Below are positions 1 to 64,000 of a stretch of 64,000 nucleotides of DNA, in pieces (positions within the stretch are counted from its first letter, which is position 1; every line of letters starts with the position of its first letter). The position numbers were made by a program, and so were the translations under genes. Origin of the DNA: Alphaproteobacteria bacterium (GTDB lineage: Bacteria; Pseudomonadota; Alphaproteobacteria; Sphingomonadales; Sphingomonadaceae); the NCBI GenBank assembly GCA_018970445.1, contig JAGWWF010000009.1, forward strand, positions 2,141 through 66,140, given 5' to 3'. The notes under the pieces are model-generated. The model made no database searches. It worked only from the letters and a program-made list of their open reading frames with translations, and was not told where the DNA came from.

Positions 1-1668
1 GGCCGGGCCGGTCTGGCCGGCGGCACCTTCGTCCAGCAGATTGAGCGCCATGGACTGGATGCCCAGCCGGCTGCGTTCGTCGGCGGCCATGCCGCCCTCC
101 AGGCTGAGCAACATGCGCACCAGCGGCACGGTGGTGCGGCGGGCAAATTCCACTTTCAGGCCATTGGCCAGGGTGAAGCGTTCGATGGCCGGCCATTGCA
201 GCAGCGGGGCCGGACCCACGGCCGGTTCGGCCATGCGCTTCGGCCCCCTGGCCGGTTCTGCGATCGTGGCCGGCCTGGGCGGCGGCGGCACCTCCTCGGC
301 GGCGGGGCGCGTCCCGGGCAGCACCGTCTGCACATAGGCGCCAGCGCCCAGCCAGGTGCGCGCCGCCAGTTGCACATCGGACGGGGTGGCATTGGCATAC
401 CAGCCCAGTTCAACGCGATATTGTTCGGGATTGCCGGCGTAGACCAGGCCTTCGGCCAGCGCGACGGCCTTGCCGCCAAAGCCGCCCACCGCTTCCAGCC
501 CGCGGATGGTGCCGGCAACATTTCGGGTGGCAACCCGGCTCACCTCGTCGGCCGTGGGGCCACTGGCGATGAAATCGGCCAGTGTCCGCTTCACGATGGC
601 CTCCACCTCCTCCGGCTTTGCCCCCGGCGCCAGCTGCACCTCCAGTTCGGCCATGCCCACCTTTTCAAAAGCCTGCACCCCGCCCGACACCGACACCGCC
701 AGTTTGCGGGTGCGCACCAGTTCGTTGTACAGCCGCGATGATGGCCCGCCGGCCAGCACGGTCAGGCCGATATCGGCCAGCGCCGAGGCGCGCTCCAGCC
801 GCCCCGGCACCGGCCAGTGCCAGCCCAGGCGCGCGGTTGGCACCTTGTCATACAGGGTTTCCCGCCGTTCCGTGTCCCAGCGCATCACCGGGGCGGGCAG
901 GCGCTTCACCTCTGGCCCGCGCGCAATCGCCCCGAAATAGCGCTCCACCAGCGGCCGGGCGGTGGCGGCATCGATATCGCCGGCCAGCACCAGCACGGCA
1001 TTGTTGGGGCCATAATTGGCGCGGAACCAGGCCTGCACATCGGCCAGGCTGGCCCCGTTCAGATCGGCCATCGAGCCGATGGCATCATGGGCATAAGGAT
1101 GGCCGGGCGGAAACAGCGCCTTGAGCGTGGCATAGCCGGTCAGGCCAAAGGGTTCATTGTCGCCCTGGCGCTTTTCATTCTGCACCACGCCGCGCTGGGC
1201 ATCCAGCTTGGCCTGATTGACCGCACCCAGCAGCCAGCCCATGCGGTCACTTTCCAGGAACAGCGCCAGTTCCAGCGCCTGGGTCGGCACATTCTGGAAA
1301 TAGTTCGTGCGATCAAACCAGGTGGTGCCGTTGGCATCGGTGGCGCCAACATTTTCCAGCTTCTTGAAGAAGACATCGTTGTTGTTTTCGCTGCCATAGA
1401 ACATCAGATGTTCGAACAGATGGGCAAAACCGCTCTTGCCCGTCGGCTCGTCCTTGGAACCGATGTGATACCACAGGCTCACCGCCACGATCGGCGCCTT
1501 GCGATCGGTGTGGACGATCACGCGCAGGCCGTTGGGCAGGGTGAATTGTTCATACGGCAGCCGCACCTGATCGACCAACGTGGCAATGCTGGTGGCCGCC
1601 GGTTGCTGCGCCGCCAGCGGCACCGCCAGCAACAGCCCGGCCAAGGCCCCGATCATCATGCGCTTCAT
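1..1668 (-). CDS. M16 (pitrilysin/insulinase) family zinc peptidase, N-terminal 556 codons; the 3' end runs off the left edge of the window
   Basis: Absent from the ORF track because no stop lies in the window. My translation of the minus strand from the ATG at 1668-1666 gives MKRMMIGALAGLLLAVPLAAQQ (signal peptide) then GKSGFAHLFEHLMFYGSEN, which carries the inverted zinc motif HxxEH of family M16. The frame stays open to position 1. Confidence 0.85.
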   Translation of the reverse strand, partial: MKRMMIGALAGLLLAVPLAAQQPAATSIATLVDQVRLPYEQFTLPNGLRVIVHTDRKAPIVAVSLWYHIGSKDEPTGKSGFAHLFEHLMFYGSENNNDVFFKKLENVGATDANGTTWFDRTNYFQNVPTQALELALFLESDRMGWLLGAVNQAKLDAQRGVVQNEKRQGDNEPFGLTGYATLKALFPPGHPYAHDAIGSMADLNGASLADVQAWFRANYGPNNAVLVLAGDIDAATARPLVERYFGAIARGPEVKRLPAPVMRWDTERRETLYDKVPTARLGWHWPVPGRLERASALADIGLTVLAGGPSSRLYNELVRTRKLAVSVSGGVQAFEKVGMAELEVQLAPGAKPEEVEAIVKRTLADFIASGPTADEVSRVATRNVAGTIRGLEAVGGFGGKAVALAEGLVYAGNPEQYRVELGWYANATPSDVQLAARTWLGAGAYVQTVLPGTRPAAEEVPPPPRPATIAEPARGPKRMAEPAVGPAPLLQWPAIERFTLANGLKVEFARRTTVPLVRMLLSLEGGMAADERSRLGIQSMALNLLDEGAAGQTGPA

Positions 1669-1730
1669 CGCCAAAACCCCATCACAACAAGCCAATTGCG
1701 ACTGCATAGCGCGGCTGTTAAGCCCAGCCA

Positions 1731-3359
1731 ATGAAGAAGCCGCTCCTCGCCGCCGCCGCCGCCCTCCCGCTCATTGCCGCAAGCCCGGTGCCCGATCCAC
1801 TGGCCGCCAGTTTCAGGGGCCATGTCAGCTTTCTGGCCGATGATCTGCTGGAAGGCCGCGGGCTGGGCAGCCGCGGGCACGAGATTGCCGCCAATTACAT
1901 CGCGCAGCACTTCGCCCGGCTGGGCCTGCAACCGGCGGGCACCGGCGGCTTTTTCCAGCGCATCCGCTTTGCCGAAAGCCGCTTTGCCAGCGAACGCGAA
2001 TCCGCCCTGCTCGATCTGGGCGGCACCCGCCTCACGCTGGAAAACGGCGTTGGCCTGGTCGTCTCGCCGGGCAACAGCAGCGGCGCCGAAGACGTGTCGG
2101 GCGAAATGGTGTTTGTCGGCTATGGCCTGCAAGACAAGAGCCAGGGCATCGATGATTTTGCCGGGCTTGATCTGAAGGGCAAATATGCCGTGGTGTTGTC
2201 GGGCGCGCCCGATGGCATGAACAGCGAGATCGCCGCGCATCTGGCGCGTGTGTCAAAGGCGGTGGGGGCCGAAGCGGCCGGGGCCATCGGCGTCATCACC
2301 GTGCGCACCCTGAAAGAGGCGGATCGCCTGCCGTGGGACAAATATGCCAGCCGCGCCCGGCTGCCGCGCCGGCTGGTGCTGGATCCCGCCGGCCAGCCGC
2401 TGGGCGATGGCGCCGGTCTCAAGGTGCGCGCCGCCATCGATGATGCGGCGGCCACCGCGCTGTTTGCGGCGGCCCCGATGGATTTCGCCGCCGTGCGCGC
2501 CGCCGCCCAGAAAGGGCTGGTGAAGGGCTTTGCCCTGCCCGGCCGTTTCAGCGTGCGCCGCGCCACCACGGTGGAAACCATCAGCAGCCCCAATGTGCTG
2601 GCGCTGCTGCCCGGCACCGACAAGGCGCTGGCCAGCGAAATCGTGGTGATTTCCGCCCACAGCGACCATGTCGGGATGAAGGTGGGGGCCAAGCCGGGCG
2701 AGGATGCCATGTACAACGGCGCGATGGACAATGCCGCCGGCACCGCCACCCTGCTGGAGGCGGCCACGGCCCTGGTGAAGAACCCGCCCAGACGATCGGT
2801 GCTGTTCCTGGCCACCACTGCGGAAGAATCGGGCCTGCTGGGCGCCGATTATTTCTCGCGTTTTCCGACGGTTGACGTGAAACGCATCGTGGCCGACGTG
2901 AATATCGACATGCCGATCCTCACCTGCGATTTCGGCGATGTCGTCGCCTTTGGCGGTGAACGTTCCACCATCGGCGCGGTGGTGGCACAGGCGGCCAGGG
3001 CCGAACGGCTGGGCCTCTCCCCCGATCCGCAGCCCGAAGAAGCGGTGTTCACCCGGTCGGATCATTATCCCTTTGTGCGCAAGGGCGTGCCATCGGTGTT
3101 CCTGAAAACCGGCTGGACCGACACCAGCGGCGGGCAGTCCTGCAAGGAGGCCGAACGCAAGTTCCGCCTCAACAATTACCACGAAGTCTCTGATCAGCTT
3201 GACCTGCCGTTCGATTGGGCGGCCGCTGCGAAATGGACCCGGCTGAACATCGGCATCATCCGCAACCTGGCCAACGCCAAGGCCGCCCCGCGCTGGTATC
3301 AAGGCGATTATTTCGGCACCGCCTTTGCGCCCGACGCGCCAAAGGCGAAAAAGCCCTGA
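1731..3359 (+). CDS. Secreted M28 family metallopeptidase (aminopeptidase-like, with PA-type insert)
   Basis: 542-aa ORF with signal peptide MKKPLLAAAAALPLIAA. Zinc-ligand-type motifs are present: SAHSDHVG, NGAMDNAAG, AEESGLLGA, DHYPF. Confidence 0.85.
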   Translation: MKKPLLAAAAALPLIAASPVPDPLAASFRGHVSFLADDLLEGRGLGSRGHEIAANYIAQHFARLGLQPAGTGGFFQRIRFAESRFASERESALLDLGGTRLTLENGVGLVVSPGNSSGAEDVSGEMVFVGYGLQDKSQGIDDFAGLDLKGKYAVVLSGAPDGMNSEIAAHLARVSKAVGAEAAGAIGVITVRTLKEADRLPWDKYASRARLPRRLVLDPAGQPLGDGAGLKVRAAIDDAAATALFAAAPMDFAAVRAAAQKGLVKGFALPGRFSVRRATTVETISSPNVLALLPGTDKALASEIVVISAHSDHVGMKVGAKPGEDAMYNGAMDNAAGTATLLEAATALVKNPPRRSVLFLATTAEESGLLGADYFSRFPTVDVKRIVADVNIDMPILTCDFGDVVAFGGERSTIGAVVAQAARAERLGLSPDPQPEEAVFTRSDHYPFVRKGVPSVFLKTGWTDTSGGQSCKEAERKFRLNNYHEVSDQLDLPFDWAAAAKWTRLNIGIIRNLANAKAAPRWYQGDYFGTAFAPDAPKAKKP

Positions 3360-4424
3360 TCAGCGCGACAGCCGGGTGACATGGCCCATCTTGCGGCCGG
3401 GGCGGGAATCGCCCTTGCCGTACAGATGCACATGGGCCCCCGGTTCGGCAAAAAGCCGTTGCCAATCATCGGCTTGATCGCCGATCAAATTCTGCATCTC
3501 AACGCGCGGCAGCACCAAATCGGTGGGGCGCAGCGGCAGGCCCGCCACGGCGCGGATGTGGTTTTCGAACTGGCTGGTGGCGCTGCCCTCGATCGTCCAG
3601 TGGCCGCTGTTGTGCACGCGTGGTGCCATCTCGTTGAATCGCAAGCCATCCTTGCAGGCGAAATACTCGGCGGTCAGCACCCCGACATGGCCCAGCTTGT
3701 CGGCGATGCGCCGGGTGAGCGCCACCGCCTCGGCCGCCTGGCCGCGCACCAGCGCCGGGGCCGGCAGGCTGGACGATGCCAATATGCCGCCGGCATGAAC
3801 ATTCACCGGCACCGGCCAATCCACCATCTGGCCATCCTGCCCCCGACACAGCAACACGCTGTATTCATGGGCAAATTCCACCATGCCTTCGAAAATCGCC
3901 GGCTGCTGGCCGATGGCATCCCAGGCGGCATCGGCATCGGCCGGGCCATGCAGCCGGGCCTGGCCCTTGCCGTCATAGCCAAAACGGCGGGTTTTCAAGA
4001 TGGCCGGAAAGCCAATGCGATCAATCGCTTGATCCAGTTCCTCCCGGCTGGAGACCGGTGCCCATGGCGCGGTGCGGCCGCCCAGCCATTCGACGAACTG
4101 TTTTTCGGCCATGCGGTCCTGCGCCACTTCCAGGCTGTGCACAGCGGGCCACACCGGCACCCTGGCCGCAACATGGCGGATGGCGGCGGTGGGGACATTT
4201 TCCCATTCGAAGGTGACGACATCCACGGCGCAGGTGAGCGCATCCAGCGCCGCCGTGTCCGAAAATTCGGCCCTGGTGACTGCGGCGCACACATCGGTGG
4301 CCGGCGGCGCGGCTTCGGGCGCAAACACATGGCAGCGATAGCCCAGTTGCGCTGCGGCCACGGCCAGCATGCGCCCCAGCTGACCGCCGCCCATGATGCC
4401 GATGGTGGAACCGGGGGGCAGCAT
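3360..4424 (-). CDS. purK: N5-carboxyaminoimidazole ribonucleotide synthase
   Basis: ATP-grasp protein starting MLPPGSTIGIMGGGQLGRMLAVAA. I chose the ATG at 4424, one nt after the purE stop (TGA at 4428-4426). The longer track ORF to 4577 overlaps purE out of frame. Confidence 0.9.
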   Translation of the reverse strand: MLPPGSTIGIMGGGQLGRMLAVAAAQLGYRCHVFAPEAAPPATDVCAAVTRAEFSDTAALDALTCAVDVVTFEWENVPTAAIRHVAARVPVWPAVHSLEVAQDRMAEKQFVEWLGGRTAPWAPVSSREELDQAIDRIGFPAILKTRRFGYDGKGQARLHGPADADAAWDAIGQQPAIFEGMVEFAHEYSVLLCRGQDGQMVDWPVPVNVHAGGILASSSLPAPALVRGQAAEAVALTRRIADKLGHVGVLTAEYFACKDGLRFNEMAPRVHNSGHWTIEGSATSQFENHIRAVAGLPLRPTDLVLPRVEMQNLIGDQADDWQRLFAEPGAHVHLYGKGDSRPGRKMGHVTRLSR

Positions 4425-4425
4425 G

Positions 4426-4929
4426 TCAGGGCAGTGGATCCACCGGCGCTTCGGCCACGGCATCGGTTTGCGCCTGCCGCCAGGCGGCCAGCCGGGTGGC
4501 CAGCGCGGCATCGGCCAGGGCCAGGATGGCGGCGGCCTGCAGCGCGGCGTTGATCGCCCCGGCCTTGCCGATGGCAAAGGTGCCCACCGGCACGCCGGCC
4601 GGCATCTGGACGATCGAAAGCAGGCTGTCGATGCCCTTCAACTGGCGCGATTCCACCGGCACGCCCAGCACCGGCAGGCTGGTCATCGCAGCTGCCATGC
4701 CGGGCAGATGCGCCGCGCCGCCGGCCCCGGCGATGATGATCTTCAGGCCGCGGCTGGCCGCACCCTGTGCATAATCATGCAGGCGCAGCGGGGTGCGGTG
4801 GGCCGAAACGATGCGGGTTTCATGGGCAACGCCCAGCGCGGTCAGCGTTTCGGCGGCGTGCGCCATGGTCTGCCAATCGGATTGGCTGCCCATGATGATG
4901 CCCACCAGCGGGGCCGCGTCGCTTGCCAT
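4426..4929 (-). CDS. purE: N5-carboxyaminoimidazole ribonucleotide mutase
   Basis: 167 aa with [15 protein letters not shown] and [14 protein letters not shown] motifs. It lies directly upstream of purK. Confidence 0.95.
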
Positions 4930-5007
4930 GGCATGTCACCTTGCCGGGGAAAGCGCCAGCGTTTAGCCGCAGCGCGGCGGCCACGCAAAGAAATTCGCTG
5001 GCCGGTT

Positions 5008-5595
5008 TCAGGCCTTTTGCGCGATCAGCCGATCGATGGCGTCGGTCATCACTTCGGCCACCTGCTGGTGCGAAAGGCCGCTGCGTTCGCGCAGGCTGGC
5101 ATAGCAATCCAGGCTGAGCCACAGATCAAGCTGTTCAAACCACAAAGTATCGGCACGCACCGCCGCCGGCACCACCGATTCCAGCCGGGACCGCAGCATC
5201 TGGTTAAACACGCCCGGCCCGAGGTTCATCGTGGCGCTGCCATCACGGAACATCTGCGCCGCGCGGCTGTAGGCCAGGCCGCCTTCGAAAATCTCCAGCC
5301 GGCGCGCCAGCCCTTCGCGCACCTGGCCCGGCCAATCCTGCGCCTGATAGGGCCGCATCAGATGGACATAGCGTTTGCCCACGCGTTCCAGCACGGCGGT
5401 ATAGAGCGAGGCCATGTCGCCGAAATGGCGGAACACGCTGCGCAGGCCGACATTGGCGCGGATGGCGACAATTTCGGCGCTGGGTGTCACCCGGCCTTCA
5501 TCGATGATCGCCACCACCGCATCGATGATGCGTTCGCGGCTGACCTGCGAACGCAGGCGCCGACCATCGGTTTCGTGGAGAACCAGCGACTTCAT
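5008..5595 (-). CDS. TetR family transcriptional regulator
   Basis: 195 aa. The N-terminal HTH region RERIIDAVVAIIDEGRVTPSAEIVAIRANVGLRSVFRHF is typical of TetR_N. Confidence 0.85.
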   Translation of the reverse strand: MKSLVLHETDGRRLRSQVSRERIIDAVVAIIDEGRVTPSAEIVAIRANVGLRSVFRHFGDMASLYTAVLERVGKRYVHLMRPYQAQDWPGQVREGLARRLEIFEGGLAYSRAAQMFRDGSATMNLGPGVFNQMLRSRLESVVPAAVRADTLWFEQLDLWLSLDCYASLRERSGLSHQQVAEVMTDAIDRLIAQKA

Positions 5596-5662
5596 GACGA
5601 GATTACATTATCGCAACGTTACCCGCCGTGCAAAGCCCAACTGCACCCCGGCCCTGCGTCAT

Positions 5663-6055
5663 TCAGCGCAGCGACCGCCGGCAAGCCAGCAGCAGGCCGA
5701 TCATCACCGCTTCGGCCAGCATCGGCGGGATGGCGTCCGGCCCCATGCCATCGGCCAGCAACGACACGCAGCGCCCGGTGAGCGCGATGGCCAGCAGCAT
5801 CACCGGCACCAGCAGGGCGCGGGCATCGCGTTGCAGCGCGCCCAGCAGGGCAAAGCCGCCGCCGGTGATGAAGAAGCCGGGGAAATCCGCCCGCAGCGTG
5901 GCCATGCCCTGGGAACCATCGGGGATCAGGAAGAAATTTGCCGCCGCGCCGGCCGGATTGAACAGGAACAACAGCCCGATCAGGATGTTGAACACCCCCA
6001 CCGCGCCCACCAGCAATCGCAAACCCGCCTGCATCGCATCGCTCCCCATCGTCAT
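5663..6055 (-). CDS. Small integral membrane protein (about 4 TM, DUF4345-like)
   Basis: Hydrophobic ORF; start chosen at MTMGSDAMQAGLRLLVGAVGVFNILIGLLF. The family assignment is tentative. Confidence 0.5.
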   Translation of the reverse strand: MTMGSDAMQAGLRLLVGAVGVFNILIGLLFLFNPAGAAANFFLIPDGSQGMATLRADFPGFFITGGGFALLGALQRDARALLVPVMLLAIALTGRCVSLLADGMGPDAIPPMLAEAVMIGLLLACRRSLR

Positions 6056-6140
6056 TTTGCCCAGGCTATCACGGCGGCGCGGGCGTGAAACCAGCGCAAA
6101 ATGATTGTCAGCACCGCCCCCGCGGCCTAGCCTCTGGCCC

Positions 6141-7187
6141 ATGCGTCGCCTGGGGTTGATCCTGCTGTTGCTGCTGCTGGCCGCCGGCCTGTGGTGGAAC
6201 CGTGTTGCGGTGGGGGAGCGCCTCTATGCCCGCGCCGCCGCGTCGCGGGCGGATCGTGATGCCCTGCGCGATCCCGGCGATGGCCTGACGCTGCTGTTCT
6301 GCGGCACCGGCACGCCGCTGCCCGATCCCGATCGCGCCGAATCCTGCCTGGCCGTGCTGGCCGGGCCCAATCTGATCCTGATCGATGCCGGCGATGGCGC
6401 GGTGCGCAAGCTGGCGGGCAAGGGCGTGCGGCTGGGCGGGCTGGATGCCGTGCTGCTCACCCATCTGCACAGCGATCATGTCGAGGGCCTGGCCCCGGCG
6501 CTGCTGCTGCGCTGGACCGGCAGTGCCGCGCGCACGCCGCTGCCGCTGATCGGCCCGCCGGGCACGGCGCAGGTGGCGCAGGGGTATAACCTGATGCTGG
6601 CCGCCGATGCGCGTTACCGCACCGCCCATCATGGCGAAGCGATTGCCCCCACCGGCGGCGGCGTCTTTGCCGGGCGCGATGCGGCGCCGGGCGTGGTGTG
6701 GAACGCCGCTGGCCTGCTGATCACCGCCTTTGCCGTGAACCATGCGCCGGTGGCCCCGGCCTGGGGCTATCGCATCGCCTACAAGGGCCGGGTGGCGGTG
6801 GTGAGCGGCGACACCGCCGCCAGCGCCGCCGTGGCGCAGGCCGCCCGGGGTGCCGATCTGCTGATCCACGAAGCGTTGCAGCCCGGGCTGGTGGCCGGCA
6901 TCACGCGCGGGCTGGCGGCCAGCGGCCAGGCCCGCACCGCCCAGATCACGCGGGACATACTGAATTATCACACCACGCCCGAACAGGCCGCCGATCTGGC
7001 CGCCCGCGCCGGCGTGCGCGAACTGGTGCTCACCCATATCGCGCCGCCGTTGCCCAGCCGGCTGTTCCACCCCGCCTTTCTGGGCGATGCGCCCAGCCGC
7101 TTTGCCGGGCCGATCCGCCTTGCCGATGATGGGCTGCGGCTGTTCCTGCCGGCCGGCAGCACCCGGATCGAGGCTGGCAAATTGTGA
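6141..7187 (+). CDS. MBL-fold metallo-hydrolase (RNase Z / beta-lactamase superfamily)
   Basis: HLHSDHVEG (HxHxDH) motif and an N-terminal TM/signal segment MRRLGLILLLLLLAAGLWW. An alternative start lies at 6105. The stop overlaps the start of the next gene by 4 nt. Confidence 0.8.
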   Translation: MRRLGLILLLLLLAAGLWWNRVAVGERLYARAAASRADRDALRDPGDGLTLLFCGTGTPLPDPDRAESCLAVLAGPNLILIDAGDGAVRKLAGKGVRLGGLDAVLLTHLHSDHVEGLAPALLLRWTGSAARTPLPLIGPPGTAQVAQGYNLMLAADARYRTAHHGEAIAPTGGGVFAGRDAAPGVVWNAAGLLITAFAVNHAPVAPAWGYRIAYKGRVAVVSGDTAASAAVAQAARGADLLIHEALQPGLVAGITRGLAASGQARTAQITRDILNYHTTPEQAADLAARAGVRELVLTHIAPPLPSRLFHPAFLGDAPSRFAGPIRLADDGLRLFLPAGSTRIEAGKL

Positions 7188-8929
7188 GGCGGCACCTGGC
7201 CGCCCTGCTGCTGGCCAGCGCGCTGGTGCCGGCCCCGGCGCTGGCGCTGAAACCACCGCCGCCCAACATCGTGCTGATCATCGCCGATGATTGGGGCTTT
7301 TCCGATCCCGGCAGTTACGGCAGCGAAATGGCCACCCCCACCATCGATGCGCTGGCGCGGCGCGGCACGCGCTTTGCCAATTTCCATGTGGCGGCCAGCT
7401 GTTCGCCCACCCGCGCCATGCTGCTGACCGGCGTGAACGCCCACAGGGCCGGGCTGGGCAACATGCCCGAAACCATCCCGCCCGACCATGCGGGCAAGCC
7501 CGGTTACAACGCCGTGCTGGCCCCTGGCGTGCGCACGCTGGCGCAGCGGCTGCACCGGTCGGGCTATGCCACGCTCTATGCCGGCAAATGGCATCTGGGC
7601 CATGATGCGGCCGATCTGCCCACCGCGCGCGGCTGGGATCATGCCCTTGCCCTGTCGCAATCGGGGGCCGACAACTGGGAAAACAAGCCCAACCGCCTGC
7701 TGTATGAACGGGCGGACTGGACGCGCGACGGCAAGACGGCGCGGCTGCCCCGGCGCTTCTATTCCTCCACCCTGATCGTCGATGAAGCCATTGCCCAGGT
7801 TGGCGCGGTCAAGGATCGGCCGTTCTTCCTGACACTGGGGTTTCTGGCCAATCACATCCCGGTGCAGGCCAGCGATGCCGATATCGCCCGCTACCGGGGC
7901 CGTTATGATGCCGGCTGGACGGCGCTGCGCAGCGACAGGGCGGCCGGCGTGGCGCGCGCCGGCCTGCTGCCCGCCATCACGCCCGCCGCAATGGACACCA
8001 CCCGCAGTTGGCCGGCGCGTGATGCGGCGCAGCGGGCGCGCTGGGCGCGGGCGATGGAAGCCTATGGCGGCATGGCCACCGCCATGGACCGCGAGCTGGG
8101 CCGGCTGATCGCCCATCTCAAGGCCAGCGGCCAGTATGACAACACCGTGTTCGTCTTCACATCCGACAATGGCGCGGAAGCCACCAATCCCGAAGCCAAC
8201 CGCTTCACCACCGTCAACGCGCATCTGCAATATGACATGGCCGCCGAACATCAGGGCCAGCCGGGCAGTTTCACCTATATCGGCGCCAGCTGGGCCAGTG
8301 CCGCGGTCAGCCCGCTGCGCGGATACAAGTTCAGCGCCTGGGAAGGCGGCGTGCGGGTGCCGTTCATCGTCACCCTGCCGCCGGCGATGCGCGCGGCGCG
8401 CGGGGCCGTGGCCAGTGCGCCGGCCCATGCCGTCGATCTGGCCCCCACATTGCTCGATCTGGCCGGCGTGGCGGCGCGCGACGGGCTGGAAGGCCGCTCG
8501 CTGCTGCCGGCGCTGGACGATCCGGCCGCCGTGATCCACCCGGAGAATGAAGCCATCGGCTATGAACTGTCGGGCAATGCCGTGCTGTATCAGGGCCGGT
8601 TCAAGCTGGTGAGGAATCTGCCGCCCTATGGCGACGGCGCCTGGCACCTGCACGACATCATGGCCGATCCGGGCGAACAGCGCGATCTGGCCGGCAGCGA
8701 TCCGGCACGCCTGGCCGCCATGCAGGCCGGCTGGGCAGCCTGGGCCAGGGCCAACCAGGTGCTGCCGATGCCGGCCGGATACAGCGCGCCGCAACAGATT
8801 CAGGACAATGCCACCCGCAATCTACTGCCCGGCCGGGTGGCGCCGTTGCTGGCCAGCCTGTGGCTGCTGGCCGTGGGGCTGTGGGTGGGCCGGCGCTGGC
8901 GGCGCGCTCAGGCTGGATCGAACGGCTGA
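7184..8929 (+). CDS. Arylsulfatase (formylglycine-dependent sulfatase family)
   Basis: Signal peptide, then IVLIIADDWGF and the sulfatase signature CSPTRAMLLTG (CxPxR). The C-terminus has a hydrophobic segment LLASLWLLAVGLWVG. Confidence 0.9.
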   Translation: MRRHLAALLLASALVPAPALALKPPPPNIVLIIADDWGFSDPGSYGSEMATPTIDALARRGTRFANFHVAASCSPTRAMLLTGVNAHRAGLGNMPETIPPDHAGKPGYNAVLAPGVRTLAQRLHRSGYATLYAGKWHLGHDAADLPTARGWDHALALSQSGADNWENKPNRLLYERADWTRDGKTARLPRRFYSSTLIVDEAIAQVGAVKDRPFFLTLGFLANHIPVQASDADIARYRGRYDAGWTALRSDRAAGVARAGLLPAITPAAMDTTRSWPARDAAQRARWARAMEAYGGMATAMDRELGRLIAHLKASGQYDNTVFVFTSDNGAEATNPEANRFTTVNAHLQYDMAAEHQGQPGSFTYIGASWASAAVSPLRGYKFSAWEGGVRVPFIVTLPPAMRAARGAVASAPAHAVDLAPTLLDLAGVAARDGLEGRSLLPALDDPAAVIHPENEAIGYELSGNAVLYQGRFKLVRNLPPYGDGAWHLHDIMADPGEQRDLAGSDPARLAAMQAGWAAWARANQVLPMPAGYSAPQQIQDNATRNLLPGRVAPLLASLWLLAVGLWVGRRWRRAQAGSNG

Positions 8930-9058
8930 CGCCCCGGCGCTGATCCGTGACGATCCGGCATTGCGGCCATCCATGCCCGCTTGCCGCGGTTGCCAGGCCG
9001 GGCCGCCCCCACCGGGAACGGCCCGACCCCTGCACGAATGACGTGCGCCCGCCCAGGC

Positions 9059-10639
9059 TCACTTCACCTTGGCGAAATCCTGATAGTTGATGCCCAGCTG
9101 TTCCAGATAGCTCTTGTACTTGGTGGCATCATAATAGAACGGCATCTGCAGCGGCCGCATCTTGCTCATGATGTCGGTGTTCAGGTGGATGGCCGGCTTG
9201 TCCTCTGGGGTGAGCAGCGGATCATATTTGTCGCTCTTGAACTGCACATCCTGCTGCCATTGCTTGGCGTCCGCGATGATCTTGGGCGTGGTGAGCAGAT
9301 CGAGCACGGTCATCGCCACCACCTTTGCGCCCACCATCACGCCCTTGTGGGCAATCGGCGTGGCCATGGCGATGGCCGATTGGCGGTTGTGGCCGATGGC
9401 GTTGGGGATGTTGGATGGGTAGCGGATGGTGATGGTGGGCACCGTCCACATGATGTCGCCGATATCGTCCGACCCGCCGCCCATCGACGCGCCGCGCGTA
9501 TCGGGGGTGGACAGCGGCGCGATGGTGGTGGTCAGCGGTTCCAGCTTCACGCCATTGGCCTGCTGCATGGCCTTGGCAAAGCCCTGGTCGGCGGCATCCC
9601 ACACCGGCAGGCCGACGGCCTTGATGTTGGCATACATGGCTTCGGCCAGCGGCTTGTTGCCATAATTGGGCGCGGCATAGCCCAGTGTGCGCTGGGTCAC
9701 CGTGGTGTCGGTGGCCATGGCGGCGGCCTTGGAGATGCGGTTGCCGATTTCATACAGGCCGCGGATGGAGCTGAACTTGTTCTCGCGGAAATAATACCAG
9801 ACGCTGGCCTTTTCCGGCACGATGTTGGGCTGGCCGCCGCCTTCGGTGATGACATAATGGCTGCGCTGGGTGACGGGCAGATGCTCGCGCCGCATGTTCC
9901 AGGCGACGTTCATCAACTCGACCGCATCCAGGGCGCTGCGGCCATCCCATGGCTGGCCGGCAGCGTGGGCGGTCTTGCCCTTGAACGTGTATTCCACGCT
10001 GACCATGCCGTTGTTGCCGGCCGGGCCCCAGCCGGTGCCCAGATCGCGGCCGACGTGGGCAAAGATGCTGGCATCGACATCCTTGAACATGCCGGCGCGC
10101 ACATAATAGGCCTTGGTGGCCAGCAGTTCCTCGGCCACGCCGGGCCACAGCATCAGCGTGCCCTTGATGCCGTTCTTCTCCATGATCTGCTTGGCCGCCA
10201 GCGCCGCCACGATCATCATCGGCATGCCGCTGTTGTGGCCTTCGCCGTGGCCGGGGCCACCTTCCACCATCGGCTTCATGTCAACCACGCCGGGATATTG
10301 CGACAGGCCCAGCAGGCCATCGATATCGCTGCCCAGCGCGATCTTGGGGCCGGGGCCGTTGGACCAGGTGGCGGTGAAGGCGGTGGGGATGCCGGCGGCG
10401 CCGCGCACCACGGTGAAGCCGTTCTTTTCCAGGATGCCGGTCAGATATTCGCTGGTCTTGAATTCCTGAAAGCCGGGTTCGGCAAAGCTGAACACCGTAT
10501 CGACCATTTCCTGCGCCAGCTTGGCCTGCGCATCGATCAGCGCGGCGGTTTCCTTCTTCTGCGCCGGCGTGGTCAGCGCCAGCGCCGGCCCCGCCACCAT
10601 GGTTGCGGCCAACAGCGCCGCGATTGCCTTGCCCTTCAT
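9059..10639 (-). CDS. Secreted M20 family amidohydrolase (AbgB-like)
   Basis: Start chosen at MKGKAIAALLAATMVAGPALA (signal peptide). GPGHGEGHNSG motif and overall M20D-like sequence. It lies 22 nt downstream of the TonB-dependent receptor gene on the same strand. Confidence 0.8.
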   Translation of the reverse strand: MKGKAIAALLAATMVAGPALALTTPAQKKETAALIDAQAKLAQEMVDTVFSFAEPGFQEFKTSEYLTGILEKNGFTVVRGAAGIPTAFTATWSNGPGPKIALGSDIDGLLGLSQYPGVVDMKPMVEGGPGHGEGHNSGMPMMIVAALAAKQIMEKNGIKGTLMLWPGVAEELLATKAYYVRAGMFKDVDASIFAHVGRDLGTGWGPAGNNGMVSVEYTFKGKTAHAAGQPWDGRSALDAVELMNVAWNMRREHLPVTQRSHYVITEGGGQPNIVPEKASVWYYFRENKFSSIRGLYEIGNRISKAAAMATDTTVTQRTLGYAAPNYGNKPLAEAMYANIKAVGLPVWDAADQGFAKAMQQANGVKLEPLTTTIAPLSTPDTRGASMGGGSDDIGDIMWTVPTITIRYPSNIPNAIGHNRQSAIAMATPIAHKGVMVGAKVVAMTVLDLLTTPKIIADAKQWQQDVQFKSDKYDPLLTPEDKPAIHLNTDIMSKMRPLQMPFYYDATKYKSYLEQLGINYQDFAKVK

Positions 10640-10661
10640 GAACTTGCCCCCCTTGGCTTGA

Positions 10662-13553
10662 TCAATATTCGAACCGCACGCCCATGCGATAGACGCGGCC
10701 CAGCACATCATACAGGCCACGGTTGGTCATGGGATAGGCCGGCGTGTTGTTGCCGGTCGGGCCGTTGCCCACCAGCACCGGATCGCTGTTCAACAGGTTC
10801 CTGACATAGAGGAACAGATCGGCCTTGGATCCGCCCAGCTTCACCTTCTTGGTGACGGAGGCATCCATATACCATTGGCCGGAAATGCGGTTGGTGTTGA
10901 TGGTGCGGTTGGCGGCGGTGGAGGCCGGGCAGCCGCTGGTGCATTCGAAGAAATTATTGTTGTAGACGCCGTCGCTGAAACCGCGACCGGTCAGGTTGAA
11001 GCTCCAGCTGTCGATCTCGTAATTGGCGGTCAGCCGGTAATTCCAGCTGGGCACGCCATCGCCCTGGTTCTTGCCGGCAACATCTTCGGGCACATCGATG
11101 CCGTTGTTGAAGATATTGTCGATATAATGGCTGGCCAGCGCGCGCAGCGTTGCCTTGCCGCCGCCCAGATCAAAGCGATAGCTGGCCTCGATATCGATCC
11201 CGCGCACCTTCACATTGGCAAAGTTGAACGGCACCAGCCGGATGCCGGTGATCACGCTGCTGGCGGCCACCGGGCCGTTGAAGGTGATGAACGGGCAGAT
11301 ATCGGCGCGGTTCTGTTCAAGGCACAGGGTGGTGATGGTCTGCGCCGAAATCGTGCCGATCGCGCCGCCCAGGTTGATGTCGAAATAATCCACCGATGCG
11401 GCAAAGCCGGGCAGGAAGCTGGGGGTGAACACGCCGCCCACGCCCCAGGTCATCGCCACTTCCGGTTTCAGCGCGGTGTTGCCGGTGGTCTGTTCCAGGA
11501 ACTGATCGGCGCGCTGGCCGCCGCCGGGCAACGGCACGTTCACCGTGTTGGTGCGGGCGGTGCCGGGCGCGAACAGTTCGGCCAGGTTGGGGGCGCGGAT
11601 GTCGCGGCTGCGCACCACGCGCAGCTTCACATCGTCGATCACCTGCCAGGTCGCGCCCAGTTTCCACGTGGTCACGCCGCCGCTGGTGGAATAATCGGTG
11701 CGGCGCACCGCCCCGTTGAAATCCAGCCCCTTGGCCAGCGGCACCACGGTTTCGGCAAAGACTTCCTTCACGTCGAAGCTGCCGCGGGTGACCAGATAAT
11801 TGCCATAGAGCCAGCCGGAATTGAACTGCGGATCGACAAAGCCGTTCACGCGTTCACGCCGATATTCGCCGCCGAACGCGAACGAAACCTCGCCGGCCCA
11901 GGTTTCGAACAGATCGTTGGTGGAGAGACTGAGCGCCGCCACATCCTGGCGCAGCGTCTGGAAACGTTGCGGCTGGGCACCATTGTTGAACACATAATCG
12001 ATGGCGGCCTGGGTCACGCCGCCGATGCCGATCCGGTTCAAGGGCACGCAGCCATTGGTGGGCGCGGTGAGGGTGGAGCGGCAGACGATGGTGCCGGCCG
12101 GAATGCCGGCGGCATTGCCAACCGGCGCGCGCACCGCATCCTGCGCCAGCGCCACGCGATCATTGCGCCAGGTGTTGGTGAGCAGTTCGTTGGTGCGCGC
12201 GATGCCGGCCTGATAATAGGCGCTGTATTTCCAGGCACCCTTGCCGATCTCGAACTCGCCATCGGCGCCGGCGACAAAGCGATACACCTCGCGGCTGTTG
12301 TTGGAACCGGCGGCCGGGAAGCCGGCGTTGCTGGTGCCGATCGAGATGTTGCTGAGATTCAGCGTCATCATCTGCGTCACCAGCGCGGTGGGCAGGAAGG
12401 CATTGTCGCGCTGGATCGTCACCCCCACCGACGGCGTCTGCTGATAGAAGCTGCGGCCGTTGTAGCCGGAGAAGCTGTATTGCACGAACGGCACGAAGGC
12501 CCGGCTCACCTCGTAACTCAGCCGGCCAAAGAGGTTGCCGCGTTCTTCGTGCGGCGCCAGGCTGTTGGTGCTCCAATGGCCGGCGCGGCTGATCAGATAA
12601 TCGCCGCCCACCATCCACTGGCCGCGATTGGGGCCATAGGTAAACTGGTTCAGGCTGGCCTGCCCATTGGTGATCGGGCCGAAATAGGTGCCACGCAGCG
12701 GGCCGGTGTTGATGATGCCGCCCGGCGTGAACTGGTGGGTGCCGATGCCGGCCTGCACCAGCCGTTCGGGCTGGCCATTGCCGGCGACGAAGGCCGGGTT
12801 GTCGATCTGGAAGAAGCCCGATTCCTGCCAGGGCCGATCATAGGTGTCGATGCCCTTTTGGGTGAAATAATCCCCGGCCAGCAGCACCTTGCCGCGGCCA
12901 TCGGCAAAATCGAAGCCGCTGGTGATGCGGAATGTGTGGTTGGGCGCATCGCCATAATCGGTGATGCCGAATTCATATTCGGCGCGCAGGCCCTTGAAAT
13001 CGCGGTTGAGGGAGAAGTTCACCACCCCGCCCACCGCATCGGAACCATAGGCCGAAGACGCGCCGCCCGTCACCACTTCCACGCCCTTGATCAGGCCCTG
13101 CGGCACCGTCTGCGTATCGACAAAGCCCACCGGGGTGGAGGCGACGGAGCGTTGTCCGTCGATCAGCACCAGGGTGCGCGCCGCACCCAGCGAGCGCAGG
13201 TTGACCGTGGCAATGCCGGCCTGGCCGTTGGACAACGATCCGGAGTTGGTGGACGAGCTTTGCGAGCCGCGCACCGCCGGCAGCGTGTTGACATAATCGC
13301 CGATATTGGCCTGCGGTTCGGCCTTCAGTTCGGCTTCGGAAACGACGGACACCGGGATCGGGCTGTCATAGCCGGTGCGGCTGATGCGGCTGCCGGTGAC
13401 GGTGATCACCGCGGCCTCTTCCTCTTCGGTGGCGGCCGGATCGGCCGCGGCGGTGGCGGGCTGCGCCCGGGCGGCGGCGGGCAGCGCCACGGCACAGGTC
13501 GCCACCCCCAGCAACAGCAGGCGGCGCAGATCGGCAGTTCCGGTCATCATCAT
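10662..13553 (-). CDS. TonB-dependent receptor
   Basis: Signal peptide LLLLGVATCAVALPAAARAQ and a plug region (ITVTGSRISRTGYDSPIPVSVVS, NLRSLGAARTLVLIDGQR). A long beta-barrel ends in the terminal motif YRMGVRFEY. The start is uncertain (13553 or 13595). Confidence 0.9.
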   Translation of the reverse strand: MMMTGTADLRRLLLLGVATCAVALPAAARAQPATAAADPAATEEEEAAVITVTGSRISRTGYDSPIPVSVVSEAELKAEPQANIGDYVNTLPAVRGSQSSSTNSGSLSNGQAGIATVNLRSLGAARTLVLIDGQRSVASTPVGFVDTQTVPQGLIKGVEVVTGGASSAYGSDAVGGVVNFSLNRDFKGLRAEYEFGITDYGDAPNHTFRITSGFDFADGRGKVLLAGDYFTQKGIDTYDRPWQESGFFQIDNPAFVAGNGQPERLVQAGIGTHQFTPGGIINTGPLRGTYFGPITNGQASLNQFTYGPNRGQWMVGGDYLISRAGHWSTNSLAPHEERGNLFGRLSYEVSRAFVPFVQYSFSGYNGRSFYQQTPSVGVTIQRDNAFLPTALVTQMMTLNLSNISIGTSNAGFPAAGSNNSREVYRFVAGADGEFEIGKGAWKYSAYYQAGIARTNELLTNTWRNDRVALAQDAVRAPVGNAAGIPAGTIVCRSTLTAPTNGCVPLNRIGIGGVTQAAIDYVFNNGAQPQRFQTLRQDVAALSLSTNDLFETWAGEVSFAFGGEYRRERVNGFVDPQFNSGWLYGNYLVTRGSFDVKEVFAETVVPLAKGLDFNGAVRRTDYSTSGGVTTWKLGATWQVIDDVKLRVVRSRDIRAPNLAELFAPGTARTNTVNVPLPGGGQRADQFLEQTTGNTALKPEVAMTWGVGGVFTPSFLPGFAASVDYFDINLGGAIGTISAQTITTLCLEQNRADICPFITFNGPVAASSVITGIRLVPFNFANVKVRGIDIEASYRFDLGGGKATLRALASHYIDNIFNNGIDVPEDVAGKNQGDGVPSWNYRLTANYEIDSWSFNLTGRGFSDGVYNNNFFECTSGCPASTAANRTINTNRISGQWYMDASVTKKVKLGGSKADLFLYVRNLLNSDPVLVGNGPTGNNTPAYPMTNRGLYDVLGRVYRMGVRFEY

Positions 13554-13830
13554 CAAGGCAACCCCCAATTGGCGCGGCACAAGCCGGCCGCACATGATCC
13601 TGCGGCCCTTCCCCTTTGACCAGCGGCTGCCGGCCACGCTCTTGTGTATGAGCGCGCTGCGGAGCGGACGCGGCACGCCTTGCCGGGCCCTGGCGCCCTT
13701 GCCCCGACAATCCCCTGCCGGCGCGATTCGGCCACGACCCACCATGACACTGGCATGACAGGCGGGCGGCGCGCTTACGTTGTTTGGCGTAGCCGGCCGG
13801 CCCTGCGACGAAGCTGCGCAGCTCCGGGGC

Positions 13831-14310
13831 TCACAAACCCGGCAGCGGCAGCGCCCTCGCCGGTTCGGCCGGGCCGAACAACAGGGTGCGGGTGATGCCG
13901 GCGCGGCGCACATTCACCTGGGTCTGGTGATCGTCATAGCTGTCGCCGAACAGGCTGCCATTGATCAGCAGCTGCGCCGGCCGGCCCTTGAGCCGGCCGA
14001 CATAGCGCAACTCCACCTTGTCGCCGGTCAGCCGCTGGCCGGCCGGGGCCAGCGCCACGCCGGCGATGCGGAACTGGCGGCCCAGATAGGCAACCAGCGC
14101 CGCCATCGCATCGGGATCGTCCAGGCTGGGCTGGGCATCGGGCGCGATATCGACCAGCGCCGGTTCGACATCATGTGCCTGCAAGACATGGGTGACGGCG
14201 ACGGCGCCCGATTGCGCGTCAATCTCCACCACGGCCAGGCTGCTGTGGCCACGATGCGCCGCGGCCGGGCCGGCGGCCAGCAGCAGGGCTGCCAGCCACC
14301 GCGCCCTCAC
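13831..14310 (-). CDS. Small secreted protein, DUF6702-like
   Basis: I place the start at the GTG at 14310-14308, which overlaps the M1 peptidase stop (GTGA). The product begins [31 protein letters not shown]. The longer track ORF to 14508 is out-of-frame overlap with the peptidase. The family call is from memory. Confidence 0.55.
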   Translation of the reverse strand: MRARWLAALLLAAGPAAAHRGHSSLAVVEIDAQSGAVAVTHVLQAHDVEPALVDIAPDAQPSLDDPDAMAALVAYLGRQFRIAGVALAPAGQRLTGDKVELRYVGRLKGRPAQLLINGSLFGDSYDDHQTQVNVRRAGITRTLLFGPAEPARALPLPGL

Positions 14311-16718
14311 TTGTCGTCCTTCTTCTCGCCGTCCTTCTTCTCGTCCTTCTTGACGGCGCGGGTCTTCAGGCTGTCGGGCGTCACTTCCAGCTCGCTGTCG
14401 GCCATGCGGTTGTCGCCGGGGCCGAAATCGTCGCGCACCTTCAGCACCGCCGGCTCGATGCGGCGCGGGAAGGCGTTGTTGCTGCGATCGGCGTCGGCGG
14501 TTTCCCACAGCGGGTCCACCTCGGCCGCCTTCAGCACCTTGGGCGTCACATGCTGCCAGGTCACGGCGCGGGAGTTGTAACGCCAGACTTCGGCCGGGAT
14601 GCGGATGGTTTCGGTGCTGCCGTCCTCATAATCCAGTTTCAGGATCACCGGCATCACCAGCCCGCCGCGGTTGCTGAAGCTGAAATGATAGAAATTGTCC
14701 TTGAAGGCCAGCACGGCGGCCTCTTCGGGCTCCAGCTTCTTGGTCAGCCCCTCATAATCCTTGCGGTCCTTGGCGGTCACCGTGAACTTGTCGGTCTCGT
14801 CATAGAAATCGCGGGTGGCGGGATCGCGGCTGACCACCGGGGTCTGCGTGTTGCGCGCGATGGTCAAGGGCGTCGGCTCGGCCTTGGCCTTGTCGCGGCC
14901 CCAGGCCTTTTCCACCTCGGGATTGCGGGTGTCGAGCCGGGCCTTCACCACCTTGTCGAGGCTGATATCGACATGGTCGGTCGAATAGAACCAGCCGCGC
15001 CAGAACCAGTCGAGATCGACGCCCGATGCCTCTTCCATGGTGCGGAAGAAATCATAGGGGGTCGGCCGCTTGAAGCGCCAGCGCCGGGCATATTCCTTGA
15101 AGGCAAAATCGAACAGCTCGCGGCCCAGGATGGTCTCGCGCAGGATCACCAGCGCGGTCGCCGGCTTGGCATAGCCATTGTTGCCGAACTGCAGCACGCT
15201 TTCGCTGTTGGTCATCAACGGCACCTGATCGCGGCTGACCATATATTCCACGATATCGCGCGGCTCGCCGCGGGCGCGCGGGAACTTGGGATCCCAGCGC
15301 CGTTCGGCCTCGAACTCCAGGAAGCTGTTCAGGCCCTCATCCATCCAGGTCCACTGGCGTTCGTCGCTGTTGACGATCATCGGGAACCAGCTGTGGCCGA
15401 TCTCGTGGATCACCACGCCGATCAGGCCATATTTGGCCCGCTCGGTATAGGTGAGCTGGCCGGTCTTCTTGTCCTTCACCGGACGCGGGCCGTTGAAGGT
15501 CATCATCGGATATTCCATCCCGCCCACCGGGCCGTTGATGCTCTGCGCGGTGGGATAGGGATAGGTGAAGGCAAATTCACCATAGACATCGATGGTGTGG
15601 GCGATGGACTTGGTGGAATAGGCATCCCAAAGCGGCCGGGCTTCCTTGGGGTAGAAGCTCATCGCCATCACCAGCGGCACCGCCGGATCATTCTGGCGAA
15701 CACCCATCGCGTCCCACACGAACTTGCGGCTGGAGGCGAAGGCGAAATCGCGGACATTCTGGGCGGTGAAGCGCCAGGTGCGGGTGCCGGTGGGCTTGCC
15801 CTTCTCGGCCGCCAGCGCCTCGGCCGGGGTGACGATATAGACCGGTTCCTTCGCAGTGCGGGCCTGCGCCAGCCGGGCGCGCTGCGCGGCCGACAGGATA
15901 TCGGGATTGGCCAGCACGCCGGTGGCCGACACGACATGATCGGACGGCACGGTGATCGACACATCATAATCGCCGAATTCCAGCGTGAACTCGCCGCTGC
16001 CCACGAAGGCCTTGTTGTGCCAGCCCTCATAATCGGAATAGACGGCGGCGCGCGGGAACCACTGCGCGGCCAGGAAGATGCAATTGCCATCCTGATCGGC
16101 CCTGGTGAAACATTCATAGCCTGATCGCCCGCCCACCACGCGGGCTTCCGGCATCGGCAGGCTGAAATCGATCTTCACCGTCACGGCGGCGCCACTGGCC
16201 AGCGGCGTGGCCAGATCGATGCGCAGCAGCGTGTCGACCACGGTGAATTTCAGCGGCCGGCCGGCGGCATCCGTCACCTTCAGGGCGTTGAAGCCGCCTT
16301 CCCATTCCTTGTAGCGCATCGCCTGGCGCACGCCGGTCATGCTGATCTGGCCGCCGGGGGACACGGTTTCGGCCAGCTGGGCGATATGGTCGCGCTTGTA
16401 ATTCTGATCGAGCAGCAGCCACAGATAGCGCAGCGTGTCGGGGCTGTTGTTGTGATAGCTGATGGTCTCGCTGCCCTGGATCGTGCGCGTCGGCTCGTCC
16501 AGCCGGGCGGTGATGCGGTAATCCACCTTCTGCTGCCAGTAACGATGGCCCGGCGCGCCGGCGGCGTTGCGATAATCGGTCGGTGTCGGCCAATCCTCGC
16601 CCTCCAGCTGGCGGAACTTGTCGACGAAATCGCCCTTGGTCTGGTTGATCGGGCTGGCGCTTGCCGCCACGCCCATCATGGCCATCACCAACCACAGCAC
16701 GGCCCGGTGGAAACGCAT
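14307..16718 (-). CDS. Secreted M1 family metallopeptidase (aminopeptidase N-like)
   Basis: Start chosen at MRFHRAVLWLVMAMMGVAASA. Gluzincin motifs VIHEIGHSWF (HExxH) and WMDEGLNSF are present. The C-terminal tail KKDEKKDGEKKDDK is charged. Confidence 0.9.
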   Translation of the reverse strand: MRFHRAVLWLVMAMMGVAASASPINQTKGDFVDKFRQLEGEDWPTPTDYRNAAGAPGHRYWQQKVDYRITARLDEPTRTIQGSETISYHNNSPDTLRYLWLLLDQNYKRDHIAQLAETVSPGGQISMTGVRQAMRYKEWEGGFNALKVTDAAGRPLKFTVVDTLLRIDLATPLASGAAVTVKIDFSLPMPEARVVGGRSGYECFTRADQDGNCIFLAAQWFPRAAVYSDYEGWHNKAFVGSGEFTLEFGDYDVSITVPSDHVVSATGVLANPDILSAAQRARLAQARTAKEPVYIVTPAEALAAEKGKPTGTRTWRFTAQNVRDFAFASSRKFVWDAMGVRQNDPAVPLVMAMSFYPKEARPLWDAYSTKSIAHTIDVYGEFAFTYPYPTAQSINGPVGGMEYPMMTFNGPRPVKDKKTGQLTYTERAKYGLIGVVIHEIGHSWFPMIVNSDERQWTWMDEGLNSFLEFEAERRWDPKFPRARGEPRDIVEYMVSRDQVPLMTNSESVLQFGNNGYAKPATALVILRETILGRELFDFAFKEYARRWRFKRPTPYDFFRTMEEASGVDLDWFWRGWFYSTDHVDISLDKVVKARLDTRNPEVEKAWGRDKAKAEPTPLTIARNTQTPVVSRDPATRDFYDETDKFTVTAKDRKDYEGLTKKLEPEEAAVLAFKDNFYHFSFSNRGGLVMPVILKLDYEDGSTETIRIPAEVWRYNSRAVTWQHVTPKVLKAAEVDPLWETADADRSNNAFPRRIEPAVLKVRDDFGPGDNRMADSELEVTPDSLKTRAVKKDEKKDGEKKDDK

Positions 16719-16828
16719 AGACACCCCATGTCCCCAAATCGAGCGCGTGGTTTGCCCATCTGCGGCGCGCTTGGCAAGCATTTGCATCCTGCGGCATTTG
16801 CCCACCACGGGCCTGCGTTGCACGCACC

Positions 16829-16850
16829 CCGGGAATATGACAATATCCCG
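16829..16850 (+). promoter_or_regulatory. AT-rich imperfect palindrome, possible operator or promoter element upstream of the ABC/DUF3299 operon
   Basis: The sequence ccgggaatatgacaatatcccg has GGGAATAT/ATATCCC arms. It is the only AT-rich patch in the 16719-16858 intergenic region and lies 9 nt upstream of the first ORF of the operon. Confidence 0.25.
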
Positions 16851-16858
16851 CAGATTCG

Positions 16859-17158
16859 ATGTTGGAGGGTATCATGCGCCTGATCGCTGCCGTTGCCACC
16901 GTTGCCGCCATGGGCCTGGCCGCCGTGCCCGCCACCGCCTGCGCCTTTGATGGCATGCCCGGTTACAGCCATTATGCCCCGGATGGCACCGATCCCTATG
17001 CCGGCGCCTATGCCGAAGCGGCCGCCCGCATCGCCGAACAGCGCCGCCAGGAAGCGATCGAAACCGCCCGGCTGGCCATGCTGAAGCGGCTGGGCATGAA
17101 GGATGCGGCCGAAACCACGGTTGCCGCCGCAACCGTCACGGCCAATGCCACCCGCTGA
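16859..17158 (+). CDS. Small secreted hypothetical protein
   Basis: 99-aa ORF with signal-like N-terminus MRLIAAVATVAAMGLAAVPATAC and a helical C-terminal half. It lies directly upstream of the ABC ATPase gene. No family recognised. Confidence 0.4.
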   Translation: MLEGIMRLIAAVATVAAMGLAAVPATACAFDGMPGYSHYAPDGTDPYAGAYAEAAARIAEQRRQEAIETARLAMLKRLGMKDAAETTVAAATVTANATR

Positions 17159-17195
17159 CAGCCGCACCGCCGCACCACACAGCCAAGGGCCCCTG

Positions 17196-17831
17196 GTGGA
17201 AACCAGGGGCCTTTCGCATGTGCGTGACGGCCGCACCGTGATGCAGATCGGCGACTGGCAGTTGCAGCCCCGCGCCCATGCCCTGCTGCTGGGCCCATCC
17301 GGTTCGGGCAAGACCAGCTTCATCAACATCGCCACCGGCCTGCTCACCCCCAGTCATGGCAGCATCCAGATCGCCGGCCAGCCGATGAGCGCACTGCCGC
17401 CCGCCAGCCGCGACGCGCTGCGCCGCCAGACGATCGGGCTGGTGTTCCAGACCCTGCGGCTGATCCCCGCCCTGTCGGTCAGCGCCAATCTGGCGCTGGC
17501 GCAGCAACTGGCGCTGGGCCGGGTGGACGCGGCCGAGATCGACCGGCTGATCGCGCGGGTTGGCCTGTCCCACCGCGCCCATGCCCGCCCGCGCCAGCTG
17601 TCGCAGGGCGAAGGCCAGCGCGCCGCCATCGCCCGCGCCCTGGCAACCCGCCCGCGCCTGCTGGTGGCCGATGAACCCACCTCGGCGCTGGATGATGCCA
17701 ATGCCGCGGCGATGATCGATCTGATGTTCGAAACCGCCGATGCCACCGGGGCCACCCTGCTGGTCGCCACCCATGATGGCCGCATCGCCCACCGCTTTGC
17801 CAACCGGCTCAATCTGGTGGCGCCGGCATGA
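17196..17831 (+). CDS. ABC transporter ATP-binding protein (MacB/LolD/FtsE-like)
   Basis: Walker A GPSGSGKTS, signature LSQGEGQR, Walker B LLVADEPTSALD. A GTG start at 17196 was chosen (VETRGLSHV); the track ORF starts at 17103. The stop overlaps the next gene by 4 nt. Confidence 0.85.
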   Translation: METRGLSHVRDGRTVMQIGDWQLQPRAHALLLGPSGSGKTSFINIATGLLTPSHGSIQIAGQPMSALPPASRDALRRQTIGLVFQTLRLIPALSVSANLALAQQLALGRVDAAEIDRLIARVGLSHRAHARPRQLSQGEGQRAAIARALATRPRLLVADEPTSALDDANAAAMIDLMFETADATGATLLVATHDGRIAHRFANRLNLVAPA

Positions 17832-19057
17832 TCCGGCTCAGCCTTGCCTATCTGCGGGATCGGGCGCTCAATACGGCGCTCAACATCATCCTGCTGGCGC
17901 TGGGTGTCGCCAGCCTGGTCATCCTGCTGCTGTTTTCCAGCCAGCTGGAAAACCGCTTCGACAAGGATGCCGCCGGCATCGACATGGTGGTGGGGGCCAA
18001 GGGTTCGCCGCTGCAGCTGATCCTGTCATCGGTCTATCATGTCGATATTCCCACCGGCAATGTGCCGCTGGACACGGTGGCGCTGCTGCGCCGCCAGATG
18101 GGTGTGGCGCAGGCCATCCCGCTGGCCCTGGGCGACAGTTTCCGCACATTTCGCATCGTTGGCACCGAACCGGCCTATGCCGATCTGATGGGCGCATCAC
18201 TTGCCGGCGGCCGCCTGTTTGCCGCCCCCATGGAGGCGGTGATCGGGGCCGAGGTGGCGGCGCGCACCGGTGCCGGCCTGGGCCAGCGCTTTGTGGGCGG
18301 CCACGGCATGACCGGCGGCGATGATGGCCCCAGGCACGAGGAACAGCCCTTCATCGTGGTCGGCCGGCTGAAACCCACCGGCACGGTGATCGACCGGCTG
18401 ATCCTGACTCGCATCGAAAGCGTGTGGGCGGTGCACGGCATCGAGGCCCCGCATGACGAGCATGACCATGAAGGCGAAAGCGCCGCAGACCATGAAGCGC
18501 ACGCCAGCCCGGCCGAGGTGACGGCCGTGCTGGTGCGTTTTGGCAGCCCGATCGCGGCGGTGCGGCTGCCCGGCTTCATCAACCGCCAGACCAATCTGCA
18601 ATCGGCGGTGCCGGCCGTCGAGGTTTCCCGCCTGCTGGCCCTGGTGGGGGTGGGGCTGGATGCGGTGCGGGCCTTTGCCGTGCTCTTGATGCTCACCGCC
18701 GGCCTGTCGATCTTTGTCGCGCTGCTGACCGCGCTGAAGGAGCGGGAGGGCGACATGGCGATGCTGCGGGTGATCGGGGCCAGCCGGCCGGCGATTCTGG
18801 GCCAGGTTGCCAGCGAAGGGCTGATCCTGGCCGCCGCCGGCACGGCGCTGGGCCTGGTGCTGGGCCATGGCGTGATCGGGCTGGCCGCCGCCAATTTTGC
18901 CCAATTGCAGCAGATGGGCCTGAATGCACTGGCCTTTCACCCCGGCGAAGCGGTGATTGCGGCCGCCGCGCTGGCCATCGGGCTGTTTGCCGCCTTGATT
19001 CCGGCGTTCAGGGTGCTGCAATCGGATATTGCCGATACGCTGGCCAACAGCCGCTGA
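17828..19057 (+). CDS. ABC transporter permease, FtsX/MacB-type, with a His-rich extracytoplasmic loop
   Basis: 409 aa. An N-terminal TM segment is followed by a large loop and three C-terminal TM segments, the FtsX-like layout. The loop contains HGIEAPHDEHDHEGESAADHEAH. Confidence 0.85.
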   Translation: MIRLSLAYLRDRALNTALNIILLALGVASLVILLLFSSQLENRFDKDAAGIDMVVGAKGSPLQLILSSVYHVDIPTGNVPLDTVALLRRQMGVAQAIPLALGDSFRTFRIVGTEPAYADLMGASLAGGRLFAAPMEAVIGAEVAARTGAGLGQRFVGGHGMTGGDDGPRHEEQPFIVVGRLKPTGTVIDRLILTRIESVWAVHGIEAPHDEHDHEGESAADHEAHASPAEVTAVLVRFGSPIAAVRLPGFINRQTNLQSAVPAVEVSRLLALVGVGLDAVRAFAVLLMLTAGLSIFVALLTALKEREGDMAMLRVIGASRPAILGQVASEGLILAAAGTALGLVLGHGVIGLAAANFAQLQQMGLNALAFHPGEAVIAAAALAIGLFAALIPAFRVLQSDIADTLANSR

Positions 19058-19078
19058 TTCGTTGTTCAAGGAGGACGC

Positions 19079-19567
19079 ATGAGCATCCGCATCGCATTTG
19101 CCGCCACCGCCGCCACCGCGCTGGTGCTGATCGGCCCGGCCGTGCTGGCCCAGCAGGCCCCGCTGAAACCATCGGAATCGATCTGGAAACCGGCCCCCAC
19201 CCCGCCCGGCGGCGTGCCGTGGCAGGTGCTGGAAAGCGCCAGCGAAGACCCGCGCGCCGCCAAGGCCGGCACGGTCAAGCCGCTCTATCCGGCCGCGGTG
19301 AAGTCGCTAGCCGGCAAGCGGGTGAAGATCAACGGTTACATGCTGCCGCTGGGCAAGGGCGCCAACCAGAGCCATTTCGTGCTGCTGGCCTATCCGCCCG
19401 ATTGCCCCTTCCACCTCAATCCCGGCCCGCAGCAGTTCATCGAGGTGAAGGTGTCGAGCGCCATTCCGATGAATTATGATGTGCGCACCATCGAAGGCAC
19501 GCTGGAACTGGCCGGCAGCGATGGCGGCGGCGTGTTCTACAAGATCAGCGACGGGAAAGAGAGTTGA
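19079..19567 (+). CDS. Periplasmic DUF3299 domain protein
   Basis: 162 aa with a signal peptide. The segment KINGYMLPL...SHFVLLAYPPDCPFHLNPGPQQFIEVK matches my memory of DUF3299. Confidence 0.7.
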   Translation: MSIRIAFAATAATALVLIGPAVLAQQAPLKPSESIWKPAPTPPGGVPWQVLESASEDPRAAKAGTVKPLYPAAVKSLAGKRVKINGYMLPLGKGANQSHFVLLAYPPDCPFHLNPGPQQFIEVKVSSAIPMNYDVRTIEGTLELAGSDGGGVFYKISDGKES

Positions 19568-21036
19568 GGCTGACCCTGGCGGCGGCGCTGCTGGCGGCCA
19601 CCCCGGCCGCCGCCGCGCCGCTGCCGCCGGCTCTTGCCGCCCGCATCGATACCGCGATGCAGGACACGGCCGCCATGCGCAACTGGCCCGGCATCGCCTG
19701 GGGCGTGGTGAAACGTGGGCAGGGCCTGGTGCATTATGGCCAGGCCGGGCTGGCCGATGCGACAAGCCGCCGGCCGGTCACCCCCACCACCCGTTTCCGC
19801 ATCGCCAGCATGACCAAGGCCTTCACGGCGCTGACCATCGAACAGCTGGCCGCCGAAGGCAAATTGCGGCTGGACGACAAGGTGGCAGCGCACGTGCCCG
19901 AATTGCGGGGCTGGGGCGATCAACTCACCATCACCGATCTTGTCCACCACATGGCTGGCTTCGTCACCGATGATCCCTGGGGCGATCGCCAGACGCCGCT
20001 GCCCGAACCGGAATTCACCGCGCTCCTGCAAGCCGGTGTGCCCTTCACCCGCGCCGCCGGCCTGACCCACGAATATTCCAACCTGGGCTATGCCATATTG
20101 GGCCGCATCATCACCAATGTTAGCGGCCGGCCGTTCGAGGCCGAAATCGCCCACCGCCATTTTGGCCCGCTGGGCATGGCGGCGACGACATTCAATCTGG
20201 CCGGTGTGCCGGCCGCCAAGATGGCCACCGGCTGGCGCTGGCAGGATAACGGCTGGACGCGCGAGCCCGACATGGGGCCCGGTGCGTTCGGTGCCATGGG
20301 CGGCGTGATCACCACCGTGCCGGATTATGCCCGCTGGATCGATCATCTGCTTTCGGCCTGGCCCGCCGCCGCGCCGGGCACGGCCGAACCGCCAACCCGC
20401 GCCACCATCCGCCGCCTCACCCGCGGCGAAGGCTCCCCCCGCCGCATGAACCGGCCGGGGGATGGGCTGCCCACCATCTGTTCGGTGGCCGTTGTCTATG
20501 GCGGGGGGCTGCGTATCGGTGATGATTGCGACCTCGGCCGGGTGGCCTTCCACGGCGGCGGCTATCCCGGTTATGGCAGCCACATGATCATCGCGCCCGA
20601 TCGCGGCTGGGGCGTGTTTGTCTTCACCAACCACACCTATGCCGGGCCGTCCGATCTGGCCTGGCAAGCCATGCTGGCCATCCAGCAGGCCGGGCTGATG
20701 CCGGCCGATGCCATCCCCGCCTCCCCTGCCCTCACCGCCGCTGCCGCCTTTGCCGGACGGGTGCTGGCCAGCGGGCGGGTGGATGCCGAGCCGGCGCTGC
20801 TGGCGGTCAACCTGCTGCTGGATCGCGACGCTGCCCACCGCGCCGCCGAGATCGCCACCGTGAAGGCCCACGCCGGCCGCTGCCCGCCCGCGCCGGCGAT
20901 CAGCGCCAGCGGCGCGCTCAGCGGCACATTGGTCTGGGCCTGTGCCAACGGCCGGCTCAGCGCCGATCTGCTGCTGGCCCCCACCCAAGATGTGCGGGTG
21001 CAGGGGCTGGACTGGCGCTTCGAGGCACAGCGTTAG
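19564..21036 (+). CDS. Serine hydrolase, beta-lactamase (class C / PBP4*-like) family
   Basis: Signal peptide, SxxK motif (ASMTKAF) and YxN motif (EYSNLGY). The TTG start overlaps the preceding stop. Confidence 0.85.
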   Translation: MRLTLAAALLAATPAAAAPLPPALAARIDTAMQDTAAMRNWPGIAWGVVKRGQGLVHYGQAGLADATSRRPVTPTTRFRIASMTKAFTALTIEQLAAEGKLRLDDKVAAHVPELRGWGDQLTITDLVHHMAGFVTDDPWGDRQTPLPEPEFTALLQAGVPFTRAAGLTHEYSNLGYAILGRIITNVSGRPFEAEIAHRHFGPLGMAATTFNLAGVPAAKMATGWRWQDNGWTREPDMGPGAFGAMGGVITTVPDYARWIDHLLSAWPAAAPGTAEPPTRATIRRLTRGEGSPRRMNRPGDGLPTICSVAVVYGGGLRIGDDCDLGRVAFHGGGYPGYGSHMIIAPDRGWGVFVFTNHTYAGPSDLAWQAMLAIQQAGLMPADAIPASPALTAAAAFAGRVLASGRVDAEPALLAVNLLLDRDAAHRAAEIATVKAHAGRCPPAPAISASGALSGTLVWACANGRLSADLLLAPTQDVRVQGLDWRFEAQR

Positions 21037-23099
21037 CCGCGCTGCAACCGCCAGGCCGTTGCCGTATCCGGCTGGCCCGGCGGCAATGGCAGGCCCGCGC
21101 TGCGCAGCCAGTCGCCGGAAAAGCGGGTCGCCGCCCGTGTTTCGCCCGGCCGCACCTCGGCCACCTGCCAATCGCCATCGCCGATGAACGGCAGCAGCAG
21201 CGGCGCTGCATGGCGTTGCAGCATCATGTCGGTGCGATAGACGATCAGCAGCCAATCATCATCGCCGCCCGCCGCATGCCAGGCCACGCCGTCGCCGGCG
21301 GTGCCGGTCCACACGGCGCCGCCGTGCAGCAGGTGGCGATGATCCTTGTAAAAGGCGATCCAGCCGGCCAGCCGCGCCCGTTCACCTGCGTCCAGCCGGG
21401 TCAGATCAAATTCCAGCCCCAGATGGCCCTGCATGGCCACCAGCGCCTGGAAGGGCAGCGAAAAGCGCCGGCCGCTGGTGTGGCAGCGTTCGGCGCCGAT
21501 ATGGGCGCCCATCATTTCAGGCGGCAAAAATTGCAGGAAACCGCGTTGCAGGCCGATGCGCAGCCGGGCATCGATGCAGTCGCTGGCCCAGAAGCGCTGC
21601 GCCCGCACCGCCATGCCCGCATCGATGCGGCCGCCGCCGCCGGCGCAGGATTCAATCTCCAGCCCCGGAAAGGCGGCGCGCAGCCGGTCCATCAGCGCCC
21701 AGCAGGCCGCCACCTGCCGGCCATAGGCGGGCCGGCCCGCCGCATCGCCGGCGGGGGCCAGATCGCGGTTGTGATCCCATTTCAGATACGCAACGCCCAG
21801 ATCGGCGACCAGCGCCGAAAGGCGGGCGAACAGATGGTCGGTCACATCGGCGCGGGTGAGATCCAGCACCAATTGGTTGCGCGCCGTGGCCAGGGGCCGC
21901 CCGGCCAGCTGCAAGGCCCAATCGGGGTGGGCGCGGAACAGGTCGCTGTCCGGGCTCACCATCTCCGGTTCCACCCACAGGCCGAATTCCATGCCCAGGC
22001 CGCGCACATGATCGGCCAGCGGTTTCAGGCCGGCAGGATATTTGCGGGCATCGACAAACCAGTCGCCCAGCGAGGTGCGATCATCATCGCGGCCGGCAAA
22101 CCAGCCATCATCCAGCACGAAGCGTTCCACCCCGATGGCGGCCGCCGCATCGGCCAGCGCCATCATCCGCACCGGATCATGATCGAAATAAAAGCCTTCC
22201 CAGCTGTTGATCAGCACGGGGCGTGGGCCGGGGCGCGCACCCGCCCGTTGCCGCACCGCGCCATGGAAATTGCGCGCCACCCCGCCCAGGCCATCGGGCG
22301 AGAAACAGGCCAGCACCGCCGGGCTGTCGTGCCGTTCGCCGGGGGCCAGCCGCACCTCGCCGGGGGCCAGCCAGCCGCCCAGCTGCCACTGGCTGCGGCC
22401 ATCATCCAGCCGCTCGATCAGCTGGCGGTGATTGCCCGACCAGGCCAGCTGCGCCCCCCAGGCCGGCCCGGCGGAATCAGAGCAGCCCGGCCCCAGCACC
22501 ACCGCACCGGGCACATGGCCATGGCTGGTGATGCCGTGGCGATTTTCGCGCAGCCAGATGCCGTGGCCCAGCGTGTCGGTCTGTTCGGCAAATTCGTTGG
22601 TGTGGCGGCCGGTGAAATGGCGCACCGCCAGCGGCTGCGCCGGCAGCGGCAGGGTTGCCGCCGCCAGCCATTGCAGATCGATCACGCCATCACCGATATT
22701 GGCCACCGATGTGGTGATCTGCGCCACGTCCGTTGCGGGATCGAGCAGTATCTCCACCAGAATCGCGATCCCGGCCACCGCATCGTGCAGGCGGCAGCTG
22801 AGCCGCTGGCCCTGCTGCAGGGCGCTGCAATCGGCCAGGCCCTGGGCAAAATCCCGGCCGGCGCGGTGAGCCAGCAGCGCGCTCTGGCCATACCAGCCCA
22901 GCCCGAACGTGGGCACCAGCGTGAACGGCACCGGCACATCCAGCGAGAATGTCGGCACCGGCCGGCCCGATTCCAGCCCCGGCCCGGCCGCGATGGCATC
23001 GGGCAGGCGCGCACCCCAGTGCCGCCACACCAGGCCGCTCGCCGCCTGCTCGATCACCAGGCTGCTCTGGCGGCCGTGCAGGGCGAACAGCCGGTTCAA
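21033..23099 (-). CDS. Alpha-galactosidase, glycoside hydrolase family 36
   Basis: 688 aa with [10 protein letters not shown] and [12 protein letters not shown] motifs typical of the GH36 catalytic region. TTG start. It overlaps the ugd stop by 4 nt. Confidence 0.85.
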
Positions 23100-24262
23100 T
23101 CGGCCCCGAACAGATCGCGGGTGAACACGCGCGGGGCGACATCGGCCAGTTGATCGCTCATCCGGTTGGCCAGGATCACATCGGATTGTGCCTTGAAATC
23201 AGCCAGATCGCGAATCACCGGCGATCCGAAGAAATCATCGCTGTCCAGCGCCGGTTCGAACACCACCACCTTGATGCCGCGCGCCTTGATGCGCTTCATG
23301 ATGCCCTGGATGCTGCTCTGGCGGAAATTGTCGCTGTTGGCCTTCATCACCAGCCGGAACACGCCCACGGTGCGCGGGTTGCGGGCAAAGATCTGCTGGG
23401 CCAGGAAATCCTTGCGGGTGGTATTGGCATCGACGATGGCCTGGATCAGATTTTGCGGCACACTGCCATAATTGGCCAGCAACTGCTTGGTATCCTTGGG
23501 CAGGCAATAACCGCCATAGCCGAACGACGGGTTGTTGTAATGGCTGCCGATGCGCGGATCGAGGCCAATGCCTTCGATGATCTGGCGCGTGTCCATGCCA
23601 TGGGCCATGGCGTAACTGTCCAGTTCGTTGAAGAAGGCGACGCGCATGGCCAGGTAGGTGTTGGCAAACAGCTTGATGGCCTCGGCCTCGGCCGGATCGG
23701 TGAGCAGCACCGGCACATCGGCCTTTTCGGCGCCGGCCTGCATCAGAGCGGCAAAGGTCTGGCCGATGGTGCCGCGATCGCCCACGATGATGCGCGACGG
23801 GTGCAGATTGTCATACAGGGCGCGGCCCTCGCGCAGGAATTCCGGGCTGAACACGATGTTTTCATTGCCCAATTCGCGCCGCACCCGTTCGATGAAGCCC
23901 ACCGGGATGGTGGATTTCACCACGATCCGGGCGTGCGGGTTGCTGGCCAGCGCCGCCCTGGCCACGCTTTCCACCGATGATGTGTTGAAATGGTTGGTGG
24001 CCGGATCATAATCGGTGGGGGTGGCGATCACCACCAGTTCGGCATCGCGGGCTGCGGCGGCCAGATCGGTGGTGGCAACCAGATCCAGGCTGCGCGTGGC
24101 CAGAAACTGTTCCAGTTCGGCATCCACGATCGGGCTGCGCCGCGCGTTCACCATGTCCACCCGCGCCGGCATCACGTCCACCGCCGTCACGCTGTGTGCC
24201 TGTGCCAGCAGCACCGCGTTGGACAGGCCGACATAACCAAGACCGACAACCGCGATTTTCAT
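23096..24262 (-). CDS. ugd: UDP-glucose 6-dehydrogenase
   Basis: Start at [20 protein letters not shown] (Rossmann fold). Catalytic Cys motif [15 protein letters not shown]. The track ORF extends further upstream to 24424. Confidence 0.9.
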
Positions 24263-24344
24263 GTCCAACTCCGTCTGGCGACCGCCCGGCCGCGCGCGTC
24301 TCTCTGGCGCGGAAACGGGCGCGGCGCAATGGCCGACACGCCGT

Positions 24345-25826
24345 TCAGAACGCCCGGGTGATGCCCACATCCACCCCGGTGCGGGCAAAATCGAACAGGC
24401 CCACGGTGGAAAAATTGCGCTCATGGCTCACCCGGATCACCGGTGAAAAACCGCACACCTGCACCTGGCGCAGCGTGATGCCGGCCGCGGTGCGCTGGCT
24501 CCACAGGCCGCCGGCCACATAACGCTGGGCATCGGCCGGGTTGCTGGACCCGCTGACCCGGTTCAGGCGATCGGCATAGCTGATGCGCTGGAAACGGTTG
24601 ACAAAGACATCGCTGGTCGGCGCGCTTTCCACCTGGCTGCGCCCCGTATCAACCACGGTATAGAGCCGGTTGTTGTTGTTGTAGTTGACAACCAGGCTGC
24701 TATTGGCCGCCGACAGATTGCCGTAGGTGGCCGGCGCGGTGTTGTTCCCGCTGAATCCGCTGATGCGCACCGCCATGCGGCCGGCGCTGGCCTCATAGAA
24801 ATCGCTCACCGTGGGTTCGGTCAGGGTGGCGTTGCCGCCAGTGCCGGTGCCGCGCCGGCCGGTGATGGTGCCCACCGCGCGCTGTCCGCCCGGTTCGGCC
24901 ACCGCAAAGGCGGCGCCCACCTCCTGCGCTTCGGGGCCATAGAATTTGCCATCGATGCTGCCGGTGAAATTGCCGAACTGGAAGAAACCCAACGTGCCGG
25001 AAAAGCCATTGCCGCTGGTGATGCGCGCGTCACCCGTGAACGGCTCCCGCGTCGGGACGATGCCGATGGGATCCAGCGTGCCGCTGATCAGCATCAGGCC
25101 GTTGTCGAACAGCACCTGCAACGTGCCGCCGCCGGAAATCGCCTGCACCGGCGAAATCACGCCCAGCAGATCGATATCGTAACTGGCCTTGCCGGTGCGC
25201 GGCAGCGCGGCGGCCAGCGTGGGAAAGCCATAGGTGAAGGCATCGAAAATGCCATCGACGGTGGCGATGTTTTCGGTGGTGCGCTGCCAGAAACCGGCGC
25301 CGACATATTGAAAGGTCAGCCGGCCGCTGGTGCCGGCGCGGGTCAGGGTCAGGCTGTCGGTGGTGTTGCCGTTGCGCCGCACATAGACGGCCGCGCCAGC
25401 GCTGCTTTGCGCCGCATCCAGATCGCCGGGCAGGAAGCTGAGGCTGCGCGACCCGGCCGTGACGGTGTAGCCGCCGGTCACCTGGCTGTAGGCGATGGTG
25501 ACGGTGGCGCGCGCGGCGGTGGCGGTGGCCAGTTCGGTGGTGCGGTTCACGCTCACCGTGCCGGTGGCGGCATCGGTGGGAAAGCTCTGGCTGGCGGTCA
25601 ACCCGATCAGCGACGTGTTGGTGGGCGTCGGCGTTGGGGTCGGCGTCGGCGTTGGGGTGGGTGTGGGTGTCGGGGTGGGCGTCGGCGTGGGTGTGGGCGT
25701 CGGCGTGGGCGTCGGGCTGGGCGCGGGCGGATTGGTGATCACCAGGCCGCCGCCCGATCCGCTGCCGCCGCACGCCGCCACCAGGGCGCTGCTGCCCACC
25801 AGCAGGATGATTCGCGCCAGTTTCAT
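24345..25826 (-). CDS. Surface/outer-membrane lipoprotein with a (Pro-Thr)16 linker and a TbpB/HpuA-like beta-barrel module
   Basis: Start [19 protein letters not shown] (lipobox LVAAC) followed by a GGSGSGGG spacer and the PT repeat. The segment [12 protein letters not shown]...[35 protein letters not shown] resembles the lipoprotein barrel of transferrin-binding-protein-like proteins. The last residue is Phe. Confidence 0.7.
25620..25715 (-). repeat. Tandem 6-nt repeat encoding (Pro-Thr)x16
   Basis: The plus strand reads ggtgggcgtcggcgttggggtcggc and so on. On the minus strand this is 16 consecutive CCN-ACN pairs inside the lipoprotein gene. Confidence 0.9.
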
Positions 25827-25979
25827 GCTGTTCCCCCCCGTGCCCGTGCGCCCGGCCGCCCGCGACATCCAGGGCATGACCAAGCCGCAACGCAGGCAAA
25901 GCCCTGTATTTCCTTGCAACAATTTCTTCCGGCACGCGAATCGCCCGGAACCAGTCACTGCAAGGGCGTTGAGGGGGGT

Positions 25980-26004
25980 GGAGGTTCGCCGGGACCGAAC
26001 CTCC
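25980..26004 (-). terminator. GC-rich hairpin 10 nt downstream of tRNA-Pro (no U-tract)
   Basis: ggaggttcg / cgaacctcc form a 9-bp stem with a 7-nt loop. No T-run follows on the minus strand, so its function as an intrinsic terminator is uncertain. Confidence 0.3.
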
Positions 26005-26013
26005 AGCAACCGC

Positions 26014-26090
26014 TGGTCGGGGCGAGAGGATTCGAACCTCCGGCCTCTGCCTCCCGAAGACAGCGCTCTACCAGGCTGAGCTACGCCCCG
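26014..26090 (-). tRNA. tRNA-Pro (anticodon CGG)
   Basis: The minus strand reads CGGGGCGTAGCTCAGCCTGGTAGAGCGCTGTCTTCGGGAGGCAGAGGCCGGAGGTTCGAATCCTCTCGCCCCGACCA. A 7-bp acceptor stem, D-loop, anticodon stem CTGTC/GGCAG with loop TTCGGGA, T-arm GGTTCGAATCC and an encoded CCA are all present. Confidence 0.9.
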
Positions 26091-26142
26091 AACCGTGCGC
26101 GGAAGCGGCCCTATAGCCGCCGCCCTTGCGCCACGCAACCGC

Positions 26143-27444
26143 TCAAAGCGCGATTTGCAGCATTTTCGCCACGTCCACGATCTTTTCGCGCGGGGCGCCC
26201 GGGCGGGCGGCGGCGATTTCGGCGGCTTCGATCCGCTGCCAGGCGGCGAAATCGCTGGCCTGCACCCCGCGCGCCGCCAGCAGCGCGTCCAGCCCATGCC
26301 CGCCGGCCTTGCCCGATGGCGCGATGCCGTCCTCCACCATGGCCGCCACCACGCCAAAGCCATCGGGGCGGTTGGTGCCGATGGTGCCCGATGGCCCGCG
26401 CCGCGCCCAGCCGCTGGCATAAAGGCCGGGGCCGATGCGCCCGGCATCATCGCTGGGGAAGCGCCCAAGCCGATCGGCCCAGGCCACGCCGGGAATGGGC
26501 GCGGTGCGATAACCGATGCAGGCGATCACCAGCCCGCACGGAATGGCGTGCAGTTCGCCGGTGCCCACCGCCTGGCCCTCTTCCAGCCGGGTGGTTTCCA
26601 CGATCAGCCGTTCGGCGCGGCCATGGCCTTCCACCGCGACGGGCCGGCGGAAAAATTCGAAATTGATCGTGCCCGGCTTGTCGTTGCGGGGCTGGCCGGC
26701 GAAGCTGCGCAGATGCGTCACCATCTTGCGGTGGCCGGGTTCCAGCGCGGCATCATCGGCCAGCGGCGGCAGATCGCCGGGCTTCACCATGGCCTGGGCG
26801 CGCACCAGATGGCCCAGCTCCCCGGCTTCCTTGGTGGTGAAACTGGCCTGATGCGGGCCCCTTCTGCCGATGATGTGCACATCGCGCACCGCGCTGCCGG
26901 CCAGCGTGGCCAGGGCATGGCCGGCGATATCGGTGGTGGCAAGCTCCTCCACCGTCTTGGCCAGGATGCGCGCGCAATCGATCGCCACATTGCCGTTGCC
27001 GATGATGGCGGCGCCATGGTGCGACAGATCCACCGCCAGCCCGGCATGATCGGGGTGGCCATTGTACCAGCCGACAAACGCCGCCGAACCCACCACGCCG
27101 GGCAGATCATCGCCGGGGATGCCGACGGGCTTGTCCAGCGGGGCACCCACGGACAGGACGACCGCATCATACAGGCCCAGCAGCTCATCCACCCCCACAT
27201 CGCGGCCCAGTTCCACATTGCCGATCAGCCTTGTGCCGGGCGCCAGATTGGTCGCCTCATAGCGTTTGGTGACGGCCTTGATCGACTGGTGATCGGGGGC
27301 GACGCCGGCGCGGATCAGGCCATAGGGGCTGGGCAGGCGATCGATGATGTCGATCCGCGCATCGGCGCCCCACTGTTTCTGCGCGGCTTCGGCGGTGTAG
27401 TAACCGGCCGGGCCGGCGCCAACGATGGCGATGCTGATGGTCAA
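26143..27444 (-). CDS. FAD-dependent ferredoxin-NADP+ reductase, FprA/adrenodoxin-reductase type
   Basis: 433 aa with two dinucleotide-binding motifs, IAIVGAGPAGYYTA and AAIIGNGNVAIDCARIL. Confidence 0.8.
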   Translation of the reverse strand: MTISIAIVGAGPAGYYTAEAAQKQWGADARIDIIDRLPSPYGLIRAGVAPDHQSIKAVTKRYEATNLAPGTRLIGNVELGRDVGVDELLGLYDAVVLSVGAPLDKPVGIPGDDLPGVVGSAAFVGWYNGHPDHAGLAVDLSHHGAAIIGNGNVAIDCARILAKTVEELATTDIAGHALATLAGSAVRDVHIIGRRGPHQASFTTKEAGELGHLVRAQAMVKPGDLPPLADDAALEPGHRKMVTHLRSFAGQPRNDKPGTINFEFFRRPVAVEGHGRAERLIVETTRLEEGQAVGTGELHAIPCGLVIACIGYRTAPIPGVAWADRLGRFPSDDAGRIGPGLYASGWARRGPSGTIGTNRPDGFGVVAAMVEDGIAPSGKAGGHGLDALLAARGVQASDFAAWQRIEAAEIAAARPGAPREKIVDVAKMLQIAL

Positions 27445-27514
27445 TGCTGCCTCCGGAACATGCTGGGGCGCGGCTTATGCCGGCCGCGCCGTTCCGGTCA
27501 AGCAATCCGGCCGA

Positions 27515-28471
27515 TCAGGCGGCAAAGCCAGGCTTTCGCCGCCGCTGCATCGCGCCGAGCAGCCCGAAACCGGCAATCAGCATGGCCCAGCTGGCCGGTT
27601 CCGGAATGGCCCCGCCGGGGCCGCCAAGCGGCACATTGGGCAATGCGCCGCTGCCTTCTTCAAAAAAGCCGCCTTGCGCATTGCTCAGGCTCGACAGATG
27701 CAGCGAGCCGAACAGACCGTTGAGATCGATGCTGCCGATATTGGTGAAGCCGCTGGGAGCCGCCGCAAGATCATAGACGCGCAGCGAGCCCAGATCGGCC
27801 AGCACGGTGCTGAAGCTGCTGTCGGTCTGATACACATTCACCCAATCGGCTTCGGCCTGCTGACCGGCCAGCGTGGTCAGATCATTGTTCACCGTGGCAT
27901 TCACCGTCATCACGATGGTGCCATAGCTGATCTGATTATATTGCGGGCCATCGGCCGATGTGGTGGTGATGCGGAAGCGGAACACGGTGGGGAGATTGTT
28001 GGCCGGATCATCAGGCGCGCCGCCAAACCAACCGCCATTGCGGAAGCTGAGCGTGCCCAGCTTGAACGGATCGCCCACATTCACGCCGGAAAAGCTGCTC
28101 GGGGCGAAGCTGATGCTGTTCAGCAGGGTTGGATACAGCGCGGTGCCATCAAAGCCGCGATAGACAAAATCCACGCTGTTGCCGGCCAGCGCCACGTTGG
28201 CGGTATACCATCGGGTGCCGTTCACCACGTTGGGATCGATTTGCCGGCCACCGGTGAAGGTGACGGCCGGATTGCCCAGCAGGCTGGCGGTGACCATGTC
28301 GATGCCGGCCACCTGCCCGCCCAGAAACCAGGTGGCCGGATCATTGGGCACCGGCCCGGCGGCAATCGGCCCGCGATATTGCTGGAATTCGAAATTGACC
28401 GTGCCGGAACCGGCGGCCAGCGCCGGGCCGGCCACAACCGTGGCGGCAAGCCATGCTATCGCCCTGATCAT
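27515..28471 (-). CDS. PEP-CTERM (PEPxxWA-type) sorting-domain protein, paralog 1
   Basis: Signal peptide MIRAIAWLAATVVAGPALAAGSG and a beta-rich body. The C-terminus is IPEPASWAMLIAGFGLLGAMQRRRK: a PEP motif, a TM helix and a basic tail. Confidence 0.8.
   Translation of the reverse strand: MIRAIAWLAATVVAGPALAAGSGTVNFEFQQYRGPIAAGPVPNDPATWFLGGQVAGIDMVTASLLGNPAVTFTGGRQIDPNVVNGTRWYTANVALAGNSVDFVYRGFDGTALYPTLLNSISFAPSSFSGVNVGDPFKLGTLSFRNGGWFGGAPDDPANNLPTVFRFRITTTSADGPQYNQISYGTIVMTVNATVNNDLTTLAGQQAEADWVNVYQTDSSFSTVLADLGSLRVYDLAAAPSGFTNIGSIDLNGLFGSLHLSSLSNAQGGFFEEGSGALPNVPLGGPGGAIPEPASWAMLIAGFGLLGAMQRRRKPGFAA
27551..27616. repeat. 66-nt near-identical segment (copy 1) encoding the PEP-CTERM anchor
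   Basis: 63 of 66 nt are identical to 28517-28582, while the rest of the two genes is clearly diverged. Confidence 0.85.
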
Positions 28472-28483
28472 GACTTCACTCCT

Positions 28484-29449
28484 TCAGACCAGACGAAGAC
28501 GACGGCGGCGCGCCACCGCGCCGATCAGCCCGAAACCGGCGATCAGCATGGCCCAGCTGGCCGGTTCGGGAATGGCCCCGCCGCCGCCGCCGGGGCCGGG
28601 CGGAAATGGCACGCTGGGCAGCGGATCGCTGCTCGCGGTGATGAATCCGCCCACCGGATTGGCAAAGCCGGTGATGCCCAGCGATCCGAACCTGCCCATC
28701 AGATCGACACTGCCAACATTGGTGAAGCCGGCCGGGGTCTGGTTGTTGTCATACACGCGGAAGCTGTTCAGGGTGACATCATTTTCCTGATCATAGATCG
28801 TCACCCAATCCGCCGCCGCGTCCTTGCCGGCATCGGTGCTGGTGTCGTTGTTGTCGGGCGCATTCACCGTGTGGATCAGCACCAGGTTGCGGGACTGGTT
28901 GAATTCCGGCGTGGACGAGGTGGTGGTGACGCGAAAGCCCAATATGGTTGGCGTGTTGAACGCCGATGTCGCCCCGCCGCCAAACCAGGAACCATTCTGG
29001 AAGGTGAGCGTGCCCAGCCTGAATTCCTGCCCGGTCGAAACGCCGGAAAAGCTGGCCGGGGTCCAGGTGAAGAGATTTTCAAACGGCGTGCCGGCATCGC
29101 TGGCATCAGTGAGCAGGCTGACCGTGGTGGTGGGCGTGCCGGTCAAGGGGAAGGTGCCGCCCGAAATGGTCGCGCCGACAAGGCCGGTGTTGTAGAAGGA
29201 GCCCGCCGAAAAACCGGTGGTGCGGCCGGTGGGCTGCGGCGGCCCCAGCGGCGTTGGCGTCACGCCGTTGACCGTGCCGGTGATGGTGATGCCATCGTGA
29301 AAGCCCGGATTGGGCGGCAGCACCAGCTCATGCGGGCCAAAGAAATTGGTGAAGCGGAATTCCACCGTGCCCGATCCGGTGGCGGCCACGGCAGGGCCGG
29401 CCGCCAGCAACAGGGCGAGGGCGGAAGCAAATATCGGCATGGATTTCAT
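28484..29449 (-). CDS. PEP-CTERM (PEPxxWA-type) sorting-domain protein, paralog 2
   Basis: Start chosen at MKSMPIFASALALLLAAGPAVAATGSG. The N-terminus GSGTVEFRFTNFFGP parallels GSGTVNFEFQQYRGP of paralog 1. The C-terminus is IPEPASWAMLIAGFGLIGAVARRRR. Confidence 0.8.
   Translation of the reverse strand: MKSMPIFASALALLLAAGPAVAATGSGTVEFRFTNFFGPHELVLPPNPGFHDGITITGTVNGVTPTPLGPPQPTGRTTGFSAGSFYNTGLVGATISGGTFPLTGTPTTTVSLLTDASDAGTPFENLFTWTPASFSGVSTGQEFRLGTLTFQNGSWFGGGATSAFNTPTILGFRVTTTSSTPEFNQSRNLVLIHTVNAPDNNDTSTDAGKDAAADWVTIYDQENDVTLNSFRVYDNNQTPAGFTNVGSVDLMGRFGSLGITGFANPVGGFITASSDPLPSVPFPPGPGGGGGAIPEPASWAMLIAGFGLIGAVARRRRLRLV
28517..28582. repeat. 66-nt near-identical segment (copy 2) encoding the PEP-CTERM anchor
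   Basis: See 27551-27616. The three mismatches are at positions 9, 25 and 52 of the alignment. Confidence 0.85.
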
Positions 29450-29606
29450 CACATGTCCCCTTGACTGAACGACCCGTGCTGCATCCTCGCGCGGCAACCG
29501 CTGCCTGTCATGCCATGAACATGGGATGCGCAGCGCTGGATGCCGGCCTTTACTTGGGCACAACTTGCCATCACACTGGCCAGCGAAAGGCGGCAGCGGC
29601 ACGGGC

Positions 29607-30266
29607 ATGAGCAACTCGCCAGCACGGATCAGGATCATCCTGGCCGAAGATGATCCGGCCCTGCGCAGCCATCTGGGCAGCGCCATCGCGGCCGAGGCCG
29701 ACCTGATCCTGATCGGCAGCGCCGCCAATCTGGCCGAAGGGGCAGCGCTGGTGGCGCGCGGCGGTTATGATGTGCTGTTGTGCGATCTGGGCCTGCCCGA
29801 TGGCAGCGGGATCGATCTGATCCGCCAATCGGCGGCGCGCTGGCCGGATGCCGATGTGCTGGTGGTGACGATGTTCGCCGATCAGGACAAGGTGCTGGCC
29901 AGCATCATGGCCGGCGCACGCGGCTATGTGCTGAAGGGCGATGCCATCGCCGACGCGATGGCCGCCATCCGCACCGTGCGCGCCGGCGGTTCGCCGATCA
30001 GCCCCACCATCGCCCGCCAGCTGCTGCGCCGCATCCAGCCGGCGCCAGCATCATTGGCACCCCAGCCATCGCCGCTGTCGGATCGCGAACTGGAATTGCT
30101 GCGCCTGCTGGCGCGCGGCTTTTCCTATGCCGAATCTGCCGGCCTGCTGGGGCTTTCGGCCCACACGGTCGCCAGCCATGTCAAGAATATCTATCGCAAG
30201 CTGGAAGTGAACAGCCGGGCCGAAGCCCTGTATGAAGCCAATGCGCTGGGCCTCATCCAGCCTTAG
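29607..30266 (+). CDS. Response regulator, NarL/FixJ (LuxR C-terminal HTH) family
   Basis: Start at MSNSPARIRIILAEDDPALR. The receiver domain has LLCDLGLPDGSG, and the LuxR HTH is LSDRELELLRLLARGFSYAESAGLLGLSAHTVASHVKNIYRKL. Confidence 0.9.
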   Translation: MSNSPARIRIILAEDDPALRSHLGSAIAAEADLILIGSAANLAEGAALVARGGYDVLLCDLGLPDGSGIDLIRQSAARWPDADVLVVTMFADQDKVLASIMAGARGYVLKGDAIADAMAAIRTVRAGGSPISPTIARQLLRRIQPAPASLAPQPSPLSDRELELLRLLARGFSYAESAGLLGLSAHTVASHVKNIYRKLEVNSRAEALYEANALGLIQP

Positions 30267-32028
30267 GCTGATCATCGCGCTGCTGGCGCTGCTGCTGGCG
30301 CCGGCGGCCATGGCCAGGCTCACGCCGCTCACCACTGCGCGTGTTGCTGTGGATGGCGGCGTGCCTGGCCTGCGCCCGGCGCCGTGGCTGGCCCCCGTCG
30401 CCGCCCGCCGGCTCAGCGCCGAATTCACCCTGGTCTGGGATGGCCGCCCGGTCGCCCTGCTGCTCACCGACATGCGCGAACGCGTGACCGTTTCCCTGAA
30501 CGGCGTGCCGCTGTTCAGCAACACCACCGGCCCCGCCGATACGGTGCTGGGCTGGAACCACCCCTATCATGTCGTGCTGCCCGCGGCGCTGCTGCGCCCC
30601 GGCCCCAACCGGATCCGTGTGGATGTCGCCGCCGATCCGCCCTGGCGGCTGGGCCTGGGGCAAGTGCAGGCCGGCAGCCCGGCCGAAGTGGAGGCCGGCT
30701 TTGCCCGCCAGCTGTTCTGGCGCATCGATGGCCCGCGCACCGCCAATGGCAGCCTGCTGCTGCTGGCGCTGCTGGTGCTGATGCTGTGGCGGGCGCGGCG
30801 GCGGCAGCCGGAATTGCTGCTGCTGGTGGTGGTGGGCCTGGGCTGGTGGCTGCGCAGCCTGCATTTCCACGTCACCCGCCCGCCCATCGATCCGGCGCTG
30901 TTCGCCACGATCAGCCGCGAAAGCGTGTTCATCATCGTGCCGCTCACCTTTTGCTATTGCCTGGAATTCGCCCGCATTCCCCAGGCCCGGCGCTGGCAGC
31001 TGGCGCTGCTGGCCAGCGGGCTGGTCGGGCTGGTGCTGCGCCATCTGCTGTTGCGGGCCGGCCTGCCCGATGTGCCCTCGGCGCTGCTGCTGATCATCAT
31101 GGGGCTGGGCACGGCCGGCGTGCTGGTGCGCGCGGCGTGGCAGCGGCGCGGGCCGGATCAGGCGCTGATCATCGGCGTGGTGGCGCTCAACACCGGCTTT
31201 GCCGTGCACGATCTGGGCCGGGTCTATCAGCTTGGCTGGTGGGATGGGGCGGGCTTCTTCTTCCAGCCCTTTGCCGGCATCAGCCTGTTTGCCGCCTTCT
31301 TCCTCAGCCTGGGCCGCCAGTTCGTCGCGGCGCTCGATGCCAGCGAAACCAGCAATGTGCGGCTGGAACAGGCGGTGGCCAGCGCCCGCGCCGATCTGGC
31401 CGCCAGCGAGGAACGCCGCCGCCGCCTTGAGGTGGAACGCGCCATCGAAGGCGAACGCGAACGGCTGATGCGCGAAATGCACGATGGCATCGGTGCCAAT
31501 CTGGTGGCCGCCGTGGCCGTGGCCGAACAACAGGGCCAGCCGGCCAGCACCATCGCCCCGCTGCGCCGGGCGCTGGCCGATCTGAAACTCACGGTGGACA
31601 GCCTGGATCCGGTCGATGGCGACATGGTGGCGCTGCTCGCCTCGCTGCGCCACCGCATCGCCGGCGATCTGGCCGCCGCCGGCATCGCGGTGGATTGGCA
31701 GGTCGCGCCCTGCCCGCCGCTGCCCTGGCTGGATGCCGCCAACGCGCTGCACGTGCTGCGCCTGTTTCAGGAAGCGATCAGCAACGCCATCCAGCACAGC
31801 GGCGCGCGCCGAATCGCCATCGGCTGCGCCCCGCGCCAGCAGGGTGATCGGCTGGGCATCGCGGCCTGGGTGGCCGATGATGGCTGCGGCCTGGCACCCG
31901 CCGCCGCCGCGGGCCGGGGCCTGGCCCACATGCAGCAGCGCGCCGCCAGCATGCACGGCCGACTGGACATCGCCGCCAGCCCCGGCGCCGGCACCGCCAT
32001 CACCCTGTGGCTGCCGCTGCGGCGCTGA
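30232..32028 (+). CDS. Sensor histidine kinase (HisKA_3 family) with a periplasmic domain plus a multi-TM sensor module
   Basis: Signal/TM segment, then a periplasmic region of about 150 aa and about 6-7 TM helices. H-box ERERLMREMHDGIGANL and a HATPase_c region (GLAHMQQRAASMHGRLDI). It overlaps the response regulator gene by 35 nt. Confidence 0.85.
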   Translation: MKPMRWASSSLRLIIALLALLLAPAAMARLTPLTTARVAVDGGVPGLRPAPWLAPVAARRLSAEFTLVWDGRPVALLLTDMRERVTVSLNGVPLFSNTTGPADTVLGWNHPYHVVLPAALLRPGPNRIRVDVAADPPWRLGLGQVQAGSPAEVEAGFARQLFWRIDGPRTANGSLLLLALLVLMLWRARRRQPELLLLVVVGLGWWLRSLHFHVTRPPIDPALFATISRESVFIIVPLTFCYCLEFARIPQARRWQLALLASGLVGLVLRHLLLRAGLPDVPSALLLIIMGLGTAGVLVRAAWQRRGPDQALIIGVVALNTGFAVHDLGRVYQLGWWDGAGFFFQPFAGISLFAAFFLSLGRQFVAALDASETSNVRLEQAVASARADLAASEERRRRLEVERAIEGERERLMREMHDGIGANLVAAVAVAEQQGQPASTIAPLRRALADLKLTVDSLDPVDGDMVALLASLRHRIAGDLAAAGIAVDWQVAPCPPLPWLDAANALHVLRLFQEAISNAIQHSGARRIAIGCAPRQQGDRLGIAAWVADDGCGLAPAAAAGRGLAHMQQRAASMHGRLDIAASPGAGTAITLWLPLRR

Positions 32029-32088
32029 ACCCCCGATTGCGACGGCATGGCCATTGCGCCGCCCTGCCCCACCGCCTATGCCCCTGCC

Positions 32089-33894
32089 ATGACGCCGCAA
32101 GACCGTATCCGCAATTTTTCGATCATCGCCCACATCGATCACGGGAAATCCACCCTGGCCGATCGCCTGATCCAGACCACCGGCGGGCTGCAACTGCGCG
32201 AGATGTCCGAACAGGTGCTCGACAATATGGACATCGAGAAGGAGCGCGGCATCACCATCAAGGCGCAGACGGTGCGCCTGGATTATCGCGCCGCCGATGG
32301 CCTGGATTATGTCCTCAACCTGATGGACACGCCGGGCCATGTCGATTTCGCCTATGAAGTCTCGCGCTCCCTCGCCGCCTGCGAAGGCGCGCTGCTGGTG
32401 GTGGATGCGGCCCAGGGCGTCGAGGCGCAGACTTTGGCCAACGTCTATCAATCGATCGAGCATGATCATGAAATCGTGCCGGTGATCAACAAGATCGATC
32501 TGCCCTCGGCCGAGCCGGAAAAGGTGAAGCAGGAGATCGAGGACATCATCGGCCTCGATGCCTCGGGCGCCGTGCTGGCCAGCGCCAAATCCGGCATCGG
32601 CATCACCGATATACTGGAAGCCATCGTCACGCGCATCCCGCCGCCCAAGGGCGATCCGCAACTGCCGCTCAAAGCCATGCTGGTGGACAGCTGGTATGAT
32701 CCCTATCTGGGCGTCGTCATCCTGATCCGCGTGATCGACGGCACCATCCGCAAGGGCCAGCAGATCAAGTTCATGGCCGCCGACAGCATGCACCTGGTTG
32801 ACCGGGTGGGCGCCTTCCGGCCCAAGATCGAACAATTCGCCGAACTCGGCCCCGGCGAAATCGGCTTCATCACCGCCCAGATCAAGGAAGTGGCCCAGGC
32901 CCGTGTGGGCGACACCATCACCGATGCCAGGCGCCCCGCCAACGAACCGCTGCCCGGCTTCAGGCAAGTGCAGCCGGTGGTGTTCTGCGGCCTGTTCCCC
33001 ACCGATGCCGCCGATTTCGAGAAACTGCGCGACAGCATCGCCAAGCTGCGGCTGAACGATGCCAGCTTCAGCTTTGAAATGGAAACCAGCGCCGCGCTGG
33101 GCTTCGGATTCCGCTGCGGCTTCCTGGGGCTGCTCCACCTGGAAATCATCCAGGAACGGCTGAGCCGCGAATATGATCTGGATCTGATCACTACCGCGCC
33201 ATCGGTGGTCTACAACATCATGCTGCGCGATGGTTCGGCCATCGAACTGCACAACCCGGCCGACATGCCCGATCCGTCGTCCATCCTGCAGATCGACGAA
33301 CCCTGGATCGAAGCCACCATCTATGTGCCCGATGAATATCTCGGCTCCATCCTGAAACTCTGTCAGGACAGGCGGGGCATCCAGAAGAATCTCACCTATG
33401 TCGGCGGCCGCGCCCAGGTCACCTATGATCTGCCGCTGAACGAAGTGGTGTTCGATTTCTATGACCGGCTGAAATCCATCTCCCGCGGCTATGCCAGTTT
33501 CGATTATCACCAGATCGGCCACCGCGAAGGCGATCTGGTGAAGATGTCGATCATGGTCAACAGCGAGCCGGTGGACGCCCTGTCGATGATCGTCCACCGC
33601 AGCGCGGCGGAAGCCCGCGGCCGCCACATGTGCGAACGCATGAAGGACCTGATCCCCCGCCACCTGTTCAAGATCCCGATCCAAGCGGCGATTGGCGGAA
33701 AAGTCATCGCCCGCGAAACCATCGCCGCCCTGCGCAAGGACGTCACCGCCAAATGCTACGGCGGCGACGCCAGCCGCAAACGCAAGCTGCTGGACAAGCA
33801 GAAGGAAGGCAAGAAGCGGATGCGGCAATATGGGAATGTGGACATCCCGCAGGAAGCGTTCATCGCCGCGCTGCGGATGGGGGATGATGGATGA
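32089..33894 (+). CDS. lepA: Translation elongation factor 4
   Basis: [27 protein letters not shown] and NKIDL GTPase motifs, with the typical LepA C-terminus. ATG at 32089 chosen (the track ORF starts at 32047). Confidence 0.95.
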
Positions 33895-34071
33895 GGTCTT
33901 GAACCGCGACGGCGTTTTGCGTCCGACGGATCGCTCTTCGCAAATTATGCGACCGCCTTCACAGTCGTTTCAAGTCTGCGCTTTGCTTTGGCGTGGTGCT
34001 CACATAAACACAGATCAGCCAGGATAGCCGGAACGTCCATTTTGCGCCGGCACCATTGCCTGAGGAGCTGG

Positions 34072-34986
34072 ATGCAGTTCAACCGATCAGAACTGAATGA
34101 TTCCGCTGTCTCGCTCGCGCGTTCCCCCGCGGTGGATGACAGCTGCATCGGCCGGAACTACTTGATCGAGGAAAATGTCACCGATCAACGGCGAAGCGTC
34201 GTGGAGGGGTATGAACCGCTCGCGATCGATGTCCGCGAGGTGGTGAACAGTTATTTCCGCGACAGCGTGCAGGGGGTGCAACGCGGTCACCTCTCATCGA
34301 CGTTCGATGAAACCATCAACCATCAGGCGTTGCTGCCGGTCTCTGTTGAACCAACGCAAAAGATCATCCGCCTTGAACGGATCGATCGCCATCTGGAGCC
34401 AATCGGAGGGCTTGATTTCATGAGCCTGACCAAAGCGCTCCAAGACAATGATCGGCACAGGCTGGCCGCACTCGCCGATCAATTTCTGAATTATGGCGGT
34501 GAACGGCCTGCGTTTTCTGCGTTCAAGAGTGAAGTTTCCGATGATCTGAATAGCGTGGATTTGCTGCCGCGAATAATCGATCGGCTTGGATTATATCATC
34601 ATTATCCCTTTGTTTCAGGCAAACCATACCGCTTTGCACTCATGGAATATACGGCGGCGGAGGTGATCGATCAGGCCAAGAAGAAGAACATGAATCGTTG
34701 TTTTGCCCTGGCCACCGTGCTGGAATGTCAGAACAACCCGGCCTTCTTTCCGGTGCCGCGTGCGACGAGCCACGGCTTCACCGTTGACCTGCGCGAACGC
34801 AATCCAGCGCAGCCAAGCGTACGAGAGATGCTCCACATCCGCTTCGATTATTCCTGGCGGCATATCAAGCGGATCGCCGAATGGACGGGAGCCGACACGC
34901 CTGATATCGTCGCCGCGCGCGATCGCCACCTTGCCACATTGCGAACAGCAACAGGGTGCGCAGATTTTGGCGACGTCGGGGTCTGA
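34072..34986 (+). CDS. Hypothetical protein A of the low-GC cassette (304 aa, soluble, no recognised family)
   Basis: The first ATG of the frame is preceded by GAGGAG (34062-34067) with a 4-nt spacer. The frame is open to the TGA at 34984-34986. Codon usage differs from the flanking genes. No signal peptide or TM segment. Confidence 0.6.
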   Translation: MQFNRSELNDSAVSLARSPAVDDSCIGRNYLIEENVTDQRRSVVEGYEPLAIDVREVVNSYFRDSVQGVQRGHLSSTFDETINHQALLPVSVEPTQKIIRLERIDRHLEPIGGLDFMSLTKALQDNDRHRLAALADQFLNYGGERPAFSAFKSEVSDDLNSVDLLPRIIDRLGLYHHYPFVSGKPYRFALMEYTAAEVIDQAKKKNMNRCFALATVLECQNNPAFFPVPRATSHGFTVDLRERNPAQPSVREMLHIRFDYSWRHIKRIAEWTGADTPDIVAARDRHLATLRTATGCADFGDVGV

Positions 34987-34988
34987 TC

Positions 34989-37088
34989 ATGGCAATGTCG
35001 CCTGCCTTGGAACAATGGAAAGCCCGCTTGCGGGCGGACGGCACGGCCGCCCTTCGCGCCATCCTGAACGGCACCGCATCACTGGGGCAGATGTCGGCCG
35101 CAGAACCGGAAGACGCCATCGATGCAATTCTTGCTTCAGAAGAGCAGGGTTCTGATCTGGTTGACCATTTTGACCAAGCCTGTTCCGATTTGCTGGAAGA
35201 ATATCGCTCAACGCTGCTGGAACAAAAGGATCGGGCTTTTCGGATTGAATTGAGCCGGTTCACAAGCTTCATCGCGATGATTCGGCGCATATTGCCGAAG
35301 CAGACGATCATCAGACTGCATCGAGAATATATCATCTGGAACGGTTTCTTCGAAAATTTCGTCGTCGATCGCGGCCTTGATCTGCGTCGCGAATATTTTC
35401 GAATTCTTGCCCTCAGCCAGGACCTGGCGGCCGAGGGTGGCTTGCAGGCGCGGCGGTTGATGCCGTTGTGGCTGTCGATCTGCGCGGAAAGCGGCGAATT
35501 TGGCCGCTATGATCCCAGCTATCTGCGGGTGGCCCTCATGGGCCTGCGACGGCTCCCGCTGGGTGATGCGTTCGATGCCAACGAGGATTTTGCCCTGCAA
35601 GGGCTTGCCCGCTGGGCGGTGACGCAACGGCCCCTCGAACCCGCCTTTGAACGCGAATGGCGCATTCTTGAAGGCGATTTTCCGAGATCATATGACTTCT
35701 GGCAGGATCGCGTTCAGGCCGCGATCGTGGCGGCTGAAACCGAATTGTCGGAACGCACCCACCAAGCGGAGACAAGCTTTCCGATCGCAGACTGGTGGCG
35801 AAAGGATGTGGACATCGATCCCAGAGACAGATCGTCGCGTGGTGGCGCCGCTAAAGAACCTCCACCGCGCGAAGAGCGCGAAGCGATCCTGAGGGATATC
35901 GGCAACGCTTTGGAAAGCCTGCGCCCCAGGATCAACACTCTGATGACCAAGCACAGGCACTATGCCGACAAGACCGGAGACGTGTTTTACCTGGTGCGGA
36001 CAGCCTGCAATATCGGCATGAACTTGCTTCGCAAGGGATTGCCATCTGAAAAGGCAAGCAGAGGCATTGATGCAGCATCGCTGGCAAAACTTGCCCTGGA
36101 TTATTTTGCAGAACATATTGCGGCATGGTCGCTGTTGCGTGATGCGCTGGCAGCATCTGGTCGCATTGCGGACGCGGAACTTGTTGGCTGGGAAGCCATC
36201 CGGCGCTTTCCGGAGGATGTGCAGTTTCGGACCCAGCTCGCAACAGTGCTGGTGACATATGCCGGCAAAACAGAGGAAGCCGCTGCACTTTTGGGTGAAA
36301 CAACGGCACTATTCCCCCTTGATCCGTTTGCGCGCACCCAACTCGCAACGTTGCTGGCAACGAGGATGGGCAAAGCCGAAAAGGCCATGGCGCTGCTGTT
36401 GGACACGAAGGCCCTGTTTCCCACGGACGCTTATGTGCGAACGCAACTTGCGACCGTGCTTGCCGATGATCTGCGCCGCACTGCAGATGCACGCGCCGTG
36501 CTTGAAGGCGCGATTGCGGATGGCCTGGACGATAACACAATCCAATCCTTGCTGCACAAGCTTGACCAAGGCCGCACGCTTCGCCGCAAAGCGTCGCCAC
36601 GGGCGGCGATCCCAGACACGAGCCACCTGAACCTGGCAACAGCCATTGCCCGTCGCCAGCTTTTTCTGTTTGAAGCTAGGATTTCATCCACGGCTGAATT
36701 GCACGCGGTGCTGAATCAACTGCCAAAAGACAGCTACACGACCTATGTCTCCCAACGGGCCGGGCTGTCTGACATGCCGTTCAAGACCAATTTTGCCCTT
36801 GCCTTTGATGCCGCGTTGCAGTTGGCCGAGCCGTCAGCATTGCGGGCGCTGGTGGCGTCGGTGCGGCCGATGGAACGGGCAATAGTCGAAAAGGCAGTTG
36901 CCTTGAGCGAAGGCAGGGTCGTGCTGTTCAGGGATGTCTTTGCGGAAGGGGCGCGCAATGAGCGCGCCCAGCGCCTGGAAGAGACGCTGGCGCAGTCGGG
37001 CGGACGTGAAGATCGCCAAACTGTGCTGCTGCGGGATTTCGTGGCATCGACGCTGGTGACCAGCCTTGCCTCCTTGCAGGCCGCCTGA
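34989..37088 (+). CDS. Hypothetical protein B of the low-GC cassette (699 aa, helical, three TPR-like repeats)
   Basis: The ATG lies 2 nt after the stop of gene A. The long frame is uninterrupted in a region where other frames are closed. Three tandem 34/35-aa repeats each contain RTQLAT. Confidence 0.65.
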   Translation: MAMSPALEQWKARLRADGTAALRAILNGTASLGQMSAAEPEDAIDAILASEEQGSDLVDHFDQACSDLLEEYRSTLLEQKDRAFRIELSRFTSFIAMIRRILPKQTIIRLHREYIIWNGFFENFVVDRGLDLRREYFRILALSQDLAAEGGLQARRLMPLWLSICAESGEFGRYDPSYLRVALMGLRRLPLGDAFDANEDFALQGLARWAVTQRPLEPAFEREWRILEGDFPRSYDFWQDRVQAAIVAAETELSERTHQAETSFPIADWWRKDVDIDPRDRSSRGGAAKEPPPREEREAILRDIGNALESLRPRINTLMTKHRHYADKTGDVFYLVRTACNIGMNLLRKGLPSEKASRGIDAASLAKLALDYFAEHIAAWSLLRDALAASGRIADAELVGWEAIRRFPEDVQFRTQLATVLVTYAGKTEEAAALLGETTALFPLDPFARTQLATLLATRMGKAEKAMALLLDTKALFPTDAYVRTQLATVLADDLRRTADARAVLEGAIADGLDDNTIQSLLHKLDQGRTLRRKASPRAAIPDTSHLNLATAIARRQLFLFEARISSTAELHAVLNQLPKDSYTTYVSQRAGLSDMPFKTNFALAFDAALQLAEPSALRALVASVRPMERAIVEKAVALSEGRVVLFRDVFAEGARNERAQRLEETLAQSGGREDRQTVLLRDFVASTLVTSLASLQAA
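36225..36530 (+). repeat. Three tandem 102-105-nt units encoding TPR-like repeats inside gene B
   Basis: The units are FRTQLATVLVTYAGKTEEAAALLGETTALFPLDP, FARTQLATLLATRMGKAEKAMALLLDTKALFPTDA and YVRTQLATVLADDLRRTADARAVLEGAIADGLDD. Confidence 0.75.
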
Positions 37089-37107
37089 AACAGCCGCGCC
37101 CTCCCCC

Positions 37108-37518
37108 CTACAACAACCCCAGCGCCAGCAAATCCCGCGCCAGGGCGGCGGGCAGCGCCGTGGCGGCATCGGCACCTTCCGCCAGATCGGCGGGTGCATC
37201 GGCGGCGGCGAGGTAGCGCCAGCCCTGGTGGGCGCGGTGGGGTTTGGGCTGCACCGGCACCGGGCCGGGGGCCAGGGTGATGGCGCATTTGCGGCCCCAG
37301 GGCGTGTCGGCCATGTCAATTGCCAGGATGGTCTGGCGCGCCACCAGCTTGTGGCCGATGATCCAGAAGATCGATCCGCCGATCAGTTCATCGGCCCGCC
37401 GCGGCATCAGCCGGGTGTGGGCGCCGGCACGGCCTTCGCCCCACCAATGTGCCTGCCGGGCCGCCAACGTGTCGATATCCGGGCAGCCGGCGGCCACTTT
37501 CGTCAAGTGCAGGGTCAT
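37108..37518 (-). CDS. DUF1489 family protein
   Basis: 136 aa, MTLHLTKVAAGCPDIDTLAARQ...GGSIFWIIGHKLVARQTILAI, matching my memory of DUF1489. It overlaps the mgtE stop by 4 nt. Confidence 0.75.
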   Translation of the reverse strand: MTLHLTKVAAGCPDIDTLAARQAHWWGEGRAGAHTRLMPRRADELIGGSIFWIIGHKLVARQTILAIDMADTPWGRKCAITLAPGPVPVQPKPHRAHQGWRYLAAADAPADLAEGADAATALPAALARDLLALGLL

Positions 37519-38924
37519 TGCAGATTGGCAACGCCCACCATTGCGGCCAGGCCCAGAAAGCCCAGGAAGCCCATGGTATCGGTGGTCATGGTGACAAAGA
37601 TGGAGCTGGCCACCGCCGGATCGGTGCGCATCCGGGTGAGTGCCAGCGGCACCAGCACCCCGGCCAGCCCGGCGATCATGATGTTGAACAGCGCGGCCGC
37701 GGCAATCACCGCGCCCAGATTGGCGCTGTTGAACAAGATGCCCACGCCCAGCCCCAGCAGGGCCGCGATGGTGAGGCCGTTCAGCATGGCCACGCGCACT
37801 TCGCGCCAGATGGTGCGGCGCGTGTTGCTTTCGGTCAGCTGCTTGGTGGCGATGGCGCGCACCGCCACCGCCATCGTCTGCGTGCCGGCATTGCCGCCGA
37901 TGCTGGCCACGATGGGGGTGAGCGCAGCCAGCGTGACCAGTTTTTCGATCGTGGGTTCAAACAGCGCGATCACGCTGGAGGAGATCATCGCCGTGCCCAG
38001 ATTGGCCGCCAGCCAGCGCACCCGCGCCTTGTAGCTTTCCACCACCGGTTCGTTGATGTCGCCATCGCCGGCGCCCGACAGTTTCAGCGCATCCTCACCG
38101 GCTTCGGCCTGGATGATGTGCACCACATCGTCCACGGTGATCACGCCCACCAGCTTGCCCCAGGCATCCACCACGGCGGCCGAAATCAGCGCATATTTCT
38201 GGAATTGCAGCGCCACTTCCTCCTGGTCCATCGTCACCGGAATCAGCGTCTGCTCGCGCTTCATCACATCGGCCACCATCAGATCGGGCGGCGCGGTGAG
38301 CAGCCAGCTCAGCCGCATGGTGCCCACCGGGCGGCCGGCGGCATCGATCACGAAGATTTCCCAGAAATCGGTGGCCGGATCGATGCTGGCGCGGATGCGA
38401 TCGATCACGGCGCCCACGCTGATATCCTCGGCCACCGCCACCAGCTCGCGCTGCATCAGGCGGCCGGCGGATTCTTCCGGGTAATTCAGCGCGGCTTCGA
38501 TATCGGCGCGGTCTTCGGGGGCCAGGGCGCGCAGCACGGCGCGCTGGTCATCGGCCTCCAGATCCTCGATGACGGCCACGGCATCATCGGTGTCCAGCTG
38601 GGTGACAACCTCGGCCACCTCGCCGGGGGACAGCGCCTCCAGCACATCCTCGCGGACATAATCATCCAGCTCGGCAATCACCTCGGCGTTCAGCAGATCG
38701 CCCAGCGCATCGGCCAGCGGCGCGCGCGCATCCACGGCAAAGGCGGCAAACAGATCGGCCACATCGGCCGGGTGCAGCGGGCTGACCAGCGCGCGCACCG
38801 CATCATCGTCGCCGCTGTCCAGCACGGCGGCAACCTCGGCCACGAAGGCCCGGCTCAGCCGGCCTGCCTCCAGCGCGTCCGGGGCGTCATCCCCCCGGGG
38901 ATCAAGGCGCAGATCCTCACTCAT
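37515..38924 (-). CDS. mgtE: Magnesium transporter
   Basis: 469 aa with an acidic N-domain, a tandem CBS region and a C-terminal 5-TM domain carrying GNAGTQTMAV and DTMGFLGFLGLA motifs. Confidence 0.9.
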   Translation of the reverse strand: MSEDLRLDPRGDDAPDALEAGRLSRAFVAEVAAVLDSGDDDAVRALVSPLHPADVADLFAAFAVDARAPLADALGDLLNAEVIAELDDYVREDVLEALSPGEVAEVVTQLDTDDAVAVIEDLEADDQRAVLRALAPEDRADIEAALNYPEESAGRLMQRELVAVAEDISVGAVIDRIRASIDPATDFWEIFVIDAAGRPVGTMRLSWLLTAPPDLMVADVMKREQTLIPVTMDQEEVALQFQKYALISAAVVDAWGKLVGVITVDDVVHIIQAEAGEDALKLSGAGDGDINEPVVESYKARVRWLAANLGTAMISSSVIALFEPTIEKLVTLAALTPIVASIGGNAGTQTMAVAVRAIATKQLTESNTRRTIWREVRVAMLNGLTIAALLGLGVGILFNSANLGAVIAAAALFNIMIAGLAGVLVPLALTRMRTDPAVASSIFVTMTTDTMGFLGFLGLAAMVGVANLQ

Positions 38925-38950
38925 TGCCGGGCGTTATACGCCCCGCAGCG

Positions 38951-39496
38951 TCAAGCGCCAGTGCGGCGCTGTGCCCGCCACGCCCGCACCGCCCGGCCCA
39001 TGTGGGCGCGGCGCAAACCACGCCCGGCCATGATGCGTTTCAGATCGATGGCGCTGTCGAAATTCTGCAGCTGCCAGTGATAATAATTCACATATTCCAG
39101 CCAGGCCAGCAGCGTGAGGGCCGCCGCCGCGATGCTGCGCGGCGGCCAGCCAGCGGAGGCGATGGCGTGGCCGCTGGCCAGTGTGGCAGCGGCCAGCAGC
39201 AGCAGGGACGGGATTTCCGCCCGGGCGCAAAAGGCGACCAGCCGCGTCGCCAGTGCCGCCTGCCCATCCAGCCGGGCCAGCGCCAGCCGCCACGCCGCGG
39301 TGCCCACGATCAACAGGAAGGAACAGGCCGCAGCGCCCAGCACCGCGGCCAGATCGGGCCAATCGCCGGCATACCAGACCAGCGCGCCGGCAAACAGCGG
39401 CAGCGCCAGCACATTGCCGGCCTCCATCTTCCAGTAACTGGCCAGATGCTGGCGCAGGGCGGCCGGATCGCGGCCGGCAAAGCGGGGAGTGGTCAT
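38951..39496 (-). CDS. Hypothetical membrane protein (about 4 TM)
   Basis: Start chosen at MTTPRFAGRDPAALRQH. Hydrophobic segments and a basic C-terminal tail. The track ORF (to 39922) carries an implausible Pro/Ala/Cys-rich extension. Confidence 0.5.
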   Translation of the reverse strand: MTTPRFAGRDPAALRQHLASYWKMEAGNVLALPLFAGALVWYAGDWPDLAAVLGAAACSFLLIVGTAAWRLALARLDGQAALATRLVAFCARAEIPSLLLLAAATLASGHAIASAGWPPRSIAAAALTLLAWLEYVNYYHWQLQNFDSAIDLKRIMAGRGLRRAHMGRAVRAWRAQRRTGA

Positions 39497-39566
39497 GGCC
39501 GGGCCATAGCAAATTCGTGGCCGCCGGGCACGGTGGAAAATTTCCACCCGCCGGCTATGGTGCATC

Positions 39567-40424
39567 ATGGCCCGGTGGCATTTTCCCAGTTCGGCACCGC
39601 TGTATGTGGCGGCTGGCCTGTGCGTGCTGGCGATCATCACCGCCTGGCCCGAACCGCTGGCCGGCGGCTGGCAATGGGCCACGGCGGTTGCGGCCATGCT
39701 GGGCGGCGCGGCATCGCTGCCGTTCTGGCAGGCCGCCGGGCAGGCGCAGCGCCGGCAGGGCAAGCACCCGGCCGGCGGGGCGGCCACCGCCGCGCTGGCC
39801 GGCATGCTGGTGGCCGGCACGCTGCTGCACCTGGCCAATGCCACCATGCCGGGCAGCCCGGCGCGCGAAGCCGTGCTGATGGTGACCGACAAATATGTGA
39901 CGCGAGGTCGGCGCGGACGCACCAGCCATCATGTTCGCACCACGCCGGTGCCGGGCATGGCGGCGCAAAGCGGCCGCCACAGCGTGGGCGGCCTGTTCGG
40001 CAACAGCGGCGGTTACGATGATTATCGCATCGGCGGCTGCATGGCGCTGCGCTGGCGGCCGGGCTGGTGGTGGCCGGTGGTGGCGCGGCGCCAGGCAGTG
40101 CCCTGCCCGGTGGCGGCGCTGGCAATGGCGCGGCCGGGGCAGGCCTGGCCACTGGTGCAGCAGCGGCTGGCCGACGGGCTGGCAGGGCTGGCGCTGCCTC
40201 CGGCCGGGCGGCGCGTCGAGCTGGTGGCCACAACCGACGCCAATGGCATGATCATTGCCATCCGCTGGCTGAATGGGGCCACCGAACCACCGGATGCGGT
40301 CACGCGGCTGATCACCATGGCCACCATGCGCGTGCCATTTGCCCTCGCCGGCCCGGCGGGCCACTATCGGCTGTGGCTGAAACTGCTGCCGGCGCAGCCG
40401 CCGGCCGAAACGGGGAGGATCTGA
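39567..40424 (+). CDS. Hypothetical protein with N-terminal TM segments
   Basis: 285-aa ORF whose third-position GC bias fits the host. No family recognised. The antisense alternative (39555..40814) has shadow-ORF composition. Confidence 0.4.
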   Translation: MARWHFPSSAPLYVAAGLCVLAIITAWPEPLAGGWQWATAVAAMLGGAASLPFWQAAGQAQRRQGKHPAGGAATAALAGMLVAGTLLHLANATMPGSPAREAVLMVTDKYVTRGRRGRTSHHVRTTPVPGMAAQSGRHSVGGLFGNSGGYDDYRIGGCMALRWRPGWWWPVVARRQAVPCPVAALAMARPGQAWPLVQQRLADGLAGLALPPAGRRVELVATTDANGMIIAIRWLNGATEPPDAVTRLITMATMRVPFALAGPAGHYRLWLKLLPAQPPAETGRI

Positions 40425-40427
40425 ACC

Positions 40428-40793
40428 ATGCTGGTCTGGTTGCCGATTGCCATCTATGGCACCACGGTGGCGCTGGGGCTGGTGCTGGGCTGGTATTTCC
40501 TGTCGGAAAAGCGCCCGCATCAGGGCTTGCAGCTGCTGCACCTGCTCACCGGTTTTGGCGGGCTGGAGGTGGTGATGCTGGTCACCTCCCGCTATCGTGC
40601 CAATCAGGAATTGCAGGATATCGCCTTCATCGCCTTGATCCTGCTGGGCTTTGCCGCCTTCACCGGGCTGGTGGCCGCGATCCTGGCCAAACCGCGCACC
40701 GCGGCGCTGGGGCCGATGCTGGCCGCCCACGCCTTCATCGGCGGCAGCGCCTTTCTGGTGCTGGCCAACTGGGCGGTGAATGCAGCGGGTTAG
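40428..40793 (+). CDS. Hypothetical small membrane protein (4 TM)
   Basis: 121 aa and strongly hydrophobic (MLVWLPIAIYGTTVALGLVLGWYFL). It starts 3 nt after the previous stop. Confidence 0.5.
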   Translation: MLVWLPIAIYGTTVALGLVLGWYFLSEKRPHQGLQLLHLLTGFGGLEVVMLVTSRYRANQELQDIAFIALILLGFAAFTGLVAAILAKPRTAALGPMLAAHAFIGGSAFLVLANWAVNAAG

Positions 40794-41803
40794 CGCAGCA
40801 GCATGATGTCCCACACCGGGCCGAGGGCGGGGCTGCCATCGGCGGCAAGCGGCGTGACCACATCGACAATCATCGCCGAATGCAGCGGCAGAGGCACCAG
40901 ATTGAGCGGGGTGGTGGGATTGGCTGGCGCAGCGGTGACAAACTGGCGGCTGCCCGCAAAGGGCGGCACACCGGCATCGACATTGACTGGAGGCCCAAAG
41001 GCACCCAGCCCCATGCGGTTCCAGTTGAACTGAATCAGCGCCAGAGGCACCAACTCATCGGCTGCATGAGCGAGGCCGAAGATCTGGCTGATCGGCGTGA
41101 GATTGGGCAGCGCCGGCCAGACAGCGTTCACCGCGTCGCTGAAGCCGCCGAACATGGCAATGCGATCAAGCGTATAGAGTTTGCCCATCAGGGCGGCGTG
41201 GCCGGCACCCTGGCTGTGCCCAGCCACGCGCAGGCGCGACCATGACGGCCCACCGGCGTGGCGATACTGGCCCCAGCCTTCATCGGGATACCGGTTGTGC
41301 AGAAAGGCCAGCAGCGCATCGAGACGGCCAGCAATGGCATTGAGAGGCGTGATGCTGACCAGTGGAGAGCGGTCCTCGCCAGTGATGATTTCGGTGCGCA
41401 CATCGCCTGGGCAGGCTGGTGTCGCGGCTGGCCCGCACAGATCACCGATGGTGACAGGGTTGGGATAAGCCAGGCCAATGGCGTGAACACCATTCGCCGC
41501 CGCCCGCTGCAGGATCAGGCGATAGGCGCGCGGATTGGCGCCGGTACCGGGCAGCATCACAAGCAGTCGGCCCTGCGCTGCCACGCCCGCCACCGGATTG
41601 ACGGCGATGTGCGGGGCGGGCGTGGCGGTGATGGCCGCATTGGTGGCATCGGGCGCGATCTCGCGCAGGTTGCTCGCCGGCGATGTGGGCGTTGGGGTGG
41701 ATGCAGGCGTTGGCGCGGGTGCTGGTTCCGGCACCGCCGAACCGCTGCAGCCGGCCACGCCAAAAACCAGTGAAATCATAGCGATGAGTGGCAGTCGGCG
41801 CAT
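40790..41803 (-). CDS. Lipoprotein, alpha/beta-hydrolase-like
   Basis: Start chosen at MRRLPLIAMISLVFGVAGC (lipobox VAGC), then a Pro/Thr/Ala linker and a nucleophile elbow GHSQGAG. GC looks slightly lower than in neighbouring genes. Confidence 0.6.
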   Translation of the reverse strand: MRRLPLIAMISLVFGVAGCSGSAVPEPAPAPTPASTPTPTSPASNLREIAPDATNAAITATPAPHIAVNPVAGVAAQGRLLVMLPGTGANPRAYRLILQRAAANGVHAIGLAYPNPVTIGDLCGPAATPACPGDVRTEIITGEDRSPLVSITPLNAIAGRLDALLAFLHNRYPDEGWGQYRHAGGPSWSRLRVAGHSQGAGHAALMGKLYTLDRIAMFGGFSDAVNAVWPALPNLTPISQIFGLAHAADELVPLALIQFNWNRMGLGAFGPPVNVDAGVPPFAGSRQFVTAAPANPTTPLNLVPLPLHSAMIVDVVTPLAADGSPALGPVWDIMLLR

Positions 41804-41826
41804 CCAGGAATGACGGGCAGCGCGCG

Positions 41827-42172
41827 TCAATCCCCTGCCGCAGTGCGTGCGCTGATCGCGACGATCCCCACCTCTTGCCCGGCCATCACGGTGCGCGCCA
41901 GCGGGGCGACACGGCCAACGCCTTCCTGGAGCCGGATCGGCTGCATCACCGCCAACGATGGCAAAGGACTGGCAGCGGCCATCGGCGGATTCGAACGTGA
42001 CGCGATGGCGCAAGGCGATGCGGCCATGGCCGGCGCTCAGTTCGAACAGCGCCGCCCCGATCCGCGACATACCGGCGTGGGTGGCGGGATTTGGATCTGC
42101 AGAGGTCGGCCGGTCGGGCAGATCGGCAGCAACGGCTTCGGCGTCGGCTTCCTTGGCAACGGAAACACTCAT
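41827..42172 (-). pseudogene. GreA/GreB-family (Rnk-like) transcription factor remnant, frameshifted and apparently missing its coiled-coil segment
   Basis: One frame reads MSVSVAKEADAEAVAADLPDRPTSADPNP...RHRVTFESADGRCQSFAIVGGDAADP. The expected C-terminus GRVAPLARTVMAGQEVGIVAI lies in a different frame (track ORF 41827..42027). The span length is not a multiple of 3. Confidence 0.5.
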
Positions 42173-42922
42173 GGGCTGTTTCATAGCAATCTGCCGTCGC
42201 CAGTGGAATAGAGGAAATTTTCTCTTTCAGAGGCTTGAGCGTGAGCGCGCTCCCCCCGGATGCGCACTTGCGCGTCGGACTGCACACTTGCCTGGCTGGA
42301 TCAATAGCGGGCTTGAGCCTCTTCATCAGAGAACAGGACAAGACAATCAGACAGAAATGGTCGGTCAGTTCGGCAGTTGTGGCGTTATGCGTCGGTTCGT
42401 GCACGCAGCGATCGTCAGCCAGGCAGGTGGGCCAGAACAAGAGCCAGTTTCGGAATCGCGGCCCTCTTGGCCAGGGCTGGCTGCAAGCGAAGTGCGAGAG
42501 CAAGGCCAGCGTTGTCGATATCAACCCAGAAAAGCCAGCCGCAACCGGCCGAAGTGATCACCGCAATGGCCGAACCGTTCGCTTCCAAGTTGACACGGCG
42601 CGCATTCACGCGCTGCGGCTTGACACCAGCAACATTTTTGGCCCCGCTGGGCCGATCTGGGCTTGGGCCCGGAATTTCTGGGTGTGAAACGCCGAGCGAC
42701 AACATCTGCATTTGGCGGCTGGGCATGACCCCTGACAATCTTGGCAACGCCGGTGAAACCATGTCGGCCACGCTCGCCAAGAACCCCGGCGTAACGATGC
42801 AAGGAATGACGATCGGTAACGACACTGCAGCTGCACTGGAGCTCAGGAGCCTGAAGGCCATGCTGAAGGCTGTGGCAGAAGATGTCTTGCGCGATGATCT
42901 TGACTGCCAGCTGGAGTGATGT

Positions 42923-43963
42923 TCAGGGCAGCAACAGGCTGCCGTCGCCATAGGAATAGAAACGATATTCCTTTTCAATGGCATGCGCGTACGCCCGGCG
43001 CATGACGTCCAGCCCCATCAGCGCGCTGACCAGCATGAACAAGGTGGATCGCGGCAGGTGGAAATTGGTGATCAGGCCGTCGATGGCCTTCAGGCGATGG
43101 CCGGGGGTGATAAAGATGCTGGTATCGCCGGTGAAGGCGCGGATCTCGCCGGTTTCGGCGACACAGGATTCGAGCAGCCGCAACGATGTGGTGCCCACCG
43201 AGATGATGCGGCCGCCGGCGGCGCGGGCGGCGTTCAGCCGGGCGGCGGTGGCGGCATCGATGCTGCCCCATTCGGCGTGCATCCTGTGGTCTTCCACCCT
43301 GGCGGCCTTCACCGGCAGGAAGGTGCCCGCCCCCACGTGCAGCGTCACGGTTTCGCGGGTGATGCCGGCATCGGCCAGCGCGGCCCACAGGCGCGGGGTG
43401 AAATGCAGGCCGGCGGTGGGGGCCGCAACCGCGCCGTCCTTCGCGGCATGCAGCGTCTGGTAATCGGCGGCATCGCGGGCATCGGTGCCGCGCCGGCGGG
43501 CGATATAGGGCGGCAGCGGCATCTGCCCCACGCGTTCCAGCGCCTGTTCCAGCGTTTCGCCGGGCCGCGCCACAAAGCGCCACAGCACCCCGCCTTCATC
43601 GCCCTTGTCCAGCACCTCGCCGGCCAGGCCGGGGCCAAAATCCACCCGGTCGCCGGGCTTCAGCCGGCGGGCATTCTTCACGAAGCTCCACCACTGGTCG
43701 GCCGCTTCGCGCTTGTGCAGGGTCACGCCGATATGGGCCTGGCCCTTTTGCGCATGCAGCTGGGCCGGGATCACCCGCGTGTCGTTCACCACCAGCACAT
43801 CGCCGCGCCGCAAGCGCGCCGGCAGATCCATGAAGGTGAAATCGCCCAGGTGGCCGATGTCGCGGCCGGTCACGCACAGCAGCCGGGCGGCATCGCGTGG
43901 ATTGGCCGGGCGCAGGGCGATGCGGTCTTCGGGCAGGGGGAAATCGAAATCATCGACCAGCAT
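42923..43963 (-). CDS. queA: S-adenosylmethionine:tRNA ribosyltransferase-isomerase
   Basis: [24 protein letters not shown] at the N-terminus, then GLHFT and [15 protein letters not shown]. An alternative start lies at 43993. Confidence 0.9.
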
Positions 43964-44006
43964 CGGGGGAACAGCCCTTGGGTGGTGTGTCAAATTGGCG
44001 AAGCGA

Positions 44007-44726
44007 TCAGCGCGGCGGCACCGGTGCGCCAGTCGGCGGCGGCAGGCCCAGCGCGCCGGCCGGTATCGGCGTGGCGGCCGGTTTCAGCGCGGCGAAATCC
44101 GGTGGTGGCACCTTGTCGGCGGCGATGCTGGCCTTGATGATCTTGCTGGGACTGTCCGGCGGCTCGCCCTTTTCGATGGCGTCGACATATTTCATGCCTT
44201 CGACCACCCGGCCCCAGATCGTGTAGGTGCGATCCAGCCGCAGCACCGGCATCAGCACGATATAGAACTGGCTGTTGGCGCTGTCCTCGCTCTGGGCGCG
44301 GGCCATGGCGACGGCGCCGCGCACATGCGGCAGATCGTTGAATTCGGCCTTTAGGTCGGGCAGTTTCGATCCGCCCTGCCCGGTGGCGGTGGGATCACCG
44401 CCCTGGGCCATGAAATTCTCGATCACGCGGTGGAACAGCGTGCCATCGTAAAAGCCTTCGCGCACCAGCGTCTTGATGCGTTCGACATGCTTTGGGGCGA
44501 CATCGGGGCGCATCACGATCTTCACCCGGCCACCGGTCGAAAGATCGAGCAGCAGGATATTCTCCTCGCTCACCTGGGCCAGCGCGCCGGCCAGGTTGGA
44601 CGGCCCGGCCATTTCCGGCAGCTTGGGCGGCGCCTTCAGATCCTTGGGATCGATGCGCTGCTGCTGGGCCGGCGCCGGGGCGGCGACGGCCAGGGCAATG
44701 GCAAGCAGGCGGAACAATCGCATCAT
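44007..44726 (-). CDS. Peptidyl-prolyl cis-trans isomerase, cyclophilin type, secreted
   Basis: Signal peptide [20 protein letters not shown]. Core motifs [15 protein letters not shown] and NSQFYI, and a Pro-rich C-terminal tail. Confidence 0.9.
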
Positions 44727-45223
44727 TTGCCCTTCAAACCGGTCAATTGCACCCGCGCCACCACATCATCGGCGATGCCGGGCGGCACGAACTTGTGAAT
44801 GTCGCCACCATAGACCGCGATTTCCTTGACCAGACGTGAAGCGATCGGCTGCAAGGCCACATCGGCCATCAGGAACACCTGTTCGATATCATCGTTCAGG
44901 GCGCGGTTCATGCCGGTCATCTGGAATTCATATTCGAAATCGCCGGCGCCGCGCAGGCCGCGCACGATGATCGTGGCGCCCAGCCGCTGGGCAAACACCA
45001 TCAGCAGCTCGTCGAAATCGGCCACCTCCACATTGGGAATGTCGGCGGTTTCGCGGATGATCTGGGCCTTGCGTTCGGCCAGGGTGAACATCGGCGATTT
45101 GGATGGATTGGTGGCCACGCCGATCACCAGCCGGTCCACCAGCCGGGCGCCGCGGCGGATGATGTCCAGATGCCCCAGCGTCATCGGATCGAAGGTGCCG
45201 GGATAAACGCCGATCCGGGTCAT
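44723..45223 (-). CDS. coaD: Phosphopantetheine adenylyltransferase
   Basis: MTRIGVYPGTFDPMTLGHLDIIRR. ATGA overlap with the downstream ppi gene. Confidence 0.9.
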   Translation of the reverse strand: MTRIGVYPGTFDPMTLGHLDIIRRGARLVDRLVIGVATNPSKSPMFTLAERKAQIIRETADIPNVEVADFDELLMVFAQRLGATIIVRGLRGAGDFEYEFQMTGMNRALNDDIEQVFLMADVALQPIASRLVKEIAVYGGDIHKFVPPGIADDVVARVQLTGLKGK

Positions 45224-45233
45224 GCTCGCTCCC

Positions 45234-46133
45234 TCAATTGTCGCGCTCCACGGCAAAGCGGGCAATGGCGCGCAGCAGATCGGCCTCTGGCCCATAGGAT
45301 GAAAGATGGCCGATGGCCTGATCGATCAGGGCATGGGCCTGGGCGCGGGCGCGCTCCACCCCCAGCAGCGAGACAAAGGTCGCCTTGCCGGCGGCGGCAT
45401 CCTTCTGCACCGCCTTGCCGGTTTTCGCCGACGTGCCTTCCACATCCAGCAGATCATCGGCAATCTGGAAGGCCAGGCCCAGATCGCGGGCATAGGCGCG
45501 CAGCGGCTTGCGCTGCCCATCCGATGCCCGGCCCATGATCGCGCCGGCTTCCAGGCACCACTGGATCAGCGCTCCGGTCTTGAGCTGCTGCAACCGGGTG
45601 ATGCCGGCCAAGTCGTACAGCACGTCGCCGGCCACCAGATCCATCATCTGGCCGCCGGCCATCCCGGCCGGGCCGGATTGCTGCGCCAGTTCGGTCACCA
45701 GTTCCAGCCGGGCGATCGGGTCTTCGTGGGTGGCCGGATCGGCCAGGATTTCAAAGGCGATATCGTGCAGGCAATCGCCGGCCAGCACGGCGGTGGCCTC
45801 GTCGAACGCCTTGTGCACGGTGGGCTTGCCGCGGCGCATGTCGTCATCATCCATGCAGGGCAGATCATCGTGGATCAGGCTGTAACAATGGATGCATTCA
45901 ATGGCGAGCGCCACCCTGAGCGCGCGTTCGCGATCGACATGGAACAGATCGCACGCCGCCACCACCAAGAGCGGGCGCATGCGCTTGCCGCCGCCGATCA
46001 CGGCGTGGCGCATGGCTTCATACAGGCGGGCGCGGCTGTCGTCGGGCACCGTCAGCAGCCGGTCAAAGCGCTGATCAATGGCCTTGCCGATGGCATCCAG
46101 CGCCGGTTTCAGCATTGCAGGAGACGGAACCAT
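45234..46133 (-). CDS. ispA: Polyprenyl (farnesyl/geranylgeranyl) diphosphate synthase
   Basis: First Asp-rich motif LIHDDLPCMDDDDMRRG and second Asp-rich motif FQIADDLLD. Confidence 0.9.
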   Translation of the reverse strand: MVPSPAMLKPALDAIGKAIDQRFDRLLTVPDDSRARLYEAMRHAVIGGGKRMRPLLVVAACDLFHVDRERALRVALAIECIHCYSLIHDDLPCMDDDDMRRGKPTVHKAFDEATAVLAGDCLHDIAFEILADPATHEDPIARLELVTELAQQSGPAGMAGGQMMDLVAGDVLYDLAGITRLQQLKTGALIQWCLEAGAIMGRASDGQRKPLRAYARDLGLAFQIADDLLDVEGTSAKTGKAVQKDAAAGKATFVSLLGVERARAQAHALIDQAIGHLSSYGPEADLLRAIARFAVERDN

Positions 46134-46142
46134 GACCGGGCC

Positions 46143-46385
46143 TTATTGCGCATCAAGGGGGCGGGTGGCGACGGGCGCGCCGGCGGCGTTCTGCTGGATC
46201 AGTTCGATGCGCAGCCGGGCATCGGCCAGCCGCGCTTCGCACAACGCCTTCAGGCGCTGGCCGTCCTCATACAGGCGGATCGATTCGTCCAGGCTGCGTT
46301 CCCCGGTTTCCAGCGCACGCACAATTTCTTCAAGGCGCTTCAGCGCCTCTTCAAAGCCAAGCTGGGGGGCCGCATCACTGGTCAT
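46143..46385 (-). CDS. xseB: Exodeoxyribonuclease VII small subunit
   Basis: 80 aa with FEEALKRLEEIVRALETGERSLDESIRLYEDG. The classic xseB-ispA arrangement. Confidence 0.9.
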   Translation of the reverse strand: MTSDAAPQLGFEEALKRLEEIVRALETGERSLDESIRLYEDGQRLKALCEARLADARLRIELIQQNAAGAPVATRPLDAQ

Positions 46386-46544
46386 CGCGGCCGTATCTGG
46401 ACGGGCCGCGACACTTGGTCAAGCACCCGGCGCAGCGACATGCCAATCCGGCCCGGCCGGGGTGCACGCGCCCTGCCAAATCACGGCGCTTGCACCCCGG
46501 TGGCGGCCATCCCACACTTGGCCGCAGCAACCGGAGACGCCGCC

Positions 46545-47657
46545 ATGCCGATCACCACCTTCGCTGCCATATTGCGCGCCCGCGGCCAGCCGTTCAGCCT
46601 TGAAGCGGTGACGCTGGCCGATCCGGGGCCGGGGCAGATCCTGGTCAAGCTGGCGGCCTGCGGCATCTGCTTTACCGATGTTGGCGTGCAGCGTTATGAA
46701 CAGGGTACGCCGCTGCCGCATGTGCTGGGCCATGAAGGTGCGGGCACGGTGCTGGCGGTGGGGCCGGGGGTGGATCATGTCGCCGCCGGGGATCGCGTCG
46801 TGCTCAGCTATGCCAGTTGCGGCAGCTGCGGCCAGTGCACGTCGCACCACCCGCAATATTGCGCCAGCTTCATGGCGCTGAACTATGGCGGGGTGCTGCC
46901 CGATGGCGCGGTGCCGATGCACCAGGGCGATGCGCCGGTCTATGGCGGCTTCTTCGGCCAGTCCAGCTTTGCCGGCCATGCGCTGGCCTATGCCCGCAAC
47001 ACCGTGAAACTGCCCGATGATGTGCCGTTCGCATTGGCCGCGCCCTTTGGCTGTGGCCTGCAAACCGGGGCGGGCACGGTCTACAACACGCTGGATGTGC
47101 AACCGGCGCACAGCTTTGCCGTGATCGGCGCCGGCAGCGTGGGGCTGGCGGCGCTGCTGGCCGCGGTTGATCGCGGCTGCCACACGATCGTGGCCGTCGA
47201 TCGTGTGCCGGAACGGCTGGACCTGGCCCGCCGCATGGGGGCCACGCACAGCATCAATGCCGGCGGCATGGCGGCGGCCGATCTGGCCCTGGCTCTGCGC
47301 GCCATCATCGCCACCGGCATCGACCGCATTGTCGATACCACCGGCGTGTCGGCCGTGGTGCGCGGCGGGCTGGAAGGGCTGGCCGCCCGCGGCCACATGG
47401 CATTGCTTGCCGTTACCGCGCCGGGCACCGAAATCAGCATCAATCCCAACACGCTGCTGGGCGGCCGCCGGCTGGTGGGCGCGGTGGAGGGCGATGCCGA
47501 TCCCCAGACCTTCATCCCCTGGCTGATCGACCGCCACCGCGCCGGCCGCTTCAACCATGCGCCGATCGTGCAGACCTATGATTTCGCCCGCATCAACGAG
47601 GCCGTGGCCGACATGGCCGCCGGCACGGCGGTGAAACCGGTACTGATCATGGCGTGA
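46545..47657 (+). CDS. Zinc-dependent NAD(P) alcohol dehydrogenase (MDR family)
   Basis: Start at MPITTFAAILRARGQPF. Motifs CGICFTDV, GHEGAGTVLAVG, CGSCGQC and the Rossmann motif VIGAGSVGLAA. The track ORF 45306..47657 is this gene fused to an antisense shadow of ispA. Confidence 0.85.
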   Translation: MPITTFAAILRARGQPFSLEAVTLADPGPGQILVKLAACGICFTDVGVQRYEQGTPLPHVLGHEGAGTVLAVGPGVDHVAAGDRVVLSYASCGSCGQCTSHHPQYCASFMALNYGGVLPDGAVPMHQGDAPVYGGFFGQSSFAGHALAYARNTVKLPDDVPFALAAPFGCGLQTGAGTVYNTLDVQPAHSFAVIGAGSVGLAALLAAVDRGCHTIVAVDRVPERLDLARRMGATHSINAGGMAAADLALALRAIIATGIDRIVDTTGVSAVVRGGLEGLAARGHMALLAVTAPGTEISINPNTLLGGRRLVGAVEGDADPQTFIPWLIDRHRAGRFNHAPIVQTYDFARINEAVADMAAGTAVKPVLIMA

Positions 47658-47709
47658 GGCAAGAATATCCGTCATGCTGAACCTGTTTCAGCACGACAAG
47701 CAATGGGCG

Positions 47710-48513
47710 TTATTTCCCCGTGAACTGTGCCGGCCGCTTCTGCAGAAAGGCGCTCACGCCTTCCACGAAATCGGCGGTGCGGCCGGCCTGCAACTGGTTG
47801 CGCCGTTCCACCATCAAGCCTTCAGACAAGGGCTTGTCCAGGCAGTCGCGGATGCCCTGCCGAATGAGGGCATAGGAGCGGGTTGGCCCCTTCGCCAGCT
47901 TTTCGGCCACGCTGCGGGTGGCGGCGGCCAGATCGGCATCGTCCACCACCTTGTACACCATGCCCCAATCGGCGGCGGTTTCGGCCGAAATGCGTTCGCC
48001 CAGCATCATCATCGCCTGCGCCCGCGCCCGGCCGGCCAGCCGCGGCAGCAGCCAGGTCGATCCCACATCGGGCACCAGCCCGATATTGACGAACGCCTGC
48101 AGGAAATAGGCGGATCGGGCCGCGATCACGATGTCTCCGGCCAGGGCATAGGAACAGCCGGCCCCCGCCGCCGGGCCATTGACCGCGGTGACAAACGGCA
48201 CCGGCAGCGCGAACAGCCGTTCCAGCAGGGGGTTGAAATGGCTTTCCAGCACGGCGCCGGCATCGGGCGGGCCGGATCGGCGCGCGCCGCCACCGCCGGC
48301 ACCGCCGCCGGCCAGATCGGCGCCCGAACAAAAGGCGCGGCCGGCGCCGGTGAGCACCAGCACGCGCGCCGTGCCTTCATCGCGCACCCGGTCCACCGCA
48401 TCGATCATTTCGGCAATCACGCCGATGTGCAGCGCGTTCAGCGCCTGCGGGCGGTTGATGGTGATGGTGGCGATGCCGTCGGCTTCGTCAAACAGGATAT
48501 GCTCATAGGCCAT
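47710..48513 (-). CDS. Enoyl-CoA hydratase/isomerase family protein
   Basis: Start at MAYEHILFDEADGIATITINRPQALNAL. Crotonase motif VLVLTGAGRAFCSGADL. Confidence 0.85.
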   Translation of the reverse strand: MAYEHILFDEADGIATITINRPQALNALHIGVIAEMIDAVDRVRDEGTARVLVLTGAGRAFCSGADLAGGGAGGGGARRSGPPDAGAVLESHFNPLLERLFALPVPFVTAVNGPAAGAGCSYALAGDIVIAARSAYFLQAFVNIGLVPDVGSTWLLPRLAGRARAQAMMMLGERISAETAADWGMVYKVVDDADLAAATRSVAEKLAKGPTRSYALIRQGIRDCLDKPLSEGLMVERRNQLQAGRTADFVEGVSAFLQKRPAQFTGK

Positions 48514-48572
48514 GGTTGGTCTCCCTTGGCGATCACGATAGGCAGGCGATGGGCGGGGCGTCACCCCACCAT

Positions 48573-49730
48573 TCAGCCAAGGTCGGGCCCAAGGTCTGGC
48601 CCAAGCTCCGGCAACGTCTCCAGGATCGCCGCCAGGCAATCGCGGCCCAGCTGCATGGATCGCGCCGGCGACCAGCCATGATCGGCGCAGGGCAGATCAT
48701 CATTGTCCTTGAACGGCATTTCCAGCGTCATGGCCAGGCAGCCAAAGCGCATCGCCAGCTGGTTGGTGCTCATCGCCAGATTGGCGGTGCCGGGCCGGGC
48801 CACCGGATAGCCCTTCGCCGTCTGGAAATCCGGGCTGATCCGCGCCAGCCGTGCCTTGTAATCATGCAGCGATTGCAACTGCCGGTCGGTGATCGACGGG
48901 ATGCCTTCAAAGCCGGCGATGAACACCTGGGGGATCGCCTCGTCGCCATGCACATCCATGGCCAGATGGCAGCCGGCCTTGTCCATCGCGGCCAGCACGC
49001 ACAGCACTTCGGGCGATTTTTCCGGCGACGGCGCGTGCCATTCGCGGTTCAGGTTCACGCCGGCGGCATTGGTGCGCAGATGGCCGCGCACACTGCCATC
49101 CGGGTTCATGTTGGGCACGATGTGGAAGGTGGCCAACTGGCGCAGCCGCCGCGCCACCGGATCGGCCGGATCGCACAATCGCTCCAGCGCGCCTTCCATC
49201 CACCATTGCGCCATGCTCTCCCCCGGATGCTGGCGGGCATAGAGCCAAACCGGCTTCGGCCCCTCCCCCAGCACCAGCCGGTCGATCGGCCGGCCATCCA
49301 GGCTATGGCCCAGCACATCGGCCGTCACACCGGGCCGGGCGGCGATGCGGGCGATCAGATCATGGTGGCGCTCCAGGCTGTAGGGCGCGAAATAGGCCAG
49401 CCACAGCTGGTCAACCGTGGGCGTGACGATGATGGTCAACGTGCCATTGGCCTGGCGCGGATCAAAGCTGGTTTCGGCCCGCGTCCACGTCTGCCGATCG
49501 GCCGACACACAGGCGCGATAGCCGGGCCAGCCATCGGGATAGGCCGAAAAGTTCAGATCGATGATGCGGATGATGCAGCGCTGGCCGCGCGCGCCCGACA
49601 GGCGGAAATGGAACCATTGATAGAAATCGCTGTGCGCGTCGCGGTTGATCGACAGCACGATCTCGTGGGGGCCGGCGATGCGTTCCACCTTGATGTTGCC
49701 GGAATCAAAGCCGGCGTCGATGCTGATCAT
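48573..49730 (-). CDS. M14 family zinc carboxypeptidase-like protein (cytosolic carboxypeptidase type)
   Basis: Start at MISIDAGFDSGNI, with the N-terminal beta domain FYQWFHFRL. Zinc-ligand motif RQHPGESMAQWWMEG (HxxE) and a later MDVHGDE. Confidence 0.75.
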   Translation of the reverse strand: MISIDAGFDSGNIKVERIAGPHEIVLSINRDAHSDFYQWFHFRLSGARGQRCIIRIIDLNFSAYPDGWPGYRACVSADRQTWTRAETSFDPRQANGTLTIIVTPTVDQLWLAYFAPYSLERHHDLIARIAARPGVTADVLGHSLDGRPIDRLVLGEGPKPVWLYARQHPGESMAQWWMEGALERLCDPADPVARRLRQLATFHIVPNMNPDGSVRGHLRTNAAGVNLNREWHAPSPEKSPEVLCVLAAMDKAGCHLAMDVHGDEAIPQVFIAGFEGIPSITDRQLQSLHDYKARLARISPDFQTAKGYPVARPGTANLAMSTNQLAMRFGCLAMTLEMPFKDNDDLPCADHGWSPARSMQLGRDCLAAILETLPELGPDLGPDLG

Positions 49731-49878
49731 GGGTCTGGCCCTCCCCTTTGGCTGCGGCCCCGTTGCTGGCAGAGCCACCGCCATCAGGCAAGCGGCGCAG
49801 CGTTTGGTTGACAAAGCCACCGCCCTCGCATAGCTCGCTGCCTTCACATTTCCACCGATTCACTGCCGGAAGCGATCC

Positions 49879-50004
49879 ATGAAAGTCCGCAACAGCCTCA
49901 AGAGCCTCAAGGGCCGTCACCGCGATTGCCAGGTGGTGCGCCGCCATGGCCGCACCTATGTGATCAACAAGACCAACCGCCGCTTCAAGGCCCGCCAGGG
50001 CTGA
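49879..50004 (+). CDS. rpmJ: 50S ribosomal protein L36
   Basis: Below the ORF-track size cutoff. My translation is [41 protein letters not shown], 41 aa, the form I recall as standard in alphaproteobacteria. Confidence 0.85.
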
Positions 50005-50083
50005 AGCCAGCGCCGGCCCCGCGGCCGGCCGGTTGATGGTGCAAGGCCCCTGCCATCCGGCGGGGGTTTTGCTGTTTGGGGTG

Positions 50084-50692
50084 ATGGCCATGGTGCGGGC
50101 GGTCGTGTTCGATGTCGGCAACGTGCTCTATGGCTGGGACATCAGGGCGCTTTATGCCCGGCTGATCCCCGATCCGGTGGAGCTGGACTGGTTCTGCACC
50201 CATGTGGTGACGCCCGATTGGCATTTCGCCCATGATCGCGGCGTGGATTTCGCCAGCAACGCCGCTGCGCTGATCGCCCGCTTTCCCGCCCAGGCCGATC
50301 TGATCCGCGCCTTTGGCCCGCGCTTCAACGAAACCATCACCGGGCCGCTGCCCGGCATGATCGTGCTGGTGGAACAGCTGGCGGCGCGCGGCGTGCCGAT
50401 CTTTGGCATCACCAATTTTTCCCACGAATTCTGGCCGCCCTTCCGCGCCACCGCGCCGCTGTTCGATCATTTTGCCGATATCATCGTGTCGGGCACCGAA
50501 TGTCTGGCCAAGCCCGATCCGGCGATCTACCGGCTGGCGCTGCGCCGCTTTGGCCTGGCCCGCCACGAAGCCATCTTCATCGACGACCGCGCCGACAATG
50601 TCGCCGGCGCGGCGGATTTCTTCCTGACCCACCTTTTCCGCGATGCCGAAACCCTGGCCGCCGAACTGCGCCACCTGGGGCTGCTGGGCTGA
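50084..50692 (+). CDS. HAD superfamily hydrolase (subfamily IA-like)
   Basis: N-terminal motif I VVFDVGNVLY, then ITNFS and a late FIDDRADNV. Start chosen at MAMVRAVVFD (the track ORF starts at 50033). Confidence 0.75.
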   Translation: MAMVRAVVFDVGNVLYGWDIRALYARLIPDPVELDWFCTHVVTPDWHFAHDRGVDFASNAAALIARFPAQADLIRAFGPRFNETITGPLPGMIVLVEQLAARGVPIFGITNFSHEFWPPFRATAPLFDHFADIIVSGTECLAKPDPAIYRLALRRFGLARHEAIFIDDRADNVAGAADFFLTHLFRDAETLAAELRHLGLLG

Positions 50693-50723
50693 AGCCGGCG
50701 ATTGTTCACGCTCGCTGCGCTCG

Positions 50724-50803
50724 CACCCTCTCCCTGCCCCTCCCTTTCAGGGAGGGGAGAATGACTGCTCCCCTCCCTGAAAGGGAGGGGCCGGGGGAGG
50801 GTG
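50724..50803. repeat. 80-bp palindromic element: two inverted 36-nt units, each a C/G-box plus a hairpin, same family as the DUF559 terminal repeats
   Basis: 50724-50759 reads caccctctccctgcccctccctttcagggaggggag. The reverse complement of 50768-50803 reads caccctcccccggcccctccctttcagggaggggag (34 of 36 identical). The element lies between the convergent HAD-hydrolase and pyk genes. Confidence 0.85.
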
Positions 50804-50836
50804 TTCCCAAACCTCAAGAACGGTCGCGCCCGCCAC

Positions 50837-52288
50837 TCAATAATTCTTCAGCTCATCCCCCGTCAGCCGCACGACATGCACGACATTGGTGGTGCCCGGC
50901 GTGGAAAACGGCACCCCGGCGATCAGCACCAGCGGATCGCCGCCTTTGGCGAGATGGGCGCGCAAGGCCATGCGCTTGGATTTGGCCACCATTTCTTCAA
51001 AACTGCCGACATCGCGCGTCACCACGGCATGCACGCCCCACACCAGCCCCATGCGCCGCGCCGTCGCCAGCGCCGGGGTGAGGCACAGCACCGGCACGGC
51101 GGCGCGTTCGCGGGCGGCGCGGCCGGCGGTGGAACCCGAAATGGTGAAGCACACAATGGCGCGTGCGCCGATGGCACGGCTGATATCGGCGGCGGCCGCG
51201 GTGATGGCGGCGGCGGTGGAACGGCCGGTGGCGGTGGCGGTGAAATGCACCCGGCTGTCATAACCGGGATCGGCCTCCACCTCGGCGGCGATCGCGTCCA
51301 TCATCGCCACCGCCTCCACCGGAAATTGCCCGGCGGCGCTTTCGGCCGACAGCATCACCGCATCGGCCCCATCATAGATGGCGGTGGCCACATCCGACAC
51401 TTCGGCGCGGGTGGGAGTGGGCGCGGTGATCATCGATTCCAGCATCTGGGTGGCCACCACCACCGGCTTGCCCATCATGCGCGCGGTGGCGACGATGCGT
51501 TTCTGCGCCGGCGGCACCGCCTGGGGCGGCAATTCCACCCCCAGATCGCCGCGCGCCACCATCACCGCATCGGCCAGTTCCAGTATCTCGTCCAGCCGCT
51601 CCAGCGCCGCCGGCTTTTCGATCTTCGCCAGCAGCGCGGCGCGGCCGCCGATCAGCCGCCGCGCCTCGGCCACGTCTTCGGGCCGCTGCACAAAGCTCAG
51701 CGCGATCCAGTCCACCTCGCAATCCAGCGCGAAATCCAGATCGGCGCGGTCCTTCACCGTCAACGCCGGCAGCGGCACCACCACATCGGGCACGTTGACA
51801 CCCTTGTTGTCCTTGATCGTGCCCGGCACTTCCACCCGGCAATCGATGGCATCGGCCGAAACCGCCACGGCGCGCAGCACGATCTTGCCATCATCCACCA
51901 GCAGGCGCGCGCCGGGGCGCAGCGCGGCAAAGATTTCCCGGTGCGGCAGGCAGGCGCGGGTGGCATCGCCGGGCGCCGTATCCCGATCCAGCCGGAAGGC
52001 CGCCCCCGCCACCAGTTCGGCACTGCCACCCGCGATGCGCCCCACCCGCAGCTTGGGCCCCTGCAGATCGGCCAATATGGCAATGGGCCGGCCATTGGCC
52101 TGTTCCACGGCGCGCACCGCCCGGATCAGCGCGGCCTGGGAGTCGTGGCTGCCGTGGCTCATGTTCACGCGAAAGGCATCGGCGCCGGCTTCGTGCAGGC
52201 GGGCGATCATCGCCTCGCTCGCCGATGCCGGGCCCAGCGTGGCAAGAACCTTGACCCGGCGGCCACGGGGCTCAAGATGACGGGACAT
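50837..52288 (-). CDS. pyk: Pyruvate kinase
   Basis: 483 aa with KVLATLGPAS, MVARGDLGVE and VATQMLESM motifs. Confidence 0.9.
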   Translation of the reverse strand: MSRHLEPRGRRVKVLATLGPASASEAMIARLHEAGADAFRVNMSHGSHDSQAALIRAVRAVEQANGRPIAILADLQGPKLRVGRIAGGSAELVAGAAFRLDRDTAPGDATRACLPHREIFAALRPGARLLVDDGKIVLRAVAVSADAIDCRVEVPGTIKDNKGVNVPDVVVPLPALTVKDRADLDFALDCEVDWIALSFVQRPEDVAEARRLIGGRAALLAKIEKPAALERLDEILELADAVMVARGDLGVELPPQAVPPAQKRIVATARMMGKPVVVATQMLESMITAPTPTRAEVSDVATAIYDGADAVMLSAESAAGQFPVEAVAMMDAIAAEVEADPGYDSRVHFTATATGRSTAAAITAAAADISRAIGARAIVCFTISGSTAGRAARERAAVPVLCLTPALATARRMGLVWGVHAVVTRDVGSFEEMVAKSKRMALRAHLAKGGDPLVLIAGVPFSTPGTTNVVHVVRLTGDELKNY

Positions 52289-52363
52289 GGGAAGGCCTTT
52301 GCAACTGGTTTGCCGCTGGATAGCCGGTCATGCGGCGCAATGCCACAGGGGAGAGACGAGAAA

Positions 52364-52705
52364 ATGACAGATGCCACAGTTGGTTCGGCGCTGCTGGCCG
52401 ATCCGGCCACGCGCGAACGGCTGGAAGCCGCCGCCTTCCGCCGCCTGATCACGCACCTGCGCCAGCGCAGCGATGTGCAGAATGTCGATCTGATGGGCTG
52501 GGGCGGTTTCTGCCGCAACTGCCTGGGCGATTGGCTGCACGAGGAAGCGGCGGCGCTGGATCTCGCGCTGTCGAAGGCGGATGGCCGCACCCATGTCTAT
52601 GGCATGGCCCAGGCCGAGTGGAAGGCGCGGCATCAGCAGCCGGCCAGCCAGGCGCAGCTGGACCGCATGGCCGAATCGCTGGCGAAGAACGAGGCCGTCC
52701 GCTAA
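52364..52705 (+). CDS. DUF1244 domain protein
   Basis: MTDATVGSALLADPATRERLEAAAFRRLITHLRQRSDVQNVDLMGWGGFCRNCLGDW. The family call is from memory. ATG at 52364, in frame inside a longer track ORF. Confidence 0.75.
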   Translation: MTDATVGSALLADPATRERLEAAAFRRLITHLRQRSDVQNVDLMGWGGFCRNCLGDWLHEEAAALDLALSKADGRTHVYGMAQAEWKARHQQPASQAQLDRMAESLAKNEAVR

Positions 52706-52741
52706 CCCCCGGAGCGACCATCAAGACCATCAGGGACGATC

Positions 52742-52981
52742 ATGAGCGACGAAAATGTCTCCGCCAGCCAGCTGCGCCTGTTCATCGAGCGCATCGAGAC
52801 GCTGGAGGAAGAGAAGAAGGGCATCGCCGACGACATCAAGGATGTCTATGCCGAAGCCAAGGGCACCGGTTTCGACATCAAGACGATGAAGACGCTGGTG
52901 CGGCTGCGCAAGATGGAAACGGCGGCCCGGCAGGAAGCCGAGGCGCTGCTGGAAACCTATCGGGCCGCCATCGGCCTGTGA
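52742..52981 (+). CDS. DUF2312 family protein (GapR-like nucleoid-associated protein)
   Basis: 79 aa with [50 protein letters not shown], the highly conserved DUF2312 sequence. Confidence 0.85.
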
Positions 52982-52995
52982 ACAAGGACAATCGC

Positions 52996-53640
52996 ATGAT
53001 CCTCTATGGCGGCAAGCTTTCCCCCTTCGTGATGCGCCCGCTGCTGGTCAGCCGCGCCAAGGGGGCCGAGGTGGCCCTGGCCAGTTTCGAAGGCGGCATC
53101 AAGAGCCCGGAATATCTGGCGCTGTGCCCCACCGGCAAGATGCCGTTGCTGGTTGATGGCATGGTGGCCCTGCCCGAAAGCCAGGTGATCGCCGATTATC
53201 TGGACATGGTGCTGCCCGGCCCGGCGCTGGTGCCGGCCGATGCCATCGGCGCGGCACGCGTACGGCTGCTGGTGCGGCTGGCCGATGCCTATATGGTGCC
53301 CAACCTGGGCGGCCTGTTCCGCGGCCGCGAGAACCCGGCCGGGGTGCCCGATGCGCTGAACGGCATGGGCGATGCGCTGGGCTATATCGAACATTATCGC
53401 AATGCCGGGGATGAACATGCCTTTGGCAACAGCTTCACCCAGGCCGATGCGGCGCTGATTCCGCTGTTCTTCTTCCTGGATGCGCTGGATGGCGCGATGC
53501 CGACGAAGGCGCTGGTGGCGGCCCGGCCCGGCCTGGCCGGCTGGTGGGAACGGGCCAAGGCCAGCCCGCTGGGCGCGCAGGCCGTGGCCGAACAGGCCGA
53601 AGGGCTGAAGGCCATGATGGCAGCGCGCGCGCAAGGCTGA
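52996..53640 (+). CDS. Glutathione S-transferase family protein
   Basis: Start at MILYGGKLSPFVMRP. The thioredoxin-like N-domain has GKMPLLVDGMVALPESQVIADYL, followed by a helical C-domain. Confidence 0.8.
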   Translation: MILYGGKLSPFVMRPLLVSRAKGAEVALASFEGGIKSPEYLALCPTGKMPLLVDGMVALPESQVIADYLDMVLPGPALVPADAIGAARVRLLVRLADAYMVPNLGGLFRGRENPAGVPDALNGMGDALGYIEHYRNAGDEHAFGNSFTQADAALIPLFFFLDALDGAMPTKALVAARPGLAGWWERAKASPLGAQAVAEQAEGLKAMMAARAQG

Positions 53641-53673
53641 TAGGCTGCGCGGCAAACGGGGGGGGGGAACGGC

Positions 53674-54150
53674 ATGGACATGACGCTGAACATCAACGGC
53701 CAGGCCCATGATGTTGCGGCACCGGCGGCCAGCCTGCTGGTGGAGGTGCTGCGCGACACGCTGGGGCTGACCGGCACCCACATCGGCTGTGACACCAGCC
53801 AGTGCGGCGCCTGCCATGTGCTGCTGGACGGCGTGGCGGTGAAAAGCTGCACGCTGCTGGCCGCCCAGGCGCAGGGCGCGGCGATCACCACCATCGAAGG
53901 ACTGGGCACTGCCGAAACCCTGCATCCGATGCAGCAGGCGTTCCGCGATGCGCACGGCCTGCAATGCGGTTTCTGCACGCCGGGCATGGTGATGGCCGGG
54001 CTGGAGATGGTGCGCCGCCACGGCACGCGCCTGACACCGGCGCTGGTGGCGCACGAGCTGGAAGGCAATCTGTGCCGCTGCACCGGCTATCTGAACATCG
54101 TCAAGGCGATCGTGGCCGGTGCCGCTGCCATGGAGACGGCCGATGCGTGA
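53674..54150 (+). CDS. (2Fe-2S)-binding small subunit of a molybdenum hydroxylase (CoxS/XdhC-type)
   Basis: Two cluster motifs are present: GCDTSQCGACHVLLDG and CGFCTPGMVM...CRCTGY. Confidence 0.85.
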   Translation: MDMTLNINGQAHDVAAPAASLLVEVLRDTLGLTGTHIGCDTSQCGACHVLLDGVAVKSCTLLAAQAQGAAITTIEGLGTAETLHPMQQAFRDAHGLQCGFCTPGMVMAGLEMVRRHGTRLTPALVAHELEGNLCRCTGYLNIVKAIVAGAAAMETADA

Positions 54151-54910
54151 CTTTGATCTTGTCCGCCCCGCCAGCCTGGCGGCGGCCACCGCCGCCTTTG
54201 CCGCGGGCGGCGAGGCCGCCTATCTGGCCGGCGGCCACACGCTGATCCCGGCGATGAAGTCGCGGCTGCGCATGCCCGATGCGCTGATCGATCTGGCCGG
54301 GCTGGATCTCGCCGGCATCGTGCCCGATGGCAAGCGCCTGTGGATCGGCGCGATGACCCGCCATGCCGATGTGGCGGGCGGTGCCAGCGCCATTCCCGGC
54401 CTGGCCGCGCTGGCCGGCGGCATCGGCGATCCCCAGGTGCGCAACCGCGGCACGCTGGGCGGCAGCATCGCCAACAATGATCCGGCCGCCGATTATCCCG
54501 CCGCCGCCCTGGCGCTGGATGCGCTGATCGAAACCGATCGCGCCACCCACAAGGCCGATGATTTCTTTCAGGGGATGTTCACCACCGCGCTGGCCGACGG
54601 CGAGATCATCACCCGCATCGGTTTTGCCATCCCGCAGCGCAGCGCCTATGCCAAGTTCCGCCACCCCGCCTCGCGCTATGCCGTGGTGGGGGTGTATGTC
54701 GCCGATCATGGCAACAGTTGGCGCGTTGCCGTCACCGGCGCCGGGCCGGGCGTGTTCCGCTGGGCCGAAGCGGAGGCCGCGATTGCCGCCGGCGGCGCCC
54801 TGCCCACCCTGCCCGCCGACGATCTGAACAGCGACATCCACGCCGGCCCCGAATATCGCGCCCATCTGTGCGGCGTGATGCTGAAACAGGCGCTGGCCGG
54901 CCTGGTGTGA
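54143..54910 (+). CDS. FAD-binding medium subunit of a molybdenum hydroxylase (CoxM-type)
   Basis: Start MRDFDLVRPASL overlaps the small-subunit stop. FAD-binding motif AYLAGGHTLIPAMK, and a C-terminal CO dehydrogenase flavoprotein-like region. Confidence 0.8.
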   Translation: MRDFDLVRPASLAAATAAFAAGGEAAYLAGGHTLIPAMKSRLRMPDALIDLAGLDLAGIVPDGKRLWIGAMTRHADVAGGASAIPGLAALAGGIGDPQVRNRGTLGGSIANNDPAADYPAAALALDALIETDRATHKADDFFQGMFTTALADGEIITRIGFAIPQRSAYAKFRHPASRYAVVGVYVADHGNSWRVAVTGAGPGVFRWAEAEAAIAAGGALPTLPADDLNSDIHAGPEYRAHLCGVMLKQALAGLV

Positions 54911-54975
54911 TTGCCGGGGCTGCCAGCGGTTGCTAAAGGGCCGGCCACCCTGTCCCATCAAGCGAACGAAGCACC

Positions 54976-55716
54976 ATGGCCGGCCACAGCAAATTCAAGA
55001 ACATCATGCACAGGAAGGGCGCGCAGGACAAAAAGCGCAGCGCCCTGTTTTCCAAGCTTTCGCGCGAAATCACCGTGGCGGCCAGAATGGGCATGCCCGA
55101 TCCGGCCAACAACCCGCGCCTGCGCGCCGCCGTGCTCGCCGCCCGCGCCGAAGGCATGCCCAAAGACAATATCCAGCGCGCCATCGACAAATCGCAAGGC
55201 GGCGATACCGCCAATTATGAGGAAGTGCGTTACGAAGGCTTTGGCCCCGGCGGCGTGTCGCTGATCATCGAAACCCTCACCGACAATCGCAACCGCACCG
55301 CCACCAATGTGCGCACCGCCATGGCCAAGAATGGCGGCAACCTGGGCGCGTCGGGCAGCGTTTCGCATGGGTTCGAACGGCTGGGCCTGATTTCCTATCC
55401 CGCCGCTGCCGGCACCGCGGATGCCGTGTTCGAAGCCGCGCTGGAAGCCGGTGCCGATGATGTGCAATCATCCGATGACGGTCATGAAATCTGGGTGGGG
55501 ATCGAGGCCCTGCACGATGTCGCCCGCGCGCTGGAACCGGTGCTGGGCGACGGCGGCCAGGCCAGGCTGGCGTGGAAGCCGGGCACGATGGTGACGGTGG
55601 GCGCCGACGATGCCGCGCAGTTGATGAAGCTGATCGACGTGCTGGATGATGATGACGACGTGCAGACCGTGTGGGGCAATTATGATGTGCCCGACGATGT
55701 GATGGCCGGGCTGTGA
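54976..55716 (+). CDS. yebC: YebC/PmpR family DNA-binding regulator
   Basis: [37 protein letters not shown] is the canonical YebC N-terminus. Confidence 0.9.
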
Positions 55717-55719
55717 AGA

Positions 55720-56185
55720 CTCCCCTCCCCTTCAGGGGAGGGGCCGGGGGTGGGGACGTGACGCAAGACCAAGGCCGCTTGCTGCAAACCCGCGCCCGCA
55801 CCATGCGCGTCAATGCCACGCCCGCCGAGCGCCGCCTGTGGACCATGCTGAGCGGCAGCAAACTTGGCGGCCTCAAATTCCGCCGCCAGGCGGTGATTGG
55901 GCCGTTCATCGTCGATTTCCTCTGCCCGACGCTCGCACTTGTGGTCGAGGCGGATGGGGACAGTCATGATGACCCGGCCCGCGATGCATGCCGCGATTCG
56001 GCCTTGGGCAGGCTTGGTTATACCGTGCTGCACTTCGCCAATTGGCAGGTGCTGGAACAGGGCGACATGGTGGCATTGGCGATCTTGGATACAGCTTCTA
56101 GACTGAAGGTCCGCTGGGAAAATGGGCCGCGCAATCAGCGGCTTGACGCCCCCACCCCCGACCCCTCCCCTGAAGGGGAGGGGAG
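55720..56185 (+). mobile_element. Compact 466-bp element: a DUF559 nuclease ORF bounded by 36-bp terminal inverted repeats, inserted between yebC and ruvC
   Basis: The left end 55720-55755 reads ctcccctccccttcaggggaggggccgggggtgggg. The reverse complement of the right end 56150-56185 reads ctcccctccccttcaggggaggggtcgggggtgggg (35 of 36 identical). Each end contains its own hairpin. Confidence 0.6.
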
Positions 56186-56192
56186 AAGGTGA
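55758..56192 (+). CDS. DUF559 (Vsr-like endonuclease fold) domain protein
   Basis: ARTMRVNATPAERRLWTMLSGSKLGGLKFRRQAVIGPFIVDFLCPTLALVVEADGDSH...LGYTVLHF is typical of DUF559. The start is uncertain (GTG 55713, GTG 55758 or ATG 55803). The C-terminus reads through the right repeat, and the stop overlaps the ruvC start. Confidence 0.75.
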   Translation: MTQDQGRLLQTRARTMRVNATPAERRLWTMLSGSKLGGLKFRRQAVIGPFIVDFLCPTLALVVEADGDSHDDPARDACRDSALGRLGYTVLHFANWQVLEQGDMVALAILDTASRLKVRWENGPRNQRLDAPTPDPSPEGEGRR

Positions 56193-56683
56193 CGCGTATC
56201 ATCATCGGCCTTGATCCCGGCCTGGCGGCCACCGGCTGGGGAGTGATCGTGGCCGATGGCAACCGCCTCAAGCACATCGCCCATGGCACGATCAAAACGC
56301 GTGTGACCGATGCGATGACCGATCGGCTCAACGCCCTGCACGATGCGCTGATGGCGGTGATCGCCGCCCACCAGCCCGGCGAGGCGGCGGTGGAGGAGGT
56401 GTTCGTCAACAGCAATCCGCAATCCACCATCAAGCTGGTGCAGGCGCGCGGCGTCGTGCTGCTGTGTGCCGGCCGCGCCCGCCTGCTGGTTGCCGAACAT
56501 GCCACCCGCGCCGTGAAAAAGGCCCTCACCGGCACCGGCGCTGCCGAAAAGCCCCAGGTGCAGGCCATGGTGGAACGGCTGTTGCCCGGCGTGGCGATAA
56601 CGGGCAACGATGCCGCCGATGCGCTGGCGGTGGCAATCGCCCACGCGCATCTGGTGCGCAACATGCGTGAGGTGATGCCATGA
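56189..56683 (+). CDS. ruvC: Crossover junction endodeoxyribonuclease
   Basis: TRIIIGLDPGLAATGWGVI with a GTG start, and a late DAADALAVAIAH motif. Confidence 0.9.
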   Translation: MTRIIIGLDPGLAATGWGVIVADGNRLKHIAHGTIKTRVTDAMTDRLNALHDALMAVIAAHQPGEAAVEEVFVNSNPQSTIKLVQARGVVLLCAGRARLLVAEHATRAVKKALTGTGAAEKPQVQAMVERLLPGVAITGNDAADALAVAIAHAHLVRNMREVMP

Positions 56684-57279
56684 TCGCCCGCCTGAAGGGC
56701 CTGGTGGACAGCGTGTCGGCCGATGCGCTGGTCGTCGATGTGGGCGGCGTCGGCTATCTGGTGCAGGCCGCCAGCCGCACCCTGTCCAACGTGGCGGTGG
56801 GGCAGGCGGTGGCGCTCTTCATCGAAACCCAGGTGCGCGAGGATGCCATCACCCTGTTCGGCTTTGCTGCCGAAGCCGAACTGGCCGCCTTCCGCGCGCT
56901 CACCACGGTGCAGGGTGTCGGCGGCCGCGTGGGGCTGAACATTCTTTCGGTCCTCTCGCCCGATCAGGTCGCCCATGCCGTGGCTGCCGGCGATGCCGCA
57001 AGCCTCGCCCGCGCCAACGGGGTGGGGCCGAAACTGGCGGCGCGCATCGCCAATGAACTGAAAGGCAAATTGGGCGGCGTTGCCATGGCGGCTGGTGCCC
57101 CCCTGCCGGTGCAGGCCGGTGCGCGCGTTGTCGATGATGCCATGGCCGCATTGGCCGCGCTGGGTTTCCGCCCGATGGACGCCAGCCGCGCCGTGGCCGA
57201 GGCACTGGCCGAACTGGGCGAGGGTGCGGGCCTGAATGATGTGGTGCGCGTGGCCTTGAAGAAGAGCGCAAAGCCATGA
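56680..57279 (+). CDS. ruvA: Holliday junction branch migration complex subunit
   Basis: [26 protein letters not shown], then HhH motifs ([17 protein letters not shown] and [12 protein letters not shown]). Confidence 0.9.
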
Positions 57280-58289
57280 CCGCCGATCTTTCCCCCCAGC
57301 GTCGCCCCGACGATATCGACGCCGCGCTGCGCCCCAAGGGGCTGGACGAGTTCATCGGCCAGGCCGCGCTGCGCGACAATCTGGGCATCTTCATCGCCGC
57401 TGCCCGCGCGCGCGGCGAGGCGATGGACCATGTGCTGCTGCACGGCCCGCCCGGCCTGGGCAAGACCACGCTGGCCCAGATCATCGCCCGCGAACTGGGA
57501 GTGGGCTTCCGCGCCACCTCCGGGCCGGTGATTGCCAAGGCCGGCGATCTGGCCGCCATCCTCACCAATCTTGAACCGCATGATGTCTTGTTCATCGACG
57601 AGATTCACCGCCTCGCCCCGGCCGTGGAGGAAATCCTCTATCCGGCGATGGAGGATCGGGTGCTGGACATCATGATCGGCGAAGGCCCGTCGGCGCGCAG
57701 TGTGCGCATCGATCTGCCGGCCTTCACCCTGGTGGGGGCCACCACCCGCGCCGGCCTGCTCACCACCCCCTTGCGCGATCGCTTCGGCATTCCGCTGCGG
57801 CTGAACTTCTATACGGTGGATGAGCTGGAACAGGTCGTCACCCGCGCCGCCCGGCTGCTCGATCTGGCGCTCACCCCCGATGGCGCGCGCGAGATTGCGG
57901 CGCGCGCCCGCGGCACGCCGCGCATCGCCGGCCGCCTGCTGCGCCGCGTGCGCGATTTTGCCGGCAGCAAGCCGGTGGACGCCCGTCTCGCCGATGCCTC
58001 ACTCAGCCGGCTGGAGGTGGACCGGCTGGGGCTGGATGCCATGGATCGCCGTTATCTGATGATGATCGCCGACATTTATCGCGGTGGGCCGGTGGGCATC
58101 GAAACCCTGGCCGCCGGCCTGTCGGAACCGCGCGACACGCTGGAAGATGTGATCGAACCCTTTCTGATCCAGCAGGGCCTGGTGGCGCGCACCGCCCGCG
58201 GCCGCATGCTGAACGGCCCGGCCTGGACGCATCTGGGCCTGATCGCCCCGGCACAACAGACCATCCTGCCCCTGCTGGACGAGGAATAG
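57276..58289 (+). CDS. ruvB: Holliday junction branch migration DNA helicase
   Basis: [12 protein letters not shown], Walker [15 protein letters not shown] and Walker [10 protein letters not shown]. Confidence 0.95.
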
Positions 58290-59537
58290 ATGCTGCCCAT
58301 CGACACCGTGCGCGCCGCCTTTCCGGCGCTGGCCCTGGCCGATCATGGCGCGGCCCGCCATTATTTCGATGCCCCCGCCGGCAGCCAGGTGGCGGGCCGG
58401 GTGATCGATGCGATGCGCGACGTGATGATTGGCGCCTGCGCCAATGATGGCGGCCTGTTTCGCACCAGCATCGCCACCACGCAGATTGTGGAATCGGCGC
58501 TGGCCACCGCCGCCACCTTCTTCAACTGCGCCGATGATGAAGTGATCTTCGGGCTGAACACCACCAGCCTGTTCTTCCAGATGGCGCCGCTGATCGCGCA
58601 TGATTGGCGCGCCGGCGACAATATCCTGGTCACCCGCATGGATCATGATGCCAATGTCTCGCCCTGGTTGCGGGCCGCAGCCGCACGCGGGGTGGCGGTG
58701 CGCTTTCTGGAGTGGGACCGCGAGACCTTCGCGCTCCGCCTTGAAACCCTGCCGGATCTGATCGATGCCCGCACCCGCGCCGTGGCGGTGGGCCATGCCA
58801 GCAACATGCTGGGCACCATCAACGATGTCGCCGCCGTGTGCGCCGCCGCGCGCGCCGTGGGGGCGATCAGCATCGTCGATGCCGTGCAATCCGCCCCGCA
58901 TCTGGCGCTGGATGTGGCGGCGATCGGTTGCGATCTCCTGTCTGCCTCGGCCTATAAATTCTTCGGGCCGCATGCCGCGATCATGTATGTTTCCAAAGGC
59001 TTGCAGGCGCGCATTCCGCCGTTGAAGGTGCGGCCATCGGTGGATGAAATGCCCACGCGCCTTTCACCCGGCACCCCCAGTTTCGAGGCGATGGCCGGCA
59101 CGGCGGCGGCCATCGAGCATCTGGCCTGGCTGGGCGAAGTGGCCGGCACGGTGGCGGCCGATCAACCGCTGCGCACCCGGCTGGAGGCCGGACTGGCCGC
59201 GGCGCAGGCACATGAACTGGATCTGGCCCGGCAGTTTCTGGCCGGGCTGGGCGGCATCAGGGGCGTGACGCTGCACGGCATCGCCAATCCCAACCGCCTC
59301 CACGAACGGGTGGCAACCTTCACCTTCGAGATTGAAGGTCACAGCGCCGATGCCATCGCGGCGGCACTGGCGGCGCGCAACATGTTCGTGTGGAACGGCT
59401 ATTATTATGCCTGGGAACCGGCCGGCGTGCTGGGCCTGCGCGACCGTGGTGCCGTCCGGATCGGCTTCACCCATTACAACAGCGCCGCCGAGGTGGAGGC
59501 GCTGATCGCCGCGCTGGCCGCCATCACGGCCGGCTGA
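58290..59537 (+). CDS. Class V aminotransferase-fold PLP enzyme (cysteine desulfurase-like)
   Basis: 415 aa. The SAYKFFGPH motif contains the putative PLP lysine. The ATG directly follows the ruvB stop. Confidence 0.75.
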
Positions 59538-59586
59538 CGATTTTGCCGCTGGATTTTGTCCCCCCGGGTTGGCAAGGCATCGGCCC

Positions 59587-61002
59587 ATGACCAGCAAGCC
59601 GCGCACCCTCTATCAGAAAATCTGGGATGATCATGTCGTTGCCACGCTGGACGACGGCACCGCGCTGATCTTCATCGATCGCCACCTGATCCACGAAGTG
59701 ACCACCCCGCAGGCGTTCGAGGCGCTGCGCCTCGCTGGCCGCAGGCTGCGCCGCCCCGATCTCACGCTGGCCGTGCCCGATCACAATGTGCCCACCACCG
59801 ATCGCCGGCTGCCGATCACCGATCCCATGTCGAAGGCGCAGCTGGATGCGCTGGTGCGCAATTGCGCCGATTTCGGCATCGAACTGTACAGCATCGATGC
59901 GCCCGAACAGGGCATCGTGCATGTGATTGGCCCGGAACAGGGCTTCACCCTGCCCGGCGTGACGATGGTGTGTGGCGACAGCCACACCGCCACCCACGGC
60001 GCGTTCGGGGCGCTGGCCTTCGGCATCGGCACATCAGAGGTGGAACATGTGTTTGCCACCCAGACCCTGCTGCTGCGCCAGTCGAAATCGATGCGGGTGC
60101 ACGTGACCGGCCAGCTGGGCTTTTCGGTATCGGCCAAGGATGTGGCGCTGGCCGTGTGCGGGGCGCTGGGTTCGGGCGGCGGGGCCGGTTATGTGATCGA
60201 ATATACCGGCCCGGTGATCGATGCGCTGTCGATGGAAGGCCGCATGACCCTGTGCAACATGGCGATCGAGGCCGGTGCCCGCGCCGGCCTGGTGGCGCCC
60301 GACAGCAAGACCTTCGATTATGTGCGCGGCCGCCCGCGCGCCCCCACCGGCGCGGCATGGGATCAGGCGCTGGCCTGGTGGCAGACGCTGCCCAGCGATG
60401 CCGGCGCCGTGTTTGACAAGGTGGTGGAGATCGACGGCAGCGCCATCGCCCCGCTCGTCACCTGGGGCACCAGCCCGGAAGACGTGGTGGACATCACCGG
60501 CGTGGTGCCCGATCCGGCCGGCTTTGCCGATCCGGCCAAGCAGGCCGCCGCCGCCAAGAGCCTGGATTACATGGGCCTTGTTCCCGGCATGCGCATGGCC
60601 GACGTGGCGGTGGAGAATATCTTCATCGGCAGCTGCACCAACAGCCGCATCGAGGATCTGCGCATCGCCGCCGCCGTGGTGAAGGGCCGCCGCGTGGCCG
60701 CCGGTGTGCGCCAGGCGCTGGTGGTGCCGGGTTCCGGCCTGGTCAAGCGCCAGGCCGAGGCCGAAGGGCTGGACCGAATCTTCATCGCCGCCGGCTTTGA
60801 ATGGCGCGAACCCGGCTGTTCGATGTGCCTGGGCATGAACCCCGATCAGGTGCCGGCCGGCGAACGCTGCGCCAGCACATCGAATCGCAATTTCGTCGGC
60901 CGCCAGGGGCCGGGTGCGCGCACCCATCTCCTGTCCCCCGCCATGGCGGCGGCGGCGGCGGTCACCGGCCGGCTCACCGATGTGCGCAATCTGATGGGCT
61001 GA
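59587..61002 (+). CDS. leuC: 3-isopropylmalate dehydratase large subunit
   Basis: [18 protein letters not shown] at the N-terminus. Aconitase-family cluster motifs [18 protein letters not shown] and CSMCLGMN. Confidence 0.9.
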
Positions 61003-61102
61003 TCTGCCCGGCGGGGGCCAATTGCGTCCGCATTGGCCGCAGATCCTAACCGAATCACAAGGTTTTTCTGCCACATCCAAAGCTGCGAGGGTCAGGTTTG
61101 GA

Positions 61103-63553
61103 ATGATGGGGGATAATTTCCGCCACTATTGTGTCTTGTTTGCCGGTCTGGGCCGTTTCTGGGCCCGGCTGCTGCTGCTGTTGCTCGCCGCGCACGGCCT
61201 GCTGGCGGTGCCGGCGCGGGCCACGGCGCATCAACTGCCCTTCCACGTGATGAACTGCGCCGCGGAAGCCTGCCCGGCCAAGCCGCAGGGCCGCTGGACC
61301 TGGGTGGCGGTGGACACGGGCACCGCCGCCGATCTGGCACGCGATTGGCAATTGCTGGTCGACAACACCCGCTTCAGCCGGATCGAGGTGCAGGTGGTGC
61401 ATCGCGGCGGCACGCTGCTGATCGGCCGCGACCAGTTCAATCTGGGCGAGAACTGGTCGCTGGGCAACAATCTGCGCTTTGCCATCCCGGTGCCGGGCCG
61501 CGACGTCAGTACGATCCGGGTGGGCTTTCGGGACATGGATGCCCCGGCGTTGATGCGCACGATCAAGGGCATGGATGTGCCTGATCACGCCGCATATGTG
61601 CAGGACTGGACGGTGATGATCGCCATCGTCATGGGCGTGCTGTTCGCGGCCTTTGCCTATAATGTCTTCCTGCTGTCGTGGCTGCACATCGCCTTCCAGC
61701 GCTGGTATGTCGTGTGGGTGGCGGCGGGCGGCTGCTACATGATGATCTGGACCGGCAAGGCCCTGCAATGGTTTCCGTTCATGGCCGGCCCGGCGTCGGC
61801 CCGCGCCTCCTTCCTGCTGGTCGGCCTGCTGGTGGTGTCGGGCGCGTCCTTCTTTTTCGCGCTGATCGAAAAGGGCAAGTTGCCGCAGCGCTTGATCGAT
61901 ATCGGCGAGGTGGCGGGCATATTGGTGGCTGTCACCAGTGTGGTCGCTGCCTTCGATACGGTGTTCCCGGCCGCCTACACCGATCGCATGCTCAATCTGG
62001 CGATGATCATTGTCATCGTCACCGTGGCGGTTGGCTGCGTGATGGCCGCCGTCCGGGGCAGCCGGGCGGTGTGGTTCTATCTGATCGGCTGGCTGCCGCC
62101 GCTGGCGCTGCTGGTGGCGCGCATCGCGCGCAATTTCGGCCTGCTGCCGCAGGATGATTTCGTCGATCAGGCCGGCTTTCTGGCCATGGGCTGGGAGGCG
62201 CTTCTGCTCAGCCTGGCCATTGCCGACCGTTTCCGCCAGCTGCGGCTGGAAGCCGACGCCACCGACACGGAACGGCGGGCGCTGCTCAAGGTCGCCACCA
62301 CCGATCCGTTGACCGGCCTGGGCAACCGCGCCCTGTTCCAGAGCCTGATGGAACGACCGCGCAGCCAGGGCGGCGGCGTCGACATCATTGCCATCGATAT
62401 CGATTTCCTGAAACAGACGAACGACATGGCCGGGCATGATGCCGGCGATGCGCTGATCGTGGCGGTGTCGGAACGGCTGGCCGCCGCGGCTGGCCCGCAC
62501 GCCACCATCGCCCGCATCGGCGGTGATGAATTCGTGATCGTGCTGGAAGGTGACGCCCGCGCCCGCCTGCCGGCCATCCGCCAGATGATCGCGCTGTCCG
62601 CCGGGGTGCCGCTGCGCCATGCCGGCCATGATCTCACCATCTCCATCTGCGCCGGCCATGCCGGCGATGAGGGCATGGCCAGCCTGCAATCCGTCCACAA
62701 GCTGGCCGACATGGCGCTGTATCGCGCCAAGGCGGCCGGCCGCGGCTGCTGGCGCAGCTATGATGCCGGCATGGCCGACGAGGCCGATGCCCGCAGCCGC
62801 CTGCTGGCCGAAGCCCGCGACGGCCTGTCTTCGGGGCAATTCCATCTGCATTTCCAGCCGATCGTGCCCGCCGTTGGCCCGCCGGTCGCGTTCGAGGCCG
62901 GGCTGCGCTGGCAGCATCCCGATCTGGGCCTGCTGGCACCGGCCGAATTTGGCGACGTGATGCGCGATGCCGGCCTGGCCCTGATGCTGCACCACTGGGT
63001 GCTGGAACAGGCGCTGCTGACGGTGGCCGAGCTGCGGCGCGGGGCGCCAAACGCCGCTGTGGCGGTCAATTGCGTCACCAGCCAGTTGCAGGGCCCCAGC
63101 GCCGCCATCGCCATATTGGATGAACTGGCCCGCCACGGCGTGCCACCCGCCGCACTGATCGTGGAGGTGACCGAAGCCGTGGCCACCGGCGGCCTGGGCA
63201 GCGCCCTGCTGGAATGCCTCGAATGCCTGCGCGATTCGGGTGTGCGCGTTGCGCTGGATGATTTCGGCACCGGCATGGCCAGCCTGCTGCACCTGCGCGA
63301 CGTGCCCAGTGATCTGGTCAAGATTGATGCCAGTTTCGCCACCAGCCTGGCCAGCAGCAGCAGCGCCCAGCAGGTGGTGCACGCCATCATCGATCTGGCA
63401 CACAGCCTGGGCAAGCAGGTGGTGGCACAAGGGGTGGACAGCGAGGCCCAGCGCCGCGTGCTGCTGCAACTGGGCTGCGATTATGGCCAGGGCGCATTCC
63501 ACGGCCCGCCGGCGGCGCTGCCTGCCCTCGCTGCCGCTGCCGCTGCCGCCTGA
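61103..63553 (+). CDS. Membrane-bound GGDEF-EAL signalling protein with a 7TMR-DISM-type sensor
   Basis: Signal/TM segment, a periplasmic domain of about 170 aa and about 7 TM helices. The GGDEF domain has DPLTGLGNR and RIGGDEFVIV. The EAL-type domain has FEAGLRW, DDFGTG, KID and AQGVDS. Confidence 0.85.
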   Translation: MMGDNFRHYCVLFAGLGRFWARLLLLLLAAHGLLAVPARATAHQLPFHVMNCAAEACPAKPQGRWTWVAVDTGTAADLARDWQLLVDNTRFSRIEVQVVHRGGTLLIGRDQFNLGENWSLGNNLRFAIPVPGRDVSTIRVGFRDMDAPALMRTIKGMDVPDHAAYVQDWTVMIAIVMGVLFAAFAYNVFLLSWLHIAFQRWYVVWVAAGGCYMMIWTGKALQWFPFMAGPASARASFLLVGLLVVSGASFFFALIEKGKLPQRLIDIGEVAGILVAVTSVVAAFDTVFPAAYTDRMLNLAMIIVIVTVAVGCVMAAVRGSRAVWFYLIGWLPPLALLVARIARNFGLLPQDDFVDQAGFLAMGWEALLLSLAIADRFRQLRLEADATDTERRALLKVATTDPLTGLGNRALFQSLMERPRSQGGGVDIIAIDIDFLKQTNDMAGHDAGDALIVAVSERLAAAAGPHATIARIGGDEFVIVLEGDARARLPAIRQMIALSAGVPLRHAGHDLTISICAGHAGDEGMASLQSVHKLADMALYRAKAAGRGCWRSYDAGMADEADARSRLLAEARDGLSSGQFHLHFQPIVPAVGPPVAFEAGLRWQHPDLGLLAPAEFGDVMRDAGLALMLHHWVLEQALLTVAELRRGAPNAAVAVNCVTSQLQGPSAAIAILDELARHGVPPAALIVEVTEAVATGGLGSALLECLECLRDSGVRVALDDFGTGMASLLHLRDVPSDLVKIDASFATSLASSSSAQQVVHAIIDLAHSLGKQVVAQGVDSEAQRRVLLQLGCDYGQGAFHGPPAALPALAAAAAAA

Positions 63554-64000
63554 TCAGCCTTCCCGGCCCTGCACCGGATCCAGCACCGTATCGGCCGCCA
63601 CCGGCAACAGGCCTGGATAATCGGTGCTGCAATGCAGGCCGCGGCTTTCCTTGCGCCGCCGGGCCGATCGCACGATCAGATCGGCCACCGTCACCAGGTT
63701 GCGCAATTCGATCAGATCGGCGGTCACGCGGAAATTGCCGTAATAATCCTGCACTTCCTTGCGCAGCGTCTTCACCCGGTGGGCGGCGCGTTCCAGCCGC
63801 TTGTCGGTGCGCACGATGCCCACATAATCCCACATGGTGCGGCGCAGTTCATCCCAGTTGTGGGCGATCACCACTTCTTCATCGCTGTCGGTCACGCGGC
63901 TTTCGTCCCAGGGCGTCACCTGCGGCAGCGGCGCATCGCGGCGGCTGGCGGCAATATCGTCGGCGGCGGCCTGGCCGAACACCAGACATTCCAGCAGGCT
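63554..64000 (-). CDS. nadB: L-aspartate oxidase, C-terminal 148 codons; the 5' part lies beyond the right edge
   Basis: The frame is open to position 64000 (SLLECLVFGQAAADDI...). The C-terminal helical domain contains MWDYVGIVRTDKRLERA and ESRGLHCSTDYP. Confidence 0.85.
   Translation of the reverse strand, partial: SLLECLVFGQAAADDIAASRRDAPLPQVTPWDESRVTDSDEEVVIAHNWDELRRTMWDYVGIVRTDKRLERAAHRVKTLRKEVQDYYGNFRVTADLIELRNLVTVADLIVRSARRRKESRGLHCSTDYPGLLPVAADTVLDPVQGREG

Follow-up and report, generated by a model that had tools for sequence, protein, structure and literature searches.

Between lepA and the convergent DUF1489–mgtE block, the 64,000-nucleotide (64-kb) stretch of alphaproteobacterial DNA analysed here, which as a whole we call the window, carries two adjoining genes whose composition sets them apart from their surroundings. 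What is this cassette, how did it get there, and what might its two proteins, A and B, do? The first part has a plain answer: what the window carries is a single copy of a two-gene module that is widespread and moves horizontally. For its function we favor, tentatively and with a probability of about 0.4, a conflict or defence-type module in which B is the sensor or regulator and A the effector.

An ORF check placed both genes exactly where an earlier note, made by reading the sequence, had put them (Table 1), together with the Shine-Dalgarno site GAGGAG at 34062–34067, 4 nt ahead of the ATG of gene A, and the ATG of gene B only 2 nt past the TGA of gene A on the same strand. The names given there to the flanking genes, lepA, DUF1489 and mgtE, agree with Pfam. 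Also in keeping with that note, no tRNA lies within 8 kb of the cassette, a search for direct or inverted repeats flanking it found none, and no integrase or transposase ORF occurs from lepA to DUF1489. Rfam elements were searched for and none found, and neither a sigma-70-like promoter nor a terminator is predicted on the + strand of the spacer ahead of gene A. At the DNA level, likeness to the closest relatives is confined to the Shine-Dalgarno site and the two ORFs, starting at position 34061.

Table 1 Features of the cassette and its flanks, numbered from the first nucleotide of the window.
Feature	Position	Strand	Basis or remark
lepA, left flank	32047..33894	+	Pfam; host composition, outside the module
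Spacer from lepA stop to gene A start, 177 nt, GC 0.565	33895..34071	+	Sequence
Gene A, 304 aa, ATG start	34072..34986	+	ORF; candidate effector or enzyme
Gene B, 699 aa, ATG start	34989..37088	+	ORF; stop codon 37086–88
Gene B, N-terminal all-helical domain, aa 1–372	34989..36104	+	Alignment and structure model
Gene B, TPR region, aa 373–526	36105..36566	+	Pfam TPR_14 and TPR_19, and helix pattern of the model
Three-copy 25-nt repeat core inside gene B	36228..36462	+	DNA repeat search
Gene B, C-terminal helical domain, aa 527–699, and stop codon	36567..37088	+	Alignment and model
Spacer from gene B stop to convergent DUF1489 stop, 19 nt	37089..37107		Right-hand edge of the foreign DNA
DUF1489, right flank	37108..37518	-	Pfam; host composition, outside the module
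mgtE, right flank	37515..38924	-	Pfam; host composition, outside the module

The composition of the cassette is foreign. The GC content of 33895–37090 is 0.576, against a mean of 0.664 for the window (s.d. 0.024 over 3.2-kb intervals), and the lowest-GC 3.2-kb intervals of the 64 kb overlap this region. GC3 is 0.633 in A and 0.637 in B, compared with 0.815 in lepA, 0.873 in a histidine kinase gene, 0.854 in DUF1489 and 0.838 in mgtE; these are the two lowest values among the 48 ORFs of the window (z about -4), the others lying at about 0.81. Four GC counts made by hand for the earlier note proved exact (43.3, 46.7, 50.0 and 61.7%), and its description of the cassette as compositionally foreign and self-contained is borne out by GC3, by windowed GC and by the limits of DNA similarity.

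The two genes travel together. Clustered at 50%, the A family comprises 711 representatives. Of 122 informative loci, representing 108 distinct A–B pairs, 118 have gene B after gene A on the same strand; two of the misses (L024 and L025) are scoring artefacts, since B is annotated at both, and with these counted the figure is about 120 of 122. The earlier note had asked whether A and B homologues co-occur elsewhere, and they do so almost without exception. The linkage persists even where A proteins share only about 25% identity, and the called genes overlap by 4 nt at one extreme and lie about 10 nt apart at the other. Conservation beside the pair extends to no third gene: the largest neighbour family covers 8 loci at about 30% identity, and the 148 nearest-neighbour proteins match 183 Pfam families, each with at most 4 members. 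Named hosts are Alphaproteobacteria and single MAGs labelled Magnetococcales, Thermodesulfobacteriota/Deltaproteobacteria and Sphingobacteriia. The two proteins make up a large family with clear limits and strict co-inheritance, one that is missing from Pfam, NCBIfam, PHROGs and PADLOC.

The cassette of the window is not the only copy at odds with its host. In 30 of 44 non-redundant loci, from hosts with a GC content of 0.39–0.72, the GC of the pair departs from that of its flanks by more than 0.03. The mismatch runs both ways (15 lower, 15 higher), which indicates that the A–B cassette has been transferred horizontally again and again. Arrival need not always have been recent, since two Rhodoplanes genomes carry the pair in synteny and with a host-like GC. 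Between these two genomes A is 62% and B 61% identical, and of the seven neighbours whose alignments span most of the protein, six are 70–93% identical; most neighbouring genes change more slowly than the pair.

The closest relatives of the cassette are cargo of a lambda-like prophage. In both of them the cassette adjoins a lambda-type portal gene. On the UViG L033 it lies between the genes for a lambda-family portal (PF05136, E = 2e-66) and the gpA large terminase, in the order portal (-), A–B (+), terminase gpA (-), and a pair on the strand opposite to the packaging genes fits an inserted cargo gene. In Pseudochelatococcus (L022) the portal–A junction is the same, with high nucleotide similarity in the alignment, and the locus also holds an IS element, a PIN toxin–antitoxin pair and a serine recombinase. 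The cassettes of these two prophage-borne relatives have a GC content of 0.55–0.63; elsewhere the contig stands at about 0.70. L033 and L022 are the only loci with the features of prophage cargo (a moron); Pfam annotation of the flanks places no phage genes alongside the window copy.

Protein A is a soluble protein (pI 5.9) for which AF2 gives a mixed alpha/beta model of high confidence (pLDDT 93.1, pTM 0.89). Residues 205–251 form a conserved, loop-rich region. Across 40 diverse members, R40, P229, G235, L240, E252, R283 and H286 are invariant, and with R40, E252, R283 and H286 set in a confidently predicted fold, A looks like an enzyme. Foldseek matched the model to nothing in PDB or BFVD, so the predicted fold appears to be one not yet seen among the solved structures of the PDB. 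At the sequence level, A has no match in Pfam, NCBIfam, PHROGs, PADLOC or the PDB sequences, profiles built from two A-family alignments gave nothing significant against PDB sequences, and an additional homologue search with the diverse A-family alignment returned only proteins already known to us. Neither TIR, SIR2 nor any other known effector domain was found by Pfam and PADLOC in the window protein or in the diverse members.

Three assignments of A to known enzyme classes were considered and rejected. Its conserved D, E, H and R residues, together with a few low-ranked Foldseek rows (EcPltA, taurocyamine kinase, glutamine synthetase), had prompted PD-(D/E)xK nuclease, ADP-ribosyltransferase and guanido-kinase/glutamine-synthetase-like readings; for all of these the probability is at most 0.03 and the TM score below 0.3. 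A also carries a conserved R171-x4-H176 motif of the Rx4-6H form, and a second such motif, R257–H264. The model places the first in a loop after a helix, with no recognisable HEPN four-helix bundle around it, Foldseek returned no HEPN match, and none of the 40 A members matches a HEPN profile in Pfam.

Protein B (78 kDa) is all-helical and consists of an N-terminal domain, four TPR repeats and a variable C-terminal domain. Residues 385–485 score 33 bits against Pfam TPR_14, whose cut-off is 23.5, and 30.3 bits against TPR_19, whose cut-off is 25, which makes B a TPR protein over about 150 of its 699 residues. In the model, paired helices extend over residues 377–526, giving four helix-pair repeats and one more helix, and Foldseek returned only generic TPR solenoids. 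The earlier note had been able to place neither protein in a family; this holds for A, but B can be placed in part through its TPR_14 and TPR_19 repeats. Profile searches of the databases brought out no homology of either protein to a characterised housekeeping family; such homology would, by the note's own account, have spoken against its reading.

TPR copy number varies within the family. The alignment of B contains insertion/deletion blocks of 35 aa, and the B proteins of the closest relatives (664–666 aa) have one TPR unit fewer than that of the window. Within gene B itself, three copies of a 25-nt core recur at a spacing of 105 nt (35 codons), with 84% and 72% identity to the reference copy, and look like the trace of a tandem duplication of a TPR unit. 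The N-terminal domain is conserved wherever A occurs; its conserved residues (Q144, W161, G185, L186, D131, W238 and G330) are mostly of structural type, and its profile has no relative among PDB sequences or in Pfam. The C-terminal domain is the least conserved part, with a mean pairwise identity of 0.35 compared with 0.58 for residues 121–280.

A motif scan of A and B for Walker A, HExxH and HKD motifs and for TM-like segments found none, in agreement with the lack of P-loop, HExxH motif and TM segment in the earlier note, and neither protein matches the NTPase families NB-ARC, NACHT or AAA in Pfam. A STAND/Avs reading of B was therefore rejected for want of a P-loop. A HEPN/AbiU2 reading was rejected as well: residues 56–113 score 14.7 bits against HEPN_AbiU2 (cut-off 26.8), B has no Rx4-6H motif, and the match, which appears in only 1 of 36 B N-terminal domains, is treated as chance.

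We infer from these features how the pair could work as a conflict module. A single translationally coupled message would yield both A and B, and the two would form a complex in which the TPR solenoid of B acts as a sensor or regulator that restrains A. A, with its invariant Arg, Glu and His residues, would be the effector enzyme. When B binds a trigger, for example part of a phage or another mobile element entering the cell, A would be released or activated, and the cell would stop growing or shut the invader out. Several pieces of evidence count for this model: (i) the strict linkage of A and B; (ii) the lack of a third conserved gene; (iii) horizontal transfer and the occurrence of the pair in mobile-element contexts; (iv) fast evolution, variable TPR number and the divergent C-terminal domain of B; and (v) the enzyme-like character of A, alongside the mostly structural residues conserved in the N-terminal domain of B.

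Against PADLOC-DB 2.0.0 (5027 models), no family matched A or B of the window at E ≤ 1, and 76 diverse members (40 A proteins and 36 B N-terminal domains) gave single weak matches, the best of them to a generic 'TPR protein' model (E = 2e-4), so no known system was recognised in either set. The neighbourhood scan took in the two genes closest to the pair on either side at about 70 loci (148 proteins). Many of the PADLOC matches among these neighbours are generic, such as the Der GTPase, scored as LeoA, and DnaG. Clear defence proteins number roughly 6–8 of the 148, with matches to RT_UG29 (DRT) in two members, AbiLi/AbiLii, MzaA, Vsr, Mrr-type and PDC-M06B, and the enrichment of defence genes near the pair is weak. 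Among 12 fully annotated 20-kb contexts, about 3–4 are of mobile-element or defence type. One locus (L032) is preceded by Bro-N and followed by Eco29kI RM, Vsr and phage lysozyme, and another (L128) adjoins an Mrr nuclease. About 8 of the 12 are plain housekeeping contexts (lepA, rpoD–dnaG, secDF, secA, der, uvrB, rsmE).

These contexts, the missing PADLOC homology and the weak defence-island signal speak against the conflict model, as do the stable Rhodoplanes synteny and the scarcity of the pair on mobile replicons: it occurs on 1 of 2.9 million viral contigs, a scan with a degenerate DNA motif of the family gave 107 matches in metagenomes and 0 in IMG/VR, three family members used as queries found no A protein on 72,556 plasmids, and a search of 50,697 sequenced phage genomes with A of the window gave no match. 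The housekeeping contexts, the Rhodoplanes synteny and this scarcity also favor an accessory cellular function unrelated to conflict, in which A would be an enzyme (modifying a protein or small molecule, for example), B a TPR adaptor or scaffold recruiting its substrates, and the pair a niche-specific trait spread by ordinary horizontal transfer through mostly housekeeping sites free of mobile or defence neighbours. TPR proteins often serve as enzyme scaffolds. Such a function would, however, leave several findings ill-explained. No metabolic, regulatory or transport neighbour is conserved in about 135 loci, the pair outpaces most of its neighbours in evolution and frequently differs from its flanks in GC, and its closest relatives are prophage cargo. 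At several metagenomic loci, moreover, the A and B ORFs are split, which suggests a dispensable function. We regard an accessory role as the lesser possibility and somewhat doubtful.

Split ORFs would also suit a selfish addiction module of toxin–antitoxin type, in which one protein, most plausibly A, is a toxin, the other neutralises it, and the pair is kept because its loss is harmful, with no phage sensing involved. The tight coupling of the two genes, their strict linkage, their position as isolated islets between housekeeping genes and their occurrence beside other toxin–antitoxin pairs and mobile elements all point the same way. Type II systems, however, pair a toxin of about 100 aa with a small antitoxin carrying a DNA-binding domain; at 304 and 699 aa, A and B are far above the usual partner size, and Pfam identifies in them no HTH, RHH or AbrB domain and no toxin or antitoxin family. 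Addiction modules are also common on plasmids, where the three queries found none of this family, and we consider this explanation improbable. Least probable is a role in the phage life cycle (an accessory of packaging or morphogenesis, or lysogeny control), with chromosomal copies as prophage remnants: the L033 cassette does lie between portal and large terminase and L022 retains the portal junction, but the pair runs opposite to the packaging genes, neither A nor B has a significant PHROG match, most loci have no phage genes nearby, and viral contigs and phage genomes are almost devoid of it.

The conflict or defence-type module stays our preferred reading. The picture drawn in the earlier note, of a foreign, self-contained pair, holds and extends to co-occurrence elsewhere in variable contexts, while its suggestion of defence or toxin immunity, which no PADLOC match backs, is something that we too only infer. 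Should the pair prove to be a conflict system, the gain would be a new immune module combining an effector fold without structural precedent with a TPR sensor that lacks a STAND NTPase, and it would come from environmental Alphaproteobacteria, which current defence catalogues cover poorly. The stronger proposal, that A founds a previously unseen enzyme fold and serves as effector in a new class of immune or abortive-infection system, TPR-gated and NTPase-less, encoded by a two-gene cassette widespread in environmental Proteobacteria and beyond and missing from defence catalogues, strikes us as rather unlikely. The cassette measures only 3 kb and has exact boundaries, which makes it directly clonable.

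Among known systems, type II toxin–antitoxin and abortive-infection pairs resemble the cassette in being compact, translationally coupled and self-contained islets between unrelated genes; A and B are 3–7 times larger than typical type II partners, match none of their families and were not found on the plasmids searched. The STAND/NLR-like proteins Avs and bNACHT share with the pair a large helical TPR region, in B a likely recognition surface, as well as a mobile and patchy distribution, fast evolution and variable repeat number, and possibly the gating of effector activity by a repeat protein, which for A–B is a proposal. They differ in architecture: neither A nor B has the P-loop NTPase that accompanies the repeat sensor in STAND proteins (no Walker A motif and no NB-ARC, NACHT or AAA module in B), the putative effector A is a separate polypeptide and not an N-terminal fusion, and PADLOC gave no Avs or NLR match. 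Prophages carry accessory cargo and have hotspots at which antiviral systems lie (Rousset et al. 2022, PMC9122126). The cassette of the closest relatives is likewise an insert in a prophage structural block, reverse-oriented and lower in GC; its portal–terminase site in a lambda-like phage is not among the described P2 and P4 hotspots. A further comparison is BcTir/BcTpr of Bacillus cereus, reported as a two-gene defence operon of an effector and an adjacent TPR protein (bioRxiv 10.1101/2023.05.26.542521). The effector there is a TIR domain, whereas A has no TIR, SIR2 or known effector domain and no fold match in the PDB, and B adds an N-terminal domain of 370 aa without a relative in the databases searched. 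What the two pairs have in common is the logic of the operon, in which the gene for an effector, putative in the case of A, stands next to the gene for a TPR protein.

The interval between lepA and DUF1489 in the window holds a two-gene cassette, A followed by B, whose base composition differs from that of its surroundings. The GC fraction of positions 33895-37090 is 0.576 compared with a window mean of 0.664 (s.d. 0.024 for same-size windows), and the 3.2-kb windows of lowest GC within the 64 kb overlap this interval. Four GC hand counts made inside the cassette in the earlier note were recomputed and are exact. GC3 is 0.633 in A and 0.637 in B, against 0.82-0.87 in four neighbouring genes, and none of the other ORFs called in the 64 kb, 48 in all, has a GC3 as low (z about -4). 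Because GC3 is also low, the low GC of the cassette does not arise from amino-acid content. The next low-GC 1-kb bin is 42001-43000 (0.60), and the ORF at 42235-42687 has the third lowest GC3 in the window (0.70).

DNA similarity to the closest relatives, loci L022 and L023, extends from 34061 to 37089, the main aligned block being ~73% identical, and spans the Shine-Dalgarno site, A and B only; the 166 nt from the lepA stop to 34061 resemble none of the other loci. Both GC3 and this limited similarity bear out the earlier proposal of a compositionally foreign, self-contained cassette. The cassette is real, cleanly bounded and horizontally acquired.

Genes of the cassette in the window
Feature	Position	Strand	Basis
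gene A	34072-34986	+	ORF call, 304 aa, GAGGAG 4 nt before ATG
gene B	34989-37088	+	ORF call, 699 aa

Both ORFs were confirmed as first described, including their coordinates, the Shine-Dalgarno site and the A-B gap: 2 nt separate the TGA of A from the ATG of B, and a GGGG run precedes this ATG. The neighbours identified with Pfam are lepA, DUF1489 and mgtE; farther left lies a gene for a 7TM histidine kinase. As the earlier note had stated, no tRNA or flanking direct repeat was found around the cassette, and no Rfam element was detected there. Neither a sigma-70-like promoter nor an intrinsic terminator was predicted on the plus strand between lepA and A (33700-34071), so transcription of the cassette by read-through from lepA is possible. 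B and the convergent DUF1489 gene have their stops only 19 nt apart, and B transcripts may extend into DUF1489 in antisense. A 1191-aa ORF on the minus strand (30253-33828), opposite lepA and the histidine kinase gene, is taken to be spurious, of a kind common in high-GC DNA, and not a gene.

Searches of Pfam, NCBIfam, PHROGs and PADLOC gave no match to protein A at E <= 1, and nothing significant was found among PDB sequences with either the single sequence or profiles. AlphaFold2 predicts its structure with confidence (pLDDT 93.1, pTM 0.89): four helices at the N-terminus, a core of mixed alpha/beta type and a long, ordered but loop-rich stretch (aa 205-251). Foldseek returned no match to this model in PDB (best E 2.4, TM < 0.2) or BFVD (best E 0.2). 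Among 1.84 billion representative proteins, a profile search identified 711 relatives, 487 of them at E <= 1e-10; among those listed, the full-length ones are stand-alone proteins of ~290-350 aa. Across 40 diverse members, R40, P229, G235, L240, E252, R283 and H286 are invariant and ~20 further positions nearly so, a pattern in keeping with enzymatic activity or with a specific binding site.

The model of B is all-helical (pLDDT 88.7, pTM 0.90), and Foldseek matched it to generic TPR solenoids only. Residues 1-372 form a domain kept wherever A occurs, with conserved residues mainly of structural type; residues 373-526 contain four TPR pairs plus one further helix (Pfam and model); and residues 527-699 form the least conserved domain (mean pairwise identity 0.35 vs 0.58 for aa 121-280). 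The number of TPRs differs between homologues in steps of 35-residue blocks, and the B gene in the window still shows a DNA repeat with a 105-nt period, apparently left by duplication of a TPR unit. The view that neither protein could be placed holds for A, with zero library matches, but only in part for B, with TPRs over ~150 residues. A motif scan upheld the reported absence of a P-loop, HExxH motif or TM segment, and detected no Walker A, HExxH or HKD motif and no TM-like segment in either protein.

The two genes are strictly linked. In the first round, 30 loci from genomes and assemblies extended far enough to be judged, and in every one B directly follows A on the same strand. To reach distant A members exclusively, metagenomes were scanned with a degenerate DNA motif that encodes the peptide PTVLD-x6-FFPxP, conserved in A; 104 of the 107 matched stretches encode an A-family ORF. 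Linkage was scored in the 122 of 140 loci with at least 600 nt downstream of A, and A is followed by B in 118, in agreement with the pairing that the earlier note proposed. L024 and L025 were scored as unpaired by artefact, B being called in both, which leaves two exceptions, L068 and L083 (A is fragmented in L083). At 95% nucleotide identity there are 108 distinct pairs, in host DNA of GC 0.39-0.72. Named hosts are mostly Alphaproteobacteria, with single MAGs labelled Magnetococcales, Thermodesulfobacteriota/Deltaproteobacteria and Sphingobacteriia, and source annotations read 'hypothetical protein' or 'tetratricopeptide repeat protein' throughout. No third conserved gene emerged: all-against-all comparison of neighbours gave at most 8 loci per family at ~30% identity, and the 148 nearest-neighbour proteins are spread over 183 Pfam families with at most 4 members in any.

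One MAG (Alphaproteobacteria bacterium nN3bin14) carries two separate loci on different contigs (L015 and L017), and a metagenomic contig (L071:4772-11249) carries two pairs in tandem. The second of these is shorter and partly degenerate: its A' covers profile positions 131-239 only, and its B' aligns with portions of the first B at 47-70% identity. A is broken up into two or three ORFs in L049, L052, L072, L075, L082, L083, L085, L094, L097, L107, L109, L127 and L130, as is B in L042, L070, L075, L076, L119 and L139; the B of the P0042 contig comes out as two pieces, 236 + 417 aa. The split ORFs in metagenomic loci may be true pseudogenes or assembly errors.

GC of the pair was compared with that of its surroundings in 44 non-redundant loci having 6 kb or more of flank. 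The two differ by more than 0.03 in 30 loci, often by several SDs of equal-size flank windows. Fifteen pairs are lower (hosts ~0.63-0.72 GC) and 15 higher (hosts ~0.39-0.65), the two-way contrast expected for a cassette moving between hosts of differing composition. Its two closest relatives, with A 75-76% identical, are both prophage-linked. In L033 (IMG/VR), a lambda-family portal gene (minus strand; PF05136, E 2e-66) is followed by 228 nt, A, B, 20 nt, a gpA large terminase gene (minus) and a D5-type primase gene, and cassette GC is 0.55-0.63 vs ~0.70 in the remainder of the contig. This portal gene (L033:686-842, minus strand) has an in-frame TAG after codon 51, which may reflect a decaying prophage or a sequencing error. 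L022 (Pseudochelatococcus lubricantis) shares the junction of portal fragment, spacer and A at high nucleotide similarity; within 6 kb there are also an IS element, a serine recombinase and a PIN/DUF433 pair. Elsewhere, Bro-N lies upstream and Eco29kI RM, Vsr and phage lysozyme downstream (L032), or the cassette adjoins an Mrr-type nuclease (L128). It also occurs as an isolated islet beside core genes: lepA (window), rpoD-dnaG (L141), secDF-yajC (L142), der (L093), rsmE (L061) and uvrB (L118); in L026, secA follows downstream within 2 kb. These seven sites have neither an integrase nor repeats, and spread may have proceeded by homologous recombination via conserved flanks or with some targeting preference. 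Two Rhodoplanes genomes carry the pair in synteny and with host-like GC; even there, identity is 62% for A and 61% for B, compared with 70-93% for 6 of the 7 neighbours that align over most of their length.

Homology searches yield no function for A or B. The best fit in our view, with a probability of about 0.4, is a conflict module in which B would act as sensor or regulator and A as executor (effector), based on the translationally coupled pair, the small enzyme-like A, the large TPR solenoid whose tail and repeat number both vary, mobility, and occasional prophage or RM neighbourhood with fast evolution. A defence role is plausible. However, several observations run counter to a conflict module: (i) No relation to PADLOC systems was found, even across 76 diverse members. 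(ii) Clear defence proteins are a handful among the 148 nearest neighbours, and several PADLOC matches are generic (Der GTPase scoring as LeoA, DnaG primase). (iii) Two-thirds of annotated contexts are housekeeping. (iv) Of 2.9 million viral contigs, a single one carries the pair, and none matches the motif for distant family members. (v) The few queries run against plasmids and sequenced phages retrieved no member. The housekeeping contexts would suit an enzyme (A) outside conflict with B as its TPR adaptor, a possible but less probable reading that shares the enzyme-like A and sits less easily with the frequent GC mismatches and the prophage-linked relatives. Linkage, mobility and foreign origin favour the effector-plus-sensor or toxin-immunity pair of the earlier note, and the missing PADLOC relation and weak defence-context signal speak against it; a toxin-antitoxin-like addiction module is improbable. 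A role in the phage life cycle, to which the prophage-linked relatives would point, is very improbable given the single viral contig.

A-B is a large two-protein family missing from every library and collection searched. Tests for membership in a PADLOC system, STAND or type II toxin-antitoxin all failed, and no HEPN profile matched above its cut-off; A does have a conserved R171-x4-H176, which the model places in a loop after a helix and not in a recognisable HEPN bundle. The sole general class label that applies is generic TPR, for ~150 residues of B, and prophage cargo describes the relatives L033 and L022 but not the window copy. Strict pairing, a confident A model lacking a structural match and a testable 3-kb cassette make it a worthwhile candidate. 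Among the closest analogies are the TPR-armed STAND/Avs receptors, from which B differs in having no NTPase, and 'effector + TPR' two-gene operons such as BcTir/BcTpr of Bacillus cereus (bioRxiv 10.1101/2023.05.26.542521), from whose effectors A differs in having no known effector domain. We file A-B as a putative effector plus repeat-sensor module.
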